Below, in pieces: positions 1 through 64,000 of a stretch of DNA of 64,000 nt (its first letter is position 1; the number at the start of each line of letters is the position of its first letter). Both the position numbers and the translations under genes were made by a program. Under the pieces are notes generated by a model. It was not told where the DNA came from and made no database searches. It saw nothing but the letters and a program-made list of their open reading frames with translations. Source of the DNA: Macrostomum lignano (Eukaryota); NCBI GenBank assembly GCA_002269645.1, contig NIVC01001051.1:62001-126000 (forward strand). The letters are read 5' to 3'.

Positions 1-1107
1 CAATCTCATCAATCTCAAATTATGATATATCAATCTCATACATAGCAATTTGTAGCAAGCAAGAATCTGTACTGTAGGCCTATCTTTGTTATTTGTAGCT
101 TGTAGTGTAGGGCTAACTATACTGTATAGTATTAATAGCACATATTCAGTTGTTAATTAATTGCCTGACCATTTGGCATTGGCCCTAGTCCTCCTTAAAA
201 ATGGTTGAGTCGGAAATTTGGCCTTGGCCTATGGCCCCTTGGGTAAATTAGTTATTAATCAAATTTAACATGAAAAATAGACTACTCTAACAATAACATG
301 GTAAGACTGGGAAGACATAAAGTCTTACAACTTAAGCTTTTCTTATTTTTTACCTTCAAATATAGCTAGTAGGCCACCTAGGCCTATTAGGGGCTTAGGC
401 AGCCTAGGCCTAGGTAGGCGTAGGCCTATTAAAAAGCATTTAGTTTTTAACTTTTTTACAAAATGTATTCAATCCAAAGACTACAGAAATATATTGGCCT
501 ATTTCAACAAATACAATTTTTTATATTTACAAAATGACACTTAAATTTGTTAGGGCCTAACTTATATAGGCCTTATTTAAGTCTATAATTCTAGCCTACC
601 TTTGGCCTTGCTTAAGAAGGGTGCTATTGTGCTAAGCTAAGGGCACTGGATGTTAATCTTTATCTAAAATACCTAGCTTTTTATTTATGGAGTACTTATA
701 GGCACGGCGGCTGTGTCTATAATATTTGAGCTTATAGGCATAGCAATAATCATCAATATAAAATGCATGTTCTGTAGGGCTTTCTTGCAAGCAATTGGTG
801 GCTTAGTGGATATAGGCCTATCAATTTCCTTATGATTGCGTGCAGCAAGGGTTCAAATCCCAATTGGTCAAAGATTTTTTTTGAAATTTTTTAGCAAACA
901 GAAATTTTTCTACCTTGAATTTTTCAGGTTTTTAAATATTAGTTTAAAAAATTTAAATTTATTTTTAATAAGAATAAACTTAATCTTAAAGTGTGGCTGA
1001 TATGTATCGAAAAAAATATTTCTTTTTCATATAATTGTGGCCAAACTTCCAGATTTTGTGTTACTCTTAAAAATTTAATTTAATTTAATTTTTAAAAAAA
1101 TTCAAAT

Positions 1108-1803
1108 TAGAGCTCGAACAGGAGCAGAATTTTCGGGATCGGGCGGGATCGGGATTGAAAATAATTTCGGGATCGGGATTCGGGATTAGTATTCGGGATT
1201 CGGGAATCTGGGATCTGGGAATATATTACTTACTAACTAATGAATCAAGGATTCAAGGATAGTTTTATCTGACTATAAACCCATGAGGGGCTTTTCATAT
1301 TGTCAATTCTTGTTCCAGACCCTTTTTGCAAAGTATAGCCTAAAAATTATCAGAATACTTGATGGAATAGTTAATGGAAAAGTTAGCGGAATACTTAACC
1401 GAAAAGTTAATGGAAAAGTTGACGAAAAAGTTGATGGCCAAAGTTATACTCGTCTTTTTTCTTGTAAAATTCTGTTTCTGGAATCGCTTCGTGAAAAGCC
1501 TCATACTTATTAGTTCGTTATTTACAAGTACAACTCTTTACAAATCTGTTACTAAGTAAAAATCTGCTGCTTTATTTGGTGAATTCAAGGTCAGACTTTC
1601 AACATATTTATAGTTGCTGTTACAAAAATTAGCTTAGTATTGATTACTGCTCTTGATTGTTGAAAGCATCATCTTCATTATCAATCTATTGTGCTCCCGA
1701 ATCCCGAGTTCTCTAAGCCTTCGGGATCCCGATCCCGAATTCCCGAAAAATCTTCGGGATCCCAAGAATTCGAGATTGGGATCGGGATCCCGTTCGAGCT
1801 CTA
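1108..1803. mobile_element. Non-autonomous hAT-type DNA transposon (696 bp)
   Basis: TIR TAGAGCTCGAAC / GTTCGAGCTCTA; perfect 8-bp TSD ATTCAAAT (1100-1107, 1804-1811); subterminal CGGGAT/ATCCCG repeats at both ends. Confidence 0.9.
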
Positions 1804-2098
1804 ATTCAAATTAAAAACTCCTGAATGACTTCAATTGATTGATATTTTTCATCCAATTGATGATTATATACATAGCAGCCATGCCTATATTAAGCTCCAA
1901 TATTAGAGACACAGCCACCCACTGTGCCTCTAAGTGTGAACCCATTCAATGTTAATGACACAGCTGCTGTGCAAGTTTTATTGACATGGTGACCATGTCT
2001 CTAATAGTGACTAGGTCTATACTTATAGACACGGCCACCGTGTCTCTAAGTTTCTGCATTATAGACATAGCTGCCATGTCTATAAGTATGGACCTAGT

Positions 2099-2884
2099 GG
2101 CTCATTCCATATAAGATAGACATATTTGGAAAATAGAAAAAAGTCAATATTTTTGCTTGCCATTGCCTAATTAGCCTATTTTTTTACCAAATGTTTATAT
2201 TGTGCAATATATACAATCTAAGAATAAAGGAATGGTAAAATGTTGGATTAGTATGTTATCAATTGGCAAAAAGTCATTTTTGTAAAAATTTGGACATTTT
2301 TCGAAGCAAAAGACATCATTAAGATTTTGTACCTTTTAAAAACAAATAGAAAGCTTTTGAAGGTTGAAACAAACTATAGATAAAAGTATAGTACTTGCAT
2401 CATCAGATAAAAGCATTGGTGACCAAATAATCTATTATATTTTTAATGTATTAGTACCTCAAAGTTACTGAATTGACAGAAAAAAATATGTTACGACCAT
2501 AATGTTACGACCATAAGGTTGCCTTTTCTTTTGTATCTTTGTTGCCTTTTGAGTTTATATATTCTAATAAAAGAGTATGATTTCTAAAGATGTTCTTAGT
2601 CAAATTTTAAAAATGTATTGCAAAATATCAAAAATGAAAAATGTTATAAGACTTTTACCTTTTAGTTTCTATATGTCAAAAATCCTGTCGTTACGACCAT
2701 AAGTGTCATTTAAGGTTTAATAGCATCTATACTAATGATGATATCTATATGAAACTCTATAAATATATTCTAGACAAAATAATCTTTCATTTAAAATATT
2801 GGTTTAGTATATTCTATTATTAGATTTCATTTTATAAGTAAAAATAACCTGTCATGTTACGACCATGCTTATATGGAATGAGCC
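2099..2884. mobile_element. Non-autonomous TIR element with 4-bp TSD (superfamily uncertain)
   Basis: 17-bp perfect TIR GGCTCATTCCATATAAG / CTTATATGGAATGAGCC; TAGT on both flanks (2095-2098, 2885-2888); an empty-site equivalent lies in reverse orientation at ~1997-2030; internal GTTACGACCAT repeats. Confidence 0.8.
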
Positions 2885-3833
2885 TAGTCACTATTAGAGA
2901 CATGTCCCAGGGCTCTTATTTATTCTTTTGCTAGCCTTACTAGCTGCCACCAAGCTGTTACAGGGGTTATTCCTTCTTGTTAATATTGCTGGTTATTATC
3001 TGCCTTTTACTAGTAGCATATGTACTTCTATTGGTAGCGTATATACTCTTACTGGTAGCGTCTGTACTTTTTACTGTACTTTCTGGTCTGAGCTGTCTTT
3101 TAGGCACTGTCTATCCTATTCCTATACTCCTCTAAAGGTATTATTCTCAGTCCTGGGTGTTCCTAGGATCAGGGGGTCACAGTGCACTTCGCTGGGTATT
3201 CTGCCCTGAGGCGGGTTTCTCAGACTCTAAGCCTAGATTTCTCTACCCTGTGGTAGGATTTCTGCCTTTCTAAAGGCGGGTTACTATACTTCTAAGTCTA
3301 GGATTTCTCGTTCTCTGAGAACGGACTAAGTTTCTCCCAATTTGGGGATCCTAATGCTGCTAAATAACTAAGTCAATAAGTATTAATCAAGCTTCAATTT
3401 TAGGATACTAGAACAGTTTTAAGCTTTGAAGCCATGCAACAAGGCGAGTTGCTCTCCTTCAGTTTCAGCTCGTGTATTTATACTCCTCTCTTAGTTCATT
3501 TTAAACAAATAACATTTCATAATATTCATAATATTTACAATACTATGCATTAAAACAAAATTAGTCAAATTTCAAATGTACTACTTTCTAAGAAACAAGC
3601 AATCGCTAAGATAAGGCCTACCTCAGACACAACCGCCGTGTCTATAAGTTTCTACATTATAGACATGGTTGCCATGTCTCTAAGTGTGGTATTTTATTTA
3701 CTAAGCCAAGAATAGCAAGTCCTATGAGCTATACACAAGGTAGGAAAAAATTAAAAAAAATGGCATCAACTTTAACATACATGCCTAATACCCATCCAAC
3801 CCATCTAAACCAGATGGTAAAATGGCTACTAGC

Positions 3834-4128
3834 CATACATGCGCAACGTCCAAAATTCGGTCGGCCGTGCGACTTAGTTTTAACAAAAATGCGACGTAGT
3901 TTTTGGCCAAAAATGCGACTTACATGTAAAAAAACCCAAAGCAAAATTAACGCAACTTTGGGTAAACGGCGGGAGTAACTATGACTGTCTTATCAGGCAA
4001 AAATGCCTCGTCAGCTACTTAGTACTACTACGGGTATTTTTTTGGGTGGGCATTTTTGCGACTTCCTTGGTTGGCTGCCAAATCAGTCGGCCGGATCGGC
4101 CGACTCGGCCGACTGTTGCGCATGTATG
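3834..4128. mobile_element. hAT-type MITE (295 bp) carrying a 28S rDNA fragment
   Basis: 14-bp perfect TIR CATACATGCGCAAC / GTTGCGCATGTATG; perfect 8-bp TSD CTACTAGC (3826-3833, 4129-4136); subterminal GTCGGCCG and AAAAATGCGAC repeats. Confidence 0.9.
3960..4023 (+). pseudogene. Isolated 28S rRNA fragment (helix 69 region; R2 and I-PpoI target site)
   Basis: Ungapped match to the conserved eukaryotic 28S sequence GGGTAAACGGCGGGAGTAACTATGACTCTCTTA-AGGTAGCC-AAATGCCTCGTCATCTAATTAGT (recalled from memory): 32/33 left, 21/23 right, central 8 nt replaced by TCAGGCAA. No other rDNA nearby. Confidence 0.9.
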
Positions 4129-4289
4129 CTACTAGCCAAGGTAAGTTGCAAAATAAAAAATGGGAAACAATTAAGAAAAAAAAGAGGAGAGAAAAAGAAA
4201 AAGAAAAGAAAAGAGGGAAAAAAGAATCTGCAAAAAGATTTTTTTTATTAAAACACCTTAAAGACACAACAAAACTGCTAAACATCAAA

Positions 4290-4640
4290 GAAGTGCAATG
4301 TCAAACATAGAAGAGCCAACATATCGAACATAAAAGAGTTACCATATCAAACATAGAAGAGCCACTATGTCGAACATTAAAGAGCCACAATGTCAAACAT
4401 AAAAGACCCACCATGTCAAACATAAAAGAGTCACCATGTCAAACATAAAAGAGCCACCATTTCGAACATTAAAGAGCCACCATGTCAAACATTAAAGAAC
4501 CACCATGTCAAACATTAAAGAACCACCATGTCGAACATTAAAGAGCCACCATGTCTAACATTAAAGAGCCACCATGTCTAACATTAAAGAGCCACCATGT
4601 CTAACATTAAAGAGCCACCATGTCTAACAGTAAAAAGCCA
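4290..4640. repeat. ~21-22-bp minisatellite (AAAGAGCCACCATGTCNAACATT)
   Basis: Tandem units seen directly; boundaries approximate. Confidence 0.85.
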
Positions 4641-4649
4641 CCATGTCGC

Positions 4650-4970
4650 CTACTATCTGGGGGTGATTGCTATCTGGGAGAGCCTGCTATCTGGGGGTGC
4701 TTGCTATCTGGTGGTGCTTGCTATCTGGGGGTGCCTGCTATCTGGGGGTGCCTGCTATCTGGGGTGCTTGCTATCTGGGGTGCTTGCTATCTGGGGGTAC
4801 CTGCTTTTTGGGGGTGCTTGCTATCTGGGGGTGCTTGCTATCTGGGGATGCTTGCTATCTGGGGGGTGCCTGCTATCTGGGGGTGCTTGCTATCTGGGGA
4901 TACTTGCTATCTGGGGGATGCCTGCTATCTGGTAGGATGCTTGCTATCTGGGGGGATGCTTGCTGTCTTA
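4650..4970. repeat. ~16-18-bp minisatellite (TGCTTGCTATCTGGGGG)
   Basis: Tandem units seen directly; boundaries approximate. Confidence 0.85.
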
Positions 4971-5559
4971 GGATGTTTTCTTTTTGCATTGCACTTCATC
5001 TGAGCAGTTTTTCTATTGACTATGTAAAGGCTTTGTTTGACCATCTTATTGATACTTATAGAGAACAGAGATTCTATCTAGATTTCCCCCATTGGGGGGC
5101 AAAGATTGCTAGTAGCATCTAATGATATATTAGACTGGCTTAATATAGATTGTGCAGTGTATACTTTATAACTGCATAGCTCATTGCCAAGCTGCAATTC
5201 ATAATTTTAGTAAATACTACTAAACCATTAGTCTTAGTATTAGCTTTGCATATGTGCATCTACATGGTATAAGCTAATCTATCTAGACTCTAGAGATAGA
5301 CCATCTTAACTAGCTGACCTTTTAGCATCTTAATGAATCTTTTTACACTTTTGTTATATTAGTGTCTTGGGATTCTTTCTAGGATAATGAAAAAATCTGT
5401 GCCCAACTCTAATGTCACTTCTAGCTAATCTATTCTAGGCTAAAACATCATAGTCAGTTTCTGCATTGGTTGCATTTCTGCAGTTGCATCTGAGCTAGCC
5501 TTAGTATCCTCAATGGTAGTTCTTGAGTTGGCATCATGGTTAGTAGTACCAAGGAAGCT

Positions 5560-6500
5560 GATGCTGTTGTTTTTTGTGGAGTGCGGCTCCATTAGATGGG
5601 GACCCAGTCAAGGGCACCCAGGAGCTGCACCACTAAGGGACCATTGGCCAGGTCATTGAGATGTTGGACTCCAATTAAGAGGCGAGTCATTTCTAAAGCA
5701 AGACAAGTCAGCAGGTGAAATTGATCAACTTTATCCTTGCATAGCCTGCAGGTGGCATCATTGGTTGTCCCAATGCACTTTTTGTAGTAGACTGATACTG
5801 GGTAGTGGCTGGTATGGACCTACAAGACTAAGACTTCCTGCCCTCCAATATAGGCTGGTACCCAACAGACTTGCGCAGTAGGTTCTTGGATGTAGTGAGT
5901 GCAAGGGGGATGTGCTGTTGAGGCAGGCACATATCCCACTTGGCCTCCAGGTTGACCAGCTTATTTCCACTAATGCCCACATGCCCAGGGATCCACTGGA
6001 TAGTAATGGCTATGACCTAGATAGCACATCAGATGAGATTCTTGAGTGTTTCTAGGAGGCTGTTAGTATGAGCATAGTGGTGCAGTCAGCTTGGATGGCT
6101 TGGATGGTGGCCTGGTTGTCAGTCAAGATGGCCGCTTCTGGCAGTTCCTCCATTAAGATATCACCTAGGGCTAGACAAAGGCATCTGCTAGCTGTAGCAT
6201 GCCCCAAACAAATGATCAGGTCATGGTGGCATTTAAGAGTTGTATTCTTGCCTCTGGATTATGTGGCACCAATGATTATTTTCTTAAGGCAGGCTACTTT
6301 GCTTTGCATATATCTCCAATGGCATTCCATTTGATTGCCATTGACTTCAATTGTTTTACAAGTCTTGGCTCAGTTGTGGCATTGGCTCCTATCAATGTAT
6401 TTGCTATTAATAATAGCAGTAGACTTCTCAGCCATAGTAGCTAATAATATTGATGACAATGGTACTGCAGTTATATATGCCTTTTCCTAAAATTTACTAA
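5560..6500 (-). mobile_element. Decayed 3' end of an RNase H-containing non-LTR retrotransposon (I/Nimb/R1-like group)
   Basis: Minus-strand remnants in order: YIDRS (~6385, for YTDGS), AILTDNQATIQAI (~6095-6135), TIQWIPGHVGISGNKLVNLEAK (~5940-6004), CRLCKDKVDQFHLLTC (CCHC, ~5705-5755), stop codon, then an ACAAAAAACAACA tail (~5565-5577). Many stops and frameshifts; boundaries approximate. Confidence 0.8.
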
Positions 6501-7608
6501 TTAATATTGGTTCTTTTATCATCTAGATTCTAGCCTATTTTGTCTATCACTGGGTCCATTCATATTGACTATTATTATATTTGTCTGTTTGATAAAAAAT
6601 TGATAAGTCCTACATTCACATGGTTTAAGCTATGTATATAATCCTGTCATTAACCTTTATTATCCTATAAATTAGACATTTTGTCTTGGTCAAAATGACC
6701 TAATGGGTACAATATCTAAATAAAATATTTTCTATGCCTATGGAAAAAATGACCTAGATAAAAAATCTGAAGACAAAATGTTCTATTTCAGTGTACATAC
6801 AAAACAACTTGGTATAATTGATCCTTTTGTCTATTATTATCATTTATTGGCTAGGTAGCAAAGGTTAAGTATATATAATGTAGTGACCCACTCTTTTTAT
6901 TATATAAATCCTAGATTTAACTTTTAACAAATATGTATATATAATTTTATATAATATAAATTTTATTAGAATGCATATTTTAAGAATTTGCAAATTACAA
7001 GTATAATATATAAGAAATTATATATAACAAAAACAAGGCTAGAATTTGCTTACTTGATTTTTGTTAATTGTTATAATCTAGTTAAGATCATATAGCATAT
7101 ATTTAAAAAAATAGGTATGCATTGATATTGGAGCTGTAAGTGTTGGCATATAGATATAGTTGGTATGCACTTGCCCCATGTCATGATATGTTGGCATACA
7201 TAAAATTTATTGTGTAGTACATTGTATATGCTGCCATTGAAGTAAACTTGGGACAAAAAACTTGTGCTTTTTGTTCACTTGTATATGCATATTACATTAG
7301 TAGTACATGTTAGTTTGTGCTCACATCACATAGTTATAATGTAATCACCAGCTTTCTATAAAGATTGACTTAAAGTACATATACATCTCCAAAAAGCTTT
7401 TGCACAACTAAAAAGTGACTCTTCCCAGTCTAAAAGTCATAGTACTACTTAATGTAAAAACAATAGATATCTGTTTTTGGTTACACTAATTAACCCAGTT
7501 CTTGGCTAGCTAGGTTTACTATTTCATTGCATAGTTATAATAGTTGGAATAAAATAGCTTACCTGAATATTTTTACCTGCAGAACCCATTGCCAGCAGAG
7601 CTCCGCCT

Positions 7609-10600
7609 ATGAACAGTGGAGGCAATCCGCGCCTCCCAGCTTCTGGCGGCGCAGGCGGCGGAGCCAACAGCTCCTACCTGCCCTGTCGCTCCGAGTCCGC
7701 CTTCTTAATGGTTGGGCCGAATTTTAAAGTTGGCAAAAAAATTGGTAGCGGAAATTTTGGCGAACTCCGACTGGGCAAGAATCTTTACAATAACGAGCAC
7801 GTGGCTGTGAAGCTGGAGCCGCTGAAGTCGCGGGGGCCTCAGCTGCACCTTGAGTACAGGTTCTATAAGGAGCTCGGCTCCCCCGAAGGCCTGCCGCAGG
7901 TGTTTTACTTTGGCCCGACTCACAAGTACAATGCGCTGGTGCTGGAGCTGCTGGGACCGTCTCTAGAGGATCTGTTCGATACTTGCAGTAGGCGGTTCAC
8001 GCTCAAGACTGTCTGCATGATTGCCATACAGCTGGTGAGGCGCCTGTCCGCTTGTTTAGGAATATGCTGATTGATGATGCAAATAAGACTCTGGTTTTGG
8101 GTTTAGAATCTAAATTGTTTTCACATTTAGAATACGCTGGTTTTAGGTTTAGAACCCGCTGGATTTAGGTTCAGAACCAGCTGGATTTAGTTTCAGAACC
8201 TACTAGATTTAGGTTCAGAACCAGTTGAATTTGAGTTCAGAACCTGCTGGATTAGATTCAGAACCTGCTGGATTTAGGTTCAGAACCCGCTGGATTTAGG
8301 TTCAGAACCTGCTGGATTTAGGTTCAGAACCAGTTGAATTTAGGTTCAGAACCTGCTGGATTTAGGTTCAGAACCAAATGGATTTACAGATAGGTTCAGA
8401 ACCAACTGGATTTAGGTTCAGAACCAACTGGATTTAGGTTCAGAATCAACTGGATTTTGGTTCAGAACCTGCTGGATTTACAGATAGGTTCAGAACCAAC
8501 TGGATTTAGGTTCAGAATCAACTGGATTTTGGTTCAGAACCTGCTGGATTTACAGATAGGTTCAGAACCAACTGGATTTAGGTTCAGAATCAACTGGATT
8601 TAGGTTCAGAATCAACTGGAATTAGGTTCAGAATCAACTAGATTTAGGTTCAGAATCAACTGGATTTTGGTTCAGAACCCGCTGGATTTAGGTTCAGAGC
8701 CAGTTGAATTTAGGTTCAAAACCCGCTGGATTTAGGTTCAGAATCAACTGGATTTAGGTTCAGAAATCAACTGGATTTAGGTTCAGAAATCAACTGGATT
8801 TAGGTTCAGAAATCAACTGGATTTAGGTTCAGAACGAACAGGATCTAGGTTCAGGACCCGCTGGATTTAGGTTCAGGACCCGCTGGATTTAGGTTCAGAA
8901 CCAGCTGGATTTAGGTTCAGAACCAGTTGAATTTAGTTTCAGAACTCGCTGGATTTAGGTTCAGACAGGGACAACTTAGTTGGAACGGCCATAGAACACT
9001 GCTTTCAAACGAGCCCCCAACTTTTTTCACCATGATTTGCCTTGTTTCGCGTCCCGGTAGTTTTAGTTGTCCCTGTGTTCAGAACTAGCTGGATTTAGGT
9101 TCAGAACCCGCTGGATTTAGGTTCAGAACCAGTTTAATTTAGGTTCAGAACCCGCTGGATTTAGGTTCAGAACCTGCTGGATTTAGGTTCAGAGCCAGTT
9201 GAATTTAGGTTCAAAACCCATACCTAATCGAACCCACACGCAGATCAGCCGCATGGAATACGTGCACAGTCGCAGCCTAATCTATCGAGATGTAAAGCCG
9301 GAAAATTTTCTTATCGGCCGACAGTCCACCCGCAAGCAGCACCTTGTTCACATAATCGACTTCGGCCTAGCCAAAGAGTACAGAGATCGCGAGACTGGCC
9401 GGCATATTCCCTATAGGGAGCATAAAAGCCTGACTGGCACGGCCAGGTATATGAGTATTAACACGCATTTAGGCAAAGGTGAGTTGGAGTGCTCGTAATT
9501 GTGCATAACATGTACTTAAGTTATGTATATTGCTCTCAACTTCTGGTCCTAGAGGTTGTGTATTCCTCCCAACTTCTGATCCCAAGTTATGTATTCCTCC
9601 CTACTTCCGGTTCTAAGTTTGTAAGTATTACTCCCTACTTCCGGTTCTGAGTTTGAGAGTATTACCCCCTACTTCTGGTTCTAAGTTTGTGAGTATTACC
9701 CCCTACTTCCGGTTCTAAGTTTGTGAGTATTACTCCCTACTTCTGGTTCTAAGTTTGAGAGTATTACTCCCTACTTCCGGTTCTAAGTTTGAGAGTATTA
9801 CTCCCTACTTCCGGTTCTAAGTTTGAGAGTATTACTCCCTACTTCTGGTTCTAAGTTTGAGAGTATTACTCCCTACTTCCGGTTCTAAGTTTGTGAGTAT
9901 TACTCCCTACTTCCGGTTCTAAGTTTGTGAGTATTACTCCCTACTTCCGGTCCCAAGTTATGAGTATTACTGCCTACTTCCGGTCCCAAGTTATAAGTTT
10001 TCCTCCCCACTTCCGGTCCCAAGTTATGATTATTCCTTCCCGCTTCTGGTCCTAAGTCATGTGTATTCTTTCCATAGTATATTCTGTTTCCCCCCACTTC
10101 CGGTACCAAGTTATGTGTACATTTATCTGCATCCCTTGTTATCGGATTTTGCGTATATGTATGTTATTTACTAATTACTATTATAAAGATTATATAAATT
10201 GCTGAATCTGGCCTGCTAGACTAATGAAATGTCTCTTTTATTTAGATTAGCTAGGCACTTTCTAGGAAACTTTCTTATTTCAAAATTTCATTGTAAACAG
10301 CTAAGTGAAAATTTATTTTAACGGTGCAGTGGCGCACAACTTATTTGCTAGCATAAGTGTGCACTAGTCTAACAATAATTATATGCGAACTTGCAGTATT
10401 CCGTTTAGTGCGTTAGTGCGAATTGTGTGTTGGAAATACGATTTTCACTTGTGGGTTGAAAGACATTCTCAGTGAAGTTTTCAACTATTCTGTTCCAGAA
10501 CAGTCCCGACGAGACGACTTGGAAGCTCTAGGCCACATGTTTATGTACTTCCTGCGCGGCAGCTTGCCCTGGCAGGGCCTCAAAGCCGACAACTTGAAGG

Positions 10601-13600
10601 AGCGCTATCAGAAAATTGGCGACACAAAACGGGCTACACCTGTTGAGGTGCTCTGTGACGGATTTCCAGGTGCGTAGCTGCATCCATTTTCAGCCCCGCA
10701 TCTATCCTTCATTGTCATTGTGTTTTCTTCGCTTCCATTTTTATGTATTACTGATCACTTTACTGGTTCTAAATTGTGCATTCACAACTGCTTCTGGTCC
10801 CAAATAGTTTTTAATCCTCCCCACACCCGGTCCCAAACTGTGTTTCTTCCACACTTCCGGTCCCAGATTGCGCATATTCCTCCACACTTCCGGTCCCAGA
10901 TAGTGTATATTTCTCCTACTTCCGGTTGCAGTGTGCATATTCCTCCACACTTCCGGTCCCAGATAGTGTATATTTCTCCTACTTCCGGTTGCAGTGTGCA
11001 TATTCCTCCATACTTCCGGTCCCAGATTGTGTATATTTCTCCTCACTTCCGGTTGCAGTGTGCATATTCCTCCATACTTCCAATCCAGATTTTGTAACTT
11101 GCTCCACACTTCCAGTCCCAGATCGTGTATATTCCTCCTCACTTCCGGTCCCAGATTGCGTATATTCCTCCTCACTTCCGGTCCAGATTGTGTATATTCC
11201 TCCTCACTTCCGGTCCAGATTGCGTATATTCCTCCTCACTTCCGGTCCAGATTGTGTATACTCCTCCACACTACCGGTCCCAGATCGTGTATATTGCTCC
11301 ACACTTCTGGTCTTAGATCGTGTGTATTGCTCCGCACTTCCGGTCCCAGATTGCGTATATTCCTCCTCACTTCCGGTCCCAAATCGTGTATATTGCTCCA
11401 CACTTCTGGTCTTAGGTCGTGTATACTCCTCCACACTACCGGTCCCAGATTGCGTATATTCCTCCTCACTTCCGGTCCAGATTGTGTATTCCTCCTCACT
11501 TCCGGTCCCAGATTGTGTATATTCCTCCTCACTTCCGGTCCCAGTTTGTGTATTCCTCCTCACTTCCAGTCCAATATTGTGTATACTCCTCAATTCCGGT
11601 CCAGATTGTGTATATTCCTCCTCACTTCCGATTTAAATTGCGTATATTCCTCCTCACTTCCGGTCCAGATTGTGTATATTCCTCCTCACTTCCGGTCCCA
11701 GATTGTGTATTCCTCCTCACTTCCGGTCCCAGATTGTGTATATTCCTCCTCACTTCCGGTCCAGATTGTGTATATTCCTCCTCACTTCCGGTCCCCTCGC
11801 AGAGGAGCTGGCCATGTACCTGCGCTACGCCAGACAATTGGACTTCTTCGAGACTCCTGATTATAATTACGCTCGCGGCCTATTCTTAAAACTGTTGGAG
11901 CAGAGAGGCTGGCAGTGCGATTGGGACTTTGACTGGGTGTCTCGTCAAGATCGAACGGTGAGTTAATTTCGTCTAGCGTCTTTAGGCTGTAGCGCCTTTG
12001 CGTCGTGTGTTGTTCAATTTGGCATTAAGAATAGAAATTAGTTTAAATTAGCGCTAACAGATACAAACAGAAGCGTAGAAAAACAAAATAATCGCATTTT
12101 AAAAAATGATTTAATTCGCAGGGCACGCCTGTCAGCGTTGCCAACGCAACTGGGGAGCGAAACAAGCCGGCCGCCGCGCACCTGCAGCCCAAGGTGAGAG
12201 GATTAGCATTATCCGTCCTATTTAATTGTTATCGCTATTTATTAGGTAATATCAGCTTCTTGTCTTCTTTATTAATCCTTCTATTGCCATGTACCATTTA
12301 TTTTTTTATTTTTTTGCACCGAAATTATCAGCCTAATAACTAATTGCATGTTCAAGTTTTCTACTAACTATACTACTTATCAAAGTTGCTTATAAATAAG
12401 TAGTAAATAATACTATTGTTGTGGTTGTTTTTTCAAATATTTATTGCTTGACACTGACGCAGGCCGATCGGGATGCGGGCCAGAATGCCTCTGTTCAGGT
12501 AGTTAAATTGATCTTTCAGTCCGAGTGCTTGCTATCGGATTTAAATACGCCTTATTAAATTTAAATTGGCGCCAGAAACAGGCGTTCACAGGCCGCACCT
12601 GCTTTGTATTTTGTTATTGCTCAAGAATATGCTATCGTGTGTGCGTGATTTTGCACCCTCCACCTAATTTGCAGATGTTTAGTTAGTGCTAAGTATTACT
12701 GATTATATATTAATACACGCATGTGTACTTCATAGGGCTACAGTTTCCAGTAAAGTAGCATAGAGACTGTGCATTTACATTTGTGTACCACTTCATGTTC
12801 GTTTGTGGCTGTTGTTCCTGTTCCCCCGTTGCCATAGCAACTATAGGATATTAAAGACTTGTTTAATATCCCTATCTATGGAGAAGATGCTCATAGGACT
12901 TTCTGCTGTATCCTGACTCCTGACACCCCATGGGATTCTGCTTTATCCTGACTTCTGACACCCCATGGGATTCTGCTGTATCCTGACTGCTGACACCCCA
13001 TGGGATCTGTGCTGTATCCTGACTCCTGACACCCCATGGGATTCTGCTTTATCCTGACTTCTGACACCCCATGGGATTCTGCTGTATCCTGACTGCTGAC
13101 ACCCCATGGGATTCTGCTGTATCCTGACTCCTGACACCCCATGGGATTCTGCTTTATCCTGACTTCTGACACCCCATGGGATTCTGCTGTATCCTGACTG
13201 CTGACACCCCATGGGATTTGTGCTGTATCCTGACTCCTGACACCCCATGGGATTCTGCTGTATCCTGACTCCTGACACCCCATGGGATTCTGCTGTATCC
13301 TGACTCCTGACACCCCATGGGATTCTGCTGTATCCTGACTTCTGACACCCCATGGGATTCTGCTGTATCCTGACTGCTGACACCCCATGGGATTCTGCTG
13401 TATCCTGACTCCTGACACCCCATGGGATTCTGCTGTATCCTGACTTCTGACACCCCATGGGATTCTGCTGTATCCTGACTGCTGACACCCCATGGGATTC
13501 TGCTGTATCCTGACTCCTGACACCCCATGGGATTCTGCTGTATCCTGACTCCTGACACCCCATGGGATCTGTGCTGTATCCTGACTCCTGACACCCCATG

Positions 13601-16600
13601 GGATTCTGCTGTATCCTGACTCCTGACACCCCATGGGATTCTGCTGTATCCTGACTCCTGACACCCCATGGGATTCTGCTTTATCCTGACTCCTGACACC
13701 CCATGGGATCTGTGCTGTATCCTGACTGCTGACACCCCATGGGATCTGTGCTGTATCCTGACTCCTGACACCCCATGGGATTCTGCTTTATCCTGACTCC
13801 TGACACCCCATGGGATCTGTGCTGTATCCTGACTCCTGACACCCCATGTGATTCTGCTTTATCCTGACTCCTGACACCCCATGGGATTCTGCTTTATCCT
13901 GACTCCTGACACCCCATGACGTTGACACCCTATAAAGTGTTATTTTATTTTGCGTCACTGTATGTTTTGAAGAACTGCTAATAGTTCGAATGAAAAGTGC
14001 AAAGCAAGTCTTCCACTGCGGCCTCTCATTCACCCCTGCATCCAACCCCCTGTCTGCTTGGTAATTTGAATTAGCCGGCAGCCAATCAACGGCAGTTTAG
14101 CTATCAGCCGATGCAGCAGAACAGCAACGGTCAGTCAGCTTATCAACATCAGCAGCAGCAGCAACAGCACCGGCCGAGAACCAGTGTCAGTCAATTGGTA
14201 AAATTTTAATCTGACATTAGTCTGGCAAACAGACAGAAGTCTACAGGATGTATGCAGCGTGTAATATTATTAACTGTGACCTCTTGGTCTCTGCCCACCC
14301 TCTTTTTGTCTATTTCTTGCGTGCATCTGCTTTAACAAACTTCTGCAACTGCAGCCATGGCTTTGGTCTGTCTAATCTCAGTGTGGTCACTTTCCGCTCT
14401 TGATTAACAAGACAAGACTTAAAGATAGGGGGTCTGTGTACAGACATTGTCACACAACCGGCGAGAGGCATTACTGCCCATTCCACCGACTCCCCTGAGC
14501 AGGCACACACAGTCACACAGGAGTGTACAGCGGACCTAATTTTATTTATCGTTAGTAATAATAATAAAAATAATTGATTACACCTGCCCCAATTGGGCCA
14601 GATGTGCAACCGACAGCTCAGCCGCAGCTATTGCGCGGCGCATCAGAAGGCTGCGTACGGCTGTTCAGTCCAAGGACTGGGGGGTCGCCACACACACCCT
14701 GAACTATCCCAGCTAATGCTGGCACCCATTTTACAGCTGGGTGAACTGCAGCAATTCAGAGTTAAGTGTCTTGCTCAAGGACACAAATTGTTCCGAGTGG
14801 AATCGGGCATCGAACCCACGACCTTCAAGTCGTGAGTCGGACGCTCTGACCACTAGGCTACATCCCTTTATTGTTAGGCATGCACACTTGTGCCTTAGGG
14901 GTTGGTCCTCAAGGACGTAACGAGCAGAGCCAAGCCGTAATTCCAATTAAGCCCCAAATTAATGCGACTGCACTGGGAATCGAGCCTGGGCCGGTGGCAC
15001 ACCAGAGCGCCGCGCCAGACCGCTGAGCAACGGCCCCCATCTAACATCTTTCTGCTTGCAGTTTGTTTTTTTAATTAACTTCGGTGCAGAAATACTAATG
15101 CGTATCAGCTGGTGGCAAATTGAAAGCGCAAAAAAATAATTTTATCTATCTGTTTTGTGCACATCTTCGCACTATATGCTTGTCAGAATATTGATTAACT
15201 CATTTCTGGTGATTGGTGATGGTTCAATCATTTTTTGTCCATTATCTTGTCAGTGATTCGTGATTTTGCCCTATGTTCATTATTATTCATCCGTGTTGGC
15301 GTAATCTAACTCTCTATCTAGATACCTGACTCTTTGTCTGAATATCTGACTCTTTGTCTGCATATCTGACTCTCTGTCTGCATGTCTGACTCTGTGTCTG
15401 GATATCTGACTCTTTGTCTGCATATCTGACTCTCTTTGTCTGCATGTCTGACTCTGTGTCTGGATATCTGACTTTCTATCTAAATATCTGACTCTGTCTG
15501 CATGTCTGACCCTCTTTGTCTGCATGTCTGACCCTCTTTGTCTGGATATCTGACTCTTTGTCTGGATATCTGACTCTTTGTCTGCATATCTGACTCTTTG
15601 TCTGAATATCTGACTCTTTGTCTGCATATCTGACTCTCTTTGTCTGCATGTCTGACTCTCTGTCTGCATGTCTGACTCTTTGTCTGAATATCTGACTCTT
15701 TGTCTGCATATCTGACTCTCTGTCTGCATGTCTGACTCTGTGTCTGGATATCTGACTCTTTGTCTGAATATCTGACTCTTTGTCTGCATATCTGACTCTC
15801 TGTCTGCATGTCTGACTCTGTGTCTGGATATCTGACTCTTTGTCTGAATATCTGACTCTTTGTCTGCATGTCTGACTCTTTGTCTGAATATCTGACTCTT
15901 TGTCTGCATATCTGACTCTCTTTGTCTGAATATCTGACTCTTTGTCTGAATATCTGACTCTTTGTCTGAATATCTGACTCTTTGTCTGAATATCTGACTC
16001 TTTGTCTGAATATCTGACTCTCTTTGTCTGAATATCTGACTCTTTGTCTGCATATCTGACTCTCTGTCTGCATGTCTGACTCTGTGTCTGGATATCTGAC
16101 TCTATCTGCATGTCTGACCCTCTTTGTCTGGATATCTGACTCTTTGTCTGGATATCTGACTCTTTGTCTGGATATCTGACTCTTTGTCTGGATATCTGAC
16201 TCTTTGTCTGGATATCTGACTCTCTGATTCTTTGTCTGGATACCTGACTGACTCTTTGTCTGCATGTCTGGCTGTCTAACTCTGAGATGTCTGATTCTCT
16301 TTCTGGGTGTCTGACTTTCTGTATCTGTTGTTGGAAAGCTCGAATTTTTAGCCAAAAAAATTTGAATTGCTTTGGAATTTTTCTATTATTTTTAAGATGT
16401 CCGATCAAAACTCCATCAGTTCCATAATTTAATTTAGCTTGCCTGATTAATCTCGCCCTGTATAAAACTCGCCATATTTCATATCGCTATTTTGACCCGG
16501 CATGTCATCATCATCATCACTGCCCTCAGGTTGCCGCTTCGATGACCTTCGATCAGCAGCCGTCCGACGGTGGCGCAGGCGGGCCATCAGTGCCAGGCGG

Positions 16601-16817
16601 CGGCGGCGGCGGCGGCGGCGGCGGCAGGTTCGGCGACATCGACTTTGACGACGATGTATCGGCGTCAGACGCCAAGTGCTGCTTCTTTCGGCGGCGTCGG
16701 GGCCGCAATCGCAGGAAATCCTCAGCCAGAGCCCCCCAGCAGCAGCAGCAGCAGCAGCAGCATCAGATGCGCCAGATGCAATCCCGCAGCAGCAATAACA
16801 ACTGGATGGCGTCCTAG
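7609..16817 (+). CDS. CSNK1G: Casein kinase 1 gamma (gilgamesh-like), 8 coding exons, ~501 aa
   Basis: join(7609..8034,9244..9478,10499..10669,11803..11957,12122..12193,12463..12498,14075..14197,16530..16817); all introns GT-AG with matching phases. Motifs: [102 protein letters not shown]-terminal KCCFFRRRR matches the CK1-gamma palmitoylation motif. The small exons 5-7 are less certain than the kinase exons. Confidence 0.95.
8133..9219. repeat. 22-bp minisatellite (GGATTTAGGTTCAGAACCCGCT), CK1 intron 1
   Basis: Tandem units with a 22-bp period. Confidence 0.9.
8966..9075. mobile_element. 110-bp hAT-type MITE inserted in an intronic satellite
   Basis: TIR CAGGGACAACT / AGTTGTCCCTG; 8-bp TSD GGTTCAGA / TGTTCAGA (7/8) derived from the host repeat unit. 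Confidence 0.7.
9537..10110. repeat. 34-bp minisatellite (CTACTTCCGGTTCTAAGTTTGAGAGTATTACTCC), CK1 intron 2
   Basis: Tandem units with a 34-bp period. Confidence 0.9.
10785..11795. repeat. 31-33-bp minisatellite (CACTTCCGGTCCCAGATTGTGTATATTCCTCCT), CK1 intron 3
   Basis: Tandem units ending a few nt before the acceptor at 11802. Confidence 0.9.
12896..13918. repeat. 35-bp minisatellite (GGGATTCTGCTGTATCCTGACTCCTGACACCCCAT)
   Basis: Tandem units with a 35-bp period. Confidence 0.92.
14556..14866 (-). mobile_element. tRNA-derived CORE-SINE (311 bp)
   Basis: Minus-strand head with A box TAGCCTAGTGG and B box GGTTCGATGCC; CORE-like TGTGTCCTTGAGCAAGACACTTAACTC...CAGCTGTAAAATGGG (resembles the MIR core); (TAT)n tail; 11-bp TSD TTTATCGTTAG / TTTATTGTTAG (14545-14555, 14867-14877). 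Confidence 0.85.
14867..15037 (-). mobile_element. Second tRNA-derived SINE, interrupted in its tail by the CORE-SINE
   Basis: Minus strand GGGGCCGTTGCTCAGCGG (A-box-like)...GGCTCGATTCCC (B-box-like); it cannot fold as a full tRNA and its A-rich tail is the target site of the adjacent SINE. Confidence 0.55.
15325..16320. repeat. 20-bp minisatellite (TCTGACTCTTTGTCTGGATA)
   Basis: Tandem units with a 20-22-bp period. Confidence 0.9.
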
Positions 16818-17026
16818 TGACCGCCGCTTTGCCCGACGCTCTGCTTTTTGCTAGAAGCATTTCTCCTGATCGCGGGTCTGCGTTCTGCAGGTTAAAAATC
16901 GAATGCTGAGAAGCAAACTTGGGCAGTTTAGTAGGTGTTCACCCGTCTCACAGGTGTGTCTTGATTATTAAAATATTATTTCTGATTAATAAAAAACTGG
17001 TTGGAATACCTAAGTCAGACTGAAAA

Positions 17027-17457
17027 GCAGGCGCACCTTAATTAGTCCATAGCAGGGGTGTTTTATTGCAGGCGCACCTTAATTAGTCCATAGCAGGGGT
17101 GTTTTAATGCAGGCGCACCTTAATTAGTCCATAGCAGGGGTGTTTTTTTGCAGGCGCACCTTAATTAGTCCATAGCAGAGGTGTTTTATTGCAGGCGCAC
17201 CTTAATTAGTCCATAGCAGAGGTGTTTTATTGCAGGCGCACCTTAATTAGTCCATAGCAGAGGTGTTTTATTGCGGGCGCACCTTAATTAGTCCATAGCA
17301 GAGGTGTTTTATTGCAGGCGCACCTTAATTAGTCCATAGCAGAGGTGTTTTATTGCAGGCGCACCTTAATTAGTCCATAGCAGAGGTGTTTTATTGCGGG
17401 CGCACCTTAATTAGTCCATAGCAGAGGTGTTTCATTGCAGGCGCACCTTAATTAGTC
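17027..17457. repeat. 41-bp minisatellite (GCAGGCGCACCTTAATTAGTCCATAGCAGAGGTGTTTTATT)
   Basis: About 10 near-identical units, no spacers. Confidence 0.92.
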
Positions 17458-18582
17458 AAAAAATCACACCTTTTACTCATCTATAATTAATGTGTTTATG
17501 GCTAAAGTAAGCTCTTATCGACACAATTCATAAGTCAGACACACCTGGGCACGAAGGCCCATGTGCACACGCCTATTTAAACAAATTTAAATGCAAAAAA
17601 GATTTAATGTAGCGTCTCTGTTATTTGGCTTGCAGTTTCTCTGGCTTTTTCTCTTCTGCGAATCTGTTGCGTTCGCTGCTTGCGCTCCTCCGTCACCCCC
17701 GCGGCGGCCGCTATTAATCTCATTTGTATTCGAGCAATCCGACTGGCAATAGCTGTACATAAGCCCTGTTGCTACTGTTAGTAGGCACAGCGAGGGCGAC
17801 AATCCGCTTCTTTTTCTCTCTCTCCCGCGCGCATGCAAATGTGTAAGCATTGCATTAGTACTTTGTATTGTATGTTATCAATTGTGCTATATCCATTGTT
17901 TACTACTAGCTCTGTTCTCCAAAGTACACTGCGTACCCGTTTGTCAACCAGCTGTGTTCCTGTCAACTCTGGGGAGTTTCTTGATTTCAAAAGCAGATAT
18001 CAGTTTACGTAAAAGTACAATTGTGGCGGTCAGTTTCGCTTGCATATCCGAATTATTATTTAATTATTATTTTATCTTCCCGCTTTCAGTTAAACAATAA
18101 CTTGATTGTTAAATATTCACTCTCCTTCGCCACTAAACAGCTTATCGTATTACCGCTACACTTTCACTGCGCCCTAACTTTGAGCGCCTGGCGCCCCATT
18201 CTGCCCGTATTATACTGCACGCATGCGCATATTTTTAATACTATCAACTTTCTATAGCACGCTTTTTCCGCTCTTTCTACTCGCAGTAGCGTTGTCGCTT
18301 ATTAGTCACGATTAAAATAAAACTAATTGCTAAGTTTGCATTCGCTGTTGCCAATAATGCTTTATTTATTTTTTTTATTCTAATTGTGTTATTTATCTGA
18401 ATATGTTGCTATCTGTTTGTATAGTAGACAACTGAAGTCTTGGACGATTTCTTAGTAAAAATATCATAACTTCCTAACTGATTTCTAAAAACCTGATTTC
18501 TATTGACATTAGCCTTAATCTATGTACAATTCTTTCGAAGTCTAATATTTTTCAAAAGTACATTTGATTCGAATTTAATTCA

Positions 18583-18836
18583 AAGAATCCGATTTGTATT
18601 TAATAGATTTAATTTAAATTCAATTTAATGAATCCGATATGTATCGATAATAGATTTAATTTAAATTCAATTCAATGAATCCGATATGTATCGATAATAG
18701 ATTTAATTTAAATTCAATTCAATGAATCCGATATGTATCGATAGTAGATTTAATTCAAATTTAATTCAATGAATCCGATATGTATCGATAATAGATTTAA
18801 TTCAAATTTATTTCAATGAATCCGATATGTATCGAA
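18583..18836. repeat. 47-bp AT-rich minisatellite
   Basis: GAATCCGATATGTATCGATAATAGATTTAATTTAAATTCAATTCAAT, about 5 units. Confidence 0.85.
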
Positions 18837-20330
18837 AGTACTACTTTTTGCAGTTCAATTCTTAGAATCCGTTATATACAGAAATCAATTTCAAAATAGA
18901 TTTCGAATTAATGCTTTAGAATCGATGATTCGCGAATTCCCTCTTTCCCATCTGCTTGTATTTGCCAACGAAAAGCACTGTGTTACAAGCCTTGCTTTGG
19001 ACGGACATTGCACAGCTGTCAATTGTCAACTAAGCTTATCTATTTTATTTTCAAAGCCCTCAACCTGCTTGATCGAATGCTAGGTTTTGTATCTTTTTAT
19101 ATATTTATTCTTTTTCCTTTTCAATTCAATTTGATGTTGTCTTGTGCGCTGCTATGAGTAGCAGTATGCGGGTATTGATAAGCTGGGCCCTGTGGATTCG
19201 TTGTATTTAAAACTATTTTAATAGTTGAATCTATAACCAATTAGTATGCCCAACTGCGTTGGCTTTTGTATTAAATGCACCATCTTTGAAAAGTTTTTTG
19301 CTCGTTTCAGACTACTGAAATGCGTGCGTCTTACTACTTATCTGTTCGTACATGTATGTTATGCGTCTTTTGGACACGATAAAATTGAAATAAATAAATA
19401 AAAGCGTCCAATGCTCTGCTCTTACTACTGCCTGCCTATTAGTAGTAGGATGGGGTAAATCGCTGCAGCCGCGGTGCAATTTGTGAAGCCTACTATTTTT
19501 CTCTGTATTTAATTGACACCACTGAAATGCGCAAGTTTTAATTATTTGTTGTTTCCGGCCTGATTCACTGTTTACTACTATTAAGTAGTCTGTACAGTAA
19601 GTAGTATCAAAGCGCATAACGATTACTAAAATTAAATGGGCATTGGAGACGTTACAGTATTTGAAGGCCGAATTTCTCTTAATTTGTAACAGGAAAAAGT
19701 TAAATGTTAAGTTTTCTTTAAGTTAATCAACTTGGGATCTTGTTTTTAGAAAATTACAAAAAAATTACACAAACAATATGTACAAACGAGTATGCAGAGA
19801 CGAGATCGGTGATAAACATGCTTTTCTAATACAAGTCTACATGTGCATGCATTGTGCACACTAGTACGCGCAGGTTTAACGGGGGGGGGGCAAGGACCCC
19901 TAAATTGGCTCGGCTGGCCTGCATTGAATGTTCATGGCTTCCGGATCGTTTAGAGAAATGGAAAAAGGCCAGTTCAATCAAAGTTTTTGAGCCAAAAGAT
20001 CGCACTCTCGAATGTGCTAGTTCGAACTCTGTACATGTAAAAGTGCACAATACATGTACAGTGTACATACTGTATCACGGACAGCCGAATCAGATGTACT
20101 GAATTCCCCGTATTTTAATTTCAGTCTTAGGAAATCCTTGCACTGCGCGGTAAGTACACTAGGTACATGTACATCTGCATACTGCTGTATGATGAGCGGA
20201 TGAGGCGAGCGCGGTGACTTTCTTCATGTACATGATAGTAACTGAAGTACAGCAATTCCATAGTTCTGGTTAGCATCATTAAAATTTTTCAACGCGATGT
20301 ACATGTGCCATGCTTAAGCCTGTCGGCCAA

Positions 20331-40396
<20,066 letters not shown>

Positions 40397-40606
40397 TGCG
40401 AAACCAAGCCTTCAGCATCCGTTTGAAACTTCAATATTGGCGATTGATTTGCGAGGGTCTGGTTTGGGATCAATAATTCTGCAAGCTTTTACAGAGGATT
40501 CCGGATGTCTGCTTTCTCACAGGCTGGTGACTGGCTGGGATTGGCTGGGCCTGCAGCTGGCACCGGATTAGCTGTCTTTGCTGCTGGGGTCTGCCTGCCT
40601 GCGTAT

Positions 40607-40835
<229 letters not shown>

Positions 40836-41223
40836 GATAGCGAGAAAGAGCGAGCGAAGCGAGCTCTTTCGAGCTTGCTTGCCGCAGCCAATCAAGCTGA
40901 ATGCACGCACACAAGATCACCGGAAACGATTAAGGCAGCTGGAAAGCCAATGGGCGCGGTAAGCGCTTTTATCCAGAGGAACTACCTGCTGGAACCAGCC
41001 TGCCGTTCGAAAATCAGACTACTCAAGTAGTGCAAAAGAGTGCGAGCAACTACCGAGAAATCTAATTTTCGTAACCGCTCCGGTGCAGGTCCTGGCAATA
41101 GATGGTAGATAGCGAGAAAGAGCGAGCGAAGCGAGCTCTTTCGAGCTTGCTTGCCGCAGCCAATCAAGCTGAATGCACGCACACAAGATCACCGGAAACG
41201 ATTAAGGCAGCTGGAAAGCCAAT

Positions 41224-42345
<1,122 letters not shown>

Positions 42346-43054
42346 ATATCTTAATATTTAAACAGTTATGCTGTTACCGACTAATTTTCTACTTAAAGTA
42401 GTCCTGTCCGATCACTTTTGATAAAATGATGATCTCGTCAAAAAATTGAATTTGTTGGTAAGATTACTTCGGAAAATATTTGAAAAGCATCCACAGCTAC
42501 TTCATAACTTCATAAGAGAACTGTATTTTTTAGCTAAAGCAATTGTCATTGAGCCAGACAAATATGAGATGTTTTAATAAATAAGTCAGGTGCAAGACAG
42601 GTATAGACAGGTCATTTCTTTCACTAAAGTATTCGCATGAAATATTTCGAAAAAATCAAAGCTACCGCGGTGAATAAAACGCAAATATACTACAAAATTT
42701 GCAGCTACTGTTAGTAATATTTGTACACACGCTACAATTTTAAACATATCTATATAATCTTCCGCATGCACAGCAGGTAAAGCATCGCGTTATCAATTGA
42801 AACATCAAGCAAAAGACTTGGCGCCATAGTCGATATTTGTCAACTTGTTTACAAAAATACTCAATTTCGTTTAAAATTGACCACCAGAAACTGAAACTTT
42901 ATTAACCAATATGAGAGATTGTTTTATTCCAATTTCTTGAAATATTATTCACTTTATAATTCTTAGAAACCAATTTCATATTTGTTATTTTTTGAGAATT
43001 TATCCCACTAAGTAATAAAACAAAAAATGCATTTTTACACGTCAATTCGGGTTT

Positions 43055-46000
43055 TTATTGGCCGCAGAGGCGCCTGCGCGAATGCCGACCATCTGGCGAA
43101 CGGCATCGAGGAGAGGCGCCGCCGCAGTCAATGGGCGCCGCCACCGTCGTCGGATCGACAACGACGGAATTGGCGGCGGCGCTGAACTTTCGAACCAGCG
43201 CCGACTTCTTGGCGCTCTCCGGCATGGCCTGCACAGCGGCGTAGAGCTGCGCCACCTGCAGCTGCGTGTAGTCGCGCCCGCCCAGCCGGCTGGCGGTCGA
43301 GCGGTCAACGAAATTCATGCACACGTCGACTGCTTCGTCGTTATCGTCATCGCTATCGGCGTCGGCGTCAAGGACTTCGTCGGCTTCGCGGCTGCAGCTG
43401 CGACTGCGGCTGTAGCACCGACTGCGCTCGGTCGAGAGACTGCGCATGGCGTCGATGACCAGGTGCTCGGGGACCTGGTTGGTGGGGTGGTCAGGTTAGT
43501 TAGTCTAATCAAGACGACAGGTGGGGTGGTCAGGTTAGTTAGTCTAATCAAGACGACAGGTGGGGTGGTCAGGTTAGTTAGTCTAATCAAGACGACAGGT
43601 GGGGTGGTCAGGTTAGTTAGTCTAATCAAGACGACAGGTGGGGTGGTCAGGTTAGTTAGTCTAATCAAGACGACAGGTGGGGTGGTCAGGTTAGTTAGTC
43701 TAATCAAGACGACAGGTGGGGTGGTCAGGTTAGTTAGTCTAATCAAGACGACAGATGGGGTGGTCAGGTTAGTTAGTCTAATCAAGACGACAGGTGGGGT
43801 GGTCAGGTTAGTTAGTCTAATCAAGACGACAGGTGGGGTGGTCAGGTTAGTTAGTCTAATCAAGACGACAGGTGGGGTGGTCAGGTTAGTTAGTCTAATC
43901 AAGACGACAGGTGGGGTGGTCAGGTTAGTTAGTCTAATCAAGGCGACAGGTGGGGTGGTCAGGTTAGTTAGTCTAATCAAGGCGACAGGTGGGGTGGTCA
44001 GGTTAGTTAGTCTAATCAAGGCGACAGGTGGGGTGGTCAGGTTAGTTAGTCTAATCAAGGCGACAGGTGGGGTGGTCAGGTTAGTTAGTCTAATCAAGAC
44101 GACAGGTGGGGTGGTCAGGTTAGTTAGTCTAATCAAGGCGACAGGTGGGGTGGTCAGGTTAGTTAGTCTAATCAAGGCGACAGGCACATGCTCACACATG
44201 GTGTACAGCGGCACCTTGTTGACTCTGACACGAGTCAAAACGAATCATAATGTATTTTTCTAGCTATACTACTTAGTAGGTAGTATCTCAATCTTATCAA
44301 ATCAAAAAAAAATTAAATTCTTCACACCTTGAATAATTCACCAGCGTGGCGAATCATGTAGGTCACGGCTCTGTTGGACAGGGCAATGATTCTGGCATAG
44401 TCGTCTGTGCTCTTCATCTGAAATCGGAATCGAATATTAAATGCTCTTTATTTATTAATGAACTTATCTACATGCCCAATCAAGAGATTGAGATCCCAGT
44501 TCTCTAATAGATTGAGATCCCAGCTCACTAATAGATTGAGATCCCAGTTCTTTAATAGATTGAGATCCCAGTTCTCTAATAGATTGAGATCCCAGTTCCC
44601 AAGAAGGCTGAGATCCCAGTTCTCGAGAAGGCTGAGATCCCAGTTCTCGAGAAGGCTGAGATCCCAGTTTCGAAGAAGGCTTGAGATCCCAGTTCTCAAG
44701 AAGGCTTGAGATCCCAGTTCTCAAGAAGGCTTGAGATCCCAGTTCTCAAGAAGGCTTGAGATCCCAGTTCTCAAGAAGGCTTGAGATCCCAGTTCTCAAG
44801 AAGGCTTGAGATCCCAGTTCTCAAGAAGGCTTGAGATCCCAGTTCTCAAGAAGGCTTGAGATCCCAGTTCTCAAGAAGGCTTGAGATCCCAGTTCTCAAG
44901 AAGGCTTGAGATCCCAGTTCTCAAGAAGGCTTGAGATCCCAGTTCTCAAGAAGGCTTGTGATCCCAGTTCCCAAGAAAGCCTGAGATCCCAGTTCTCAAG
45001 AAGGCTTGTGATCCCAGTTCCCAAGAAAGCCTGAGATCCCAGTTCCGAAGAAGGCTTGAGATCCCAGTTCTCAAGAAGGCTTGAGATCCCATTTCTCAAG
45101 AAGGCTTGAGATCCTAGTTCTCAAGAAGGCTTGAGATCCCATTTCTCAAGAAGGCTTGAGTTCCCAGTCCAGCAACAGACCTGTCTCGGGCAGAGCAGCA
45201 GGGGTCCGAACACGGTGCCCAGATTCTCAGGCGTCATTAGTGTCCGGGGCAGCTCGGCCACCTGTCCGAGCAGTTTGAGCAGGCTACTCAGCATCCACCT
45301 GTTGGAGTGCGGCAGCAGCTGAACGAGGATTTGAAAACCGCGGAGCTGGCGAGCCGCTGCCAGGCTGACGGAGCCGCCAGGTTTCTCAACCGGGCACAGC
45401 GGATTCCCGTTCTCGTCCAGGCGTTGCGGGTTCAGGTCTGGCGGTGGGCGGGAGCGCGATGGCATGATCTCTTAGTGTGAGTTCAGTGGCGATTCTCAAG
45501 GGCGATTTTCAAGGGCGATTCTTAAGGGCGATTCTCGAGTGAGATTCTCAAGTGAGATTCCTAAGTGAGATTCTTAAGTGAAATTTTTAAGTTAGGTTCT
45601 CAAGTGAGATTCTCAAGTGAGATTCTTTAGAGATTTTCAAGTGGGATTCTTAAGTGAGATTTTCGAGTGAGAGATTCTCAAGTGAGATTCTCAAGTGAGA
45701 TTGAGAGTAAGTGAGATTCTCTAGTGAGATTCTCCAAGGAAAGCATGAGTCAGAAGCGATTTCAATAGAGATTTTCTTAGAATTGAGTATGAAAAAACGT
45801 TCCATGAGCAAGCATCTCGGCAGTTCGTATAGAATTTTAATTAACAAGCTATAAAGTTACGAATAGTCGGTCTCTTTGTTACTCTGAAAAATTCAGTCAA
45901 TCAATCTTGTTGCTAAGCTTAGAATCATTTTTATTCAATAACGGCAATTCTGTGTGAAACATAAAATTTTGTTGTTTAAGCTGAAATTCCAACAAGAATT

Positions 46001-49000
46001 GATAATAGGAAAGAGACTCGCTTCGCTTGTTCAACGGAAGCCCCTGGCATTGAATGGAAATGGAATGGCTACTGGAGTTTTATCCCCCGAAAAACAAAGA
46101 CGCGTCAAGAGGCGAGGGAAGGGATACCCACGAATAAGCCAGTTCGCCCTGCGGCACGTTTTGGGGATCGCAAAGAATTGATGAAGATAACTATGATGGG
46201 ATGAGGTGGGGCTTCCTCGTCCTTCACTTCCCCTTCCAGTCTCGCGTCATGGGGAACGCGGGACAGAATGGGATGGGAGTCGGGGTGCACTGTTGCGCAA
46301 CAGGCTGGACAAAAACGGCCCCTCAATTTGCGTCACAGTGGGTGGCGCAGGCACTTAAAAACAGTGCCAGCCAGCGCAATACTGAGGGAAGCGAAGCCGG
46401 CCTAGCGAGGGCCCTGGAGGTGGGCAAAGCTCCCAAAAAGGATGCAGCGGAGTTTAAACAATTTCCTATTCGCTTCACAGGTGACAGCATTTCAGCACTC
46501 TGCTGGGCTTCCAAGTCGATGAGTATAAAGTATAGGAAAATGGGAAATGCCAGCTTAAGTGCTCTGTTTAGCACCTGTCGTAAGCTGAATACTTTACGAG
46601 TAGTTGTGACACAGGTGAAATTATTTGCGGAATACCGATTCGATTATTGAAAATATTGCAAAACGGAATAACTTTTTTTACCAGAAGAATTACAGATTAA
46701 AGACTAAGCTACAGACTTGATTACAGACTAAGCTACAGGCTAGATTACAGACTAAGCTACAGACTTGATTACAGACTAAGCTACAGGCTAGATTACAGAC
46801 TAAGCTACAGACTAGATTACAGACTAAGCTACAGGCTACATTACAGACTAAGCTACAGACTAGATTACAGACTATGCTACAGACTATATTACATACTAAG
46901 CTACAGGCTAGATTATAGACTAAGCTACAGACTAGATTACAGACTAAGCTACAGGCTACATTACAGACTAAGCTACAGAATGGATTACAGACTAAGTTAC
47001 AGGCTAGATTACAGACTAAGCTACAGAATAGATTACAGACTAAGTTACAGACTAGATTACAGACTAAGCTACAGAATAGATTACAGACTAAGCTACAGGC
47101 TACATTACAGACTAAGCTACAGACTACATTACAGACAACTGCAGGCACTCACCGGCCACCTGCAGGAAGTACGGCCCCAGTCGGTCAGTGAGCAGCGGCT
47201 GCTTCAAGTCGTCCAGGCAAGCCTTCAGCACTCCGGCGATGTCGTGCACGCAGCAGCCCAGCTCCGACACGACCGCCTCGGCGACAGACTGACTGGCCGG
47301 CAAGTCCTGCTGCGCGGCCGGGAACAGACGGCGACGAAGCTGGCGCTGACGGCTGACCTGGCCGGACTTGCGGAAGATGCCCTCCGCGTCGAGGCGACTC
47401 TCCAGCAGGTGGATGAGCCGCTGAACTCCCGTCAGGATGTCTGCATTCAAGAAGTCGTCGTTTTGGGCAGCAGCGGCGGCATCTGCAGAGACGGCAGAGA
47501 CGTGCGGTTGACCTGCGGCGGATCGGATGTCCATTTTGAGTTCGAAAACTTATATGAGCATAGCTTTAGTCGCAGTTCCCCATGTAGCCGTGCATACATT
47601 TCGAAAGGTCATTGTTGGGTCACCTGTGCTTAAATCCACCTGGTCCTCCTCCACTGCCCTGCTCCGCCCTGTTCACCAAGTCGCCGCAAGATCGTAAAAA
47701 TGTTCAAACTCGGAAATTTTCAAAACAAAGACTATTTTACGACCTAGACTCTATGCAAGAGCTTCAAACTTAATTACTAAATAGAAGCTTTGTCCCGAGT
47801 TGTAAATATTCGGTCCAGCGAGTTTGATGAGGCGTTGATGGAGTTTGATCTCTTTCTGGGTGAGTGGAGAAGCGCCAGAAGCAACAGGCCAGCAGATGGC
47901 CTCCAGCGCCTGGAGCAGGTCAGGCTCTGCTATGCAGCCCTTGGGGGTCTGGAATCTCGCTTGATTAATGAATAGGTGGACGGCAGGGGCAGTCAGCTGA
48001 AAATCCTTATTCACAAACTGGACAACAAAGACCCACTGACAGATATAGGAAGCGAAAGTGTTAAGAATGGAACGTTAAGAGGTTGCAGACACGATATCGG
48101 CATTCTTTCTGTTGCTCATTTCCTCTTGAAGAAACTTGGGTCATCTTTTTCTCTTGGGGAGTGGAAAAACACCTGACAGAATCTCCATTCTCCATCACTT
48201 CCATTTGTGGCCCGGTTCTTTGTCACCTTGATTTCCAAAACTCCGCATGGGGGACAAAGACTTGAATCTTAAATACTTGAGGACAAAGACATGGCACTAC
48301 AGGCTCGTAGTAATATATGCACCGGACCGGAGGTGGGTTCACAGACCCTTCCCAGGAGAGTAGGAAACCATGGCTTCCTACTAAATTGGATTTATAGTTA
48401 TTGTCCATAATTTAGTTGAAGACTACTAAGGGTTCTCAAGCCAATCCCAAGACCAGACCCCGATGGGCCCCACAAAACACTTGAGTGTTTTATTGGGTTC
48501 GCATCACATGGGCTGAGGCCTGAGGCGTCTATATTAGTTTGGCAATGGTCCAGGGCTCCATATTTACTGCCTATAGGCAGGGGTGGAAATTGAGCTCTTT
48601 CCTTTGCTTTTGCTTCTTCTAGGGGACTGGGGAGTAAGATTTATCAAGATGGGCATTGGGCCAAAGTTTAAATTGACAACAAAATAGTGCTCCAAATTCG
48701 AGTTGAGTGAGTTGATGGCCAGGCTGTGTAGGAATAAAACTCAGGCCTATACTCAATCATAATTGCGGCACCCCTTGACTACAGAAAACTCTGTGTATTT
48801 TAGATGACCATCTGTGCGCACCGCATGGGAAAGTGGCTGGTTGTATAAAGTCACTCCAGCCTAAATTTTCGATTCCATTAGAGACCATTGCGCAATGATT
48901 TGTTTTATTAGCAATAGACGAGTCTTCAGTTGCGAGGGCGATGCGATGAGATTAGTGCAGACATATATGCGATCGAGCCGGTAGCATTTCCATATATGAT

Positions 49001-52000
49001 AAATATTGACAAATATTTGTGCCCCCTAGCAACCCGGACACGCGGGCTTGATCAGGCTATGAGTTGCGCAACATACAAAACGATTGCCAAAATGATGGAA
49101 TTCAAATTTCTTGTGCAGAGTCAGGTCTCTCTTCTATTAATAACTGGTGTCCCATGGTGGGGTCGCATAAACCCGAATACCATAACTCGGAAAACCAAAA
49201 TAGTGTTGCGCGTTGCTAGCACTTTTGGAGTTGTGATACTTTGGGTTTGTATTTTGTGATATTTCGGGTTTGTAATGTTTCGGGCTTGTGATATTTCATG
49301 TTTGTATTTTGTGATGTTTCGGGTTTGTATTTTGTGATGTTTCGGGTTTGTATTTTGTGATGTTTCGGGTTTGTATTTTGTGATGTTTCGGGTTTGTATT
49401 TTGTGATGTTTCGGGTTTGTATTTTGTGATGTTTTGGGTTTGTATTTTGTGATGTTTCGGGTTTGTATTTTGTGATGTTTCGGGTTTGTATTTTGTGATG
49501 TTTCGGGTTTGTATTTTGTGATGTTTCGGGTTTGTATTTTGTGATGTTTCGGGTTTGTATTTTGTGATGTTTCGGGTTGGTATTTTGTTTTTTTTCGGGT
49601 TTGTATTTTGTGATGTTTCGGGTTTGTATTTTGTGATGTTTCGGGTTTGTATTTTGTAATGTTTCGGGTTGATGCTATTTCGGGCTTGTGATTTTTCGGG
49701 CTTGTGATTTTTCGGGTTTGTGATTTCGGGTTGTGATGGAAAGCGCTTTTCGGGCTTGTGATTTTCGGGTTTGTGATGCCCCCCGTTCCTGGGCTACAGG
49801 GAAGTTCTATTTTCAAACGTCCATACATGGGAATTCACAGCTGATTGCAGACTTATACCAGAAGGCCACGAAAAAAATTTTACTACAAAAGAAACACCTG
49901 GAATTAGAAGCCAGCTTTATACAACAAATGCATACTTCCTCACATATGCAGTCAGTTAGTATAGTTGGACTAGGCATCAGAGATCTCTTGCCATATTCTA
50001 GATCATAGAATCTACTTCAGTAACTTCAGTAATTCTATGGGGTGCATTCTGGCCCATAGACAATGGCTGGCTTGCATCGCCAGCATATTTTTACAAGCGT
50101 TCAGACCGAGTGGGCCAACCGGTCTCTATTATGCAAATTACAATCTCTAAAAGCAAAGGAGGCCAAGTTTCCATTTCGCTCCGACAAAGACCTTAAAGCT
50201 CCTAAGCTATAAAGATTAGATAGGTAAGATAGAACATTTAAGTTAGGAACCCTGCCGAGTCGTGCCTTAACTTGGTCAGTTCTCGAGAGGCACTGCACTG
50301 CCCAGTAAGGCCTAGTTAGATTCGGGAAACTGATGGCTGCTCTCTGATAAACAGTCCCAGTCCCCTAGAAGAAGAGGAAACAAGTGTTGGTCTGTCTGCC
50401 TTCCCGCCGGCTGACTGTGCTGTGCTGTATTTTTCCCCGAGACAGACAGAGAGAAACGTTTGAACTCCCCATATATTATTATTAAGCATTCTATACGATA
50501 TAATGGTTCTATAGCGAACTTTACATTAAAATGGGGCCGCCATTGATATCAGTTTTGAACCCTTATTTTCAAGTCCCATTTCCTAATTACTGTTGTCGTG
50601 TTAGTCCAACGTTAAACGGTTAACTGTCTATAGCTTCAAATAAAGGTATAGTCAAGTACTAAAGACGGATTTGAAATGCCTATAATCATAATCCTCGTTT
50701 GAAATCCCGACTTTGAGATCCCGATTTTGAACTCCCGATTTTGGAATCCCTTGATTTAAAATACAATTTTGAAATCCCTGTACTTGAAATCCCAAATTTT
50801 AAAGTCCCTGTATTTGAAAATTGAAATCCTAAATTTTAAAATCTCTATATTTGAAAATTGAAATCCCAAATTTTAAAATCCCTATATTTGAAATCCAAAT
50901 TATAAAATCCCTATTTCGAAGCCTCTCCTCACCTGCACCGCTGTGCTGCCTGACGGACCGGCAGACTCGCACCAGCAGACCGCCCGCAGCCGATGGCGTC
51001 CTTCTCGCCGTCGCCGACATCGGGGCGCCGCTAGACTGCGGCGGCGGGCACGAGTCGATGACGTCCTGCAGGAAGTCGGCTGGCACGTCGGTCACGAAGG
51101 CCAGATTGACGCGGCAGATTTCGTAGAAACGGCGCGGCCGAATGTGACGGAGCTCGTCGAGGCAGGCGGAGGCGGCGTCAGGCTGCACCGCGGACCGATG
51201 GAGCGCCTGGCGTCGGGAATTGGGGATGAAATTTTCATATTGTGTGCCTTGCCACTTGCCAGACTGCCGTGTTATTCTGGGGTCATTATGGAAAACTGGA
51301 GAGAGCTAAATGGTTAAATGCTAGACTAGAAAAGATTCTCAAAAAATAGCCGAGCTCTAAAACGCCTTCCCCCACCCGCCTCAAACGGTTGCAATTTGCG
51401 GTTTATCAGTCAGCCGCACTAACTGCACCCAATTAACAATTAGCACTCAGCGGCGGGAGCCCTGAGCTCAACTATTTTAAATTATCCAACTGATAAGAGC
51501 CAAATTAGACAGCTCACCAAATTTAAATTCCCCAATGGGCGCAGACAGTAAAGGTGTGAAATTACTCAGATGGCAGATTAAGTGTGATGAGGGCCTAAGC
51601 GGCAATCTAAGGAATCTGTTTGTTTATTTGTTTATTATATATGGATACCAGGTAGTTTAGGTGCGAAAATTGATCCACAACAGATTATCAATCTGTCACA
51701 ACTCATCTACTACCTTTCTAATATTCTGTTTGTCTACCTATCTTGCTATCTACCTGTCTACCCTATCTGCGTATCTACCTGTCTACCCTATCTGCGTATC
51801 TACCTGTCTTACTGTCTACCTCATCTGCCTATCTACCTGTCCACTCGTCTGTCCATCGAGTTATCTGTCTGCCTGCATTGTTAAAAACTTGAAAAAAAAT
51901 TATCAATGCTCCATCATCCATGCTAAGCAAATCCAATCAACCAAATCCCAATCCCAAATCTCAAAGAAAAAAATCTAAAAAATGTTAAACCAAGCCGGCA

Positions 52001-53157
52001 CAGGAGAAAAGGTGGGGCTAAATTTTAGAAATAATAATAATAAAAAACTCGCGAAGAGAACCCCGCCCCAGATACAAGACATTCCACCGACTCAACTCAG
52101 AGAAGAATGCGGCTGTCTGCCTGTGATTTAAGCAGCAGGTGGGATAATTGCGCGAGTGGGGACCTGTCTTTATCGCACCTGGAATTCTCCCCTATTGTCT
52201 GGAGGGATTTGGATTGGCAGGTAGATTCGAGCCTCAAGGCTATGGGTTTGGGCACGGGTGCCACGCTTCCACTTTGAAATGGGGAACTTCGAGACTTTAT
52301 TTTCATCCCACATCCATGATTTTCCAAATCTATCCCAATTGTTGTTTCACAATAGACCGCCCCTCTACCCGCACAATTAGCAATCAATCAAGACTTTTTT
52401 AGCACAGGCAGCACCTGTAAACTTGTTGAGATCCCAGGGTACAGCTAGCACACGGGGTGAAATGGGGAATTCGGGCACATGCAGACACAGACACAGACAG
52501 AGACAGTAAATAAAGATAGATAGAGTTAGATAGAGACAGATAGAGACGGATAGAGAGATAGATGCAGATGGATAGAGACAGATAGAGACAGATAGAGACA
52601 GATAGAGACAGATAGAGACAGATAGAGACAGATAGAGACAGATAGAGACGGATAGAGACGGATAGAGACAGATAGAGACAGATAGAGACGGATAGAGGCA
52701 GGTAGAGACAGATAGAGACGGATAGAGACAGATACAGAGGTCCGAAATAGAGACTCACCCCATCATCTCCGCAGCAGCCAGCGATGGTGGAGGACAGCAC
52801 AGGCGTGGACACCAGCCGGGAGTCTTCAGCCACCGGAAGGTCGGCACCGCTGCTTCGCCGCTGCCTCTGCTGCTGCTGCTGTTGGCGCCTGGCTAGAAAT
52901 TTCGGCGACGGCGACGACATCATGTCGATGTCGGCCATCATCGCGTCGACATCCGGATCGGAGACGGTCAGGCTGGCGGAGCCGCCGCTGGCACGGCGTT
53001 GAAACTCTGGTGGCGAGAACTCGGCTCGGAGGCTGCTGAGCTGCTGGTGATGCTGCTGGTGCTCGGACAGCTTCAGCCGGACCAGCTGTACGCTCGAGTC
53101 GAAGTCCTCAGAAATCGGGTTGACCCGATGCGAGGCCGGGTGCAAACGGCGGAGCAT
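43055..53157 (-). CDS. ARHGAP19: Rho GTPase-activating protein, ARHGAP19/RhoGAP54D-like, ~589 aa
   Basis: complement join(53157..52759,51206..50933,47482..47153 [alternative in-phase acceptor at 47512],45437..45181,44417..44328,43474..43055); phases consistent. RhoGAP motifs EGIFRKSG, HDIAGVLKACLDDLKQPLL, LLPHSNRWMLSSLLKLL, MTPENLGTVFGPLLL. ARHGAP19-type motifs LRHIRPRRFYEICRVNL and TQLQVAQLYAAVQAMPESAKK. AATAAA overlaps the stop codon. Confidence 0.88.
43480..44183. repeat. 39-bp minisatellite (GGTGGGGTGGTCAGGTTAGTTAGTCTAATCAAGACGACA)
   Basis: About 18 units ending at the last ARHGAP19 acceptor. Confidence 0.95.
44468..45165. repeat. 24-25-bp minisatellite (GAGATCCCAGTTCTCAAGAAGGCTT)
   Basis: Tandem units seen directly. 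Confidence 0.93.
45490..45740. repeat. ~13-bp degenerate repeat (GTGAGATTCTCAA)
   Basis: Degenerate tandem units. Confidence 0.7.
46690..47137. repeat. 24-bp minisatellite (GATTACAGACTAAGCTACAGACTA)
   Basis: Tandem units seen directly. Confidence 0.9.
49235..49775. repeat. 23-bp minisatellite (GTTTCGGGTTTGTATTTTGTGAT)
   Basis: Tandem units with a 23-bp period. Confidence 0.9.
50690..50920. repeat. Degenerate TTTGAAATCCC repeats
   Basis: Degenerate tandem units next to the donor at 50932. Confidence 0.65.
52490..52740. repeat. 10-bp minisatellite (GATAGAGACA)
   Basis: Tandem units seen directly. Confidence 0.9.
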
Positions 53158-53689
53158 CTTTGGTGACTCGGTGAGCAGGCAGGAGCAATTGAGCGCAGCG
53201 ATCAGTGCTATGAGTGGGAGGAATTGAAGCTGGCTGAAGTGGAGTGGCTGGCTTTAATATTCCGGGAGAGAGGACCCCCGCGTCTCAGTTTGGAATCTCG
53301 AGAGCCAATGGGAGCTCAGGAGGCCTCTCATTGGCTGGCACGTATTTTCATTCCACCAACTAGAATTAGCTTGAAATAGTTAAGAAAATATAATTAGCTA
53401 ATTATCTTGTGAGCGCAATCAATGCTTGAAAGTTCACAATCATTAGAATTAACAAGAACTTACCTTCCGCGAATTTTTTCTCTGGTACTTTTTACACTGC
53501 CTCGTTTGACTATAAATATGGATTACATAGTATACGCTATATATATTGTAGTTTAGAAATACTAAAATTCATTCAAACATGTGATTTATTAATTGATTGT
53601 GTCTATGGCCGTTCGTAGTTTTGGTTGCACTATTACGCTTGAATCAAGCTTGGAGACACTTAAAAGCTTATATCAATGTGTCTCCACTC

Positions 53690-54512
53690 CCCATCCCTGC
53701 AGTCTCACCCCAATGAGATCAGCTCCCTGTAGTCTCACCCCAATGAGATCAGCTCCCTGTAGTCTCACCCCAATGAGATGAGATCCGTTCCCTGCAGTCT
53801 CACCCCAAAGAGGTCCGTTCCCTGCAGTCTCACATTGACATGATCCGCTCCCTGCAGTCTCACCTTGACATTATCCGCTCCCTGCAGTCTCACCTTGACA
53901 TTATCCGCTCTCTGCAGTCTCACCTTGACAGGATCCTCTCCCTGCAGTCTCACCTTGACAGGATCCGCTCCCTGCAGTCTCACCTTGACAGGATCCGCTC
54001 CCTGCAGTCTCACCTTGACAGGATCCGCTCCCTGCAGTCTCACCTTGACAGGATCCGCTCCCTGCAGTCTCACTTTGACAGGATCCGCTCCCTGCAGTCT
54101 CACTTTGACAGGATCCGCTCCCTGCAGTCTCACCTTAACAGGATCCGCTCCCTGCAGTCTCACCTTGACAGGATCCGCTCCCTGCAGTCTCACTTTGACA
54201 GGATCCGCTCCCTGCAGTCTCACCTTAACAGGATCCGCTCCCTGCAGTCTCACCTTAACAGGATCCGCTCCCTGCAGTCTCACTTTGACAGGATCCGCTC
54301 CCTGCAGTCTCACCTTGACAGGATCCGCTCCCTGCAGTCTCACCTTAACAGGATCCGCTCCCTGCAGTCTCACCTTAACAGGATCCGCTCCCTGCAGTCT
54401 CACCTTGACAGGATCCGCTCCCTGCAGTCTCACCTTGACAGGATCCGCTCCCTGCAGTCTCACCTTGACAGGATCCGCTCCCTGCAGTCTCACCTTGACA
54501 GGATCCGCTCCC
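53690..54512. repeat. 30-bp minisatellite (GGATCCGCTCCCTGCAGTCTCACCTTGACA)
   Basis: About 27 units. Confidence 0.95.
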
Positions 54513-55169
54513 TCCGCAACAAACTCTCAAGCTTCTGTGCCAGTTAGCGCACAGAGTACAGTGCAGCACAGTGAGCACACACCGAATAGTTAGATCTTGA
54601 TTGATATCGGGCAGATGTGAAGTCAAGCGAAAGATTCAACAACCCGTGATGGAATTAACCCACCCACCCCCTGGGGGGCACCGGCAAAAACTGATCAATT
54701 ATTCGCTCGACCGAACGCCGCCAACAAAAGTTGAATTAAATTTGCCTTTTACTTTCTTCTATAGAATTTGAACGAATAGTTAAACAAAATTAGAGCAACA
54801 GTTTTGAAAGAGAAGTCAACAGGGTCAGCCAAGCGAATACCATGGGCACAGTTGATGGCTGGGTGCACGCACTCAGTCTAGAGAGAGGGCCATTGGGGTG
54901 ATTATTCAGTTCTCAGTTTGAACCGAACCGCTAAAGGTGTTGGCTGACTTGAGAGCCAAAAATAATCTGGGAAGGGACTTCTACGAGCTATAGTACATGT
55001 AGGTAGTAGAAACTTAGATTGAAAGACCCGCTCGCAGCTAAAGATAATCAATTATTGATAGTAGATAGGTCAAATAGGTCAAAAGTATTAAGAGATTTGA
55101 TTTTATATCATATTGTAAAAATATAATTTATTGCAATTTTAAAACCATTTTAATCACCTTACTCGTTTT

Positions 55170-55852
55170 CACCTACAAATCATCTACAAATCATCTACGA
55201 ATCATCTGAAAATCATCTACAAATCATCTGAAAATCATCTGAAAATCATCTACAAATCATCTATAATCCATAGAAATAAAGACTTTCCGTGACAATATTT
55301 GCGTTCTCCGGGATTTTCTTTGGTAATATTCAATAATATCCCGTAAAGTCTTTATGTCTATGGTTTATACGAGATTACACATGCCTTTTTCGGGAGTTAT
55401 TTTCATCTACAAACCATCTACAAATCATCTACAAATCAACTGAAAATCATCTGAAAATCATCTACAAATCATCTACAAATCATCTACAAATCAACTGAAA
55501 ATCATCTGAAAATCATCTACAAATCATGTACAAATCATCTATAAATCATCTACAAACCACCTACAAATAATCTACAAATCAACTGAAAATCATCTGAAAA
55601 TCATCCACAAATCATCTACAAATCATCTGAAAATCATCTACAAATCATCTACAAATCATCTACAAATCATCTACAAATCATCTACAAACCACCTACAAAT
55701 CATCTACAAATCATCTACAAATCATCTACAAACCACCTACAAATCATCTACAAATCATCTACAAACCACCTACAAATCATCTACAAATCATCTGAAAATC
55801 ATCTACAAATCATCTACAAACCACCTACAAATCATCTACAAATCATCTACAA
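55170..55852. repeat. 11-bp minisatellite (AAATCATCTAC)
   Basis: Tandem units interrupted at ~55262-55400. Confidence 0.9.
55262..55369. mobile_element. ~108-bp hairpin MITE within an 11-bp satellite
   Basis: 25-bp inverted repeat with 2 mismatches (TATAATCCATAGAAATAAAGACTTT / AAAGTCTTTATGTCTATGGTTTATA). Confidence 0.55.
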
Positions 55853-56579
55853 ACCTTACAACAGGTCTTGTTTCTGTTTCTGTCAGGTCAGAATTTCGAG
55901 TGGTTTCGCACCCGCGCCCAATCCAAGTGTTGCCAAAGGCCCCTGAAACACGGAGTCCTCAAGCGGGCAAACGATGATGTCATTGTTTTGCAATCAACCA
56001 GATAAATCCGACACCCTTAGGGCCCTCAGACGGCAGTATTATTAAGTCTAACCAAGCGTTGCCCTGCAGTATCGCGTTACCCACCCGCAGCCTCATCCAG
56101 ACCGTAAAACAGTGAAACAGTGGCGGCCCTTTTGGCCAAGCAAAACTCAGCATCCCAACGCCTGACATTGAATGCTCCATTCGTGAAGCGGCAAATTTTG
56201 GTTTCTATGCTATTTTGCATGGCTGGTCTTCTCCCGTGCGTGTAGGGGCTGTGATTTGATATCCTCAACTCTCTCTCACCCCTCGGTTGGCCATGAGTCT
56301 CCGGGTCGCTTGAGACTTTGATTTTAGAGGAGGAAAGATATCCGGACTTTTCACTTCACACCCCATGCGTGACAGGGCGGTATAAGGGAGGCAACTCAAT
56401 CCGTATCTTAGCCTATATATAGTCATATCAGATCAGGAGATAAGAGCCTTCCTAATCTGATTCTGACTGCTCATGCCAGTTTCCAATAATGACTTTCTAA
56501 TCTGAAATGCAGGTGAGAATTTTCATTTTTTTGCTTTTTATCAGACTGAGGTGTGTGTGTGCGACTGTAACTAGGGCAT

Positions 56580-57310
56580 ATATTGGAAGGGATGGGAAGG
56601 GTGAGAGAGGAAGAAAGGAACAAATGAGGGGATAGGAAGAGAAAATAAAAGAAGAGAAGAGGAAAGAGATGAGAGGAGGGTAAAGGGTAGAGGAGGCAGA
56701 TGGGAGAGTGAGGGTAGAGGGGAGATGGAGGGTAGAGGGGAGATGGAGGGTAGAGGGGAGAGGGAGGATAGAAGGGAGATGGAGGGTAGAGGGGAGATGG
56801 AGGGTAGAGGGGAGAGGGAGGATAGAAGGGAGATGGAGGGTAAAAGGCAGACGGAGGGTAGAGGGGGAGAGGGAAGGTAGAGTGCCGACGGAGGTAGAGG
56901 GGGAGAGGGAGGGTAGAGGGCAGAGAGAGGGTAGTGGGGGAGAGGGAGGGTAGAGGGGAAGAGGGGGGGGGTAGAGAGGGAGAGGGAGGGTAGAGGGCAG
57001 AGGGAGGTTAGTGGAGGAGAGGGAGGGTAGAGGGGAAGAGGGAGGGTAGAGGGCGAGAGGGAGGGTAGAGGGCAGAGGGAGGGTAGTGGAGGAGAGGGAG
57101 GGTAGAGGGGAAGAGGGAGGGTAGAGGGCGAGAGGGAGGGTAGAGGGCAGAGGGAGGGTAGAGGGGAAGAGGGAGGGTAGAGGGCGAGAGGGAGGGTAGA
57201 GGGCAGAGGGAGGGTAGTGGAGGAGAGGGAGGGTAGAGGGGAAGAGGGAGGGTAGAGGGCGAGAGGGAGGGTAGAGGGCAGAGGGAGGGTAGAGGGGAGA
57301 GGGAGACACA
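56580..57310. repeat. Purine-rich GAGGGAGGGTAGAGGG repeats
   Basis: Seen directly. Confidence 0.88.
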
Positions 57311-58159
57311 GGGGACACTGTGACAACAGAGACACAAATTGAGTCTCAATCAGAAGCCCTGATGAAAAGCTCTTCATACAATGTGACGCAATTCAATGAA
57401 CTACTCGAACTTGTAAAAAATTCAATCTCCGAATTGAAATTGAAATCTCGGCGCAGAGTGGCGTCCTGCAGCCAACTTCAGACTGAAAATCTCTTTAATT
57501 AAAGCGTCCATCTCGAGTGATCAGAACTTCTACAAGCGTAGATCTGCATAATATGATAATATTGGAAAGCCAAAGGAGTAGGCGGAGCATCCCGGATCCA
57601 GACACAATTAGAAGGCAAACATATTGGCGAAAACCGCGATAGGGCACGAGTGAAAGCACTTCAGGTGTGTGGGGGCGCTTAGCCCAGCTGCCGATTGCAA
57701 AAACCAAAACCAAAGCTGGTGTGACGCAAACCCTGTGTGAGGATGTGCCCAGGGTGATGTGATGTTGATTCACACCTTCAGTCAGTCTTGCTTCAGTTGC
57801 TCGTATTCTATGCTGAATGGAGGACCATCGCACATGAAATAGTTTATTTACAAAAAATTAGACTTCTTGTTAGCCAACTTTAACAAAACTAATTCGGCCT
57901 TTTTTCAATGCACACAGGGCTTGCGAGTTGCTTTTCGCGATTATCTGCCTTTATGATGTAGCCAGACTATTTTCCTGCTCGATGCTTGTGTTTAATCAGT
58001 GTGTTGACATTTGATATCTGCGATTCGCATTTACACAGCAGCAGTGAATGATGATGACCTGTCAGTTAATGCCCATCGTTCCCTCTCCTTATCTCCATTC
58101 TCTCCCCTCCCTCTCTCCCTCCCCCTCCCCTCTCCTTCTCCCTATCTCACTTTTCACTC

Positions 58160-58236
<77 letters not shown>

Positions 58237-58241
58237 ATACT

Positions 58242-59185
58242 TAGGGATTCCAAAATCCCGACATTTTACAATCCCGGGATTGAATAGTCCCGAAATCCCG
58301 ATGCTGTTGAAATCCCGGGATTCAAAATCCCGGAATCCCGGTGCTTTTGCAATCCCGGGATTAAAAATCCCGGGATTCGATTCCCAAAAAAATCCCGGGA
58401 TTCAAATCCCGGATTTTTGGCCCCAATCCCGGGATCCCGGGATCCCGGGATTGGAATCCCTAAATTGCTAGACGGACTGTGCGGCGTGCCGCGTGCAGTA
58501 GTCATGGTCTCACGACTCTCAGAGTCTCAGGGCCTTTTCATATTACCAATTCCAGAACCAGAATCGGTTCGGAATTCCAAGAAAAAACAGCAGTATAACT
58601 ATTAAACTCTGTTAATATTTGACTGCCTTAACAGCCTCACTTAGCACAATTTTTCACTTTCTTCTTGGCGACTGTCATTCAATAATAAAAACTTTATAGC
58701 ACGTATCTCCCTCTAGTTATGGAGACAAAAAGTTTATACTTCACAAATTGGTTCTTGTTCTGGAACCAGAGCAAGCAATATGAAAAGGCCCTCAGTCTCG
58801 TCTCGTGGTAGAAGACGAAAAAAAACAGTTAAAATTATCTATAATTTACAGTTCACATTAACAATTTTTAGCTCAATTAGGACAGGAGCTTTGCAAATGT
58901 TTAACGTTTCATTGAGAAACAGCAAAAACAAATAAATGTTTTATTATTCAAATAAACGTTTAGACTTTAAATTATCTAATTTAGGCATTGAAAGGTCGTT
59001 CTAATCCCGAACCAATCCCGGGATTAAGGCCTTGAAATCCCGGGATCCCGATCCCGGTCTTTTGCAATCCCGGGATTAAAAATCCCGGGATTCGATTCCC
59101 AAAAAAATCCCGGGATTCAAATCCCGGATTTTTGGCCCCAATCCCGGGATCCCGGGATCCCGGGATCCCGGGATTGGAATCACTA
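58242..59185. mobile_element. Composite non-autonomous hAT-type element (944 bp)
   Basis: Ends TAGGGATTCCAA and TTGGAATCACTA; perfect 8-bp TSD TCCATACT (58234-58241, 59186-59193); empty site visible at 61951-61958; ATCCCGGGAT subterminal arrays; an extra internal right end at 58451-58462. Confidence 0.88.
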
Positions 59186-59248
59186 TCCATACTCCATATC
59201 TCCCTCCTCCCTCCCTCTCCCTCTCCCTATCTCCCTTCTCCCTTCCTC

Positions 59249-61336
59249 GGCGGAGTCTCTGGCGTCCGCGACTTTGGCGAGCGTCTGGCCGTGTCGGCGG
59301 CTCGCGGCTTCAAGCGCGAACTGATGGTGGACGACGGTCCGCCGCTTCCCCGCCGCCCAACGGCCAGCATCGATCCGAGCCGCCTCCGGCCCGAAATTCA
59401 AGCCGCTCTGGCGGAGCTAGACGACGTCAGGGAGAACATCCGGGACTGCAGGAACGCTCCTAACATCAGCCAGGCGGAGGCAAAGGCACTGCGAGATCTG
59501 CGGGCAGACAAGTCCATCGTCATCAAGCCAGCCGACAAGGGCAGCCAGCTGGTCATCCTGGACCGGCAGGACTATGTCCGTGAATGCCTGCGTCAGCTGG
59601 AAGACCCGCTGTTTTACCGACCTCTGAGCGCACCGATCAGCCGCTTCACAGCCCAGATGATCCGCGGCGTCTTCAGATCGCTGCTGGACCGAAGGATCAT
59701 CGATCGGCGCCAGTTCAACGCCTTCTGCCCGAAGGAGGAGTTCCGCACGCGGTGCTTCTACATCCTGCCGAAGATCCACAAGCCCGTCGAGTCGTGGCCG
59801 CTCGGCGACATTCCTCCGGGCCGGCCCATCGTGTCTGATGTGGACATGCGAGTCTTACGCCAGCGGCCGCTTCATCGACAGCTTCCTGCAGCCGATCGTC
59901 ATCCAGCTGCCCAGCTTCATCAGGGACACTGACCACTTCCAGGCCGCCATCCGCGGGATCGCCTGTGAGGAGTCCTTCCTGTTCACCATGGACGTCGCCA
60001 GCCTTTACACCAACATCCCGACCGCGGCCGGACTCGAGTGCGTACGGAGGGCCTTCAGGGATCACCCGGATGCCAGGCGCCCAGACGCGAGCCTCCTCAG
60101 TCTGCTCAAGCTTAACCTGGAGCGCAACGACTTTGAGTTCGACGGCAAATTTTTCCTGCAAGTGAAAGGCACGGCCATGGGGAAGTCGTTTGCACCCAGC
60201 TACAGCAACATCTACATGGGCTACTGGGAGCAGCGGGGCCTGGAGCTCAGCCCGCAGAAGCCCGCCCTGTGGCTGCGCTACATCGACGACATCTTCGGCG
60301 TCTGGCACGGAACGAGAGACGAGCTGGTCCGCTTCCACGAGCTCCTGGATGGCCTCGACCCGAACATCAGGTTGCAGCTGAGCTACAGCAGCACCGAGGT
60401 CAACTTCCTGGACACCACCGTCTTCTGGGACCGCGAGGGGGTCTCCAAGCGTCTGGCGACTAGAGTCTTCTTCAAGCCCACGGACAGCCGAGCTCTTATC
60501 CACCGCGACTCATTTCATCCGAGGTGGACGTTCAAGGGTGTGGTCAAGTCCCAGCTCATCAGATACGCCCGCAGGTGCTCGACTTCGACGCGGCCTGCAC
60601 CGAGCTGCTGTCGAATCTGGTGCAGCACCAGGGCTACAACAGGCGTTTTCTACGCAATATCAAATACGAGGTGCTGGCGGAGCTGGGTATCTACCCGACA
60701 AGGCGGTGGGAGTTCGGCTTCCTGCCGTGCAACCCGGCCCGGCTGTGCAAGTGCTGCCAGGCGCACGCCAGATTCACCTCCGTCTGCCCGGGATCCGCGT
60801 CCACGACCGTCAAGATCACCATCAGCCAGAGGATCGACTGCAACTCGGTCAACGCCGTCTACACGGTGTTCTGCCGCCGCTGCAGCTGCACGGTCTACGT
60901 CGGCGAGACGGTCAACAGCATCCGGGCCCGCATGCTAGCGCACGTCGGCGACATCAGGCACGCACGCGACACTCCGGTGGCCCGCCACTTCAGCAACGAT
61001 GGCCATAGTCTCGAGGACTTTGCCTTCACCGGAGTGTGGACGCGAGACGGCTTTGGACCCAAGGCCAATGAACGACGTCAACGCCAGGAGGCCAAACTCA
61101 TCGCGGTCCTGAAAACTCTGGTCCCACATGGCGCCAACGAGCTGGCCGGGGTGCTGCACAATCCGGCGATCCCACTGATTGTGCCGCACTGCGCTGGGTC
61201 AGACACCCTGGTTGCCAAGGTGAGGGACGGCGTGGCACAGCACTGCGATGCCCCTGTACTGCCGGCCTTCACTAAAGGGAGGAGCCTTCGGGATCTACTC
61301 TGCCACAGCCAGCTCGAACCAGCTTCTGCCAATTGA
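59249..61336 (+). pseudogene. Penelope RT-endonuclease ORF broken by two frameshifts
   Basis: One ORF split over three frames: a +1 base near 59846 (VSDVD/CESY) and a shift near 60580 (RRCS/DFDAAC); stop at 61336. Confidence 0.85.
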
Positions 61337-61753
61337 GATCAGCTGTAGAAAGGCTCTTTTACTGCTATTTTTCCCCTCTGTGATTTTTTCATTGACTTTT
61401 TTTTTATTTATTCAGATTATTTATTTCTGCTTTTTATTCATTTTTCTGACACTGTGTACGGTGCACCTGCATTTTTTGCTCTGAGCATTTAATAATAATT
61501 TTTATTTACCTTACCTATTTATTTTGCCATTTATTTTTACAATTTTTATTCTACACTTAAAGGTCGTCCAGGCCCACTTGTACAGTTTTAGCCACCCCCC
61601 GCTTTTCTCATAGTCTCGGACTCGTTTTAATGTACTGACCATGCGTACTGTTTTAAGTACTTGAGCACATCAATTTATCGATCGTCTCTCCCTGACGATA
61701 TCGCCTTTATATATTGACGGCAATTCGCGCCAAATAAACTTCACTCGCTTACA

Positions 61754-61788
61754 GCCCTGACGAAGAAATTTAATTTCGAAATATCGGC
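61754..61788 (+). ncRNA. Minimal type I hammerhead ribozyme motif in the Penelope 3' region
   Basis: GCC-CTGACGA-A-GAAAT TTA ATTTC-GAAA-TATC-GGC: stem I GCC/GGC, core CUGANGA, stem II GAAAU/AUUUC, GAAA, palindromic stem III AUAU, predicted cleavage after AUC at 61785. Matches the minimal hammerheads known from Penelope-like elements. Confidence 0.75.
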
Positions 61789-61869
61789 AACTTTAATCAA
61801 CTTGACTTGTTTGTCCTTTTTACATGTACTGCGTCCGTGCCTGAGATTGGAGGCGCCCTCCTCTCTCTC

Positions 61870-61953
<84 letters not shown>

Positions 61954-62919
61954 ATACTCCATATCTCCCTCCTCCCTCCCTCTCCCTCTCCCTATCTCCC
62001 TTCTCCCTTCCTCTCCCTCTCCCTCACCCTATCCCCCTTCATTCTCCCCTTTTTCTCCTCTCCCTGTCTCCCTCTCGCCGTCTCCCTCGTCCCATCTCCC
62101 TCTTCTCTCCCCCTATCCTCTATTCTCCTCCATGAATTCATACTCCATCTGGACTGGCCCCTCGCTGCAATGTTCGTCTTGACGCCAACCGTGCTGACGT
62201 CAGAACTGTTGTCAGCTGCCCCTGCGAAGCGACAAACAGCAAACTTATTTATAGATGTCTCTAACTCCTTATCAGTTGGTTGAACGCAGCTTTTCAAACA
62301 CCTATTATAAAATTGTTCTCGAATTTCTTTCTGTTGCTTTCGCTAAAGCAGGTGTCAGCAGCTGAGAGCCCAGCCAAACGTAGGCACCTGAGGATCTCGA
62401 GACAGCTATAAACGTAACAGCGAACAATAGCGTTATCCATTTGTAGAAGCCGCGATCTCCAGCCCCTCAGACTGGCCTGTTGCATCAAGGAGGCAGCTGT
62501 GTTGCCCTCACCGAGATCCCAATTTACGGCAAAGTATTGGCAAAATATTGAGGCGAACAGAACGCGGTCCGAGAGACCTGACTGTGACGCAACCAGCGGT
62601 TGGGCGAACACCTTTTGCGTCATTTCTCCCATGGCGCCGCACGTTGCAGAGTCGAAATAAATGAAAAGAAGTCGTTTGAGCAATAATTTTGCAATAATTC
62701 CAAGCCTCAAGTGGCCCCTCCCTAATCGGCGTAAGAAGAAATTTCGGATCTGGAAAACTGGAAACAAATTTGATGGGATACAGCCAACTATATTTGCCTT
62801 TCGTGAGCAGCTGCCTCTGCTTGGCTTCAAACGGATTTGAATTGCTTCTGAGGGAATCCCCATGTAACTTGCGGGATGGCGACTTTTAGAGATGGGAAAT
62901 GGAATTTTTTTTAATTACG

Positions 62920-63150
62920 CTCGTATGTGATGGGGATTGGGATTTGAGATTTGCATAGTTGAGATGCAAAATGGGATTTGCATAGCTGTGAGATGGGAAT
63001 TGGGATTTGCATAGCTGTGAGATAGGAATTGGGATTTGGGAGTTGCATAGCTGTGAAATGAGAAATGGGATTTGTGATTTGCATATCTGTGAGATGGGAA
63101 ATGGGATTTGGAATTTGCATAGCTGTGAGATGAGAATTGGGATTTGCAGT
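62920..63150. repeat. Degenerate GGGATTTGCATAGCTGTGAGAT repeats
   Basis: Degenerate tandem units. Confidence 0.7.
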
Positions 63151-63825
63151 AGCAGATGAAGCTGGTTTTACCGAGGTGACAGGCAATCTGCAATCACTAA
63201 ATCCCTGTGTACATTGCCTTATCTTACATGTACTCGTACCCTGTTCACTTCATCAGTTCATGGCCTCAGGGAAAAGTTATCAAGCTCTGATTTGGTTTTC
63301 AATTTTATCAAGGACACACAGCACAGTGTAAAGAAACATGAAAACAAATAATACATGCACAATGGTTGCCATGCGGTTTAGTTTTGAATTGATTAAGAGA
63401 AAAATACAACCTGCCCGAATCAGATGGAAGTCAAACAGGTAGCCTTGGCTGATGGATGTGTAAAAACACACAGAGGCCACTGTTGACATTTTAATCTCAT
63501 TCTCCTTGAGGCTAAATGAACCTATGATTACTACATGTATGGCTAAATCAGAGGATTAACACCTTGTTTGCGTTGTCGGCCATTGCAGGTTGCGAGTGAC
63601 CTGTTGTTAATGTCAAAATCGAAATCACGCCCATAGCAACACAGAATCGGTTTAGAAATTTATGGCTGCCCATATACGACGCTTTTTATACATGTAAGCT
63701 ACATCGTAGTTACTAAGCAAAATGAAAAAACTTTATTGAACTGGTTCAACACGATCCAATTTCAGATAGTCAGGTCCCCCGACCACCTTGTGACCTACCC
63801 GTTATGGATATCAAGAGTTTTGCTA

Positions 63826-64000
63826 CAGGGCCGCAAAATGAGTGTCTGCGGCGCTAAAATGAGTGCCCAAGGGCGCCAAAAATGAGTGCCTGCGGCGCTA
63901 AAATGAGTGCCTAGGGCACCAAAAATGAGTGCCCGCGGCGCTAAAATGAGCGCTAAAATGCGTGCCTGCGGCGCCAAAATGAGCGTGGCGCTAAAATGAG
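63826..64000. mobile_element. Possible left end of a hAT-type element (runs off the window)
   Basis: Starts CAGGGCCGC followed by ~20-bp GCGGCGCTAAAATGAGTGCC repeats; the other end is not visible. Confidence 0.3.

What the first reader, a model, noticed from the sequence alone, without database searches (positions are those of the whole stretch)
3826..4136. hAT MITE carrying the 28S rDNA R2/I-PpoI target site, scrambled exactly at the cut position
Seen: a 295-bp element with perfect 14-bp TIRs and an 8-bp TSD has near its centre (3960-4023) a 64-nt ungapped copy of 28S rRNA. The flanks match at 32/33 and 21/23, but the central 8 nt (AGGTAGCC) are wholly replaced by TCAGGCAA. Established: this segment includes helix 69, R2 retrotransposons insert at TTAAGG^TAGC, and I-PpoI cuts CTCTCTTAA^GGTAGC. 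Inference: a DNA transposon captured the rDNA site targeted by site-specific endonucleases. The mutation pattern looks like a cleavage-and-repair scar that left the protein-binding flanks intact. Such a family could be a mobile decoy or landing pad for R2, or a source of rRNA-like small RNAs. I do not know of a described hAT MITE with this cargo.
Basis: partly seen in the sequence, partly recalled or inferred. Interest (0 to 1): 0.88.

Follow-up and report, generated by a model that had tools for sequence, protein, structure and literature searches.

The report
Small transposon carrying a 28S fragment
A 295-bp non-coding "cut-and-paste" transposon in an unidentified animal genome carries a 64-base piece of the large ribosomal RNA gene in its middle, most likely picked up by accident during DNA repair; nothing here shows that it acts as a decoy or landing site for rDNA-specific elements.

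Summary
Window 3834-4128 is a 295-bp element with perfect 14-bp terminal inverted repeats and a perfect 8-bp target-site duplication. No such structure appears in 30 shuffles. Bases 3960-4023 match eukaryotic 28S rRNA (E about 1e-15), spanning -36 to +28 around the R2 insertion site. The flanks match 32/33 and 21/23, and eight consecutive bases differ.

- "Wholly replaced" depends on the alignment. Three indels (+TC, -TAGC, +AA) give the same sequence.
- The octamer's 3' half turns 28S GCCAAATGCC into the element's own signature motif CAAAAATGC. All four copies of that motif in the window lie inside the element. The change also creates an 11-bp perfect hairpin partner for 4049-4059 (P about 0.006 for a random octamer).
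- Under the published R2Bm rules the upstream recognition motif is intact, but the cleavage motif is inactivated. The I-PpoI site matches 7/15.

The hAT assignment is only partly met: the TIR starts CATAC, not YARNG. I could not reach any other copy or the source genome.

Best reading: passive filler-DNA capture followed by a templated complex mutation. The nuclease-scar, decoy and landing-pad ideas remain untested. Moderate curiosity value.

The parts
3826..3833 (.). Left target-site duplication, CTACTAGC
   Evidence: Identical to 4129-4136 (D8).
3834..3847 (+). Left terminal inverted repeat, CATACATGCGCAAC
   Evidence: 100% complementary to 4115-4128 (I2). There are no other copies in the window.
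3848..3959 (+). Left arm with subterminal repeats: GTCGGCCG at 3860-3867; TGCGAC at 3868, 3890 and 3914; CAAAAATGCGAC at 3884-3895 and 3908-3919
   Evidence: (D2, D3, D10).
3960..3992 (+). 28S-derived segment, positions -36 to -4 relative to the R2 insertion site (32/33 match). It contains an intact R2Bm-type upstream motif (RUM) at 3962-3974 and helix 69 at 3971-3989.
   Evidence: RUM definition from PMC10499050.
3993..4000 (+). Divergent octamer TCAGGCAA in place of 28S AGGTAGCC (positions -3 to +5). Its last 3-4 bases plus the following AAATGC(C) form the element's motif CAAAAATGC.
4001..4023 (+). 28S-derived segment, positions +6 to +28 (21/23 match). Homology may run to 4025 with one gap.
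3997..4007 (+). GCAAAAATGCC, the left arm of a perfect 11-bp inverted repeat that overlaps the octamer
   Evidence: Reverse complement of 4049-4059 (I9). Random octamers give a repeat of 11 nt or more in 0.64% of trials. The two arms pair in the RNA fold.
4049..4059 (-). GGCATTTTTGC, the right-arm copy of the signature motif in inverted orientation and hairpin partner of 3997-4007
4026..4114 (+). Right arm: TGCGAC at 4057-4062 and a palindromic cluster of GTCGGCCG/CGGCCGAC repeats at 4084-4115
   Evidence: (I3, I18, I24, I25).
4115..4128 (-). Right terminal inverted repeat
   Evidence: I2.
4129..4136 (.). Right target-site duplication, CTACTAGC

Best explanation
This is a recently inserted copy of a small non-autonomous DNA transposon. 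It has TIRs and an 8-bp TSD and is hAT-like, but the superfamily is not proven.

Its middle holds about 64 nt copied from the host 28S rRNA gene. The most likely origin is passive filler DNA. When the parent element was shortened by interrupted gap repair, the repair polymerase switched template to the abundant, open rDNA and back. The two transposon arms were left flanking a 28S piece (inferred).

The eight-base divergent block is most likely one complex, templated mutation rather than a nuclease scar. A short template switch, or conversion against the element's own repeated motif, changed 28S ...GCCAAATGCC into ...GCAAAAATGCC. That made a fourth copy of the element's signature 9-mer and a perfect 11-bp hairpin with the right arm.

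On this reading the coincidence with the R2/I-PpoI cut position is incidental, and the fragment has no function. The element moves, if at all, through its TIRs and subterminal repeats using a transposase supplied in trans.
For: Shown:
- Perfect TIR and TSD, far beyond chance.
- No open reading frame in any of the six frames.
- Strong single-strand hairpin, z = -6.5.
- Repeated subterminal motifs in opposite orientation on the two arms.
- The 28S piece is collinear, central and highly significant. It is the only rRNA-like stretch in the element and in the 64-kb window.
- All four CAAAAATGC 9-mers in the window lie inside the element, and one is built from octamer bases plus 28S bases. None of 100 shuffles reaches four copies.
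- The octamer creates an 11-nt perfect inverted repeat with 4049-4059. With the intact 28S sequence the longest repeat is 7 nt. Only 0.64% of random octamers do as well.
- Net length change is zero, as expected for an in-place templated mutation rather than two independently joined pieces.

From the literature:
- Non-autonomous hAT elements commonly carry filler DNA, occasionally captured from genes (PMC3260210).
- Short template switches create clustered multinucleotide changes that perfect hairpins (PMC5453318 and PMC8794818).
- rDNA-derived modules in TEs are known and mostly thought to be neutral reshuffling (PMC10946416).
Against: - Only one copy is available, so the order of events and the ancestral state are inferred.
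- The templated model explains only the 3' half of the octamer (GCAA, or GGCAA with a 1-nt gap against 3904-3915). TCAG at 3993-3996 has no donor within the element.
- The changed block (-3 to +5) lies inside the stretch that R2Bm melts (-6 to +5). In the indel-only alignment the 4-nt deletion starts exactly at the R2 nick. For a random event that placement is roughly a 1-in-5 coincidence within the fragment.
- The fragment containing the R2 site at all is a further coincidence of a few percent. Ascertainment softens this, because this is the most recognisable stretch of 28S.
- Microhomology at the capture junctions cannot be assessed without the parent element.
Confidence: 0.55

Rival explanations
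1. Nuclease scar. The 28S site was cut by an R2-type endonuclease or an I-PpoI-like homing enzyme, either in the donor rDNA unit before capture or in the transposon after capture. Error-prone end joining then left the small +TC / -TAGC / +AA lesion.
For: - The changed block is -3 to +5 around the R2 insertion point.
- An indel-only alignment places a 4-nt deletion immediately 3' of AAGG, the R2 bottom-strand nick (site definition in PMC10499050).
- The upstream motif needed to recruit R2Bm (3962-3974) is fully intact.
- Polymerase-theta-type joining can insert short copies of nearby sequence. That would also account for the CAAAAATGC-like bases.
Against: - There is one copy and one lesion, so no recurrence can be shown.
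- No R2 element or R2 fragment was seen in the window. The only reverse-transcriptase element is Penelope-like.
- The alignment that puts the deletion at the nick is one of several equally good ones.
- Exact conservation of length is not expected from end joining.
Confidence: 0.15
2. RNA-mediated capture. A piece of mature 28S rRNA was reverse-transcribed by a Penelope-like or LINE enzyme and used as filler. The scramble reflects stalling, slippage or template jumping at the modified nucleotides next to this site.
For: - From my own knowledge, not tested here: the conserved m5C (yeast C2278, human C3782) is position +5. Two 2'-O-methyl-adenosines (yeast A2280 and A2281) are +7 and +8. These sit at the 3' edge of the changed block and in the A-run that appears expanded from AAA to AAAAA.
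- A reverse-transcriptase element is present in the window.
Against: - No poly(A) or other retro-insertion hallmark is present.
- 2'-O-methyls usually cause pauses rather than rewriting of 8 nt.
- The model does not by itself explain the match to the element's own motif.
Confidence: 0.1
3. Two separate template switches. The left (33-nt) and right (23-nt) 28S pieces were copied independently from the two repair ends and joined through the element's own GGC(C)AAAAATGC motif, using the microhomology CAAA..TGC shared with 28S.
For: - GGCCAAAAATGC at 3904-3915 resembles GGCAAAAATGC at 3996-4006 (D3).
- 28S CCAAATGC and the motif CAAAAATGC share microhomology.
Against: - The two pieces are collinear, in the same orientation and at exactly the 28S spacing with zero net length change. 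That would be a coincidence under independent capture.
Confidence: 0.1
4. Functional cargo. The family spreads R2 recognition sites through the genome. These would act as a non-cleavable sink (decoy) for R2 protein, as ectopic landing pads for R2, or as a source of rRNA-like small RNAs.
For: - The piece (-36 to +28) just covers the R2Bm upstream recognition motif (-34 to -22), which is intact.
- The nicking motif is inactivated (A-3 to T, T+1 to G). That is the pattern a bind-but-do-not-cut decoy would need.
Against: - There is no evidence of copy number, conservation, R2 presence, binding or expression.
- Landing-pad function is contradicted by the destroyed cleavage motif and by the absence of an R2 insertion here.
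- The three further substitutions in the flanks (3987, 4014, 4018) suggest neutral decay.
- Review opinion is that most rDNA modules in TEs are neutral.
Confidence: 0.05

Closest known systems
Ds2 / Ds-like non-autonomous hAT elements of maize carrying filler DNA (PMC3260210)
   Same: - Short TIRs, an 8-bp TSD and subterminal short repeats on both arms.
- An internal segment unrelated to the transposase, copied from elsewhere in the genome and occasionally from genes.
   Different: - Here the filler is only about 64 nt and comes from the 28S rRNA gene.
- The terminus is CATAC rather than C/TAGGG.
- The autonomous partner is unknown, and the host is an animal.
Pokey and its MITEs mPok (piggyBac) of Daphnia (PMC4912750; PMC10946416 Table 2)
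   Same: - DNA transposons and MITEs that carry rDNA-derived sequence.
- They are tied to this same stretch of 28S: Pokey inserts at the TTAA of CTCTCTTAAGGTAGCC.
   Different: - Pokey's cargo is IGS/ITS repeats, not the 28S target itself.
- Its TSD is TTAA and it actually resides in rDNA.
- The present element has an 8-bp TSD and sits in ordinary intergenic DNA, about 3.5 kb upstream of a kinase exon.
R2 families with 28S-like sequence in their 3' UTR (Kojima, Seto, Fujiwara 2016, PMC5035012)
   Same: - A mobile element carries a diverged copy of the 28S sequence around the R2 site.
   Different: - Those are R2 retrotransposons inserted in 28S, and the 28S-like part lies at the element's end.
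- Here a TIR element carries both sides of the site internally.
SINE28 (28S-derived SINE of mammals; cited in PMC5786205 and PMC10946416)
   Same: - A non-autonomous element with a 28S-derived module.
   Different: - It is a retroposon.
- From my own knowledge, it derives from a different part of 28S (the 3' end).
- It has no TIR or TSD of the cut-and-paste type.
Short template-switch mutations / quasipalindrome correction (PMC5453318, PMC8794818)
   Same: - A tight cluster of changes that turns an imperfect inverted repeat into a perfect one (7 bp to 11 bp here).
   Different: - Only half of the cluster is explained by the nearby arm.

Membership tests
MITE / non-autonomous TIR transposon | Terminal inverted repeats | tested here: met
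   14/14 complementary, 3834-3847 against 4115-4128.
MITE / non-autonomous TIR transposon | Target-site duplication directly flanking the TIRs | tested here: met
   CTACTAGC on both sides. No TIR+TSD structures appear in 30 shuffles.
MITE / non-autonomous TIR transposon | Small size and no coding capacity | tested here: met
   295 bp with stop codons in all six frames.
MITE / non-autonomous TIR transposon | Multiple dispersed copies in the genome | not testable with these tools
   There is a single copy in the 64-kb window. The source genome could not be reached. Protein-frame, metagenome, viral and prokaryote-genome scans gave only chance hits.
hAT superfamily | 8-bp target-site duplication | tested here: met
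   Symmetric ends are obtained only with an 8-bp TSD.
hAT superfamily | Terminal 5'-YARNG signature (from my own knowledge of Ac, hobo, Hermes, Tol2 and Charlie ends) | tested here: not met
   The terminus reads CATAC. The neighbouring element at 1108-1803 reads TAGAG and does fit.
hAT superfamily | Target consensus nTnnnnAn | tested here: inconclusive
   CTACTAGC has T at position 2 but G at position 7.
hAT superfamily | Short subterminal repeats on both arms | tested here: met
   CAAAAATGC(GAC), TGCGAC and GTCGGCCG motifs.
hAT superfamily | Autonomous partner with the same ends encoding a hAT transposase | not testable with these tools
From my own knowledge, P, Merlin and some Mutator-like elements also make 8-bp TSDs.
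R2 target site (R2Bm rules, PMC10499050) | Upstream motif A(-31)WWWGCNNNA(-22) within -34..-22 | tested here: met
   3962-3974 GTAAACGGCGGGA is identical to 28S.
R2 target site (R2Bm rules, PMC10499050) | Insertion-site motif T(-6)TNANNT(+1) | tested here: not met
   It reads TTATCA|G. A(-3) is T and T(+1) is G. In R2Bm, changing T(+1) abolishes cleavage and changing A(-3) severely reduces it. In the +2 register the spacing rule is violated.
I-PpoI recognition site | CTCTCTTAAGGTAGC | tested here: not met
   7 of 15 bases match at 3985-3999.
Eukaryotic LSU rRNA (Rfam RF02543) | Score at or above the gathering threshold | tested here: not met
   11.8 bits against a threshold of 50. It is a fragment, not a gene. 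The sequence-level match is significant.
Filler DNA from abortive gap repair | Foreign segment lies between two transposon arms and has an identifiable donor elsewhere | tested here: met
   The 28S piece is central, with a 126-bp left arm and a 103-105-bp right arm.
Filler DNA from abortive gap repair | Microhomology at the junctions relative to the parent element | not testable with these tools
   The parent element is unknown.
Short template-switch mutation | The mutated cluster becomes the reverse complement of a nearby segment | tested here: inconclusive
   GCAA extends a 7-bp inverted repeat to 11 bp (P 0.006). TCAG is not explained.

The most novel reading that the evidence does not exclude
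A cut-and-paste transposon family spreads copies of the R2 recognition region of 28S rDNA (upstream motif intact, nick site disabled) around an animal genome. The copies would act as bind-but-do-not-cut sinks for R2 protein. Alternatively, copies with an intact site would act as extra-ribosomal landing pads that let R2 escape the rDNA. The lesion seen here would then be the footprint of R2 endonuclease action.
Probability: 0.06. Interest if true: 0.75.

Novelty: new member of a known kind. Interest (0 to 1): 0.33.

Why it matters
If it is only filler, it is a clean, datable example of a DNA transposon capturing a piece of rDNA. It also shows a clustered mutation that is best read as templated.

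That makes it useful as a caution. A lesion sitting on a famous nuclease site is not by itself evidence of cutting.

It would matter more if genome-wide copies showed recurrent lesions or R2 insertions at the site. That would reveal traffic between an rDNA-specific retrotransposon and a DNA transposon, and a route by which R2 targets leave the rDNA.

Tried and rejected
Searches for other copies:
- Translating the open frame across the element and searching 5.8 billion proteins found nothing.
- An exhaustive HMMER search of 1.84 billion representatives gave only two hits, and both matched the 28S part alone.
- A metagenome scan for TIR plus GTCGGCCG gave 9 hits. All were chance matches in high-GC bacterial contigs.
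- Viral-contig and prokaryote-genome scans with the TIR, the junction, the 28S-variant and the subterminal-repeat patterns gave nothing or unrelated bacterial hits.
- A full-text search of papers for the TIR string gave only unrelated primers.

Species identification:
- The best relatives of the Penelope-like reverse transcriptase are only 60-62% identical.
- The best relatives of the casein-kinase exon are 83-86% identical, from metagenome and Logan contigs.
- The source is therefore an unidentified metazoan, and its own 28S could not be compared.

Rejected ideas:
- Chance resemblance to 28S: E about 1e-15.
- A bacterial or organellar LSU origin: the flanks carry the eukaryote-specific AAATGCCTCGTCA.
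- A hAT excision footprint: this would retain about 16 nt of duplicated target, not 8.
- An R2 3' junction: this would keep TAGCC intact from +1.
- A 9-11-bp TSD (Mutator-like): this gives asymmetric ends.
- Relatedness of P0241 beyond the 28S peptide: no alignment.

Full report
**What is there**

Window 3826-4136 holds a textbook small TIR transposon.
- An 8-bp direct repeat, CTACTAGC (3826-3833 and 4129-4136), flanks a 295-bp element.
- The element's ends, CATACATGCGCAAC (3834-3847) and its exact reverse complement (4115-4128), form a perfect 14-bp inverted repeat.
- Only an 8-bp TSD gives symmetric ends.
- A scan of the window for perfect 12-bp TIRs bracketed by 8-bp duplications recovers this element. 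The same scan finds nothing in 30 block-shuffled windows.
- All six frames contain stops.
- The single strand folds far better than shuffles (-61.7 kcal/mol, z = -6.5).
- Both arms carry short repeats: TGCGAC four times, GTCGGCCG/CGGCCGAC five times, and CAAAAATGC.
- CAAAAATGC lies twice on the left arm in forward orientation (3884, 3908) and once on the right arm in inverted orientation (4050). This is the arrangement expected of transposase-binding subterminal repeats.
- All four occurrences of this 9-mer in the 64-kb window are inside the element. None of 100 shuffles reaches four.

**The 28S piece**

- A blastn of the conserved H69-H71 stretch of eukaryotic 28S against the window hits only 3960-4023 (E 6.8e-16).
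- I checked the reference in three ways:
  - against a public rDNA array that Rfam confirms as LSU/SSU/5.8S (L029);
  - against a 28S primer printed in the Pokey paper (reverse complement GGTAGCCAAATGCCTCGTCA);
  - against the R2Bm target described in PMC10499050.
- The element aligns to L029 at 3106-3169 with E 2e-13.
- Rfam's permissive scan of 3700-4300 returns LSU_rRNA_eukarya as its only hit. No other rRNA-like fragment exists in the window.
- In the ungapped alignment the mismatches are at 3987, 3993-4000, 4014 and 4018.
- A run of eight among eleven mismatches never arose in 200,000 permutations.

**Where the description needs correcting**

- "Wholly replaced" is a property of the ungapped alignment.
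  - Infernal aligns CUUA[uc]AGGcA[--]aAAAUGCC and keeps AGG.
  - Three indels alone (+TC after TTA, -TAGC after AAGG, +AA in the A-run) regenerate the observed 18-mer exactly.
- The octamer is not arbitrary sequence.
  - Its last bases, together with the 28S-derived AAATGCC that follow, read GCAAAAATGCC (3997-4007).
  - That is the perfect reverse complement of 4049-4059 on the right arm, and it contains the element's signature 9-mer.
  - With the intact 28S sequence, the longest repeat touching this spot would be 7 nt.
  - Random octamers of the element's composition give 11 nt or more in 0.64% of 5,000 trials.
  - The two arms pair in the predicted fold of 3950-4070.

**Relation to R2 and I-PpoI**

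Using the numbering of Wilkinson et al. (PMC10499050), the fragment covers -36 to +28.
- The 13-bp upstream motif that recruits R2Bm (-34 to -22, consensus A-31 WWWGCNNNA-22) is intact at 3962-3974.
- The insertion-site motif T-6 TNANNT+1 reads TTATCA|G. Both A(-3) and T(+1) are changed. In R2Bm, changing T(+1) abolishes nicking and changing A(-3) severely reduces it.
- The alternative +2 register breaks the spacing rule.
- The I-PpoI 15-mer matches 7/15.
- The changed block (-3 to +5) lies within the region that R2Bm melts (-6 to +5).
- An R2Bm-like protein might therefore bind this DNA but should not cut it, and the copy is not interrupted by R2.
- These rules come from one silkworm enzyme. 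Whether the source species has R2 at all is unknown.

**Superfamily**

- The 8-bp TSD, short TIRs and subterminal repeats fit hAT.
- The terminus CATAC does not fit the YARNG signature of characterised hAT ends. This signature is from my own knowledge.
- The TSD fits nTnnnnAn on one side only.
- A second 8-bp-TSD element 2 kb upstream (1108-1803) does show canonical hAT features: TIR TAGAGCTCGAAC, TSD ATTCAAAT and TCGGGAT subterminal repeats.
- hAT-type activity therefore exists in this genome, and the contrast is visible.
- I file the 28S-bearing element as "hAT-like, not proven". P-type or other 8-bp-TSD superfamilies remain possible.

**Search for relatives**

None could be reached.
- The open frame across the element found nothing in the word-indexed protein collection.
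- An exhaustive HMMER search found only two proteins, both matching the 28S-encoded peptide alone.
  - One (P0242) led to the rDNA array L029.
  - The other (P0241) is a protein-level assembly from a soil metagenome.
- DNA-pattern scans of metagenome, viral and prokaryotic-genome collections gave only chance hits in bacteria.
- The source organism is a metazoan I could not identify.
  - It has a casein-kinase-I-gamma-type exon, RhoGAP exons and a Penelope-like retroelement.
  - The best relatives are 60-86% identical.

**Most likely mechanism**

- Non-autonomous hAT-type elements arise by interrupted repair of the excision gap, and they often carry filler DNA copied from elsewhere, occasionally from genes (PMC3260210).
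- A central 64-nt stretch of 28S between two arms that keep their binding-site repeats is what that process produces. rDNA is an abundant and accessible template.
- The zero net length change argues that one contiguous piece was captured and later altered in place. It argues against two pieces joined independently.
- The alteration extends a 7-bp inverted repeat to 11 bp and recreates the element's own motif. This is the signature of a short template switch or quasipalindrome correction (PMC5453318 and PMC8794818), or of short-patch conversion from a sister motif.
- This explains GCAA (or GGCAA). It does not explain TCAG at 3993-3996.
- I put about 0.55 on the whole chain. I put about 0.8 on "passive captured cargo" and about 0.5 on "templated mutation rather than nuclease scar".

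**Rival explanations**

- A nuclease-and-repair scar (0.15) is favoured by the position of the lesion. It is weakened by the lack of recurrence, the lack of any R2 in view, and the ambiguity of the alignment.
- Capture through reverse-transcribed rRNA, with stalling at modified nucleotides (0.10), rests on my recollection that the conserved m5C and two 2'-O-methyl-adenosines sit at +5, +7 and +8. It is untested.
- Two independent template switches (0.10) are disfavoured by the preserved spacing.
- A functional decoy or landing pad (0.05) has no direct support. The landing-pad version is contradicted in this copy by the disabled nick motif.

**How surprising is the coincidence**

- Given a 64-nt fragment, an 8-nt cluster overlapping the cut region has a chance of roughly one in five.
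- That a captured 28S piece includes this site at all has a chance of a few percent.
- This stretch is also the part of 28S a reader is most likely to recognise, so ascertainment inflates the apparent coincidence.
- The coincidence is worth a genome-wide check. It is not evidence on its own.

**Novelty**

- A 2024 review's table of rDNA-derived modules in TEs lists Pokey/mPok (IGS repeats), 5S-derived SINEs, SINE28 and Cassandra/Ajax. It lists no TIR element with a 28S core fragment.
- R2 families that carry 28S-like sequence in their own 3' UTR are known.
- The element is therefore a new instance of a known kind, namely a non-autonomous DNA transposon with captured host or rDNA sequence.
- It is of moderate interest until copies are examined.

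Noticed in passing
window 1108-1803: A second non-autonomous element with canonical hAT features. It has the TIR TAGAGCTCGAAC (12 bp perfect, 25 nt at 88%), the 8-bp TSD ATTCAAAT (fits nTnnnnAn) and many TCGGGAT subterminal repeats. It carries no rRNA-like cargo.
   Followed up: partly
window 59100-61340 (+), with flanking repeats at 58363-58410 and 59078-59125: A frameshifted Penelope-like retroelement (reverse transcriptase plus a GIY-YIG-type C-terminal part) read across three frame segments. The best database relatives are only 60-62% identical. It is bracketed by AAAAATCCCGGGATTCAAATCCCAA repeats and palindromic TCCCGGGA runs.
   Followed up: partly
window 7609-8040 (+); 47124-47534 and 45121-45465 (-): Host gene pieces. 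One is a long single exon of a casein-kinase-I-gamma-type kinase (83-86% identical to the best hits). The other two are exons of a RhoGAP-domain gene. The transposon lies about 3.5 kb upstream of the kinase exon.
   Followed up: partly
window, throughout (e.g. 30387-32897, 33634-35815, 12901-13918, 43481-44184): A very high density of micro- and minisatellites. These include (ATCT)n of 2.5 kb, (AGAC)n of 2.2 kb, and dozens of 10-48-bp-period arrays with 10-60 copies each. A 23-bp array starts only about 150 bp downstream of the transposon (4280-4647).
   Followed up: no
window 3625-3689 and 2027-2091: A hairpin-forming repeat of about 65 bp (about 86% identical between the two sites; arms AGACACNNCCNCCGTGTCT / AGACATNGNTGCCATGTCT). 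One copy lies immediately upstream of the transposon. It is possibly another small mobile or foldback repeat.
   Followed up: partly
L029 9784-9957 (public metagenome contig, Rfam-verified rDNA array): One of three 28S copies in this array carries a 96-bp tandem duplication running from about -76 to +20 around the R2/I-PpoI site, so the site is present twice. It could be a real rDNA variant or a long-read assembly artefact.
   Followed up: partly
P0241 (soil-metagenome protein assembly, SRR6267154): A predicted protein containing two copies of the peptide encoded by 28S -40..+20, separated by 25 unrelated residues. It has Ala to Cys at the codon covering +3..+5. The non-28S part is not similar to the transposon arms. 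It may be a 28S-fragment tandem repeat or an assembly chimera.
   Followed up: partly
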